A stretch of DNA of 62,373 nucleotides, filler included, from Platydemus manokwari (Eukaryota): NCBI GenBank assembly GCA_037951405.1. It is 6 parts of 6 records of this genome, joined end to end, with 100 filler letters (N's around TTAATTAATTAA, not from the genome) between each part and the next. Parts side by side here need not be neighbours in the genome. Positions count along the whole stretch, not along the records: positions 1 to 14,463 come from JBBMOY011455865.1; 5 more parts are not named here. One strand, written 5' to 3'. Made by a program: the position numbers and the translations under genes. Below are positions 1-62,373 of the stretch, in pieces; position 1 is the first letter of the stretch; the number at the start of each line of letters is the position of its first letter. Under the pieces are notes generated by a model. It did no database searches. It was not told where the DNA came from and worked only from the letters and a program-made list of their open reading frames with translations.

Positions 1-127
1 AATTTCATTAAATAAATATTTTAAAAAATGTTTTTGTTTTTTAAAAAAAAGCCGGAATCATACTAATACACCTAATAGTTTTTTGGTTACTTCTTACTAC
101 CAATGCTTTGTATGCCAATAACAATTT

Positions 128-1140
128 AGTTACATCATTAACATTTGCAGACATAATATTTATTTAAAAAACTAAACTAATCCGCCAACCACGTTACTCA
201 TCTCTCTTAAGCCCCACTTCATCGTTTCAGCCACTTTAATCGACTGGATTTTTTCGCGTGTGGGAATTGAATCTCTACTTGTTTGTCTGACTTGAATCCG
301 GTAATTCGATAGGGTTCCGTGCTTTGATAGTATGTGGTGGTTTATAATTACTGGACTCGTTGGTTTCTTTTCTGAACTGGTTATTCCACTGGTTGCTTCT
401 TCCAGTTTTTAGAGCTTGAGCATCGCTGTCTCTACGTATTGTACTAACTGCCTGGAAATCTCATTGCAAACTTTGTTCTGGATTCTCGAAGACCTTTGCA
501 GCACTCTTAATTTCTATTATATCCATGTCTGGCTTTAGGGCAAGAACGTCTTTCAACCCATTTGATCGTGTTCTCTTGCTGATGATATCTTTCACTATTG
601 AATCTTGCTTCAATTCGGAATTCATCACCGCCTCAACCAATCGGTGAACTCTCATCTCGAAGATGGCAAACCGTTCGCTCTCCGATTATTGAACATTTGC
701 AAATTTGACAATCATACCCATTATAGATTTTTTGACTGTGAGCGTATCTTCAAACCATGACTTAGCTGACTCTTCTGTGGTGTATCGTGATTTGAAATTT
801 TTCCACAGAATACCTGCCTCATCTAAAAGCAGCAAATCGAATGCGCTAATCAGGCTGAGACTATTAATTGATATTCTTTCTTCTGTATACCGTATGCACT
901 TTGCGGTCTCATTTGCATTTCTTCCATCAAATTTTCGAATATTGAAATTAAGGGCTTTCTGTGTTTGTTTCAGTGAGCTCTCCAGTAGCTGCTTCTTCTG
1001 CTGATTCCTTGTAATTGCATTGATTTATATGACGTGGTCACCAGTTGCATCATTAACATTCGCAGACATTATATTTATTTAAAAAACTGAACTAATTCGC
1101 CAATAAATTAGTTAAACAAAAATAATGTTTGCTTATTTCT
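128..1140 (-). mobile_element. Internally deleted Ty3/gypsy LTR retrotransposon (copy 1): short LTRs, gag relic fused directly to the end of pol
   Basis: LTR-like direct repeats at 128-198 and 1043-~1140. On the minus strand the LTR ends ...GATGYAACT, overlapping a PBS TGGTGACCACG (1033-1043). A purine-rich tract precedes the 3' LTR. ORF 461-655 (RVHRLVEAVMNSELKQDSIVKDIISKRTRSNGLKD) is homologous to ORF 17702-18013 of copy 2. Confidence 0.85.
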
Positions 1141-1780
1141 GGTCATCAATGTTTCGAATCAAACTTTGGATGATTAGTTTTTTGTTTACTTCAGTCTATC
1201 CATGCTCTGTATGCCTGTATTCGCAGACATTATATTTATTTAACCAGATTCATACTTGATTAATATTGTGTATTTGTCAGCTTGCTTTATCTAAATTCTT
1301 TTCATCAAATTTTGGACATTGAAATTTAATATATACTGAACTTGTTTCGAGAGCTTGTCAAATAACTTCTTCTGGTACTGCTATTTTTGTGAGCGTGTGA
1401 ATCAAAACGACATTGTAATCAATAAAATATTGTTTAAATGTTTAATGTAACCTGTCATAATCATAAACTTTATTTACTTAATCTACTCTTTAAGCACACA
1501 TCACTTTCTACTATTTTAATGTTAAGATTTATTAATAATAATAATATTAATTTATCGTGACAGTTTTTATCATTATATGATTAATTGTATATTAAATATT
1601 ATACTTATAAAATTATAACAATGATAACATTATACCATTTAAACCATATTTGTTTTATTATTTATTAATATTTTGTACATATTTAGACTTTTACCAGTGC
1701 GCGAAAATTTTCTATGCCGACCGATTTTTAAAGTTAAAATTTTAATTATAATAAACTGGCAATTTAACTATTTATCATAG

Positions 1781-4700
1781 AATGCAAGCAGAATAACGAG
1801 ATATGAGATAGAGAAGCTTTTCGGTGTATATGATCAGGTACCTGTAAATAATTTTATTAAAAGATGTTTCGAATACAAGATATGAGACAATATTTTATTT
1901 TCCTATTCTAATTCCAGTAATGCACTTCAAGAGTTTTCTCAAATACTTTTAAGATATTCGATAGTTTGCATGGAAATATGTTATAAAATTTTACTTGGTT
2001 CTTATAAATGAAGTACGGTGTTGCAAAAGATACCTTTTATGAAATAGATCTACACACCATATCAAAATAATGAAATCAAACACATTTAATCTAATTGGCA
2101 TATAAATTCTATTCACATTTCTGTTTGGTTTTCCATAATAGTGTAAGTACAAACAGTAGTAATCACGAGTCATTTTCTGAACTAAAAATTAGTCTGATCT
2201 GTCGTAATATTCGTGAAACGAAAAAATTATGCCAAAAATAATCAATAAAATATAGTGCTCTATTAGCAGATATATATCAGTTTTCTACTTGACCTTTTGA
2301 ATGTCTTGTTATTTGCCCCCATGGATGATGTAAGGATTTATAATAAAAAAGATTAATTTGTTTTAATAATTTTAATTAAAATGCAATTCGATATCTTGGG
2401 TTTTTAGTTTTTTTTCAATGGGTGCTTTATGAAGTAGTAGCTTTTTACATGACAACCACGCACTTGAATTCAATTCTGAGAATGTCCATGGCATGGAAGC
2501 ATAGAAAAAAAGGTGGAAGATATGAAGAATATATAGAAAAGATGTGGTGACGAAAAAAGTGAAGATATAGAGAATATATAGGGAAGTTATTAAACAGATA
2601 TAGAGATGATGTGAAGAAATGAAATAATGGAATTTTTATTAACGTGAATTTTATTTGGAGATTTTGATATAGAGGTAATTTAAAATTCTGAAAATCAAAG
2701 ATTTTAAGGAAATTGGGGTGTGAGGATTTCTAATAAATTGAAATTTGAGTAATTGTAATTAAGTACATAATTTGGTGTTGTTCGATTTTTCAGTTTGTTT
2801 TTAATGTGTGCTTTATAAAATAGCAGAGTGGCTTATAGATGACATTATTGTTGGTAATATTGAAATAGAGATAAAGGTAAAATTAAGAAAACATGCTAAA
2901 TGAATGAATATTTTGATCACGAATACATGATTTAACCAACATAAAATATCAAATTGTTAAACAGTATTCGGTCGAACTTGGATTTTGTTTAACTTCAACT
3001 ACTTTTGATCAATTTAAGGATCAAGATTTTTTACAAAATTCATTAATATTATTGTAATGAATTTAATGTTGGAGAATCAATTTATTTGCCATATTTTAAC
3101 CGATTTCAATCATGTACAACAACCTTGTCTAGAGTTGAATTGAACAATATTTTGGTTCTTTAAATCATATATTGTTATTATATGAAAATTTATTCTTTTA
3201 CATGAAATCTTTTAAGAATTATATTTGTTTATGCGAGGATAATTTTACTAACTAATTATGATGTAATGAATTTATTTCTGAAATAATGTTTGAAATCAAA
3301 AATTGTATGTGATACAATAATGCAGTGGAATGGATAAATCATGACTTAGATGAAACGAGAAAGTGAAAATATATTGAAATAACGAGACGCTATTTTGAAA
3401 TTTAGGTTAATGAACGGATAATTAAAGCAGTGAGTAATAAAGATGAAACAAGACATTGAGGTTAATACGTTTAGAAAGATTAGAAAGAAATTAAAAGATT
3501 AAAAATAATTATATTTCTATATGCTATTAAAGATGGTGTGAGAAATGTAGGGAAAGTAAAAGATTTTATGGAACAGTAATGTAAGGAATATTTTCAAAAA
3601 GAAAAACGTACATTTATATTTTTATCTAAGAAATATTATCGACTCAATAAAATCATTTAAAGAATTATTTAGTGTGAAGTGATATTGGATAAAAGATTGT
3701 ATTCTTGTAATTAAGTCTTTTGATTTTAAATCTGATCTTGGAATCAATAAAATTACTAGTAAAGTAATACTTATATTACAGTTTCTAATAACGGTTAATG
3801 TATGTACATCAAACTTCATTACTCTACTCAATTTAGATTTAATAAATACTATGCATTATCCCAACATTGCTTTATAAAACTTTGTCCTTTCGAACCTATT
3901 CAACAAAATCACACATTTTTTAAGATAATCAGAATTTGCTAAAAATTTCATGGGGATCATCTTAAAGATTATATATTGTGTAATCTTATCAACTGACAAA
4001 TTATGTTCAAATTTCAAATGATATATTGGCTGGGCCAAAGTTGAAACCCAAGTTTTATTTTCTGAAGACTAAGGTTTGATAATGGCCTCTTTTTCCTGGC
4101 CTCAAAGAAATAAGTAACATGATGTTCAATTCAAAAGATTTCCTCAACGTCTTATCCAACGGTTTTGAAAATGATGATTCAAATAGATGATGACGAATCA
4201 GAAATGTGGTTCCATTTTTGTCATAGAGATTGATTGAATGTGATTTTTAGCTTTTTGTATAATTTAGCTTCTATGCTGCTGAAGAATTTAGAAATAGTAT
4301 TAATCGTATGTACTAATTTATATATTTATTGTTCTCTGATTTGAAAATTAATTTGATTTACAATATCATTACAGGATCATAGTGGAACAATTGAAAATGA
4401 AGAATTGGATGGATTTCTAAAGGATTTGATGGAAATAGTTCAAGAGGTAATATCTTAGTTATATATATATGTGTGTGTGTGTGTGTCTCAAATAAAATTA
4501 ATTTAATTAATAATTTTTATTTAAAAACTTAAAATATAAAAATGTTTCTTCAGGTTTGTAAGAATTTTTAAATGAATTACATTTTTTAAAGTTTTAATTC
4601 AAATTTATATAAAATTATATTAATTTGTTTATATAATTGTATTTAAATATATAATTTGATGTCGTGACTTTTCAGTTCGTTTTAAATGCTTGCTACATAA

Positions 4701-6781
4701 TGCAAATGATAGGTCCGAAATATTTAATTAAGATGTTAATTACTTATAATTCATTAAGTGAAATCGAAAATTATAGTCATCAATGTTTAATCTAGATCAG
4801 AGGTGGCCAATTTTTGTGTACGTAAGATCGAATTTTCATTTGAATAATATCTCACGCGATAGACTAAAATTGGCTTCAAGATCGACCGGTTGGCCACCCC
4901 TGATCTAGATAACACGAATAATCAATTGAGTAGTTTTATTTGTCGATTTATTGTTAGATTAATAATGTAATAGTAATTCTGCTATAATTGTACAACATCT
5001 AGAATGTATACCAGCCCTACAATTAACAATACTGCTATTGTTTCATTAAATTTGAAACGTGAAATATTAAATATCAATATTTCTAGTTTCTTATTTCATT
5101 TCAAAATCGATTTTCCAATTTGTGTGTCAAAAAGGGACTTTTAAGTTAATTATGCAAATATCTGTATTAGACAAATTCTCTTGTATATTGTACATTGCAT
5201 TGTAATAATTAGAATGTTTTGGGTTTTTTTTAACTACTGATAATGACAACTTTTGATTGGATGAAATGGTGTGATAATTTAAATGATTAGGTAAGAATGA
5301 TCAGTTAATTTTAAAACTTTCGAATGTATGATAACAAAATTATTCATTAATTTTTTGAGTCCACTTTGTATGAAATTAAAGATGGAAAATATATACCAAC
5401 ATTACACTAATAATCATATTTAGATTCCAAATTTTTCATATAAAGATACAGAATTTATAAGGCACTTGTGTGTATATTACAAGAACGTATTAGTTGAAAT
5501 ATATCAATTTATTGATACTAAAGCTTAGATTGAATGTATAAGTTTGATTGATTAACTTTTAATAATCTAGTGAGTCAGTTCCTCAGTTCGGTTTTCCATT
5601 TTATAAATGGTGTGCTGTTGGAAATATTTATGTGAGGATTTAAAATGAATTGAAATTTGAAAATTCAATTTTTTATAAAATATTTATTTATTTGAATCAT
5701 TGTGATTAAAATAGAAAATTCAGTTCGTTTTCAACGAGTGCTTCATAAAATAGTAACGGCTTACATGGTAACCATGCATCTGGATTCAATTCTGAGAATG
5801 TCTATAGAATTGAAGTATGGAAGAGAATGAGGAAAATATTGAAACGATGTAAAGAAGATAAAGTGAAGTTATATAATAAGGTGTTGAGAAGAAAAGGTTA
5901 ATATAGTGAGAAGATTTAAATTAGATAAAGAAGAGACATTTTATGTAGATAAATATCTAGAGAATTTGATTCAGAGATGATTAATAATTCAGAGAAAAGC
6001 TATGGTTTTAAAGAAAGAAGGGTGTGAGGATTTAAGAGAAATTGAAATTTGAAGAATCTTATAATCAAATTTTTATAAAATATTTATTTGTTTGAATCAT
6101 TGCAATTAAAATATAATTTGATGTCATGAATTTTCAGTTTGTTTTCAATGCATGTTTTATAAAATAGTAGCGGCTTTCAATTTATATGATTCTTGAAGTT
6201 AGGTTTTTAATCATAAAGTCTTACAACTTGAGCTCGAAAAGAAAGTTTTATTCTTTTAAAATTTGTATTTTTAATTAAAAATTACTTACTGTTTTATAAT
6301 TGATCTTTTCATGGGCCAGTTGTTGTTATTGATTTATTTGATTACGGCATTTCCTTAAATGTGGGGAGTTATGTAATGACTGAGTATCACCATACAAGCA
6401 CACAATAACAGGCATGCAAATTATTTATCTTCACAAAAGGTCTCAACTTCCCATATTAGACACAAGGCGATTTTTGAGCCAAAATTTGGTAAATAAGTCC
6501 TTCATATATGCCGTCAAATACGCTAATTATTTTCTATATTATTTTGCTTTAATATTAATTTTATTTAATTTAAATTTTTCAATTCCTAAGATCATTATTA
6601 TTATTATTATTATTATTTGCTCTAGGACTATGATGACCATGACTTGCAATTCTTAAAGAAAACGCTTCTCAGTCAATGGAATAAAAGTGCAGATGCGAAA
6701 ATAACCAAAGACGATTTACAATTAATTCTGACCCAACAAAATCGTTTGTATCAATCAGAACTCAGTCTTCGGAAACAATGA
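1781..6781 (+). CDS. Calbindin-32/secretagogin/calretinin-family EF-hand protein, last three coding exons (1781-1837, 4375-4446, 6626-6781); 5' part lies outside the window
   Basis: Three AG/GT-bounded phase-0 exons splice to NASRITRYEIEKLFGVYDQ|DHSGTIENEELDGFLKDLMEIVQE|DYDDHDLQFLKKTLLSQWNKSADAKITKDDLQLILTQQNRLYQSELSLRKQ*. Contains the canonical EF loop DQDHSGTIENEE and resembles the C-terminus of Drosophila calbindin-32 as I recall it. AATAAA at 6906-6911. Confidence 0.88.
2329..2837 (+). mobile_element. TRIM-like non-autonomous LTR mini-retrotransposon, complete copy A
   Basis: LTRs 2329-2449 (TGTAAGGATT...TTACA) and 2719-2837 (TGTGAGGATT...TTATA). Degenerate PBS TGACAACCACG at 2450. Purine-rich tract before the 3' LTR. 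Perfect 5-bp TSD GATGA (2324-2328 and 2838-2842). No ORF. Confidence 0.85.
4557..4700 (+). mobile_element. Truncated solo LTR of the TRIM family
   Basis: Starts TGTAAGAATTTTTAAATGAATT and contains ATAATTTGATGTCGTGACTTTTCAGTTCGTTTT, shared with the TRIM LTRs; the 3' end is eroded. Confidence 0.6.
4798..4902. mobile_element. hAT-superfamily (Charlie/Buster-like) MITE, 105 bp
   Basis: TIRs CAGAGGTGGCCAA and TTGGCCACCCCTG; perfect 8-bp TSD ATCTAGAT (4790-4797 and 4903-4910) with a central TA. Confidence 0.9.
5631..6179 (+). mobile_element. TRIM-like non-autonomous LTR mini-retrotransposon, complete copy B
   Basis: LTRs 5631-5765 and 6023-6179, both TG...CA. PBS TGGTAACCATG immediately after the 5' LTR (5766-5776). 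PPT AAAGAAAGAAGGG (6010-6022). Perfect 5-bp TSD ATTTA (5626-5630 and 6180-6184). Internal region homologous to copy A. Confidence 0.9.
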
Positions 6782-7293
6782 AATTATGATTTATTTCCTC
6801 ATTTATTTAACTTGGAAATTACAAACTATTATTATTATATTCCTCGAATTGTGTTTTATTTTTATTAAATCAGTCACAGTCATGTTGTTTATACATTAGT
6901 GCATAAATAAAATTAATTTTTTTAAATGTCTCCCAGATTTATGGATTTTCTACATTTTGAAATATGCTCTATCTCAAGATCATATTTTAAAAATATTATG
7001 TTTATGAGTTAATGCAATGATGATTTTCATGATTAGTTTTAAACCAAAATTACCAACAAATTTACAAAATTACTTCACAAGCTGGTTCTGAACAATAAAT
7101 GAATTGTCTCACCAGGGAATTTGATGGTTCTTATGGTTGCTAATTTACTTATATATCTGTTTTATATTTTGTGTGCTGTATCTATTTTTTAATGTGATAT
7201 AACTTTAATCTGGCTATTTGTATTTAACTTTAATTCGTCTTGAACACAAACAAAGTTTCATTGTCATAATGACATTTATTATCGCTTAACGGC

Positions 7294-7932
7294 TTGTATT
7301 ATATGCGGGGGTATATGGTTAAAACAATCAAGATACCTATGGCGACCACGGAATTACCTTTAAGGGCTCGATACACAGATACGATGTGCACACGAGTCAG
7401 TAGCCAATCAGGTGTCTCCAAAATATTATTAAACAATTATAATTCGATCTTCAATTGGCTCACACCAAAAACAACCAGCGAACATGAGGGTCCGCTAATG
7501 GTATGAGAGATAGAAGAGAATCTGTCGACAAGCTAGGTTTTAGACAGCGCTGACGGATTAAGACCAAAGCTGCAAGATAGTAGGTAAGCGCATACGACAA
7601 GTCTAAAAAGGTATTTAATCTCGAGAGCAACTATCAATAATTAATGGTTGTATATGTTGTAATTCTTTATGTGATGACGACCAGTCTTTTGTAATTGTTG
7701 ATTTCTATCGCTGTTTTATCCTTCGGGTTGTAATATTGTTGTGATTCATTGATAGATCTTGTCATTAAGAGTGATTTAGAGCAGGAAAGTTGGAAATTTA
7801 ATTTTAAATTGAACAATTGTGATTTGCAATCATAGTTTTCGATACTTCGAGTTAGTATATATCTGTCATATACATAGAGTTAAATTTAATGAATTCTTCA
7901 TATATAATTGGTTTCCAAATGTGACAATAACA
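7294..7932. mobile_element. Possible solo LTR of an unrelated retroelement
   Basis: GC-richer non-coding island with approximate inverted termini (TTGTATT...AATAACA) and a near-perfect 5-bp flanking repeat ACGGC/ACGAC; no second copy in the window. Confidence 0.35.
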
Positions 7933-9972
7933 ACGACAAAACTTTCCATGACTTTATCGACTTTTCGCATGAAGCATTCTTTCATATTTGTTTCTGTTTT
8001 CTTTATTTATGTCTTTGTAATTTAGTTGAGAAAGAAAAAAGAAAAATTAGAAGAAAATATCGTCGAAAAATCACTTTCTAAAAAAATTTTAAATTTCACT
8101 TAAGTTGATTTTAAATAAAATATATATTTTTATCACTCAAACTAATTTCGTTGAATTTTACTTCTAGTATATAACTTTTTATAATATATCTTGTAATAAT
8201 AATATCTTTTATATTTACTTAGTGTTCTTAGTTTTAATTAATTTTTTGGTTAATAAGAAAGTCTGATGAATATTTACTTCAAATCTCTTTGTCAAAATAT
8301 TTATTGACCTACTTACACTCAATTGTGTTTCATTTGAAAAATAACTAAAATTATTGTACTTGTTTACTTTGTTTTTATTATCGATCCATTTTTCCCGGTG
8401 CATTTTAAGAAAAATGTAATTTTAACTTGAAATCACTTGATGAAGTCAAGATAATAATCGATTCTTAATTTATCATAAATGTTTACTCCATTTGAGAATC
8501 ACAAAAGTATTATAAACAATTTTTTAAAATAAATCTTAATAGGTAATATTTCAAAATTTTAAATATTTGTTTTATATAAACATCTCTGAGCAGAACTTTA
8601 ATTATCAAAAATGTCTTTATAATTTGTCTGAATATTTATATAAAATATATTTTTGAGAGATATCTTGCAAGTTTCATTAAACTGAAACGCCAACAACCTA
8701 TAACCCCAGTGTTACCAAACATTGTTTTCGCTCAGTATCTGCAGTTATAGACTTGCCTCGACATTTTGAAAATAGCACTGAAAATATCCATATAAAAACA
8801 TGATGCCATTGTAGTACCTCTAATCCGGTTGTGGAAACAAACACATCACTCAAACATATTTAGAATTTTTAAAGATAATCTGATATTTGGTCTTATGTCT
8901 GCTTAAAATAAATATTTGATTAATACAATGATTTTCTGTATTAACTTAGTCCAAATTCACGATAAAATTCACTACTGGCTAAAGTCAGTGTATTATATTT
9001 TCCAGATTCTATAAATCTCATTATGAATAATTTTTTATAATTCTTATAAATACTGTTCTTCTAATATATATTGTTGGGTTTGCTTTAGTTTATATGATGT
9101 TCAATGTAACCTGGATCAAAACAAATTTGGAATTATGTGAGAATTAAATGCGTATTAAGCCCTATAAACTAATTAAGCTCTATTGTTTTATTAATTCTAG
9201 TTAATTTGTACACCTGGTCCAAAAGCTGTATTTAATTATGAAAAAATATGAGATTAAATTAAATAGCTTATTCGAATTAAAATATAATTAATATTACAGC
9301 GAATATAAAAAATATAATGATGGTTAAAATTCATATGGATATATAATAGAATCAAATTCAAAACAAAACACTATATCATAATATGAAATGTTATTACAAA
9401 TGAGGCCAAAATTATCAGGAGGTTTGGTTTCGTTTTTTAATTAAAATTCTAATGCCATAAATCTTGAAAGTTTAAAAAATCTCTTATGGCAGTGCCCGTA
9501 AGACACTCAATTGATTTTGTCGGTGGTAAGGCCTAATGGCACTGTAACCACTATTATAATAATATTTTGGATTTTAAGATTTTAGAAATTTAATTAGATT
9601 CTGGGTGAATGAGATTCAGACTAGAACTTTTATATTGGAATAAATCTAAAATGCCATTTTAAAATAATTAATATTATTTGATAGATGGGTTTATAATAAT
9701 ATCAAATTCGTGCTGGAAAACTGCCCAGTGTTTCTTGGATCAAAATCATTCTTCGCAAGACAATGAGACAAAATAGTTTATCAGAATTCATTAATAAATT
9801 TTATATAAATTTTTCTTCATAAAGTAAAGTAAAGTGACAAAACGATTTGTCCGATTAACGGTAAAAGAATTAGATAGATTGTAGAAACTATTTCGCATTA
9901 AGCGACTTTATTTTGTTCTTATTCCTTATATACTAGTCTTTAATTCCTTGTTTTATTTTTTGTTCTATAAGG

Positions 9973-10020
<48 letters not shown>
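9973..10020. repeat. (ATT)n microsatellite
   Basis: Perfect ATT trinucleotide run. Confidence 0.95.
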
Positions 10021-10024
<4 letters not shown>

Positions 10025-13000
10025 CTATTTTTACTCATTTATTTTCATTGTTGCTATTTTTAGTAACTGGTTTATTTAATAAATTCCATTTTGGATTTCT
10101 TTTATATTTTTTTAGATTTTAATTATTATGATTCTATTTATGGGTGAAACAATACTTTCAATTCGGACTGAGTTATGATGTCATTTTGAAAATTTTATAC
10201 ATTAATTATGATTATTATTTATGATATTGTATACGAAATAATATAATAATTCAACTTTTGAGTAATCTCAAAGATATGATATACTGCCCAAATACTTCCT
10301 GCTGAAATTTTCTCCCCTTATTTTATTCTTTTTTCAAATTTAAATTTCCACTCAAATTTTATGTTTAAAGTTCAATTTTGTGTACCCAACAATCTAATAA
10401 TGTACTCATATGTATTATATTTGAGAAGTATAAATCAATTTATGACTATCAATTCTTCCCTCTTTGCTATGTACACCGAATTTTCAATTATCAGTCACCA
10501 AAATTCATAATGAACTATCAATATGAGAATTAAATGATTTTCCCAAATATTATTAATATTTTTCTATCATTAATGAAGTTTTTTGTGTTTGGAGAAGTAT
10601 TTCAAATTTGACCAATTTTCAAGACTGTCATTCATTCTCATTCATTTAAAATGCTATTAGAATAAATTTCGACTAGATTTCATTTTGCAATAATTTTCAA
10701 ATGAAAAATCTTTCTACTAATCCACTCGTTGACCTCATGCTACATATTGATTTTATTCGTTGTAATTATTTTCTCGTGGAGAAATATATTTTTTAATTAA
10801 GGATTATTTTTCAAGTTTTAAATTTTCCTCAAAATACTCCCATAGCAGATAGATTGGAAATCTTTTAATTGAATTATAAATTTTTATGTATTGAGTTTTT
10901 ACATTAAAAAATATTTATGAGCATAATTATTAATCGTGCGTTATTTACAGTGCCATATTGATAAAAATTTGCATATATTGAATCAATTTTTCAAAAAATC
11001 CTCTAATTCAGCGGTTTTCAACCTTTTTTCCATGACGACCCATTTCCCCATTTTTAAGATCTTGGCTACCCCAAAGAGAAAATCAATATTACTAAATATA
11101 ACTAAATATCATTTGATTTACATTTCATTGATTTACGACAAGTAATGAATTACCTGTAATAATAAGGTTCTCAGATAATAACATTAACTATAAAATATTT
11201 AACTGTAGCAGTCAAGGTAATTGTGAACAGATAAAGTTAAATCAGCATCACAAACTATTTATTTAACCGAATCATAAAGCACGATTTTTCACATTTGATG
11301 GTTTGTACACCAAACATAGTTTGGTGACCCTTTTAAAATGCTTGCCGAATAATAGTTGATGTACAAACCATTACAATTCATCCCACTGATCTAATTAATT
11401 CAACATTTCAACATTCAATTTTATGTGCTAATTTAATTAAATCAATCGAATTTTAAATATCTACATACCAAGATGTTCTTCATACATTTATTTGAATTCC
11501 TACAAAATTTCGATCCAATAAAAATACTTACATGCTCGGTATCCTATGAGCTTTTATTAAGTTCTTGCTAAAGAATACAAATTAGTTCCGATTTCGCATA
11601 CCAACTAATTAGTTATTTGAATTTTACCATAAAACTTTCAGTGCATGGTTTGGCTTGTATTAGTTTTGAGGAAAGGGCATCTCTGATGTTGTTACAACAA
11701 TGAACCTTTTTGTTATCGATTTGTTTGAATCCTATTTTGTCATCCCTTTTAATTACAAAAGTCATCTCTGAGAAATTATTTTTGCCAATACCAAGCAATA
11801 GATATTCCTTCGCAATGTTCTTAAATGCAAATCGTGTCCTAATTCCACTGCGTCCTTATATAGACAATGATGAGTCACTAGCAGAAATTATCTTCTTTTT
11901 AAATTATTTCTCCATTCTTTTTCTTGAAATCTGATTTATTTTATTTTTCTGATTTAATATTTTTGTAGCTTTTCATGTTTATCTTCTAAATTTATTTTTA
12001 TCTTTGTTTTTTTTACTTTTTAGTAGATTAAATAATTGTAGTAACTTTACAAAATTAATGCAATTCTTGATTGTGTGTCATTCAGAATAATAAAATTCCA
12101 AATCATGGACTTATAATGGCAATAATATAACAGTCCATATCGTTGGGTTTTAACTAGTTCCAGACTTCAGAAGGTTTAATTTTATTAATTATAAGCCTTG
12201 CTTGACTCCAGAAGGCAGTGCATTAAAATGACGAAAATAAGGTTAATGTAACTAAAATAAAACAATAAATAATTGATCTAAAATAAATGATTACAAATAT
12301 GAATGATCAATAAATATCAATTCATAACGACAATTGAATAATATTAAGTAACAAACAATCAAGGATATTAATTCGAATTATTGTCGGCTACTGTAGTGTA
12401 ACATGGTTACAAGTACCTTACGCGGAGAGCTGCAAGGGTCTCAAATTTAGCGATGATAGTTGAGACCTAATCGTCCGGCAATTACACAGATGATAAAAAT
12501 TTAAATATTAATTAAATAGTGGTTGGGCTTGCCCCAGGTCAGTGCTAATAGCAATGGCAATTTTATAAAATATTTAAACTTTTAACAAATTATAAAACAA
12601 TTTTTACTTTGCTCGCGTTGTGGGAACTTCAAGGTCCTTCGATTTTGATTTCTTCTTTTAAGCTCCTAGTGGGAAGATTATATATTCAAATACAATTCCC
12701 TAGTTGATAGTTCCACATATATTGTCTTCTAAGTAGAATTCTCTGAGTGTTGCCAATTGAGCTTCAAGTGTATAAACCAATAAGTCGTGTGGAAAATGTA
12801 ATATTATTTCTAGAATCAATAGTGAGCTGATTTCTGTTGATTCAATAATTTTAGAATGATTGTTGAATCAATTAACAATGGATGTTTTTATAATTCATGC
12901 ATTTCCTTTTTTACTAATGTCTTCATCTTTCTTAACCTTTCATGTTTTTTTATCAATTCGGTTGTTTTTTATATCTTATTTTTAGAAACTCCCCTTTTAT

Positions 13001-14463
13001 TGATCTATTTATATATTCAATAATTTATCTTTTCTATTTTTAGAATTTATTAATTATATTTATATTTATTTTGTTGTTGTTATTTATGGGAGGGCCTGGA
13101 GCTTTTGGAGCAGCAATTTATGGTATAATTATTCCAATAAAATAGTTATAAATAAAAAAATATTAAATAATGTCTTGAAAATTAATAATTTGAAATTTAA
13201 AAAAAATAAAAAATATTTTAAAAACCTGATTGGCCTTAAAAAAAATTTAAATAAAATAAAATAAAAATAATGAAAAATGAGTTTTGAAAGACTCAAAAAA
13301 TCCAAAAACCATTAAACGATGGAATATAGACCGTTTACATTTTCATTTTCACTATCAGAGATGTCATTCTTCTAGTTACTAGGAACCATTAAGTAACATC
13401 ACAGTATTCATTACACACTGTTGTAACATAAATCATTTCGATAGTTGAATCATTTTAGTTATATATTCCGAAAACAAACAAATGAATTCTCCGCACAACC
13501 TAATGAAATCGGCTATATATCATGCAGGAGTAAAGTGAACATCAAATAACCATTCTCAACACTATCCAGAAATTATTCAACTTTTTGACGATATTCGATA
13601 CACCGATAATTATCAGTGCACTAACATATCTGTGAACATTTGAAATCATTGCGGAATAATTGATGAAGCAAAATGTGCATCAAATTTTCATCGAACTAGT
13701 TATTGAATTTATCAATAAATTGCTCATCTGTTTTCGATAGTTTGTTTGGTTGTTTCATCATTGTGTGTTGTTATCTTCAAGCAGTCTTCTTGTTGTTATT
13801 TGAATATGGCTGTAGTTTTTTTATTTGTTTATAGAGTTGTGTTTGAGTAGTCATGTAGAAACTCATTTATATAATCAATTAAAAATATTATTATATTATA
13901 TTAAGTCGTAACTAAAAAATTAAGAGATTTTTTTAATTAAAAATTACAAGTGTTGAATGACCATGATTTGTGTCTTAAAATTCTGTTGGAATAATTACGA
14001 TAACTTTAATGACATAAAAAAATCTCAAAGCCGAAATCTCAGTAAACGAATTAAATAAATCCTCCAGCCAATGCTTAGAGATTCTATAAAATTGTGTGTC
14101 ATTTTTCATAGCTATTCTAAATTGGCTCAGAGATTGTTAGAAAAGATTGAGATAATCAAGATAATATCACTTAATAATAATTAGAGAAAAGTTTTAATTC
14201 AAATTATGCCAAGCAGTAATTACATTTCGAAAATTTGTCTGAAATTGTTGATAAACAATATAAATCACATTGATAAGAGTATGACGATTTACATTTGTTA
14301 TAATTATTTAATGGTCTAAAATCAACACATGGGTTAATTTGGCTCAAGTTAAGAAAAAGGTCCTTTGACCCAATTTTAAAGTAATTACTTTTCGTGAGTT
14401 ATTTGATATTAGAATTTATTTGTAATCATATTTTATTGAAATTTTTACATAAAATTCAATTTT

Positions 14464-14563
14464 NNNNNNNNNNNNNNNNNNNNNNNNNNNNNNNNNNNNN
14501 NNNNNNNTTAATTAATTAANNNNNNNNNNNNNNNNNNNNNNNNNNNNNNNNNNNNNNNNNNNN
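14464..14563. other. Assembly gap spacer (N44-TTAATTAATTAA-N44); identical spacers at 23736-23835, 34412-34511, 44483-44582 and 53327-53426
   Basis: Five identical 100-bp N blocks with a central six-frame stop linker. Confidence 0.97.
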
Positions 14564-14580
14564 TGATCCTAATAAAAAAG

Positions 14581-14628
14581 ATAATAATAATATGTATTGA
14601 TAATAATAGTAATAATAATAATAATAAT

Positions 14629-14667
<39 letters not shown>

Positions 14668-14672
14668 GATAA
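14581..14672. repeat. (AAT)n microsatellite at a contig edge
   Basis: Imperfect AAT run next to the gap. Confidence 0.9.
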
Positions 14673-17098
14673 TCGTCATGTTCCACTAGACGTATGTCAA
14701 CAGTTCGATAGAAAAAATGCAACAAAATAACAATCAATGAAGTTAGATGATAAAGATAAAAAATATTTGACATCTTTCAGCCAATAATTCAAATGCAAAG
14801 GAATTTCTAAATGAATAAGGAATGTTATTATATAATTCTTTATATGATCATTAAAATTAAATAATAAATCAATGTTATTAATCTATAATAATAATGAATA
14901 ATAATGCATAATAATAATTTTAGAACCTCAAAATATCCATTAATTAAATAAATTAAATTGCCATTTTCCCGTTGTAAACTCCTTTCTCATTTATTCTAAA
15001 ACAATTGGATAAAACCATTCTCAGCAATTCGTTGTTTTCTATAAATTATTTAAAAAAATTTCAGCTTCCATCGATGCAACTCGTAATATAGAATTACTCA
15101 TCATAATAATTAGACTCATTAATTTCCCTTCGCTTGTTTTGTTGTTTTGTTGCTGGTTTAGTTCGGCAACACTACCGAATAGCAGAATGGCATTTCATCC
15201 CTTCTAAATATGTAGAGGCAAGCAGCAACAGCAGTAACAGCATCAACTGCGGCAGAAGCAGTAGCAGCAGCTCAAATCATCTAAATTTAAAAATAAAATT
15301 TAGAAAATTGGATTAATTTCCCATCTTCGACGATCCGAAATCATCTAGAGAGATGTTCTTCTATACAACATAATTGCATTACTCGATATTCACTAAACGT
15401 TCCTTCTCGGTTCAGTACCGGCAACATATGAAGGAGAACATGTGACCAAATGAGGCCATCTGTAATTGGTTATAATTGAATTCACGCATCCATAAAAATA
15501 CTGCTCGTCTGCCCACCTTGATTTTTATGGGAATGCAATTATGTAATCAATGTACGAAAGAAATCATTATTTGCTGGCAATGCTCTCATTAGAACGTCAT
15601 TAATTACGGTCTAATCGAAGTGGTTAATTGATCGATGGCGTGTCAATGTTCAGACAATAAATTGATAATTTTTCTTACACAAGTTGCTTTTGTGAGATGT
15701 CGTTAACGATGAGAATGAACGAAAGTTAATCAAACATTAATAAATATATTCCATAACTGACTGGTTAATCCATCACCTGTCTTCCTAATCAGAATGATGC
15801 AGATTCACTGTTCCATGAGATGTTACTCGGGGTGACCGAGTAATGCGAGCAATGATGATGACGATCATCATCATTATTGTTTCGCTCCTATCGACGGAGA
15901 ACTGAAAGAACAATATTTTAACATGTTTAATCCACACTTGATCGATTTACTCGAAAATCAATCTTCTATAACTAATTCCAAAACAATTTTATAATTTTCA
16001 TGACTCTTTATTGTCAATCAATTCCTGTTTTTATTGTCAATGACAGTTTTGATCTCGATCTTGTGATGGATAATGAATCTATAACTTATTATTTAATTTG
16101 ATAAAGGGAGGGGCTAAGTTCACAATTTTCAGGACATTGTTCTTGATTAGCAGTGTCGTTGTAGGATTCCATAATGTTCAAAAAACGTATCCAAATATTC
16201 TATTATTGTGTTTTTATATAAAAAATGTTTAGCCATCATAATAGTGAATGGATCATAGGGAGGATCATGATAATTTTTTACAAGAATCGCTGGGAAGATC
16301 TGAAATCAATATTTCCGATTATATGTCCGAGATAAATGGAATGGGAAATTAAACGATAACAATTGAGAGATAATTAAACATTGAATGAGTGACCAATACG
16401 TGTTTATGTGAAATAATTGAAAAGAATCTCTTTAGAATAACTAGGCAAGAATGAGTCAATAAATGATTCAGAAGCAGTTACATAATATCTGTTTATCTCT
16501 GAAGCATAACAACAAATTCACTGACACAAATTATGTGAAAATGATTTGAAAAAATAGATGACATTAATAAAATTATCATTCCAGTAGAAAAGGCTTTTCT
16601 TTTGATAGTCCAAATGACAGAGATAAATGTAATTTTGCGGACATTTGTTTCAGATTATATAAAATAGATTTTCATGTTGCCACTTGAATTGTCAAATTAA
16701 TCATTATAAAAGGTGGAATCAAATAGTTGAATAAATAATAACAAAATTTTAATGTGAATTATTGGATAAATAACGATGCTATGGTCTATTATTGACTACC
16801 CTATACCATATAGGTTCGTCACTATTCAACCAATTCAGATCAAAATCGTTGATTCCAAATTCGTATTCGACTCCCCAATTCCTCTTTCATATTGCTATCT
16901 AGTTACTTGCAAAAATATTTTAATTTCTGAAAATTTAATTTTGATCCAATAATTCAACATAATATCTTACGCAATTATTAACTGCTGTTAGTTGAAAAAA
17001 ATACAAATTGAAAACGAATCAAAGAAAGTCAACAGGAAACGTATTTTTAATCAAACTATTCCAACAAATTAAATTTATGTGTTTTTATTTTATAATAA

Positions 17099-19756
17099 AA
17101 TAACGTGGTTATTTAAACAAACACGTTATATTTGTTTAAATAATTGATTGGCGGATTAGTTTAGTTTTTTAAATAAATAATGCCAGTCAATACAAATCAA
17201 TGCAATAACAAAGAAGAAACAGAAGAAACAGCTACTGGAAGGCTTGCCGAACAAGTACAGGAAGCCCTTAATTTCAATATTCGAAAATTTGGTAGAAGAA
17301 ATTCAAATAAGGCCATAAAGTGGATACGAGATACAGAGGAGTGGCTATTAATTAATAGTCTCAGCCTGATTAGTGCCTTTGATTTATTGCTTTCAGAAGA
17401 GGCAGGCAGTTTGTGGAAAAATTTCAAATCTGAAGATACCACAGAACAGTCAGCTAAGTAGTGGTTTGAAGATATGTTCACAATCAAAAAAATCTATAAT
17501 GGATATTGTTATCCGCTTCTATTTAAAAAACCAAACATTAAAAACGAACTGAAAAGGCAAGACACCACAAATCTATTTAAATACAAATATTTAAACAAAT
17601 AAATTTAATTTCACACAAATATGATCTTATATTAAATTAGAATTAAATTAGAATTAAAATTTTAATCATATGAAATTTAATGAATATAAAATCCAATTCA
17701 TTTGAAATATCTCACAGATATTATTGTCGAACTTGCAAATGTTCAACAATCGGAGAGCGAAAGGTTTGGCACCTTCAAGATTAAGGTTCACAGATTCGTT
17801 GAGACAGCAATGAATCCCATATTGAACCAAGATTCCGTAGTGAAAGACATCATCAGCAAGAGAACACGATCGAATGGGTTAAAAGACGCTCTTGATGTAA
17901 AGCCAGACGTGGATATCATAGAATTTATGAGTACTGCAAAGGTTTTCGAGAATCAAGAACAAAGTTTGCAACGAGATTCACAGTCATTCGATACAGTTAT
18001 GCTCAAGCTCTAATAACTGGAAGAAGCAACCTTTGGAATAACCAGTTCACAAAAGAAAGCAGTGAGTCAAGTAATTATAAACCTGTGAGCATTCTGTGCA
18101 GCACCAATTTTGAATTACTAAATCGAAAACTGTATATTTGTGCTCGATACGGATGCGAGATTTGGTACAATCAAAACCGTTCTAAGCCAAGGTACTGAAG
18201 AAGGAACAAAAGTAGTTATAGCTTACGGTCTCTTTTACTCACAAGTCACTAGAAAGAATACTGTGTTACCAGGCAGGAACTGCTGGCTATCCACGATCAT
18301 GTTATTTACTTTAGACAATGTTTGTACAGGAAGAAATTCATAAGACCTCCGATCGCAAAGCCCTTGTATTCTTGAACTCGGTACAAAAACCGATAAGCTT
18401 TAATTTTAAACCTAGATGGCGGCTCTGTCAGAATACGATTTCGATTTAAGGAATGAGAAGGAGAGAACTATAGCAAAAAGAAAAGACACGATGAATCAAA
18501 AACGGAGAAGCCTAAAACCAGATATTTAGCCCAAATACAAATAACATCGGAGAAAATGCAGGAAATTCAGGAAGCACAGCATAAAAATGCAGATATAGTG
18601 AAGACTCAGATTTCTAAACGGTGAAACAACTTTAACCAGCACGGAATTCTGGGATAAACATTTCGAGAATTAAAGATAAGCTGAAATCGTCAATATGCTG
18701 ATACTGGAGAAAGAGGAGGGTTTGGCTGTTATAATACCGAAACTTTTTGCCGCTCAATTTGTCTAAACAATTCACGAGAAACTCTGTCACTTAGGTTCAA
18801 AGATAACCTTCGCATATTTGGATGGCAGTTTTATTGGCCAGACATGTTCAATATCATCAAATAGATACTGAAAGAATGTATTATCTGTGCAAAGAGAAAG
18901 ATTGATAAATCCAGAACTAGTATCTAGTAGTCATTATCAACAGATTTAGCAAGCATCACTGCCACATTTAAGCAAGACGAAATGACAATCTTCTAAATCA
19001 CCTTGAACTCGTAGATTTATCGTTTTGGAAAGCCAAAGAGCTTTTACCTGGTATCCGGAAACAATTTGAAGGCAAATTTATGAGGAAGGCGTTTTCAAAA
19101 TTGGGAATCAAACAAGAGCTCAGTTCACCATGCAAGCATCAATCGAACGGGCTAGCAGAAAGAATCATCAGGACGGTACGGAATATGATTACAAATACCT
19201 TAAAGGGCAAGGGCACTGATAAAAGTTGGGTTGAATTGCTGCCAAGAACAGAGTTCTGCATCAACACAATACATCAATCAACAAGAAAGTTCTCGCCATT
19301 CGGGATAATCTACGAGCGGAGGATCAATATTTATTCAGATGTGAGTCACAAGAAACAAACTCGAGATGATATTGCAGCATCAGCTAGAGAAAATTCTAAA
19401 GTGACAGCCAACATAATGTCTAACCGAGACAGGGGGAGAAGAAAACATAGAATTATTCAGGTGGTAGAGAAGGTTCTAGTTCGCGTAGATCCCGATAATC
19501 GGAAGAAGAATTGATACAAATGCGAAGGCTCCTACCGAATTACCAGATTCAAGTCAAGCAGACAAATTGTGATTCAATTCCTTCATGCGTTGAAATCCAG
19601 ACGATTAGATTGGCTGAAACGATGGAGCGGGCCTCAGGGGGAGGCGAGTAACGTCGTTAAATAAACAAACACGTTATATTCGTTTAAATAATTGATTGTC
19701 GGATTAGTGTAGTTTTTTAAATAAATATTATGTCTGCGAATGTCTATGATGTATCT
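17099..19756 (+). mobile_element. Degenerate Ty3/gypsy LTR retrotransposon (copy 2): gag, RNase H and integrase relics; reverse transcriptase deleted
   Basis: LTRs ~17099-17182 (3'-truncated) and 19647-19756, the latter preceded by PPT AGGGGGAGGCG. gag relic at 17180-18013. RNase H motif FVLDTDA...VLSQ...VIAYG at ~18137. Integrase zinc-binding relic (HEKLCHLG...YWPDM...CIIC) at ~18770-18895 and core SSPCKHQSNGLAERIIRTV in 19080-19514. RH-INT order is gypsy-type. Many stops and frameshifts. Confidence 0.92.
17507..17716 (-). mobile_element. TRIM-family solo LTR inserted into the gypsy gag relic
   Basis: 210-bp TGT...ACA insert with a perfect 5-bp TSD GATAT (17502-17506 and 17717-17721), absent from the homologous position of gypsy copy 1. 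Its reverse complement (TGTGAGATATTTCAAATGAATT...TTTTCAGTTCGTTTTTAATG...AGCGGATAACA) matches the TRIM LTR. Confidence 0.85.
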
Positions 19757-20929
19757 AAGAACAATATTTTTTTATTAAAAATGGTAATTTAAATATTAAT
19801 TGATTTTGAAAATCAAATCGAAATAACGAATCGACGGAATATTGTTCGTCAAATTGTGCAATATTTAAAATTGATTATAAATTTGAATTTCATAACAGCG
19901 AACGAAGCGAGAATTTCTAAAGATTTCTTATTGAAAATCAATTCTGTCATGCTGAGGTCTTTATAAACAATGATAAGATTTGTTGTAAATAACTGACATT
20001 TGATAAATTTATTGTCGATATTTTACTTTTTTATTACTTATCAATATATCTATGATATTGATCGATCAAGCAGCCTATTTTAATCAGTCTGATAGAAACA
20101 ATTAGTTTGTTTAATCAATGATGTCACAGAATGCATCGAGATAGTTAATTATAAAGATCAAGTGACTAAATTGACAGAGATAAACAACGAATACTGGTTT
20201 TATTGGATGTTTATTAAAAAATAAACACTGGTGTAATCGGGAAATTCTTAAATAATAAGAATCTGATAAACCACGAAGCAGTTTAAAATAATTTTCATCT
20301 CAAATATTCTGATTTATTTCAGAAAAATATCTTTTCTAAGCAATAGAGTGGATTTTAATTAATCCTGCTTATCAATTAAAAAGTTGGTTATTTTTATATC
20401 TAATAAAGATATTATCTTTGCTGCTTAATTTATTACCCATATTAAGCTGAGTTGAATTATAATAGAAGTGATCTGTACACATATTTTGTAGAAATATCAA
20501 TAATATAGTTCGGAATTCTAATAATAATGCCGGATTCATATTTTCAGCTCAAATAAACGTTTGCAAGTTATTGTGAAAGAGTTTAACTTCTATCTAGAAC
20601 ATATATAGAACGTATTGGTTGAAATATGTCTTTAAAAATCTCAAAAAAGTTTTTAATTACCCTATTTAGAACTGGATTAGTTTAATGTCAAATGACGATG
20701 TATCAAGCATATACAACTCAAGATTATTCAAATATTCTGAGAACACAGAGGATCATTTTGGAGATAGGCGGTTACACATCTTCCCATGATAAATATGGAG
20801 AAATAATTATTGACGTTTAGACGTAGAGTGATAGAAAGGCTATAACAATGTGAATCATGTGACTCATGCGTCCTAAAAATATCGAGCAGTCATTTCGAGT
20901 TACGAATAATAAAAACTGTGTTTGAAGCC

Positions 20930-21084
20930 TGTGAAGATTTATAATGAATTAAAATTAAAAAAATTTAAAATCAGATTTTAATAAAAGATTAATTGGTTTT
21001 AAAAATGTAATTAAAACATAATTTGGTATCGAGACTTTTCAGTTCGTTTTCAAAGCGTGTTTTATAATATAGTAACGGCTCACA
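20930..21084 (+). mobile_element. TRIM-family solo LTR
   Basis: TGTGAAGATTTATAATGAATT...TTTTCAGTTCGTTTTCAA...TAGTAACGGCTCACA; flanks AAGCC/AAGAT match only partly. Confidence 0.8.
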
Positions 21085-23598
21085 AAGATGAAAAGCACGC
21101 CAACTGATAAATGATGAATCAATAAATAATAATAACAATTTTGATTCTTAAGTTTGAAATTTCGTGGCTACCATAATATGAGAATCACTCTTTAGAAAAA
21201 CATTTTGTTTACTGTTCGATTTTTTAACACATCTACTTGCTGATATCTCATAAATTGCTGCGCCAACAGTAGATTTTACTACATTTTTTCTCATCTGCTT
21301 TTTGACAGTCACGAAAAACTCTTATTTTTACACTAAAAATGCTGAAAAATTATTGACCGAAAAAAATAATAAAAGCCAGTTGCAATGATAATGTATAGCT
21401 ATTCAACCAACAAATTAGGCACTGATAATTTCACAGATTCGTGCAGACAAGAATCAATAATTTTTAGACCCATCAATGCTTAGATTGCATAATCTTGGTG
21501 AATCGTTTCCTTTGGGAATAAGCTGTCTCCACTGTGGCAACATAATCGTGTAGAGAGTCATATAAGAAAATGTCAAATCGTATATCTATCGATCAGAAAT
21601 TATTCCAGTTTAATTTCATTACATCATACAATCGTTAGGATGCCAATATGCTCCGATTACAATAATTAGAATGCAAGGTGGCTCTACAGTGTCGATCCAG
21701 GAATAAAATCTCAGAACTCCTAAATATGTTGATCTGTTTTTTTCGACAAATTGAAATTAATATTTTTGATAAATATTTCACTATTGATTGTTGTGGACAA
21801 GCTGACGAGTGACAAAGAACTGAGCCTATAATGTGACAGAAATGAAAAGCTTAATACTTCAACTGTTATTTCATTAAGAGGGTTCAAAAACTTTACTCAG
21901 CAAGAAATCGGTTTTACAATTTATTTTAAACATTTTTTTGAAAATTCTTCGAATAAATTTGTGCGAAAATGTATGATAAATGTTGGAAATTGATTCTCAA
22001 CAAGATACAAGTTACACTCTTGGAATAAGAATATCAGCTACACATAGCAGAATGGCAAAGCACTTTATTTAAACAAAAATCTCATTATTTATATTTGATA
22101 TTGATTGATTGATAGATAGATACTTCACAACTTATTATTTATTAAATAATTGGTGTACGATGACATTTATATAGATAATGTGCTCTATTTAAACTACAAA
22201 ATACAAAAATAAGAGCCTGTATTATATTTGAAATCGGGATGCAAATTTGAAATAAACCGGCATTTTCATCTAAAAATTCAAAATTAGAGAATAAACTCAT
22301 AGAAAAGCTTAATGACTTTGATGTGATGAGATAATATATCCAATACTGTAATGTTAGATTAATTTCTAAAAACACGTGACAATCTCAATTAACCAATGAA
22401 AATCCAGTAAAGAAGAGAATCAAAGTTCGAAAACCTGACCAGAAATAAATAATTAAAAAATCGTAGCAAATAACGAGCGAAAGAAATCTTCTGTCGAAAG
22501 ATAAATCGCCAATGCATTGTCAATATTCGATGTAGCTAAATATTTCTCAACATTAACACCAATTATTATCTAATTCGATCATTTAAGTTTCTATTTTCAC
22601 ATCTGTCAATTTAAAAAATTCACCAACAAAATCATTTGATGTCATCAATTATTTTCAAAATTAATTTTGCAGCGAGAAATAATTGTAATATATATCCTTA
22701 CAAATTATAATTGGACTCTTAGTTATTTCCTATTCCTTAAGTGCCATCTATTGTTGGTGTTGATGATGATTTGTAAACACACATCTTTTAACCGCACGAA
22801 AACTCGCAAAAATAAACTGCTTAGATCCCATTTCACATTCAATTCAATATCATTGAAATATTTATTGATATTTGTTTTATTAATATCATATTTGTTTTAT
22901 TTATATCTCATTTATTGTTTGCCATATTTGTATTTATTTTAAAAAGAATTTATTTATTGATAAATCTGTCAGATAATTGATGTGATATAGACGATAAATA
23001 AAAAAATTAGAACTAATGAATTATTTTTATTTATTTAAAAATTAAATTAATTATTGATTAATATTTTAAATTTACCAATCATTTAACAAAGCATAAATCA
23101 ATAATTTATTTATAAAAATAATTTATTTAATAATAAACAATGTAATGAAAATTAATTAATATATTTTATATTTTAAGTAATCAATAATTCATGAATATGA
23201 AAATCAATGATTAAAACAAAACGAATAAATCGATTTTATTCGATATTATCGTATTATTCGATCAGCCGAAAAATTAATGAAGAAAATCTCTTCAATTTCA
23301 TCATCAGTTGTATCGAAAACAAAAATATGAAAACAAGAATTATTGCAGTCATATGGGTTGACTGAAAATAAAAACCAATATTAAAATCCTATTTTTAATC
23401 ATGAAAAAAAACTGAAAGCATTAACCTTTCCCAGTGAGTGCTGTGTCGGGACATCATTTTTTAATATTAGCTATTTTAATGTTTCACCAAATACGATATT
23501 TCAGATTCGCTTTTCTCTTGATGAGAGCGTTTGGGGAAAAATGGAGAGAGAGAGAAAACGAGTTTTATTATTAATATGATTACTTTGCTGGATTTAGA

Positions 23599-23599
<1 letters not shown>

Positions 23600-23648
<49 letters not shown>

Positions 23649-23735
23649 GTGATAATAATAATGATAAAAGCAGTGATAATAAGAACAATAATAATAATGA
23701 TAATAATAATAATAATAATGATAATAACAATGATA
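23600..23735. repeat. Adjacent (ATT)n and imperfect (AAT)n microsatellites
   Basis: Seen directly; they explain the low-complexity ORFs 23476-23730 and 23531-23791. Confidence 0.9.
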
Positions 23736-24343
23736 NNNNNNNNNNNNNNNNNNNNNNNNNNNNNNNNNNNNNNNNNNNNTTAATTAATTAANNNNNNNNN
23801 NNNNNNNNNNNNNNNNNNNNNNNNNNNNNNNNNNNTATTGATTTCAAGCAAAATATATTTTAAAAAGTTGTAAACCGAAATTCTATTGTCGATATGTTCT
23901 AATAAAATGGAAATATTTTATCCAACGCTGACATAATATTAATAACGATTACATGAATCATGTTATCAGATAAATTGATTGAATGACAACATGCTATGAC
24001 GAACTACAATGATCAAATGACCTGTAAATTGTATTATGATGGTTACAGCATTATCAAAGTTCATTTTCTTAAACGATAACCAAAGTATTCTGTTTCATTG
24101 ACCTAATAACTATAAGATGTTCCTTAAGAAATGCGACCAATAATCAATATGAATATTACATAAGATTTCAGAAATACATCAATGATTATTCTGGATCAGG
24201 AATATTTTACAGATATCCTCTTTTCCAATGTCAATGTTAAATAATCGATGAAATTGTATCAATTAATAAACACATAATATCGATAATTTTTATATCATTT
24301 AAAATTTTAAAAACACTGTTTCTGTGCTGTTATAGAAACTTAC

Positions 24344-27300
24344 CTTTGACTTCTGAATTCTTCCATCATTTTCTTTGAAGATGTAAATGTTAAAATCGGT
24401 ATGATGGCGAATGGTAATTGCATACTCATCAGCACATTGAGCAAATCATTCATACTTGTCAAATCACCGATACCTATTGTTGTAATATGAAATTTATTAA
24501 TTCACAACTCAAATATTTGCTTCATTGATTAAATTAGAGACCAGGACCATCATCGAATTATATCATATCTAGCAAATTGAAATTTATTATTGCAGAACTA
24601 AATATTTTTCGTTGGTCGAACTCATGCCAAAAGATCAATTCGTTTATATTGCAGATTATTTATTGGAAAAAATGACCAAAGAATTCGTAATGATAAATCG
24701 GTAAAAATAGAATACAAAACACTTGGAAATTGTATTTTTTATTTAGGGTTATATATTTGGTTATTGAACTAAATTTAAGAAAACAGACTAATGATAAATA
24801 TGACTTGATTTGTGTTCATATTTATATTTAACCAACCAATCAAATCACGATAATGTGAATCGAAATAACTCAACACTGTAAATTGAGAAATTCAGACCAA
24901 CAAAGAAAACTAGAATGACGTAAGCGAGATTGAATAATAAAGTACTATTAATAGAACCATGACAGAAACATTATGAAAAACACAGGTGTGAGAAATAGCA
25001 CAATTAATATTAAAAAGAAAAACAAAGCAGAATAACCTTTATAGAATGCAATGAAAATTGTCGGTGAAATTGCTATAGATCGAGTAAGCAGAACTCTTTG
25101 CCATCGTTTCCATTTCAAATTTAGAAAACCCTGCAAAAAATTCAATAAAACCATGAGTAAAATATTTATTAAATCATGATTACAATGATTTCATCATAAA
25201 TAAATAACAATATTATTTTTCAAATATTCTGTGAGTTATACAAATATATCTAGATACATCACAGTATCAGATCAATGTTGCTTATTGATTGAAAATAATT
25301 CCAAAAATTCTAGTGGAAATTGATCTAAAAATCATAAATATTTTCATATCGATAATTAAATTATCAGCAAATACAAAAAGTAAAGTGAAATCATACGTTT
25401 TTAATTGAATAATAATGAGATAAATCTCAATAGGTTTATCCTCACAATACCCTTGAAAATATGCTAGATTCACTGATAAGATTCAAGTTCAATAAAGTGA
25501 TAACTAATTAATAATTGGTTTTTTGTATTGAGCTCGATATTTGCTAATTTTACATTATATTAGTGTTCTTCAAAAGGGGGGATAGTAACCCACCAGTGGG
25601 TCGTGAGAAATTTCGTTTTTGAAACTGACTTATATTTAAGACAAAATATCGATCGAATTTGAAAGATATGGAATTAGTGCTGAGACCAGACATCACCGAA
25701 ATAGAGCCAAGATTTGATGTTTCATGCCAGAATATGCAAAGTCGTTGTTATTATTAAATATACTTTAATTTTTTGGTGGTAATAAAATTTATTTAAAGAA
25801 TTTACTTCATTATTTTTATTTTAGTCCCCAGGGGTCGCGAAAAAATTTGGACTCATAAAGTGGGTCGCAACACAAAAAGTGAGTAATTTATTTTGATTTT
25901 CTATCTCTAATAGAATAAAATATGTTTGAAACTAAACTTCACAACATAAAGAAATTATATGATTTGTGAAAATATTAAGAGAAAATTACGAACAAAGTTC
26001 AATATTCAAGACTTTTCTAAGCAAACAAAAAGAAGCATTTGACGTTTAAAACTCTAACTTCAGTGGTGAGACACAAGTTGTGAGGTTTTGTAAAAGTTTT
26101 CCGATTTAATTTGAACAAGTTCTTCAGTGGCTTATTCAATGATTCCATATTTAAAGCATGATAACCGATATCGATAATTATAATCAAAAATATTTATTAT
26201 TTTTATCATATCTGATAAAAATTATGTCAGATCACGTGATGACCAAAATTCATATTGGAATGGAATTCATATTGATTATAGTTAAGGCTATAATGACTTC
26301 CTGACATAACCATTGACAATCACAATGTTTAATTACAATGACAAGTGAATACTATCTAGTGAGTACATTCTACTCTCATCAGTATTTCATAGGATCTAGA
26401 ATTCACATTTTAATATTTTCCTCAATGCTTGATACGGACTAGATACGGTATATATGCCCACTTAAGCTGTGGATATAAACCTCTCACATTATTTTAACCT
26501 TCATGTGACTTAGGTTAACATCACAAATGAGTCACGAGAAGGAGTGAAGGTGTATGGTTAAAAATAGAAATTTATCCTTAGGTCATCAAGCCACATAATA
26601 AAATACTGGTACCATACTTCTGTAATATTTTGTTGTTTGAAACCTCTAAATAACATCCACGTACTCTATATAACAAAAATTATGATCTTCTTACCTAATA
26701 AAATTAGGACGATCAATGAAATAAAATGGAACCAATGACATTGTTATCTTTGTGATAATGTAACAACATATTAATATAACGCCGTATGAAAATGGCAATT
26801 TTGCTTACTTCCATGACAAATTGACCCGCATATGTGCCCGTCATTGTTGAACTCTGTCCGGCAGCCAGTATTCCGATGGCCCAGATATACAAACAAGCCA
26901 ATCCAAACCGACAGCCAAGAAAAATTCCCTTATTAAAAAGATGATAATTTTTACAATGTTTTTATGTTGTTTCTTAATAAGAAATGATTTCACATGTTCT
27001 AAATTTATTGAAAAACGAGAAATCTTTCAATCGGAAATTAAAAGAAAAATTAAATTAACGATTTTTCCACACAAATGTTTCTGCAATATAACCTACGATA
27101 TCGATTTTGAACTCCTATGGTACTCACTTATGATCATAAATATCACAGGAACAAATATCAAATCGACAGGGAACATTTATTATCAAACACTTTATACAAA
27201 CCAAGAACAATTACTTATGTATTTCTGAATTCATTCATTTTACCTTATTATATGAATAAAATGAAAATATCAAAAATTTTTTGGAAAATTAACTTATTGA

Positions 27301-30300
27301 TTGAAGTAGATAAGCGAAATTCTGGTTATAAAAATTCTTCTGACAATTTTTACAGTTAACCGCGTATCAAAAACACGGTCAAGGTACGAGAAGTCAACAA
27401 AACTAAGAATCCAAAGTTTAATTAAACAAATAATTCAAAACCATTGATTTAAAAAAACTCTGAAGGTTTTCATGAATCTAATTACCTCGGTAAAAATGAT
27501 TTATTGATTCACGAAGACTTAAACAATAGAATGGTGCTATGCATCAGAATATACAGTATTTATCTTATTATTTTAATTGTTTGATTATTAAGGTGATTAT
27601 CTGGATATCAATAAATTTTCTCATAATCGATCTTATATACATTTACAGATTATTTCAATAAATCTAAAAATCGCTTGAAATATTCAGAACTGATTAATAA
27701 TAATATGATTTATAATCAGTAATATTTTCAAAGACATTTCAAAGTGACATATTGATACACAATTCATGAAGTCAGTCATGAATAAAACAATACACATTAT
27801 ACTTAAACTTTCTGATTAAATTCGATAATATTTTTTATTGATAATTTTTATCAATTTTCAATCAATCATGAATAATTAATTTGACAAAAATCGAGCAAGT
27901 TTGTATAAATAAATATTATAAATGCGTTGGATATGCATAGTACTTGAAAACATCATTACTTGGCTATCAACCTTGAAATTTGTGATGAGAATATCAACCA
28001 CTTAACAACAATGATATCAATATTTAATCATATGATGTATTCATCATTGCAAATCAACTAGCTATCAGAAAATATACACCTAGAGAATATCGTGGGAAGG
28101 AAAAGTTATTAATAATGGCATTATCAATCAATCAATCAATCAATAATATTCATCGATTGATGATATTAATAAAAATGATAATTGAATCAAATCATAAAAT
28201 ACATTTACAATGGTACGTTGTGATGGAGTTATCATTAATTGTTCAGATACTGTCCGACATTTGTATATATCAACCATTGATTATTAATAATAACAAAATT
28301 AATCTTGTTATGGATACAGTTGCAAGTCGATTTATTTGTTGAGTTTTAACGCCAGTAATTCGGATCTTAGCAGTGATTAGAAATAAATAATTATATACAT
28401 CAAATAAATAATAATATCACAATTCAATTAACATCGTTGTTATTATCGACAGGGACCATGTGGTGACATATTAGATTTAAAAAGAAAATAAAATAAGATG
28501 TCAAACATAATTTGACGAAAGAATATAAATATTGTCGAGAAGACATTTTTTGTTTCATTGTAAATATTGAATTTTTCGGTAATTTTGCTATTGATTAAAA
28601 GAATAAAACTTATAATGTATAGATTTGATCAATCCGAATTGAATAACAAAAGAGCCAAGTGCCATGCCATCAATATATTTTTACGTAATTAATCACCCTA
28701 GAAAATATGTTCAATTAATTTAATTAATTTTCACATTTATCAATGAATAGTTTGAGGAAAAATTGAGGAAAATAGAAGTAAAACCCGAGAATTTATTATA
28801 CTGCTCAATTGCGATTCTTTAATAGCACAATGTGTATAAACCATATTTGGGTTTGATTTGAGCATTTATCGATCGTTTTGCTATCAACTAGAAATTAATC
28901 GACAAAAGCATAAACTACAGAATACAAATGACTTAGTTTTGAATGTTTCAATAACACACCATATTGTTCAAACATTGAAACATCTTTCATAATGAATTGA
29001 TAAGTTTCTACATCGATTTCATAACTTTGAATTGTTTGAAATGAAGTTTTCAAATGTTTCATTCCCTTTTAGTTGTGATCTCACAAGAAGGGCAATTATA
29101 TACTATAAATGAAACTTATCGAATTTCACCGATATTACGATTTAAGAATAGAATTCAGAGATGTCTGAGAATAACATTGTATATCGTAAATTCCATCCAG
29201 TAATTATATGTGTAACGGAATTGCAAATGTCGTTGATATGAATGTTTTAAAATTGAGACAATTTTCATACGAAATTTTGGCTAAAGTTAAAAAAAAGGGT
29301 CCTAAAATGAAATTTTAAAATTTTTGAGCGTATTGCAAAATTCTATATAGTTTATTTAATGATATTCTTTAAAAATATTTTGAATTTTTTTATTTAAGTA
29401 CTTCAGAAGAGTTCAAGTTGTTTGAAATCAAATATTAAATACACTAGAGCTTCAAAATCTCCTAAAATTTGATGAAAAAAGCAGGTCGAATTGCAATTTA
29501 TTGAAAATTAGCGAGAACCCTTTATGAGAAAATTGAGACACTTTCAATGTTTACAATTATTTTATAAAAATAATCAATGATATCATTAAACATGTTTGTA
29601 ATTAACTAACTCGATTTATAATTAAAAAAAATTATTTTAAAAACTCAAATAATCATATAGAAGTGTTGTGATTAGAATGGGAACTTGGTTTTAAAACTAT
29701 GTTTTGTCACTATTAGACATCTTAAAAAAAAGATATTCACTGAATTATACGAATAAATCAAACATAGCAGTTATAAATAAAATTAAGTTATAAAATTATC
29801 ACATGCGCGAAAATTCATTATTACGAAAGTAGGTCAAAGGACCCTTTTTCTTAACTTAAGCCGAAATTTTCAAAAAAATCAAAGATATATTTGAAATTAT
29901 TATGATTATTTGTAAAATTTTTAATTCACTTAAAAATGCATTTTACATTAATAATGAAAAATTTTTAAAACAAAAAAAGGATTTTTGAATTAAAATTATA
30001 AGTACTCAATTGTGTGATATACTCAATTTGTGACATCAAGTGAATCATAAAATCTTTAACATTATTTCAGGAATTTTTGGATTATGTAAAAATATTGAAA
30101 TTATAATTTCAAAGTGGTAATTAACCAATATCGAATTTCCAATATCGTGTTATTGATTGAAAAGTTTATTTATTCAAATAATCAAAAGCTTTTCTTGTAA
30201 AGGAAACATTAGAACATAATATTTTCGATTATAATCTCATGTAAATAAACTATGTCAAGAAATGCTACCATATATTTAGCTATAAATCTTATTAATAAAT

Positions 30301-33300
30301 CTGATTCCCTAAATACGATTTCAAAAGTGTGAAATTATCCAATTTTTCAATCAATATCTACCAATATCAAAACAAATTCAACCAAAACATGTCATTTGTA
30401 AATAACTGTGTCATAAATTGTAGTCAAATGAATTGCAAATATCCACGACCATATAGCAGAAGGACATATAAGTTATTAAATTATAAATATAATTGGAATA
30501 AAAAAATGATTATTATAATGCAAGAACTTACTCCTTTGTATATATCAATATCGTCCAGAGAATTTGATTTCTGAAATTTAAATAAATTAACAAAAATTAT
30601 AAAAAATAATATAATTAAAGTATTAAATATCATCATGAATTCAATCAAACATTGGCTTTAATTCGTCTTGATATCTCAACGGATAGTATACCGAAAATCA
30701 CTCGTAGAATGAATCCATTATTTTATTATTTACTAATCGATAAATTTGAATCCACGATCTCTTAATGAACATCATTTTTATTTAACGCTAAGCTATGATA
30801 ATCGCTATTCAGTTCAATTTAAGCACATCTTAATGAACAATTTTTCGTGACCATCTTTGTTTGATCTTTAATCAAAGATGATTATTATTTCTGCTCTTTT
30901 TGCAGTTTTAAAGAAATAAGGAATTCTTTATTTATGAATTTGTCAAGAATTAATAATTCTAAATTAACATATCGAATATAAAATATTAAGCCATTATGAT
31001 TGCATTGACATTTTTTATGACATTTGTCATAAATGTGCAGCTAGGAAAATCAAATATCAATTAACAAACGTCTTGATTAGAAGACAAACTGATTTGATTC
31101 GATAAACATTTCAGTGAAAGGGTTTTATTAAACATATGAACATGCTAAGAAGAAAAATGAGCATAATATAGACAAATATGTGACATTCACGCTTTCGAGG
31201 TATCCATATATTTACCGCATACTACTAAATCATTCTTTACTGTAAATACAAAATCAAAAAATTTGTATTATATTTGATTTATCATAATAAAATATTTTTA
31301 CTTGATGAACAATGATAGTCAATAATCATGTTCATGAATACAAAAGGTCTTCAACTAGGAATTTATTGTATTTTTTCAGTGAATTAAAGACAGTCAATAT
31401 TCAGTTTATTCTTACCGATTATGCTATAGAAACATGTAATAAAAATGTCCAAGGCAATGACTAATTCAAAAAATATATTCCCAAAAGATAGTTACAAGGG
31501 CTTTTCACCCTAAGATTACTCATATTATTATTAACGTTATTCGCTTAAAGCTCATACAGAATGTCAAATTAAATGTTCTCTTAATAATTGACAGTAGGCC
31601 AACATAACTATAATTAATACAAACTGGTCTCGACATCGAATCTTGAGTAAATGGAGAAATAAATATTTCATTAAACAAAAATAATTTTCATTATACTATC
31701 ATGACTTATTACATAATAAATTTAGTATCAATATAAACAGTCGTTAATCTTAAATATAGAATCAACATCGATAATATTTTATAAACAATATTAATATATT
31801 GGAATCATTCGGACAATATAATTAATATCATTATCGATTATAACAAATAATAATAATAATAAATGGAAAATATTAAAGATAAATAATTCAATCACTCACA
31901 TTAAAGATAGTCCAATGAGGAACTTTATTTATTGCACATTCGCTTAACTAGAAATAAATCATAATCAATATCATTTTACATAATAAACAAATATAAATTT
32001 GGATTTAATAATATTAATAATCTTTCAACAACGTATATTCTGTTGATATGCTATCTTCTATTATCAAGCAAATTAAATTATTATTATTTATTAGAAATGA
32101 AATACTTTTTAACTTATAATGATGGTCAAATATAAAATAATATTTTATTATAATTTAATATTGATGAATTATTATTGATGATCAATTATAAAATAAATTC
32201 AAAATTAATCAACTGGAATATTCTACTCACTATTGTTGTCGTATTTTTGCCATAGAATCCTTCAGCAAATACTGACACCACAAAAACATTGATCAAAAAC
32301 GATACAAACAATGCTATTGATGATTCAATGAGATAATAGAAGTTTGCTTCTCGAATTTTGTCTCGCCTGCTTCGATTTATATTTCTAGATTTGACCAAAG
32401 CTGAGTGTAAATAGATATTATGTGGCATAATCACTGCACCGATGATGCCAACGGCTTGCAACAGTTCCTTGCTGCCACAATTCTCACAATACGGAACAAA
32501 CATTCCCGTGAGTACTTCAACTTGGTTTGGTTTCACAACCACATACTAAAAATATGAGATGATGCGATGAGTCATTTGACAGATCAAGCAAGGCAGTAAA
32601 AGATCATGAATTACAAAAAATCAAAATTATTAATTTACAAATATGACGATTCCTAATAATCCAAATGGATTTGATTCAAAATTTGTGGTGATAAACTTTT
32701 CAAAAATATGCCAAACAAATTCCAAAAGTTAAGAGATTGTGTATTGTGTAGAGCGTTCAAATTACGAATGTCTATTATTGACAACCTGTGATATCAGGTA
32801 TGTCATACTGGTTTTGAGAATTTTAAATTGTTTATCAATCCTTTTACTAGGATCTATGAGCATACATATTTGTAGAGCTCAAATAAAAGTTAATATATCA
32901 AAAATAACGAGTTATTTTAATTTTAAAAACATTATAATTATCTACTATATTAAAGTTATGAATTGAATTATTATAAATTATCTCTAAATAAAAATTCATA
33001 TAAAATCACGAAATCATCTTTTTGGTTAGAAATCCAATTTATATGCATTATTTTGTTCAACTCATCAGAAAGTAACTTTTTACTAAATATTTAGCTTGAT
33101 ATATTTGAGTTTCTTTCAATTGTGAATAAGAAATGCTTAAAATTTTTGAATGAAATGTTTGATTTCGAATTAAATTGAAAGCAAATACCGAAAAAATATT
33201 CAAAATGATTCAAGTTTGCTAATATTTGCTTTATATTTTTGTCCATTGAAAAGGTAATAACTACAAATGGTTATATTTTCGATAAAACAATTACAATTTT

Positions 33301-34055
33301 CATTCATTGTAAATAAATATTCATAACAAATTATCCCAAAAACATTCGAGATTAACATGAAATAATCTATCTCATCTTACATATAAATTATGATTTTAAT
33401 ATCAACATCTAACGAATTTTGTGAGTTTGATAATTTAGTCACTTTTCATTCGATTTAATAATAATGATAAATATTTTATTAATTAAATGCAAATGTTAAC
33501 AAATACTCGAAATCCGAATATGAACACTCAAATGATTTTAAACGATGCGATCGATTTGATGATGTTTTTTTAATGATTTTATTTCAATTATAAGATTAAT
33601 TTACCATTTTTGATAGAAATAATTTTTAAATTATTAACCTGATAACCAAAAGAGAATCCCATAATAGTAATTAACAATCCGAAAAACGCTTCCAATTTTC
33701 GCAAACCATATCTGTCAAGAAGGAGAAAAGTGAAAGTGTCGACTATTGTCACCAAAACACCACCCCATAGTGGAATAATACCATTGCTCAATAAATTCAG
33801 AGCAATAGCAGTCCCTATGACTTCCTATAAAAATAACTGGATTATATTTCCTATATGCCTTAACACCAATATCACCTGCATATCTGAACCGATAATAGCT
33901 ATTTCTATCATCACCCAAAGAATAATTCGAGGTACTTTTGGATAACGTACATAGCATACTTCTGCTAGATGCATACCAGTCACCACACCCAATCTTGCTG
34001 ACAGCCTTTGCATTAATAAACCCAAAAAGGTAGCCAGTAGTAATAACCATAGCAA
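24344..34055 (-). CDS. slc11a2: Nramp/DMT1 (SLC11, Malvolio-like) divalent metal transporter, internal exons 34055-33876, 33824-33639, 32545-32231, 31947-31900, 30570-30532, 26928-26809, 25130-25037, 24473-24344; first and last exons not found, probably lost in gaps
   Basis: All eight exons are GT-AG bounded and phase-compatible. Hallmark segments: [100 protein letters not shown]. The symbol marks the family; orthology to SLC11A2 versus SLC11A1 is not resolved. Confidence 0.96.
25561..25885 (+). mobile_element. hAT (Charlie/Buster-like) deletion derivative carrying the transposase C-terminal tail
   Basis: Starts TAGTGTTCTTCAAA, with subterminal GGGTCG repeats at both ends. The internal frame [34 protein letters not shown] resembles the Buster/ZBED5-type C-terminus. 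Right TIR not found. Confidence 0.7.
29279..29862. mobile_element. Non-autonomous DNA transposon (MITE), Merlin-like, copy 1
   Basis: 24-bp TIRs GGCTAAAGTTAAAAAAAAGGGTCC and GGACCCTTTTTCTTAACTTAAGCC; perfect 8-bp TSD GAAATTTT (29271-29278 and 29863-29870). Confidence 0.85.
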
Positions 34056-34511
34056 CTGAAATATATAGAATTAAGTGATTTATGAAAATTTGCATAATTT
34101 AACAAAATGATTTAGTGAAATATCAATAATTCATTGAAATATCAATACTGACACTGATTGCTGACAAGGTTTTCAATGTGGTATTTTTGGAAATATTATT
34201 AGATATTGGATTAATGTAATCAATGGATATCAAGACCAAAATCTTTAAGTGATAAAAATAAGGTACGATAAAAAATTATAAATTATTTTATTAAATAAAA
34301 ATAAAAAGAGAAATTCATTTTTGATGATATTTAATTTTTAATAATCTTAATATTTGGTTTATATTGTAAAATAAAAACATTAAATTACTAATAATAATGT
34401 CAATAGCAAGTNNNNNNNNNNNNNNNNNNNNNNNNNNNNNNNNNNNNNNNNNNNNTTAATTAATTAANNNNNNNNNNNNNNNNNNNNNNNNNNNNNNNNN
34501 NNNNNNNNNNN

Positions 34512-35417
34512 TAAATTAATTTGAATTTTTTATTTCAGTCCTTAAGAAGAATTTTAGTTGTTTGAAATAGAATATTAAATAGACTAGTGCTTCAAAATCC
34601 TCTAAAATTTGATTACTCTAAAATCGTATCAAAATATATCATAATGCAATTTATTGTAAACTTGCGCGTAATCCTTTTTAACTTTATCAGCAAATTGATA
34701 GATACTTTAAATTTTTATAATCATTTTATGAAAATATGTGATTTTACATTATTAAACATGTTAGTATTTTACTAACTCGATTTATAATTTTAAAAAATTA
34801 AATTTAAAAATTATAAAATCCGTATAAAAATGTTGTGATCAGAATAGGAACTTGGTTTATCAATTATGTATTGATCTCTTCGACATTATAAAATGTGAGA
34901 TACCAATGGAACTATGTAAATAAACCAAATTTCACAAAATGATAAAAATCCTCAAAGACAAAACTAAATATTCCAAAAATTTAATTTTCATTTCCTAATT
35001 TGATAATTTTTTTTATTTCATAGTCGAGATGTAAGATAAATATAAAAATTAAAGTTCAATGTAATATTTTAGACTTCAATGGTGATAGGGGAGTCCAGAT
35101 TAATCATTTTTACGTTTTATTTGATCTTTCAAAGATGCATTCCAAAATTTAATTATCAATATTCCACGGTGAATCATTCTAAGTGCTTTGTGAATCCGGA
35201 TAATCGGAACATTTATACACAAGCTATTGAATCGACATTAAATTGTGATTGCTGTTTTTCTGATAGAATTTATCTGTTTATTATTTTCAGTTAAAAATTG
35301 AATTTTATGATAAAATATCATAAGAATATCATTGTAAATAAATTTTGAAATTAAATAATACTGTAAAAATAATTACAAAAGAATTATGTCAAAGGACCCA
35401 TTTCCTTAATTTAACCC
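34512..35417. mobile_element. Longer variant of the same Merlin-like MITE family (left end lost in the gap)
   Basis: Shares TTGTTTGAAAT.AATATTAAATA, AACTCGATTTATAATT and TGTTGTGAT.AGAAT.GGAACTTGGTTT blocks; ends in the TIR-like AAAGGACCCATTTCCTTAATTTAACCC. Confidence 0.7.
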
Positions 35418-38400
35418 ATATATATAATACATAAATTATTACTGAATTATTAAAAATTAAAGTTGATTAAATTACTAAATTTAAACAAATACGAAAATTA
35501 ATTGTTTTTGATAACAATCAAGTCAAATATAAAAATAGTTATTCTGAATTAAAATAAAGAAAATAATAACTCAAATTGACTCAGTCAAGGAAGAGTGTAA
35601 GGATTGATTTTTTAATATTGCTAATTCTTATTTATTTCCTAAATACGTGCATTCAGTCTGACATTCTGTATTCATTCATTAGCTGATTAAAATGAGTTCT
35701 TGTTATAGGGTTTAATTTTAATGGATATCAGTATCGCTAATAAAGAAAATGATAGTTTAATTAAAAATATAAGTAATTTTAAAAAATGAATTCAAGCGAT
35801 CCACTGAAATATGCTAATTGACTTTTATTTTTCCACAAAACATTTGGGATTAATCTAATTGTATAAATATTTTTATTATCTGCAAATTATATTAGAGATA
35901 TTTATAACTTAATTTAGAAATCTTTTAAAGCTGAAATCAAAAGCACCCCAATATAAATTCGATATTTTTACTTTCACCTTTTATTGAATATTTATTTCAG
36001 TTATAAATAGTGAATTTTAATGATGGACCAAAACTTGGTTACATTTTATTGCATTTTTGCACAATGAATCGATTTATTGCCAATTGCACATATAAAATGT
36101 GTAGGCTATAATCATTGAATTATTGATAATTCAATATGGTAGTTTATAACTTGATCCAATAGTTAGTTATTATTCATGGATTGAATTTATAAAAGTGTCA
36201 CGGTACCAGGCACTGAACAAAAAATAACTTCAATTCTCCAATGCGAACATGCACAATCAAAGTTGGAAAATAGATATAAACAGTTAATATTACAATTTAT
36301 TCGATCTTTTATTGTGAGAATTTATTAATGACTATGATCGTTGATGTAACGAAAACAATAAAATTGATTATTCATAACTCGCAAAGAAAATAGTATAAAA
36401 ACATAAGGAAAAATAAGAAAATCATGTGCAAAAATTATCAGTCCTTGATCACTGTTGGTCGAACCAAATAATGATAAAATCCTCAAGTAAGCCCAATTCA
36501 AATCAGTGAGCATATACTTGAAAAGACTTGAAGCAGATTGTAGGAGTCTAATTTCTGTTTTAAGAAACAATGTTTTAGTGATGAAAGAATTCTACAATAA
36601 ATGAATTTTAATTTGAAGATCATCATTCAATTTTAAAATTTCTAAATTTTCAACAAGTGCTAATAACAGCCATTAAAAAATTCGAATAACAATGAATGAA
36701 ATAATTAGATAGAATAAAAAACAAATAAAATATGAGGGTAAAATAGGAAAGTTGAATTCAATAATATAAAATTTCAAAAATAATTATAATTTATGGAAGA
36801 TAAAAATTGTACAAATTGGTGTAGAAAAGAAAATTAAATAATTTTCAAATTATTCATTGTAACCAAATGATGGTGAGAGTACAACAAATCTGTGTAACGG
36901 TCTTTAATTATTTGTAAATTTCAATTTATTGGCTTATTATTATCTGTTAATCACAGAATCCATGGTCTCCCTTAAAATTTAAAAGAGAAAAGTATTAAAA
37001 TCAACTGTCAAATAATTAATGTTATAAGAGCACTTATGCCTCAACACAATTAAATAATGTCTTCAGGGGTGTTCAAATACGAGTAAGAGACATATCTAGA
37101 ACTATATATATAAACCTTAAAATCTTAATATTTTCCGTCATGCTTTTAACAGAAGTAAAAATGATTAACTGCAATTTTAGCACTTCCACGTTGAAATTAA
37201 AATTCCACATATATAATATAAGCGTCAAACTGTGGTCAATATGATGTTATTGAACTATTTTGGTGCAACAAGTGTCTTCAATGTTTAACAGAACTCAACA
37301 CCGCATCTAAATGTATAACATTATCAAAGAAAAATATTCAGATTGATGTTTTAATGCATCAATGATATGATGGATCAAAGGAAGCACATATTTAAATCTG
37401 ATGAAATAAGAGAATGAACGAAAGACAAAATGACAATTATTTACTAAAATGTGGATTCAATTGTGAACTTTTATTGTGTTAATTTTATTATGGGAATAAA
37501 TAATTTCACTCAATCTGATTTTTATTTTCTGAATTGAAGTTCTTGAAAATTATTTTATTTTTGTTTGTTTTGCTTCATTATAAATAAACTGTGTAACATT
37601 CAATATGTATTTATACATTACTTTGTTACAGTTTGTGTTGATAAAAACCTATTATCAAACTCAACAGAATGGATTCTAATTGTATCGATTGACTGTAATA
37701 TTTAACCCTTCTTCTATCTTTTTTACAAACTAGGTAACACTAATTATTTTATTTAAACCTTTTGAATTGAAATTATACAGATAAAATAATAGATAAAGCT
37801 TTCAATTGTAGTTGTCTTACTAAGATCACAGGAACTAAATTTCACATTAATGATTTTGGTAGAATAAATTGTAATTTATAATTTAATTGATACCAAAAAA
37901 GCCGTGTCCTTCTAGTTAAATATTTCTTTGTTTTATGAAGTATACAAAATTCTAATTCTGGACTACTAAATTTATTGTACTTTGTATTCAATCGATTATT
38001 GTTTTCCCCGGATAATTATTAGATAATTTATTTTTTCCAGATGGTAAATTCTTGATGCGACAATTTTTCCAACTTTTTTCCAACAGTATTTTCAACTTTC
38101 TGAATTTTTGAGTTTCGTCACTTTAAATGGTTATTTCGCTCGAGTACTTTGATCAGATGATTACTAAAAATTTTACTAGTTCATTCTACAGTTCATGTTA
38201 TTTTTCCATTTTTAAATTATCTTTGGTTCTTTGTGACACCTTCTGTCATCAGCCGATTTAAATGTTTTTATCCATTTTTATTTTTGTAAATGTCATTTTC
38301 AGTAACTTATTTTATAAATAACAAACCTAACATTTTTTCATAAATTTTATAACTTCAAAAATAATAATTAATAGCCAATATGACTTCAAGATAATCAATA

Positions 38401-40231
38401 TAAATTATTATTACACAAATTATATCCAATAAATGTCAAATTATCAATCAAGAAAGAGTCAAATAAAAAGGTTCATCGATAAATAATCGAATATCAAAAA
38501 ATAGTCAGATATCAATTGGGATCGTAATTGATCGAGACTTAAATTTGAATAGCCATTGTTAGGCATTAAGTGTCGCACTCGATGTCCGCCAACTTCAAAA
38601 AAAGCTTTGCTTTCCACCTTCTCAATCTTCCACTCAACCTCATTTTTGTCTTTTTTCAATTTGCTTTGTGACCCACTTTTGTTTTATCGCGTTTGTTTAC
38701 TTAAAAAGTTGATGTGTCTTGCCAATTCTGTTACATTTCACTTTTTCACTGTTCATGTGATCTAACTGTCAAGGGCATCTTTTCATTCTTAATTTTCTCT
38801 ATCGGATTATATTACTAATCTATCTATTGTTAATTCATCTGCATCTCTCAGGTTTTGGCTTTTTGCAATTCAGATATTGACAATTCTCATTAATTTGAGA
38901 TAAAGACTTATAGAATAAAAATTGCATTGGTTTTGCAGCAAATCTATAAAAGCAGCAGTTCCTATCAAATAGTTCACTGAAAGCTTACGTTGAATACAAT
39001 TAAAATTTAGTCTAATATTAATTCCTTTCATTTTTAGAGTAAATGTTAAATGCAGGGAATTTAATTAAAACGAGTTTTACAATTATCATCTTCACAATAA
39101 TTGTCATATATTGTTTCAAGAACTTTTCACATAAAACAAAACTGTATAACTAAACATAATCGTTTTAATAATCTGATGAAAATTGGTAAAATGCATAAGA
39201 AAATCATCAAATCATATAAGATGTGCTAACAGATCTATTCTAAAACATATTAATTGTGTTTATAAAAAAGTATCAATTCATTGTGAAGAATTACACCAAA
39301 ATTTTATATTGTTTATCAGTTATTTATGAAGTTCTTCGTTAGCACACGTACATTAAAATTGAGGAAATTCCTATTAGAGACTGAATCAAAGTTAAATGTA
39401 ACGAGATTTTTGGTTTGAATCACAAAATGAGATATTTTAAGCTGCAATTTGACAGGTTGGTTGATCAGGATTTTAAAGGCTTACTATAATAATTTCCACT
39501 TGAAATTCAAAAATATTTTAGTGATGATAAAAATTTACTTCAAATAATTAAAATTTAGAACTAATTTCACTTTTTAGGTAATATTTATATTTAATAATAG
39601 TTAAGTTATATAAAAGATAAAAATGAAAACCGATTTGTTTTCAAAAGCCGGATGAAAACCATTGCATTTTGCAATACTTGATCAATATCAACTTAAAACA
39701 AAATGATTTTAAAAATTTTGAATATGAATTAAGCACTTAAATTAGTAATAAAATCTATTATTATTAATAATTCAAACCTTCCTCACGATATTGGATCCAA
39801 CTTTTAACCAAATAGATGGAATCATTTAGTATAAATTATTTAAAATTACAGATGAACTTTATAAATTGTTTAAGGCTAACTAGAGCTTAGAATAAATTGT
39901 TTTTTAATCATATATTTAAATATGAACTCTATCGTAGAGAAATATTTACTATACACCAAATATAAGTACAAATATTAATCATAACATATTTAAATTGTTC
40001 TTTTTCTTATTATTTATATCTAAATACTAAAAAAATCATATTGTTTATTAAAATTAAATTTTAAAATTAAACTTCATGCAAAATTTCTTATTTCCGAAAA
40101 TATTCTTAATAAATTTTAGTTTGAGCTGAAATTGTTTGAATTTCTGTTATGTAACGTTCACAAATCAATTTTTTAAACTGGAGTTATTTGCACTATTTTT
40201 TACATTTATTTGAGATAATAATTTTTAAAAA

Positions 40232-43200
40232 ATGGGTGAATCAGTTAATGAAAATTTAGAAACTTTTGCATCCCTTAAAAAGAATAAAAAACATCGAATA
40301 TTATCAATTTTATCATCTGACAGTGCTACTACAAATCGTTTAAAAGTTCTTTCAATGAGCAGATTTGGATTAGTTGATAATATTGTACGAAAAGAAGCTT
40401 GGTTATTTATTCACAACATCGATGTTAAAACTCAAAACATTCGTGTTGGTATGACGGTGCATTTTATCCTAATAATTTTATCACCAATTTAGACGAATCA
40501 GTTATTTCCAGTCATAAAGAATATCATCAGGTTTTGATGGATGTAAATAGGTCACTGAAGCGCTTTCCACCTGGTATGGATGAAGTTGTTCGAATGGCAA
40601 TGCAGGATCAATTGGTTAATTTAATAATACGTGTTCTCATACACAACAAATCTCTACATTATTATCAAGTATGTATTGTTAAACATCTTTCAAGATAAAT
40701 TCCCAAAATAAACAGGGCTTTCACGATGTTTGTGTAACGTTTCTACTAGTTTTAACTGAAGATGAAGCATTTTGTTTGATATCCAAATTGGCTAACAGTC
40801 ACTTCATGTTGGTGAAATCGTGATTATCTCAAAATTTATCCACTAATTATCACAGAGACTTCATGGCCCAAACAATGGAGCCAACGACACAATTGTTGTA
40901 CTTGATTTACGCAATTGTTGAACTGGAAAATCCGTCAATTATCAATACTCTGCGGCAAGTTTCCGTTGAACCATTTTTTGCTCTGCCTTGGGTGATAACA
41001 TGGTTTGGTCATGTTTTAGGTGATTTGACTCGAATATTGAGAGTTTATGATTTCTTCGTGGCCAGCGATCCGATTATGCCAATGTATTTGTCAGCTGCTG
41101 TGAGTGATTTATTGATTTATTTCTAATTATGACTCATTGATATTGTAATGCCATGGTGATATCTGAAAGGAATTGGATATTGATTTGCGATATTATTGGT
41201 TGGTTTCGAATTGCTTTATAGACACATTTTAGGTTTCTGATTGGATGATTTAAGCTTATGATAAATTTTTTTGGTAGACTAGATTAATCAAATAGTCAAG
41301 ATTAATCATTAAATTTGGCCAATATGGTTTTATCTTTTTGATATATCAGGTCATAAGAATACTATATATTTGCTTTGATAATTGTGACAATCCTGTTTAT
41401 TCTTTCTCAATTCCTAGAGTTCAGATGAATATGTACAAGTTTTCATCTATAGTGGGATCATTCGTAGCGTTTTAGAGTAGATGATTATCTAGTTATTTGG
41501 ATAAGAATGGAATCCCTCGGTTAATGAATGCGGAAATGCTAACGAACTAATAAAATTCTTCACATTAATTAACACTTGATTTATTCATTTGGGAATATTA
41601 TATAATACATTATGTAATAATTATAATTAATTAATCATTACATTAATTAATTATTCATTAACTTGACAATAATGTTTACTCGACTGGTTATCATATTAAT
41701 TATTAATCAAAATTAATTAATTACTAAAAGCTATTAATAGCAAGAATTAATTAATATTTATAATAAAAAATTATGTTATTAATTAAAAAATCAATTAATT
41801 ATAATAAAGAAATAATTATATTAGTTATAAAATATTTATTATTACCACATTTTATGAAAATGAGTTTATAATAATTTATTAATTATTAATTAAAAATAAA
41901 TTAATTTATTATTAATAATATTTAAATATTATGAATTATAGCTTGTAATTATTTCATTAATTATTAAATTATTATAATAATAAATAAATTATATTAATAA
42001 TGTTAATATTGATTGATAATAATTATTAGTTATAAATCTCTGCTTGTTATACACAAGCCGCCAATATAGCACATTCATTATTATTGTGATCATATTATAT
42101 CAATTTATATCCAATATCGGCTAAAGTTAAGAAAAGGTGTTCTAAAATAAAATTGTAAATTTGTTGAGTGTATTGAAACAATCTATATAGTTTATTTAAT
42201 TATATTCTTGAAAACATTTTGATTTTTTTTATTTAAGTGCTTGAGAAACATTTTAGTTGTTTGAAATCAAATATTAAATACATTACAGCTCTTAAATTTG
42301 ATTATTTGAAAAAGGGGTCAATATAGGTCGAATTGCAATTTATTAAAAATTAGCAAGGACGCTTTTTTAACATGAGAAGCAAATTGAGATATATTCTCAA
42401 TTTTTACAATTATTTGATAAAAAATAACCAATGATATTATTATACAAATCTGTAATTAACTAACTCGATTTATAATTAATAGTAGAAATTTAAATTTAAA
42501 GACTCAAATAATCATATATATAAATGTTGTGATTAGAATCGGAACTTGATTTTAAAACTATGTTTTGTCCCTAGTAGACATCCTAAATAGTTGGGTATTA
42601 ACTGAATTATACGAATAAATCAAAAATAGCAGTGATATATAAAATTAAGTTATAAAATTATCTCATACTCGAAGATTCGTTATAACGAAAGTAGGTCAAA
42701 CAATCCCTTCTGTTAACTTAAGCCATATATTATCAGTACTTTCAAATAATTCAAAACCCATAATAATAAATAATACAACATTATAAGCAATCGTTGAAAT
42801 AATATGATGAATGATTCAGAGATAAGTCGACAAGAAGGTGCTTCCTTTAAAATTCTTATCTTACTATCAAAAATAAAATCCATCTTTAATTTAAAAACAG
42901 CGCTTGTTAAAATCTCTGAAACAATTTTCGTCAATTATTGATATCTATTGTGAAATGATGCCCATAACCGGCACGGAATGATGGAGCGTAATTATAAAAA
43001 TATCATTTATATACGATATGATGAAAGCTCAATCTTCAGATAATTATTTAATGTCATCATATTATCCAGATTGTTCTTCATCGACGAGAGGAGATTGCTT
43101 CCACCGAGGCGGATTTTGCACAACTTCATCACATGTTGACGAGTTTGCCAACCAATCTTCCAATTGAAAATCTTATTTCTGACACGATGGATCTTTATTT

Positions 43201-43486
43201 GAAGCATCCGCCTGATCAAATCGTTGTCTGTCAAAAACTTCCTCGTCAGATAAATCTTCGATTGACTAATCTCGGTAGTGATATAATCCGTCGCAGAAAG
43301 GGTCCAATCGGTGATTCGATCGATACAAGGACTCGTTCCCATTATCGTCAGTCGTGGCCATCTATTTCATTCCTCAGCCTTGCCACATCACTCAGATCTG
43401 ATTGGCCAAAGAAGATGATTGTCGTAGCTATTTTGGTAGTTCTCTTGTCAATATTGATCAGATACATTTCTATTTATCTGACATGA
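40232..43486 (+). CDS. tbc1d20: TBC1 domain family member 20 (Rab1/Rab18 GAP); exons 40232-40448, 40493-40668, 40716-40807, 40856-41099, 43070-43486
   Basis: Spliced product contains QVLMDVNRSLKRFPPGM (Arg finger), LHYYQGFHDVCVTFLL (Gln finger), PFFALPWVITWFGHVL, RVYDFFVASDPIMPMYLSAAIVLHRREEI and a C-terminal transmembrane anchor MIVVAILVVLLSILI. Confidence 0.95.
42119..42724. mobile_element. Merlin-like MITE, copy 3, in the last TBC1D20 intron
   Basis: Colinear with 29279-29862; TIRs GGCTAAAGTTAAGAAAAGG and CCCTTCTGTTAACTTAAGCC; TSD not preserved. Confidence 0.85.
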
Positions 43487-44761
43487 AATGGAATTGTTAC
43501 AGAACTTTATGGATTTTTCTGTGATGATTTTGTGCTTCGAGATGAGGGCTGTTCGATTTTTCGTCGGAAAATTTTTGAAAATTTATCATATAAATTGTTG
43601 AAATTATTTGTGAAAATCATTACTATTGATCTTTTGTTTGTTTGTTTGTCATCGAATATTATGATTGGATGTTTGGATTTGTGTGTTGCTATGGGTGAAC
43701 AATTGGTTGGAATTAGATTATTGATTTTGCAATGTCAGTGTTTGTGGGATTGAATTTGGTGGATTTATTTTTATATCAACTAAATCAATAGTTGTTGGGT
43801 GCTTGAAATTGGGTTGTGTCGCGTTGTCATAAATGTGTATGAGATTTGATTGCAAATTAGAAATGCCAATTGAGTAACACAAATGAAATGAATTCATTGT
43901 GCTGTCAATAACGCAGACAATATACCTAATTAATATTTGCTCTCAAATCTATAACAAGTCATTGCCCAGTTTTTCCCACGAAATTAATTATTATTATGAA
44001 GTAGAAGTTAAAAAAACAAAAGAAAATAATTTCAATAACTGAAACAAGATAAGTTTTCCAAAGAAAGTTAAAAAAAATCTGTCTATGTGCAAAAGTTCAG
44101 TTCATGTTACCTATTTAATTTCTTGAATGATGCTTACAAATAGATATCAAATTCAACTCAACAAATTATCTGGATAGAAACGATTTAATTATTTCATTAA
44201 ATGAATATGTAAGTTATATTTCTATGAGAGAGTAAATCTGGAAACAAGCCTTATTTATATTAATAATAAAAATTATTTGAAGCACAATATTCAAGCCAAT
44301 TATTCATTATTTTACTCATTTTTCCAATCCTAATTTGAGAGACTTTCAATCCAATATTTGACATGAAATAATAAATATTTGGTTGAAAAACTATCAAACT
44401 TCATACAATTTAAACCAAAACAATAACCACGTGTTCTATTGGAATATAGAAAATAAAAATTTAAATAAAATAATAGGTATATNNNNNNNNNNNNNNNNNN
44501 NNNNNNNNNNNNNNNNNNNNNNNNNNTTAATTAATTAANNNNNNNNNNNNNNNNNNNNNNNNNNNNNNNNNNNNNNNNNNNNAAATTTTTTTCTAAAACA
44601 CAAATATTTATTTTTGTGTCTTTATTACACCTTATTTCTATTGAAATCTAAAACTTGAATAAATATTCCACTAAGTTTTTCGTAAAAAATTTATTTAATA
44701 TGAGCTTAAATTATTATATAATTTTTTAAATTATTCTCATCTAAAAGATCAACGCGTTTTA

Positions 44762-47700
44762 ATGACTCCTCTGTCTGATGATCAAAGGAAATCGGTTATT
44801 GACAAGCTCACAAAAAAAGGATTGCAACCTCAACATGAGTGGAATAAAGTAAGATACATTTATATTTCCTGGAGCCTTCTTAGTTAATTTACAGCACAAG
44901 TTTGAAGCACCTTTACCGAAAAAACCGGATGAAATTGATAGAAAAAAGGTCACGTTTAAAAGTCATTCAAGGAACAGCGTGTATTTTGATTCAACAGCTA
45001 GATTAATGGAAGGTTTTCCAATACTCAATTTTATTACTCCTCTTTAAAAATGTTCTTTTTGAATAGAATTATTATCTTCAGCTCCTAGTAGTCCAACAAT
45101 GAGCGAAAGATCGAAATTTATACACCCAGGAACATTAAATATAAATATAGACGCTGGTCAAATGTCAGATGTAAGTCAATCAGCTCCTAGTAGTCCTAGT
45201 ATTGACGTCGGATATTATGACACAATTCCACTTCTACCTGAATGTAGAGACAATCAAAAAGAATTTTTCCATCCTACTAATGTTCCATTTAAGTCTTTCT
45301 TTCCTTTTTCGGAAAATGAACAAATTACTCAATTACCTCCTTACCCCGATGATCGATCAAGATTTGTCATAGGCTCTGAAGAACCATTAATCACATCTAC
45401 TGACCATGTTCACGTGAGAAGTAGCAGAGTGCAGTCTTTAGCGCATTTAATGGACAAGTTGCAAATAAAAGTAGGATTATTTGGAATTATCTCTTGACTA
45501 TATAAACTTGAATTTGAAGCATCTAATTCCAACTTTCAAAATCTACGGAATAAACGATCTTCGAGCATTCACCAAATTGACAGAAGGAATGCTAGATAGA
45601 ATGCAAATTACGAATACTGAAGTGAAAACGAAAATCATGACAGCATTAGAATTGTTATCTGAAACTGAAGGTGATTTTTAATTAAATAAAACGACAATAT
45701 AAAAACTATTTTAGACAGCCCAGGCGAAGAAGCAAGTAACAAACCGAAGGAAATCGAGTTTATATTTATCCTTCCTTGTAATGTAACAATGTTAATGTGT
45801 TGTTTTAGAAACGCCATACAAGCGAATATGTCAAATTTAAAATTCCTACCGGACGCCAGTGAGCCAAATAATCAAATGACCCAGTCTGTTACACGTAAGC
45901 CGAATGCTTATCATTTAAGCAGATCTCACAAATTATCTAAAGAAATGAAAAGTAAGTGATTTCATCTGTAAATGATAAATAAACATAGAAAATGCTTTTC
46001 ATTATAACTAAATTTAATTTAAATGACGGGCAAACTTGTTTTGAAGTGCAAGAATTCGACATGATCACCATTCTTATTGGAATGTTAAAATAAAATCTAA
46101 TATATTAGTGAAATCATTTTACATTACCGTTTGCCACGTAAGTAACACACTAAATTCATTGATACATAACTTGTTCCTATATAAAACATAAATTTCAACT
46201 TAAATGTTCCTGACACCTAAATAACCTCGCAATTTTCTTTTTCATTCTATTTGCTTCAAACTCTGCCCTGTCAATCTTTATGTTTATCTAAGATGAAATA
46301 CTGTTAAATTGACTGGCAGAAGTCGTGGAATAGTATCCTCTGTATTATTAATATTTTTATCAATAAATAAACACGTATTGTCTTAAATATTTCTAAAAAA
46401 TAGTGATGGTAGTAAATTAAATAATAATTAATATTTCTAATAGCAATTTTACGTGTTACATTCTATATGTCGGGAACTACCAACAATGATACTTTTAGAA
46501 TGAAAAATGATAATAATTAAAATAATAATTGTTCTCATATAACAATTTGTGCATACAATTTTAATAATATTTACACTTAAAATAACGAAAGCTTTTGAAA
46601 TTATTTAACATAATTTTCTTCGACACTAAAATTCACGGTGTTTAAATTTGTCCTTGTGGGAACAAATTCGAAATTGGGGTATTTACATGTGACATTTAAT
46701 TTGTGTTCATTATTCAATTGATAAAAATTCAATTTTATCACTGATAAAAACATTACAAATAACTCTATACCATTAATTTTTCATAATTTTCAATACCAGT
46801 GTGAATATGAAATTTTTTCTTCCCTTTTTTATGATTTTGATTTTTTGGCACAAAACGATTTACTAACTTGATAAAAAAATTTAATCTAATCCCATCATCT
46901 GATTTAAATTCATATCAAAAAACGAAAAATTGTTAATAGAGGAAATGTTTCATAAATTGGTGTGATGTTTTGCATACCATTTTTAATATCACTCAAATTG
47001 AGCGATAAGAAATCAGCACTGATGCTAATTAATAATAAAATGAAGTTTAGAACCATCGGACACAAGTTAAATATTCTGCGTGATCGGGTTTTTGTAAATT
47101 TCATTTTCAATTCAACTTTAGTATTAGAAAAGCATAATAATGCGATTATTATCTGTTTTAAAATGGTCACATAAGTATTTGATTTTTTAAATAAAGAATC
47201 ACTCTCTTTAAAAATGAAATGAGTGATATCAAGTATGTTTATATTACCTTAAATGTCTTAGATTATATAATGTAGATTTTCTATAGAGATTAAAACCTCA
47301 CATCACATCATGTTTAAATAAAGATTTTCTCAACGCATTCATCTTATTTTAATTGCTACTGGTTGAAGTGTGTAATATGTTTAAGATTAATACAACATTT
47401 ATTATGAGCAGAATGCATGTTAATAACGAGACTACTTATAGATTTATTTGAAATCAATATTCTAGCTTCTCAAGAAATATTAAAGAAGAATAGAAATATT
47501 TTAAATATCAGTGTCAAGATTAGTTTAAATGAGATGCAACCACAAATATTAACAAGGAGTTTTGACTAATTATATTATAACAATGAATCAGAACAATGGA
47601 ACGCATTCTTGATTTATAAATAATTTATCAAATAATAAATGGATTTATTAAGAAAAAACAGTTTATAAATCTACTCATTTCATTGTCAGGAATTTTTCAA

Positions 47701-48807
47701 TAGAATTTAGATCAATTTTGTTCATTTAATATGGGTCTGAGATCCCAGTTTTCTGAAATCTTATTTGTACTTTTATTCGTTTTCGATTGAATCATGATTT
47801 ATAATTTTGTAAATGGATTTTAAAAAACGGTTTACACAAGAATCATGAAAAGATTTTCAAAACTGTTAAAAGTGTAAAAAGAAATGTTAGAAAAAGTTTC
47901 TTTATTAAACTCTATTACTTGTTTAAAGGTTGTCAGAGTAACAAAGTTGTTCCTACTCCTCCATATCGAACGACAAGTGGTCATAGGAAGCACCAGTCGT
48001 CGAAAAGAGCTGGATCCAGTTCTCAGAAAAATCGATCATATCAATCACAGAATTCTGACCTACCTCATTGTAAGGAAACGACCATCATCCATCAGCATAT
48101 TCATCATCACCATCATGTAGGCAGCTCTGGATTTTTAGGACCGGCTCAGTTACAATGGAAGATTCCAGATCCTAGGGAATCTGAAAAGACACGATTATCT
48201 GTAGAAAGAAAGTTACAATCAGAACAAATTGATTTGACCGATATTCCATATTCAGATCAGGTTAACTGAAACTATTTCAATGCGTGATGATAAATACATT
48301 TAGAATGGCAACTCGGGAATACCTTTGCGTTTGATAGAAAGATATGCGTATGAATTAGATCGAGATATCCGTGACGTTGCTCTTGCGATGGAAACAAGTA
48401 GAAGTGATAAATTGTTGGAATGCAATCGAAATGTGGTATTTTTAATTGAATTCATGGAGATTCTTCTTATGAATTTATAGCGTTCAAATATGGATGCGAT
48501 TTTGTCTGATCAATTTCTTAATTGTGATGGCATTAAAACAGATAGCCTTGAAAGTTTCCTCACCTCAATTGGATTGCCGATGTATAGAGGAAAAATTAAA
48601 CCAAAATGTAGGAATCTCCAAACCTTTCTTTTATATTCCGACGAAGCCCTGATACGAAATTTCAGTATTCACCCGTCTCACGTTCGGTGGATTAGACGAG
48701 AAGCTTCTTTCTTTCCAATCGGATTTTTGAGTCAGATTTCTCATGTTCCGCCACAGCGATTTAGAACAACGTCGGACGCTAAATACTTTGCTCTTGATAG
48801 AGTTTAA
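44762..48807 (+). CDS. SASH1/SLy-family SAM-domain adaptor; exons ~44762-44848, 44895-45012, 45067-45470, 45520-45670, 45715-45757, 45809-45951, 47929-48260, 48304-48435, 48481-48807 (true start may lie upstream across the gap)
   Basis: Phase-consistent GT-AG model. SAM1 SLAHLMDKLQIKHLIPTFKIYGINDLRAFTKLTEGMLDRMQITNTEVKTKIMTALELL. SASH1-type block EQIDLTDIPYSDQNGNSGIPLRLIERYAYELD, followed by SAM2 SLESFLTSIGLPMY. Confidence 0.85.
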
Positions 48808-50376
48808 AATCTTTTTATCATTTTTTCTATAATCGTGTGTATGTGACTCTTGTTGGTGATATGATTGAATGTATTTGATTTAATGTAGATTTGATGTATA
48901 AATTCTATTCATAGAGAAATATACTTTGGTATTAATTCAGGATTTAAATTTTTCTTCATAACTGTTTTGAATATTAGACCAAGAAATTAAGATTTTACTT
49001 TCGACATGTCAATTAAATATATACCTACAATAATAATAAAAGAAAGAAATGCCAATTTAGTTTAATAATATAACAATGGTTAACGATATTTTTAGAATAT
49101 TACTGCTAAATCGTCACAATTTAGTATTAAACTTCAGATGCTTATTTTAAAATATTAAATAGAGGATATTCATCAATTACTGATGACTCGGTAAAAATTG
49201 ATAATAATATAACTGCAATTGTAAACATTATTCTAAATTTAGTTTGTTGGAATTATATCATTCTCAAAACTTGGATTAAAATTTTGAATTATTGTTGTTA
49301 CCAATATATTGATTGTAATTATTTATTTGCTGTTGTTTATTTAATCTGAAGGTTTCATTCAGTCTTTGAGACCCTGACAAATTTTATTTGATATGTTTTT
49401 AACAGAAATTTTATAAGAGCATAGTTTATAAATAGAGGAAGTAATAAAACAAAAAATAATGGAAAAATATTTTTCGTTTATAAAATTTATTATTATTATT
49501 AATGATAATCATGAGTTGCATAGTATGCATATGCAATATTAATATGGCCATACAAGTAGAAGGCTATAAAAATTAAATTATTTATTCAATAATTTATTCA
49601 TATGCCATTATTCAACTGTTATCATGGAAACATAGATTCTCTCTTTTATAGTCTAAATTTTTTAATGACTTGGTGTTTTTGAATCGATTTGATTTATGAT
49701 TTGCTTATTTTTTTGTATTCTTTTAATTAAGTATTGATCAATAAAGTTTTATGAGTGTTGATTGTAATGCAGATATAATCACGAAATCCTTACATAAGGC
49801 ATTGGGCCAAAACGTTGCTGCCATTATAACGATTTAAGTGTGGTTTGTGAAATTCCGTAGTGATGTTATGTATTTCATTCCTCTTAAATAATTACTCGAT
49901 GAAAAGATATAAATTTCAGATTTAATGTTTTGGTTATTGTTCTGTTATTGGTAAATTGTTGGAATCGAAAATAAATCTAAATTTGATATCGAAATAATGT
50001 TGAGAATTTATACCAAGAATAATAATGAAACTTATTAAATCAAATAGTTAAATAGATAGATAGATGGATATATAGATGGATATATAGATAGAGACAATTT
50101 GATCACTATAAAATTTCTTCATAATGAGAAAGTAGTATTAATCGTACAAGAATTACTATAATATTCGTCATATATTTATGGAATGCTTTCAAAGAGTACC
50201 ACATAAAACCCAGTAACCAATAAAATTTCAAATGTTGTAATGTTTTCATTCAGAAAAATAAAATAAAATTTTTTATTTGAAATTGACAAGTCATTACAAA
50301 ATACATAAATTAACAAATACAACAGAAATTATCCAACATGATATAATCACTTTAAAAGGGATGGTTTTAAAAATTT

Positions 50377-50804
50377 TCAGAATTTTGGTAAGTTGAACTC
50401 ATCAAGTCCAGTAATCGGAGTTCCAATTACTGAGCTGAAAATATTATTGTGACATGTGTAGCGTACAGGTTTCCATGGCGAGCCCCTTAGTCTTATTTCA
50501 CTTCCACTGAAAAATTTTATTTTCAAATGACTAATAAAATGACGAATTGGCTTCTCACAAACTCGAAAACGTATCTTTCCACACATCCCTATATCGACAT
50601 CATTGGAAATGTTGTAAATTCTATTTTCAACTCCATCAAAGATTCGAGGATGACTCTAATTCGTCACTTCTTTTACATGACCCTAAAATAAGAAATCACA
50701 TTAAGTGTGATAATCTTGAGAACTACTCCAGCATATTTTTTCAATAACCAACGTATTACTTCCGATGTAATATCAATACTATTATAATAATATTTCTGAT
50801 TATT
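50377..50804 (-). CDS. Tentative 3' end of an unidentified gene; exons 50804-50700, 50655-50632, 50588-50563, 50506-50377
   Basis: A phase-consistent GT-AG model with 44, 43 and 56 nt introns gives a stop-free NNQKYYYNSIDITSEVIRWLLKKYAGVVLKIITLN|SHPRIFDG|GCVERYVFD|GSEIRLRGSPWKPVRYTCHNNIFSSVIGTPITGLDEFNLPKF*. No family recognised. Confidence 0.4.
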
Positions 50805-52299
50805 CTAAATAGTGATAGTGTTAATAACACTATTCGATTCCAATGGGTAATGTAAAAATTATATTTGAATAATCGAATTATAAAACAGAATTGAATCAAA
50901 TGAAATATATTTCAAACAAAGAAGGTTAAAAATATTCAAATAGATTAATTGCGTACAAGCTGCTATATATTCAAGATTAAACAAAATAAATTTAGGATAT
51001 TAATTTGAATTCCCTAATTGATTTTAACTAGAAAAGTGCACTTATGATATTGAGTTTTTCTTTTCAAAATAAAATAAATAACCAAATCACGTATTGATTA
51101 CATGTGGTGGCTAAAGCAATGATTGTTGAATATCGAATAGTGCTCTTGATGAGAAAAATTGAATTTCAATCGAATAATGTAACTTTAATAGATAATCAGC
51201 AATAAGTTTCTCTAAGAATTATAATTGTCCAAATTTTTATAAATCTATAGTTTGTATAACATTATGTCGTGAAATTTATGTTCATATTTCTGATCAACCT
51301 TGATGTTAAAAAATGGAATAAAATAATACATGATATTGGACAGCACTAATCAAAAGTAATAATATTTTTAATAAATAATATTAACGCTATTTAAATTAAG
51401 TTAATTATCAAATTCCCCTAAAATTCGAAAAATTACCACTCTGAACATATTAGCAGTAGAGTGGCCGATCATAAAGAGATAGTATAAATATGGTTGACAA
51501 AACTATAAAGGAACGAGAAACGGGAAAAACAGACTATAGTAAAAACATTCAAAAAGTCGAGACACTTTCCTGTTTAATAAAAATTCTTTACATTATAAAA
51601 CTATTAAATTTTTCCTCACTCTTCAATCGTTTGAAATTGAATATTTACAAAATTTCGCAGATTTCACTTAAAAGAAAAAAATTTTTACAACCATATATTC
51701 ATTTACATTTAAGCAAACCCCACTTAAAAATTAACAAAACATAACTGCAATTCTTCACAAGAGTTTTCAAGATCTTTCTTAAGCTTCATATTAATTTGCT
51801 TGTATTAATAAATAACTTATTTTATTTCTAAGATAATTTACTCCATGTCTAATCTATACATAGTACCAACAAAAGTTATCGAGAAAATATAGTTAATAAT
51901 GAGTACACCTTAGTAAAATATTATATAGCATATATTCAATTTTAAAAAAGATTGCAGATGATGAAATTTTGTTAACAAAAAATATTTGCTTAGGCATAAA
52001 TTTTAACCCAAAATAGATCCCATGTCGTCACACATAATACAACCACAATTAATTACCATGAAAGATAGTAGATGTGTTAATAATAATTAATTAAATAATT
52101 AATAAATAACTATCAGATTACTAATAGCAAGATAACTTCAATCAAAGAGTGAAATAGTTATGATAGTAATGGATAACATCTGATGTGAAAAGACAAAAGA
52201 CAACGCAAATCATGAATAAGACACAACGATACATTAATAAAACACATCACGGTTTCACTCCAAAATAGAGCATGGTCGACTTCCTACTATGCCAGCAAG

Positions 52300-53097
52300 T
52301 CAAGTCATAAAGGCTACATCGCACGCAAGTGAGATGTGATCTGATGGAAGTCTGTTGTTATTGGTAGTATTAGTGTTGTTTGCAGTATAATATTCGCTGG
52401 AACATGGCAGCAAAACCTTACTGGGCTGCAACCCTTCTTCGGACATCCAAATATAGTCCTTACAAGGCTCATAGCTCTGAATCAACAAATGAATGAATTA
52501 TGAAACTGTAATAATCGAATGATCAATGATGTAATTTACCATGACTTTGAGGTAGGAGCTGCACGAATCTGTGAGTGGATGCTGAAAGCTGTGCCAAAGC
52601 AGATCGACAAGAGCCGAAAATTCGAGAGTATTTCCAACTGGTACTTTCCTAAGAGATTGCAATTCAGCGATAGACTGCTCGTCAGGATATCCGTCTCTAC
52701 AAATCTGATAAACAGGAGAATCGATATTGCTATTGAAATCTCCACAAAGAATCCAACATGGTGCTAAAAAATCACCATTTCGACCACTGTTATTATTGAT
52801 GAGATCGGATTTTATCTGGATATGAATTCAATAATATTTATTTATAAACTCATCAAAAATGCCCACTTGTGTTATCATTCGATGAATACGCCAAAACAAT
52901 CCAACCGCTTGAACGCATCTTAAATCGGCTTTCTCAATAGATGGACTTGAAAGATGTGTATTACCAACAATTAACAATCTTCCATCTTTAATTTGATTGT
53001 CTTTGAGAACAGTAACGATATATGAATCCGGTTCATCGAGATATTGCTTTATTGAAGCTAAAGTGGCGTCATCAAGTCCCGAATTTGATGGTATTTG
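52300..53097 (-). CDS. EEP-superfamily nuclease (CCR4/PDE12/Angel/nocturnin-like), last three exons 53097-52867, 52815-52540, 52476-52300; 5' part lost in the gap
   Basis: Motifs in the expected order: LLIVGNTHL, WILCGDFNS, DYIW, PSDHISLACDVAF. All three exons are phase 0 and GT-AG bounded. Confidence 0.9.
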
Positions 53098-54924
53098 CTG
53101 TGAAATATTGAAAATAAAAATCACCCATATCATTTAATTTAAACAGAAATATAAATTATATTAATAAATAGAATGTGTATATAGCAAATGATTGAATGGC
53201 TTCTGAAATCACTCGACTTAACACGATTTGATTTCTTTCATTCGACCCATATAGTACTTTGAATAAAATTGAAAATAAAATTCATGTATTATATGAAAGC
53301 CAATTAAAAAAATTTATATATAATTANNNNNNNNNNNNNNNNNNNNNNNNNNNNNNNNNNNNNNNNNNNNTTAATTAATTAANNNNNNNNNNNNNNNNNN
53401 NNNNNNNNNNNNNNNNNNNNNNNNNNAAATAATAATAATAATAGTAATAAAAAATAATTATTATCTTCTTATATAATTATCAAATCATATAGCAAATCAT
53501 TTTACTTATCTTTTCAAATAATTCATTTGGTAAATAAGTTTTTTTTTCTTTTGAAATCTATTTATTTTACAATTGGTATTTAAATCATCATTAATTCTTG
53601 AATTTAAGAGTATTTTCAGCTGTACAGTGGCGATTAGTGGATTTCACAACACGGCTATCACAATTGCATTCATCTCTATCGATTTTGAATTTGAAACCAT
53701 CTGTACCGGATGGAATTCAATGGTGGTCTTTAAAAATCTGGCCTAATTTGATTGGATTTTTAGTAACCATAGCACTTAAATGAAAGTTCAAAAAGATGGT
53801 GGTTTTAATCTTATTTCGATAATTTCAGTTATAAAATTTGCTTTTGTTCTCTATTTTAAATACCAGCTAAAACACTATTTTGCCATAGAACTGTTGAGTA
53901 GATTGGAAATAAATAAACCCAGGTACAAATAGATGATTGCAGTAATAAGTATGAATTTCACCATATTTTCCAAAAATAGCAGCTGTCCTTTAATTGTTGA
54001 TTTGATACAATTAAATAATTATTTTTATTTTAATATTACTACTATCTATTAATAAGTAGTAGCGTTTAATAAATTAACTTTGAATCGATGTATGAATGTC
54101 GTAACATGAATGGGATGGAGAAATAAAGGTCTTTTAATCATCAATTTTTTTAATTCAAAATTTGCTATTAACTTCTTTGGAATTTGAATAAGTTTGTTTT
54201 GCTTCATTTTAAGGAAGAACAGATAAGTTATTTAATTTCGAAAATTGTCATCTTAATTCAAGCTTTGATCGGGACACTGCCATATAAGTTGTCAGTTTTT
54301 AAATGAATTTGTAAAAAAAATATCAAAATTTATCTAAAAATTAAATTTGACAACTCAGCTTTACACAACTATTTTGACATTTTATCTGAGAGTGATCAGT
54401 AGAAATAAAATGTTTTTTAATCTCACCTTTCAAATGGTCAATATGAGAAATGAGATACATATAGAGATACGGAATGGAAATCAGCAAATCGCAGTGGTTA
54501 CCCGTGATCAAGTGTTATGTGATGTGTTGTGATTGATAGAGATTACATTTAGATACAACGAATCTTAAAGATCATAACATTGATTTACCAATGAATTACT
54601 ACTTGTTGTGGATAATAAGTAGTAGTAATCAGTAAAAGTTGCATAACTCATTGATAATTTAAATCACAATTGGTAATTCATGTATATAATGAAAACCGTT
54701 ATTATTTCTAACTTAAATCATTTCATGGAATATTTCGATTAATAAATTTTCAATTTTATAATGATGAATGAAAAAATAAATATCATTTAAATAAAAATAA
54801 ATCAACGTTACTAATAAATTTATTAAAATGTACATTATTAATTGGGGCAGGCATATGTAGAACAAATTTGCAGGTAAATAAAATAATTTTTTTTACATTT
54901 TTTTTGGTTGGATTTTGTATAAAT

Positions 54925-56494
54925 TTAATTGGTTTCTGGTTTTGAATCGATACAAGTTTCGAGAATTATTGTGTTTGTTGTGGAGATTTTATCTACAATG
55001 GATGACAATTGATCGAGTGTTGAACTCTTCAACATCGTTGACTGGTAAGCCTGTTGATCTTGATCTGTGGAAGAAAAATATGGGAAATAAAAATCAATAT
55101 TCACTGAAAATTCAACAACCTGAACCGATGTACGATTTTCTACTGGTGGTCATTTTACATAGAACTTCTGGACATTTGTTATCATTTCTCTGCTGTAAGA
55201 TCATGATCAATTTTTATGAAAATAAAATAATTTTCCTATAAAAACTTACAATAATTTTATTTTCATTTACTTTGTTAGTTGATTTTTGTTTTCCTGAAAT
55301 CGATGATCTTGGATTCTCCGAAGTCAGTTTCCTGCGCTCCTTCAATTCTCCGACTGATGCTGGCAATTTACCAACAGAATTTAGCAATTCCTCCAAACTC
55401 TCAATGTAATCTATAGCATTCTTCAATATTTCCACTTTAGGCATTCTTTGATTCGGATTACCGCTGGTTCGGCGTTTAAGAGTCTCAAAAGCTTCATTTA
55501 CTTTCCGCAATCGTCTTCGTTCACGCATGGTAGCCGCTTTTCTTCGATCAACATGCACAGTTTTCTTTTTACAAGCTTTACAAGCCCATAATAAACATTG
55601 GCCATGTGATCCTGGAACCAACACATGTTCTTCCTTAAGAGAATAAAATAATGATAATAAGATTATCATGAAAATATTTACCTTATTTGGACATAAGTGT
55701 TGCTCGATTGCTAACGAAAGCTTTTGAGGACTGGAATGACTACTTGTTGGTTGCCTTCCATCATTCATTGATTGGCTACTACTTGATAGGGCCTTTGGAG
55801 ACCCAAAATCTGCCGTTGTGGGACTATATGAATTGTTGTGATGATTGGCAGTATTAATATTTTGAGACTGTTGATCTGGACAAGAAACTGCATCTTCAGA
55901 AATATGTCTAGCCTTATGTTGAGCATAATTTAAATTCAGTGTAGAACTAGCTGCTAATGATGAATGATAAAGATCTGTCATTGAAGGCTGAGAACTACCA
56001 GATGTATCATATTGTCTGAGAGTGAAGCCGGGCGATTGATAGTAGCCTGCAGCTAAATAAGCTGCGTACGGTGAATCGTACATGTCATAATTGGAGTTAT
56101 TAAGGGAAGAAATTAGATCATATGTTGGAAATTGTGATGATGATCGAGAAGAATTAAATTCTGAGTTAGATAACGAGCTTGTTGATGTTGAAGCTAGTGT
56201 TGTAGTCGATGGCTTACTAGTTATAGCAGGCAGCTTCGGCTCTATTTTGTTCAAGATTTGTGGAAAGTATGAAGCCGAATGATGAGTGTTGAGTCGATCA
56301 TAAAGGTGCATTGAATTGTTCATCATCATGTTGTCAACAAGTGACAAAGATGGAGGCATAGGATTTGTTCCAGTTGTATAGGGACAATTTTGATTCACTA
56401 AGAATGGAGATGCTTCTAAGCTGGCTGAGTAAGGCCCGGAATAATCATAACTAATGGGACAAGTGGAACCTGGAAATGATCCGGAGTGTATCAT
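54925..56494 (-). CDS. myoD: MyoD myogenic bHLH transcription factor; exons 56494-55682, 55633-55250, 55192-55120, 55064-54925
   Basis: C/H region [22 protein letters not shown]; b[55 protein letters not shown] with the myogenic Ala-Thr code; helix [18 protein letters not shown] in the last exon. Confidence 0.97.
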
Positions 56495-56528
56495 TGTTTG
56501 TTGGGCTGAATCAGGATTGTTGAAGCAA

Positions 56529-57121
56529 CAGTTGTTACAATACGTAAAACAGGCGAATTAATGACGGAACAGTTGGTGAAAGTGTATAATAAATCGATGT
56601 TTATCTTTCCCTTTTTTGCATTGGTGTGTGTTTATTTGCAGAGCGATTGTAAATCGGTTTTGATTTGGTAAAAATGTGTGCGAGCAATTAACTAACGACG
56701 AAGTTCTCGCTTCATTGAATTTGATTGGCGAATTCGAAAAGCAACAACAACTTTTAAATTAAATAATATTAAATAATAATTAAATTATTTATTAAATTTT
56801 ATTAATTTTTAAAAAATGCAATTGAATGTGTGGAGATCGTGTAGCATGCAGCACCTATCATTAGTTCGTAATTGATTGAATCACTGAAAAAGAGGATTTA
56901 ACACTATTCGGTAGAAGAGTTTTAAGCGACAGCGCCAACTGCTGTAGATTAGTGATCGGTCTTGATTACATGGGTCGCTGAACATTTGGTCAGCTGTTGT
57001 TTGCAATATATTGGTAGAGATAGCAACTAGTATGGGACATTGTAGTCTTCTATGTTACAATTGTCGTCATGCAAGAGACTTCAATGAAATAAATCGTCAA
57101 CAATCACTTTTCAAACAACTG
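56529..57121 (-). promoter_or_regulatory. E-box cluster upstream of myoD
   Basis: CAGTTG at 56529 and 56570, CAACTG at 56936 and 57116, CATTTG at 56983, CAGCTG at 56991; CCAAT on the minus strand at ~56723. Confidence 0.4.
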
Positions 57122-60100
57122 TTCCCATTTGTCAATTATGTCGAATATTTCTTTCCACTCACATTTAGTCTTATTAAAAGAGAAATATTCCATTTCTGCC
57201 TCTCTTTTTATGTTCACGGTCATCAACCGAGAATTTTAGACTCGACATTTTTTCTACAAATGTATTCGTTCATGATTTCAATGATCGATCAAAAATAATT
57301 TAGACACTTTAATCATGTCGTTCAAAATTAAAATGATTACATCAATTCGACTAAGCATTATGTAATATGTGTGACCATAGATATTCGATATGCAATCGAT
57401 TATCCATTAATCTATTATCGTATCTCTATGTCTGTTATGTACTTTATATGGCTTATCTTGGAAAATGAAGGAAATTATCTCCAGAAAACCGAATTGATGG
57501 AATATCAATGCAAACATTGACCTTAAACAAATTATCGATATTGAACCTTTGTATTGTGTGAGATTTTAATAATAAATTTATTTAAAATTCCATATATAAT
57601 CTTATAAGGTGAAATTGTAACCTAAGTCTCAAAACATGAGTAAATCGAGAAAATTATCCCGAGAAATATCGTTAGATTTATAATTTTGAACAGGTGATAA
57701 ATATACGATTCCAATTATTACAATAAATAATACTTAAGCTGCTGTTTGTAACTTTCAGATTTTAACCTGATAGAGATTTGATCGCTAAGTCATTAAAAAG
57801 TGGTTTGAATTTTAACTGGAAACCAAAAACAGACAAAAATAAGACTTGAAGGATTTTATTAAAAATTTCTTTACATTTTAATATATTTAATGCTTACCAA
57901 AATTCGAGATTGTTCGTACATAAAGGCAATTTATGATTGTTATCATTATTATACAGATAATATTCAATGTTTTAATTGATAGGATTTTTAAAATAATCGA
58001 TTCTCTAATCAATTATCCAATTTCATATTAGATCATACAATTATGAATAATTTTATCAAATTAAAAACTCGAAATGATTCTGTACGATTATAAAACGATT
58101 TGGATTTCACAAAATGTACTAACAAAGGTCGAATTAATTAGTAATTGAGTTCATCGAATCAAAATAAATAAATCGACAATTCTCAGTACTTGAAAAGATC
58201 GAAAACCAGACGACATTACTAATAGATTAGGAGGTGTGTATTTCTACTTTTACTTTTTTCGTAATTATGTACCCAATTTTGACAGAATAAATGACTACCA
58301 TTAAATGCTGATTCTATTAGAACAACTGAAATAGTAATTAATCTCTTCGTCATTGCTGTCATCATGTGTATCTTAGACTTGATGCCCGATTCTATGATAT
58401 GCATTCTCCGCTGTATGTTTTCATTTCTTGATGACATTTGTGAATAAATGAAGCTTGAATTCATTTTGTCATTATGATATCCATTTGATTGTAAGCCCAA
58501 TTATGCATGTGGAAATATCAATGAGTTACGATTAAAGAGGAGGGGTTAGAAAAGCTTTTCCTTAAATGTTGTTGATTTCTCACCTCAAAATGAATTTTCA
58601 CTTAATAGACAAAATCCAGTAGAGAATTTGAATATTTTATCGCTGACGCTGAATTATTTTCGTAATCCAATTTAGATGATCTAGTTCTGGTCAAATTTTT
58701 ATTTGTTTATAAACAAAATAATTTGTAAAACTAATCCCTATGAAATGGTTAATGTGACATATATTGGAACATTGGAAACATTTAATATAGATAGATTTGT
58801 GCTAAAGCAAATGAAATCTTTTCTGTAACATTTCATTTGTTTCCTAATAATGGAAACCATTGACAAGTATTATCACAGACAGTCAAATTATCATTGGTTT
58901 AGAAAAATTAATTTTTCTTTTTTGAACTTCAAGAAGAAGTTTCTTAGATATTAAAGAAATGAAGGGTTGGGTTCAAATTTTTCTCGATAATAAAAGAATT
59001 AAGAATAAAAAATAATAATAGAGAGAGAGTCAAATATTATATATCTGTATAATATTTCGAACGTAATCAAAAATTGATTTAATGTTGTGATTTAAGATTG
59101 TATATTGGAATATCTAATATTTCATCCGACTAATATAATTTAAGAATATTAATTTAAAAACAAGCCTTCTATACACTGATCCAAATTTATAGATAAAATT
59201 CTCGTCGATGATATTAGAATAGAAATGAAACAATTTTTTGTTTTATCGATACACTTTAAGTTTAATTTTTCAAAAAATTCAAATGATTTCAAATTTTTTG
59301 GGATAAAAAACATTTCTTTCATAAATTGCCGATGCAAATAATAATCTCTCCATGGTTGATTATGTTTTTATATTCTAACCATTTGCTTTCTTGTCAAACT
59401 TTGTCGTTGTAATATTATTACAAATAATTATCATTTCATACTTTCTTTCATTATTTGAGTTGTCAAAACAATAAAAAACAGGCTTTTTAAATTTGGTTTC
59501 ATATAATCTTGAAAATAAAATACATAAATAAAATATACAATATAAAATATATAAATACACACACATATAACGTAATATAAAGCATCGATTATCGATGCTC
59601 ATTTTACATCAACACTTAAGACCAAATTTTAAATAAGAATTTCAATTTTCGAATGGCAGAAAACAGACAAATATATTTTTGTTTAAATGATCATCAAATT
59701 AACAATGAAAGCCTTGATACATTGCTGCCACTTGGAAAAAATTAATTATAAAGATAACAGTGGCCAATCATAAATTACATAACATCATTTCTTTTTTAAC
59801 AAACCGTATTGTGGATATTTATTATTAAATTAATCGGCTTATTAATCAATAAATCATATTCCCTGTTTAACATATTATTTACACCACAAATCGTGTATTC
59901 ATTCATGAAACAAATGGTAAATAAATATAATGGATACAAATATTATTTACCAATTAACAAGTGCGTTCAGTTGAATTCATAACAACATAAATTATCAAAT
60001 CTGTTTGCATCATTTATTTCTTTTAGTCGATAATTTAGCTTTCATATTTCAATGATCTGCTATACAAATACTTTATTATTTATTTTGTGATGATGATTTA

Positions 60101-61044
60101 AATTATTTAACAAGTGATATTTATTTATTATTTATATGCATTGATATATTTTAATATTTAGAATAATTATAATAATATCATATACAAATGTTTTATGAAG
60201 AATAAAACCAGAAATGACAATCAATGATTTGGCTATGTGCAGAATGTCCATGTTTTAACAATGACTTGTGTAACAATCCAACAGTTAAATGATTTGTATC
60301 ATTATTGTTTCATTTTAAAAGAAAAATATCCGACAAAAATTCATCACATAGAAAGTGAAAAAATAAAAAAAATGGGAGTAATAGATCAATGGGAAATGAA
60401 TGAATATCTTGAAATTTATTTGGTCACACCATTTGCTTATGTTGTCAACTAATTGACAAATTGCCCTATTAACGACGTTGGGTAATTTTTTTCTCTGTAA
60501 CTTACTAATAGCGTCAAAAAGCACTTAAAATAATATGTTCATTGTGAATTATCTTGTCTGAAATTATCTTAGAATAATTGTTTGATGTAGAATCCATTAC
60601 GGATTGACTGTTAATATGTCATCAGGGATTGATTCTATGAATTCATGAAATAATTGAAGAAAATCTGTGTGATTCATTGCATTATAAACGAGAAGAAAAT
60701 TTTAAAAGTTAATTGAAAGTTTATGTTTTAAGCAGAATTATTTATTTATTTTTAAATTATTCATTTTTTTAAATGTTATATTGTTTTTAGCTCTTTAATA
60801 ATAATTTTTTTATTATAATGAAATGATAATAATAATAATAATAATGCTTTAAAAAATAAATATTATTTTATATAATATAATTGAGTTAGTAATATTATAT
60901 TGAATAAGTGAAATTATTGAATATTTATTGATTATATTTGTATTTGTTGTAGAAAAGAAAACCAAAATATAATATTTGTATCAACGACTGATTTAAAGAT
61001 GAAGGTCGTAATAAGTTCAAATATCAAAACAATTCTTATATCTC

Positions 61045-61045
<1 letters not shown>

Positions 61046-61080
<35 letters not shown>
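61046..61080. repeat. (TA)n(TG)n compound microsatellite (another at ~4460-4486)
   Basis: Seen directly. Confidence 0.9.
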
Positions 61081-62373
61081 CTATATTTGTGTGTAAATAG
61101 ATTATTATAAATCTGGAAAATGAAAATCAGGTTTACTAAAATAATACGGATAAATGTCCAGTGAGGTGTCATCTATCAATGTTTGTGGATTACAAGAGTA
61201 TCGGATAAGTGTCGGATATAATTCAAATACAAACTTTCAACATTCAATGCATGTCGAAACCTCAAAATTAAGAGAAATTAAGTTTTGAAGTCCATTAATT
61301 CAGTGTTTACATTCAATTTCACAATAATTAAACCACATTAATTTACACGAATAATAGATAATATTATTCATTGGCAAGAAATATAATCTGTCAATTTATT
61401 TTGTATAATTTTAATATGATTTTACCACGATAAATTAATCTAAAATAGCTAAAGGAATCTCAAGAACCAAAATAAATAATTGTTGTGACGATTTATGATT
61501 TGTTGCTGATTTAAGTTTTAATTTTAAATGTTATTTTTAATTAATAATCTGACTTCAATAGGCGTGGTTTTAAAAAATATAACGAAAATAATTGCAAAGA
61601 CAATTTTTACAATAAAATATGATCAATACAATGAAATATCGATTGATTAATAATTAGCAAATTATTAGAATTCAATTTAATTGATAAAATAATGCAATTT
61701 CTTATGTCGTAAATTCTATTATCATATAATGGATTATGATTAGAGCCGTAAAAGACATCTTGCAATACTGGAGGCTTTAAGATGGTTGGGTCTAATGTTC
61801 AAGCAATCACGCAAGTTAAAAATAATTGATTAATTGGATTTTATCCAAGCCCGAGAAATAATGTAGTCAGTTATAAAATTCATCACAATTATGATAAAAA
61901 TACAATGCATAGAGCAATATAAGATTTTGAAAAAATAAAATTGTTTTTTGCAATACCAGTTATAAATGAATTCTTTGAATTGGATGCAAATTTGATTTAG
62001 ATTTTAAAATCGATTTTGTTTAAAGAAATAATTTTCCACTAAGTACTCTCTTTCATTGGATATCAAAATCAATATTGATATTTTTGTTTAAAAATTTTTG
62101 TTTGTTAATTAACACTTGATTTATCAAAAATAAAATAATGGGACACGATTAAGTAATCGATTTCTTTTTGAACGTTTCTTCTAAAAAAGTTACCCTTATT
62201 TATACTATGTCTATTTTCTTTCTGTTTTCTTATTTTCCTATTTTAATATTTTAATAATAATATTTTTACACCTTCTTATTGACATTTTCTTTTTTAGATA
62301 TTTTCTTTATTTGTCACCTGCGTTTTGTATTTCATTAATTCTATTTTCATTTTTATATCTATTTTTATTTTAA

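What the first reader, a model, noticed from the sequence alone, without database searches (positions are those of the whole stretch)
2329..6179. Family of ~0.5-kb non-coding LTR mini-retrotransposons (TRIM-like): two complete copies in calbindin introns
Seen in sequence: two independent insertions (2329-2837 and 5631-6179), each with 120-160 bp LTRs, a PBS directly after the 5' LTR, a ~260-bp non-coding purine-rich interior, a PPT and a different perfect 5-bp TSD (GATGA; ATTTA). Three solo LTRs (4557, 17507, 20930) bring the total to five loci in 21 kb. Established: this is the architecture of TRIMs, which borrow gag/pol in trans, and a TRIM expressed in stem cells has been reported in taeniid tapeworms. 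Inference: this is a high-copy parasitic retroelement family that may be unannotated. I cannot confirm novelty without a search.
Basis: partly seen in the sequence, partly recalled or inferred. Interest (0 to 1): 0.75.

Follow-up and report, generated by a model that had tools for sequence, protein, structure and literature searches.

The report
Miniature LTR retrotransposon (TRIM) family
The two ~0.5-kb repeats are real copies of a non-coding miniature LTR retrotransposon (TRIM) family with thousands of copies in this AT-rich animal genome, primed by the host's arginine tRNA; it is a well-known kind of genomic parasite, apparently a new family of it, and mostly old.

Summary
E1 (2329-2837, TSD GATGA) and E2 (5631-6179, TSD ATTTA) are LTR-interior-LTR elements with TG..CA termini, a primer-binding site directly after the 5' LTR, a purine tract before the 3' LTR and no coding capacity.

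They belong to a large family in the 911-Mb genome:
- An interior motif occurs 4,527 times against 41 in the control. An LTR motif occurs 9,527 times against 217.
- Among 23 independent complete copies, 12 have a 5-bp target duplication matching at 4 or 5 positions. None of the shifted controls does.
- The two LTRs of one element are more alike (0.84) than LTRs of different elements (0.80).
- The intact primer site TGGCGACCACGC is the exact complement of the 3' end plus CCA of a host tRNA-Arg(ACG) gene.
- There are at least three subfamilies: A (the window's, old), B (at least 1,416 copies) and C (about 93 copies, younger).

This is a TRIM by every testable criterion. It is not the taeniid or ant family (both tRNA-Leu, 4-bp TSD) and carries no small-RNA gene in its LTR.

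No autonomous partner was found. Expression could not be tested because no RNA runs exist. Novelty against Repbase or Dfam could not be checked. I rate it a new member of a known kind, of modest interest.

The parts
2324..2328 (+). E1 target-site duplication, left copy (GATGA)
2329..2449 (+). E1 5' LTR (121 nt, TGT...ACA; carries deletions relative to other copies)
2450..2461 (+). E1 primer-binding site, decayed (TGACAACCACGC; 9 of 12 match the intact TGGCGACCACGC)
2466..2482 (+). E1 conserved leader motif (GAATTCAATTCTGAGAA)
2516..2610 (+). E1 interior array of 11-nt purine-rich repeats (GAAGATATAGA, 8.5 copies)
2706..2718 (+). E1 polypurine tract (AAGGAAATTGGGG)
2719..2837 (+). E1 3' LTR (119 nt)
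2838..2842 (+). E1 target-site duplication, right copy (GATGA)
4557..4710 (+). Solo or truncated LTR of the same family. It starts TGTAAG. Positions 4596-4700 are 81% identical to the E2 LTR. The 3' end is degraded and there is no clean TSD.
5626..5630 (+). E2 target-site duplication, left copy (ATTTA)
5631..5765 (+). E2 5' LTR (135 nt, TGTGAGG...CTTACA)
5766..5777 (+). E2 primer-binding site, decayed (TGGTAACCATGC). All three differences from TGGCGACCACGC are transitions at its two CG dinucleotides.
5782..5798 (+). E2 conserved leader motif (GGATTCAATTCTGAGAA)
5766..6022 (+). E2 non-coding interior (257 nt, 67% purine)
6010..6022 (+). E2 polypurine tract (AAAGAAAGAAGGG)
6023..6179 (+). E2 3' LTR (157 nt)
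6180..6184 (+). E2 target-site duplication, right copy (ATTTA)

Best explanation
E1, E2 and the fragment at 4557 are copies of a non-autonomous, non-coding LTR retrotransposon family of the TRIM type.

Inferred life cycle:
1. An RNA is transcribed from the 5' LTR into the 3' LTR.
2. It is packaged by the Gag of some autonomous LTR element.
3. Host tRNA-Arg(ACG) anneals to the 12-nt primer-binding site next to the 5' LTR and primes minus-strand DNA.
4. The purine tract primes the plus strand.
5. A borrowed integrase inserts the cDNA at a 5-bp staggered cut.

Shown here: the architecture, the exact PBS-tRNA complementarity, the PPT, the 5-bp TSDs, LTR pairs that are closer within elements than between them, thousands of dispersed copies, and subfamilies of different ages.

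Inferred, not shown: transcription, packaging in trans, and which element supplies the proteins.

The window's copies belong to the oldest subfamily and are decayed relics. Their PBS is mutated and their LTR pairs are 12-20% diverged.
For: Layout: LTR (about 120-180 nt), interior (about 215-350 nt), LTR is seen in every locus fetched.

TSD test on 23 non-tandem complete copies: 4 match at 5 of 5 positions, 8 at 4 of 5, 6 at 3 of 5. A control using shifted 5-mers gave no score of 4 or more. A further copy, L061, has a perfect ATATC duplication by eye.

LTR identity: the within-element mean is 0.837 and the between-element mean 0.80. In 14 of 23 elements at most 2 of the 22 foreign LTRs match as well as the element's own partner LTR.

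Primer site: the intact PBS TGGCGACCACGC sits directly after ...TTACA in 158 copies, with 0 in the control. It equals the reverse complement of GCGTGGTCG+CCA, the 3' end of a host tRNA at L035 311-365. That tRNA scores 36.8 bits against Rfam tRNA (threshold 29), has anticodon loop CUACGGA and is followed by a T-run.

Purine tract: AAAGAAAGGGGGA-like, immediately before TGTGAGG.

Genome counts: the leader 17-mer with up to 2 mismatches occurs 4,527 times against 41 in the control. An LTR 19-mer occurs 9,527 times against 217.

Subfamily counts, 29-mers with up to 3 mismatches: A 268, B 1,416, C 93.

Age spread: type C copies are 88-96% alike and one has LTRs 94.8% identical, while type A copies are 70-76% alike.

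Tandem LTR-interior-LTR-interior-LTR forms occur, as in other TRIMs (PMC4558846, PMC4528315).

No coding capacity.
Against: - No autonomous element with matching LTR ends was found.
- No RNA data exist, so transcription is untested.
- 5 of the 23 copies show 2 or fewer matching TSD positions, including the young L062 (seen again). This could reflect recombination between copies or boundary errors.
- The within-versus-between LTR difference is modest.
- The PBS match is only 12 nt.
- U3, R and U5 boundaries, the promoter and the poly(A) signal were not mapped.
Confidence: 0.9

Rival explanations
1. The copies are deletion derivatives of a still-present autonomous LTR retrotransposon that shares the same LTRs, PBS and leader. 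On this view they form a LARD-to-TRIM series and not an independent lineage. The full-length parent would be hidden because the fragmented assembly breaks long repeats.
For: - The assembly has 1.99 million contigs averaging about 460 bp, so 5-10 kb repeats would rarely be assembled.
- The genome holds at least 1,997 integrase candidates, many with open frames above 1,000 aa, of the Ty3/gypsy type.
- The best-conserved parts of the TRIM are its two ends and the leader, which is what an internal deletion would leave.
Against: - About 20 intact-PBS loci had more than 1.1 kb of downstream sequence. None of them showed coding sequence downstream of the primer site: about a dozen reach a recognisable second LTR within roughly 250-350 nt, and the rest show only the TRIM-type non-coding interior, some of it truncated.
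- The 100 intact-PBS copies listed nearly all carry one of three TRIM-type leaders. A few have a partly deleted leader that runs straight into the purine-rich interior.
- Only a handful of singleton sites have 'CA + PBS' followed by something else.
- Thirty integrase loci (65 kb) show no similarity to the LTR, PBS or leader.
Confidence: 0.25
2. The repeat is a dispersed minisatellite or satellite with a unit of about 400 bp (LTR plus interior), spread by recombination or segmental duplication and not by reverse transcription.
For: - Several contigs carry head-to-tail LTR-interior-LTR-interior-LTR arrays (L002, L014, L018, L025).
- LTR-to-interior motif counts are close to 2:1, and arrays would also give about 1:1 to 2:1.
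Against: - Most copies are exactly 1.4 units long (LTR-interior-LTR), bounded by TG..CA, and flanked by unrelated sequence with 5-bp duplications.
- There is a tRNA-complementary PBS and a PPT at precisely the positions reverse transcription requires.
- Short tandem forms are known by-products of unequal crossing-over in TRIMs (PMC4558846, PMC4528315).
Confidence: 0.03
3. The family is a pol III-driven TRIM (TRIMp3: Cassandra, Helenus or Ajax type) whose LTR carries a tRNA- or 5S-derived promoter.
For: - Such TRIMs exist in animals (PMC10886601).
- The leader after the PBS resembles the complement of a tRNA T arm.
Against: - A permissive Rfam search (E up to 1) and ARAGORN find no tRNA, 5S or other small-RNA similarity anywhere in E1, E2 or the solo LTR.
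- The tRNA-like stretch is antisense and lies in the interior next to the PBS, not in the LTR.
Confidence: 0.02

Closest known systems
Plant TRIMs (Witte et al. 2001 type; for example Wukong in maize, PMC4528315)
   Same: Size of about 0.5 kb, LTRs of 100-250 bp, non-coding interior with PBS and PPT, 5-bp TSD, tandem LTR-interior-LTR-interior-LTR forms, frequent location in or near genes.
   Different: Plant TRIMs use a tRNA-Met PBS, as stated in PMC3532108. This family uses tRNA-Arg(ACG). The host here is an animal, and no sequence similarity is expected.
ta-TRIM of taeniid tapeworms (Koziol et al. 2015, PMC4558846)
   Same: An animal TRIM with thousands of LTR-related loci, mostly decayed copies, tandem forms, solo LTRs and insertions near or in genes. 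The candidate partner there was sought by the same logic of shared PBS, LTR ends and TSD length.
   Different: ta-TRIM has an 8-nt PBS for tRNA-Leu and 4-bp TSDs. This family has a 12-nt PBS for tRNA-Arg and 5-bp TSDs. The stem-cell expression reported there is untested here because no RNA runs exist.
PbTRIM of ants (Zhou and Cahan 2012, PMC3532108)
   Same: Elements of 480-781 bp, LTRs of 152-184 bp, non-coding, abundant, AT-rich surroundings, intronic and near-gene copies.
   Different: PbTRIM has a tRNA-Leu PBS of about 15 nt and 4-bp TSDs, mostly ATAT. This family has tRNA-Arg and 5-bp TSDs with no evident consensus, and most copies are much older.
TRIMp3 (Cassandra, Helenus, Ajax; Kojima 2024, PMC10886601)
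   Same: TRIM architecture. Ajax and the fungal and plant Helenus elements also make 5-bp TSDs.
   Different: Those carry a 5S- or tRNA-derived pol III promoter inside the LTR. None is detectable here.

Membership tests
TRIM (terminal-repeat retrotransposon in miniature) | Two direct terminal repeats of roughly 100-250 bp with TG...CA ends; whole element well under 1 kb | tested here: met
   E1 is 509 bp and E2 549 bp. The 41 copies measured are about 460-680 bp with LTRs of about 120-180 nt, longer only where the LTR minisatellite has expanded. Termini are TGTGAGG...CTTACA.
TRIM (terminal-repeat retrotransposon in miniature) | Primer-binding site complementary to the 3' end of a host tRNA, directly after the 5' LTR | tested here: met
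   TGGCGACCACGC is the exact complement of GCGTGGTCG+CCA of a host tRNA-Arg(ACG) gene.
TRIM (terminal-repeat retrotransposon in miniature) | Polypurine tract directly before the 3' LTR | tested here: met
   An AAAGAAAGGGGGA-like tract abuts TGTGAGG in 14 of the 15 junctions listed.
TRIM (terminal-repeat retrotransposon in miniature) | No gag or pol coding capacity in the interior | tested here: met
   The interior is 215-350 nt and consists largely of 11-nt purine-rich repeats. There are no conserved open frames.
TRIM (terminal-repeat retrotransposon in miniature) | Target-site duplications of fixed length around independent, dispersed copies | tested here: met
   5-bp TSDs match at 4 or 5 of 5 positions in 12 of 23 copies and in 0 of 23 shifted controls. 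Copies lie on thousands of different contigs.
TRIM (terminal-repeat retrotransposon in miniature) | Mobilised in trans by an autonomous LTR retrotransposon that shares LTR ends, PBS and TSD length | tested here: inconclusive
   No partner turned up in 30 integrase loci or among the intact-PBS sites. Two other LTR families share the PBS but not the LTR ends. Further genome sequence could not be fetched.
ta-TRIM (taeniid cestodes) | PBS for tRNA-Leu; 4-bp TSD | tested here: not met
   This family has a tRNA-Arg PBS and a 5-bp TSD, against the description in PMC4558846.
PbTRIM (ants) | PBS for tRNA-Leu; 4-bp TSD, mostly ATAT | tested here: not met
   This family has a tRNA-Arg PBS and 5-bp TSDs of varied sequence, against PMC3532108.
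TRIMp3 (Cassandra, Helenus, Ajax) | 5S rRNA- or tRNA-derived sequence with a pol III promoter inside the LTR | tested here: not met
   No Rfam match at E up to 1 and no ARAGORN hit in any LTR of the window.

The most novel reading that the evidence does not exclude
This may be a previously undescribed, long-lived animal TRIM lineage with no cognate autonomous element left. Amplification waves would run from type A (ancient) through type B (at least 1,400 copies) to type C (about 90 copies, 5-10% diverged).

On this reading, propagation is by cross-mobilisation through unrelated Ty3/gypsy elements that merely share the tRNA-Arg(ACG) primer. It would be helped by an extended, bipartite primer site whose conserved leader (CTGGATTCGATTCTG) pairs with the T arm of the same tRNA.
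Probability: 0.12. Interest if true: 0.5.

Novelty: new member of a known kind. Interest (0 to 1): 0.3.

Why it matters
For annotation, about 4,500 interiors and 9,500 LTRs of roughly 150-550 bp add up to a few megabases of repeat. Standard LTR finders, with their minimum LTR and element lengths, tend to miss such elements. They sit inside genes: here they make up about a third of one intron, together with a MITE.

Described TRIM families in animals are still few (ants, taeniid cestodes, bivalves, nemerteans and some Repbase entries). This one adds a well-defined case with a different primer tRNA and TSD length and with datable subfamilies.

It does not change how TRIMs are understood. The open biological questions are which element moves it and whether its LTRs act as promoters. 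Neither can be addressed with the data available here.

Tried and rejected
1. First guess for the primer tRNA. A pattern requiring both acceptor strands (GACCACG...CGTGGTCG) gave one chance hit. A 3'-end pattern then found the tRNA-Arg gene. ARAGORN missed it because the contig end cuts its 5' part. Rfam confirmed it.

2. Autonomous partner.
- The integrase (rve) search gave 150 scored hits. The 30 loci fetched show no similarity to the LTR, PBS or leader.
I did not try to obtain that sequence by other tools.
- A pattern for 'CA + PBS' without the TRIM leader gave 27 sites, mostly mutated TRIMs plus a few singletons.
- A pattern for the PBS not preceded by A revealed two other LTR families with the same PBS. 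Their LTR ends differ, so they are not obvious partners.

3. Expression. The only public run holding this sequence is DNA contigs. Laying it showed repeat pile-ups only. No statement on transcription, stem cells or piRNAs is possible.

5. A literature search for the PBS string returned only unrelated plant marker primers.

6. A metagenome scan for PBS plus leader gave 0 hits.

7. Host identity. Pfam on window ORFs and an Atlas search with a pol ORF gave no usable taxon. The organism stays unknown, so I could not check species-specific repeat libraries.

8. Extended pairing of the leader with the tRNA T arm scores 13 of 15 pairs, but 4-5% of shuffles do as well. I keep it as a lead only.

9. 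The aligner printed a majority line by default. I did not use it.
Full report
OBSERVATION

E1 spans 2329-2837:
- 5' LTR at 2329-2449.
- Interior at 2450-2718.
- 3' LTR at 2719-2837.
- It is flanked by GATGA on both sides.

E2 spans 5631-6179:
- 5' LTR at 5631-5765.
- Interior at 5766-6022.
- 3' LTR at 6023-6179.
- It is flanked by ATTTA on both sides.

The LTRs begin TGT(G/A)AGG and end (C/T)TT(A/T)CA. In E1 the 3' LTR ends TTATA.

LTR pairs are 80% (E1) and 88% (E2) identical over aligned columns, with indels. The interiors are 66-67% purine, against 49% for the window. They contain an array of 11-nt GAAGATATAGA-like repeats.

No ORF of 45 aa or more with a start codon overlaps either element. 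The longer stop-free stretches are antisense, follow from the pyrimidine-rich complement, and are not shared by E1 and E2.

The LTR at 4557 is a partial or degraded solo LTR.

THE FAMILY

The window is one 14.5-kb contig of a 911-Mb assembly in 1.99 million contigs. GC content is about 25%.

E2 as a query gave more than 4,100 first-look candidates. The 50 matches scored are 68-87% identical to it (apart from the window's own copy), and the near-full-length ones 69-76%. Every fetched locus has the same order: LTR of about 150 nt, interior of about 250 nt, LTR. Some contigs carry LTR-interior-LTR-interior-LTR tandems (L002, L014, L018, L025).

Exhaustive motif counts:
- Interior leader GGATTCGATTCTGAGAA, up to 2 mismatches: 4,527 matches against 41 for the reversed control.
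- An LTR 19-mer, up to 2 mismatches: 9,527 matches against 217.

That is about two LTRs per interior, so solo LTRs do not obviously dominate. The two motifs need not be equally sensitive.

TESTS OF RETROTRANSPOSITION

(a) Target-site duplications. I set boundaries by similarity to real copies in 23 non-tandem complete elements.
- The flanking 5-mers match at 5 of 5 positions in 4 elements, 4 of 5 in 8, 3 of 5 in 6, and 2 or fewer in 5.
- 5-mers shifted 7 nt outward never reach 4 of 5.
- L061 has a perfect ATATC duplication once its expanded 5' LTR is read by eye.

(b) LTR identity. The two LTRs of one element average 0.837 identity. LTRs from different elements average 0.80. In 14 of 23 elements at most 2 of the 22 foreign LTRs match as well as the element's own partner. 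This is expected if the LTRs were identical at insertion and have decayed since.

(c) Primer-binding site. Across copies, the sequence after ...TTACA varies around TGGCGACCACGC. Most changes are transitions at its two CG dinucleotides.
- The intact 16-mer TACATGGCGACCACGC occurs 158 times and 0 times in the control.
- A pattern built from its complement found a host gene ending ...GGTTCGAGTCCTGGCGTGGTCG, followed by a T-run.
- Rfam scores that gene as tRNA at 36.8 bits (threshold 29). Its 5' part is cut by the contig end, and the anticodon loop reads CUACGGA, which is Arg(ACG).
- With CCA added, its last 12 nt are the exact complement of the PBS.

(d) Polypurine tract. A tract such as AAAGAAAGGGGGA abuts the 3' LTR in nearly all copies.

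(e) Conservation. Across 29 aligned copies, conservation is highest at the LTR ends and at the PBS and leader (0.85-0.89). It is lowest in the middle of the interior (0.59-0.75).

SUBFAMILIES AND AGE

The intact-PBS copies fall into three leader types. All three are short non-coding LTR-interior-LTR elements. Counts below are for 29-mers with up to 3 mismatches.

| Type | Copies | Exact matches |
|---|---|---|
| A (includes E1 and E2) | 268 | 6 |
| B | 1,416 | 55 |
| C | 93 | 15 |

- Type A's mismatch spectrum is still rising at 3 mismatches. It is therefore old, and most of its members lie beyond the threshold.
- Type C copies are 88-96% identical to one another. One (L062) has LTRs 94.8% identical.
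- Type C LTRs carry a 16-nt minisatellite that ranges from about 4 to 23.6 units, even between the two LTRs of one element (L061).

The lineage has therefore amplified repeatedly over a long time. The window's copies are relics. Nothing here shows present-day mobility.

WHAT IT IS NOT

It is not the taeniid ta-TRIM or the ant PbTRIM. Both use tRNA-Leu and make 4-bp TSDs.

It is not a pol III-type TRIM (Cassandra, Helenus, Ajax). A permissive Rfam search and ARAGORN find no small-RNA gene in the LTRs.

A satellite explanation fails on the TSDs, the defined termini and the PBS and PPT placement.

THE MISSING PARTNER

The genome is rich in Ty3/gypsy-type pol genes. There are at least 1,997 integrase candidates, many with open frames above 1,000 aa.

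- The 30 loci I could fetch have no similarity to the TRIM LTR, PBS or leader.
- About 20 intact-PBS loci had more than 1.1 kb downstream. None showed coding sequence: about a dozen reach a second LTR within roughly 250-350 nt, and the rest show only the TRIM-type non-coding interior.
- Nearly every 'CA + PBS' site in the assembly carries the TRIM leader.

Two other LTR families use the same primer site but have different LTR ends:
- Family X: ...TTTTAC|TGGCGACCACGCCGAAAT..., about 40 copies.
- Family Y...TGTAAC|TGGCGACCACGCCATACAAATCAA..., about 10 copies.

A decayed Y copy lies in this window on the minus strand. Sharing the primer tRNA is therefore not diagnostic in this genome, and the partner remains unidentified.

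A POSSIBLE EXTRA FEATURE

In types B and C, the leader just after the PBS (CTGGATTCGATTCTG) can pair at 13 of 15 positions with the T arm of the same tRNA, collinear with the PBS pairing. However, 4-5% of shuffled leaders do as well. I report it as a lead, not a finding.

GENE CONTEXT

An EF-hand-like exon lies at 4375-4449, with a weak Pfam EF-hand match. It is followed by GT. A second open exon at 6626-6781 is preceded by AG and runs in frame to a stop.

From memory only, the two peptides resemble the C-terminal part of insect calbindin-32. That recollection is a lead and not a test.

The intron 4450-6625 contains the solo LTR, a hAT-like MITE and E2. All TRIM copies are in the sense orientation. 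I found no exon upstream of E1 within the piece.

LIMITS

- There are no RNA runs. The one DNA run shows only repeat pile-ups.
- The host species is unknown to me.
- Repbase and Dfam are not available here.

VERDICT

This is a bona fide TRIM family, distinct from the described animal TRIMs in primer tRNA and TSD length. It is high-copy and mostly ancient.

I rate it a new member of a known kind, with interest about 0.3.

Noticed in passing
window 4790-4910: A hAT-like MITE. Its terminal inverted repeats are CAGAGGTGGCCAA (4798-4810) and TTGGCCACCCCTG (4890-4902). It is flanked by a perfect 8-bp duplication, ATCTAGAT. In the one DNA run it draws the largest pile-up of related contigs in the whole 4.1-kb stretch, so it is probably a very abundant family.
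   Followed up: partly
window about 76-1215, minus strand: A second, unrelated LTR-type element (family Y). It has direct repeats at 128-188 and 1043-1103 (92% identical). A decayed tRNA-Arg primer site, TGGTGACCACGTC, lies at 1043-1031 directly after one repeat. Between the repeats is a GC-richer interior of about 850 nt with broken open frames and no Pfam match. About 10 intact relatives elsewhere read ...TGTAAC|TGGCGACCACGCCATACAAATCAA.
   Followed up: partly
L024:2340-2400, and about 40 contigs listed: A third LTR family (X) with the same tRNA-Arg primer site, here 13 nt (TGGCGACCACGCC), after an LTR end ...TTTTAC and followed by GAAATWAAYGCTCT. Whether it is autonomous could not be checked.
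   Followed up: no
L033:747-785 (plus-strand coordinates): A 39-nt stretch identical to the 3' part of tRNA-Arg(ACG), including an encoded CCA. It reaches back into the anticodon stem. On the other strand it sits directly after TTTTTAT, as the PBS does in family X. It looks like a relic of reverse transcriptase reading far into the primer tRNA, or a tRNA retro-fragment.
   Followed up: no
L061:1024-1403 versus 1811-1897: The LTR of the younger TRIM subfamily C carries a 16-nt minisatellite (GATATTAAATTTAGTT). One element has 23.6 units in its 5' LTR and about 4-5 in its 3' LTR. LTR length is therefore unstable after insertion.
   Followed up: partly
window 7340-7351: TGGCGACCACGG, an 11-of-12 match to the same primer-site sequence, lies inside a GC-richer stretch with a 70-aa open frame (7294-7506). 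This may be another decayed retroelement or chance.
   Followed up: no
genome-wide; for example L083, L074, L085, L076: Many Ty3/gypsy-type pol genes have uninterrupted frames above 1,000 aa. The genome therefore probably still has active autonomous LTR retrotransposons that could supply proteins in trans.
   Followed up: partly
window 4375-4449 and 6626-6781: Two consecutive phase-0 exons of an EF-hand (calbindin-like) gene. About a third of the 2.2-kb intron between them is transposon-derived: the solo LTR, the MITE and E2, with all TRIM copies in the sense orientation.
   Followed up: partly
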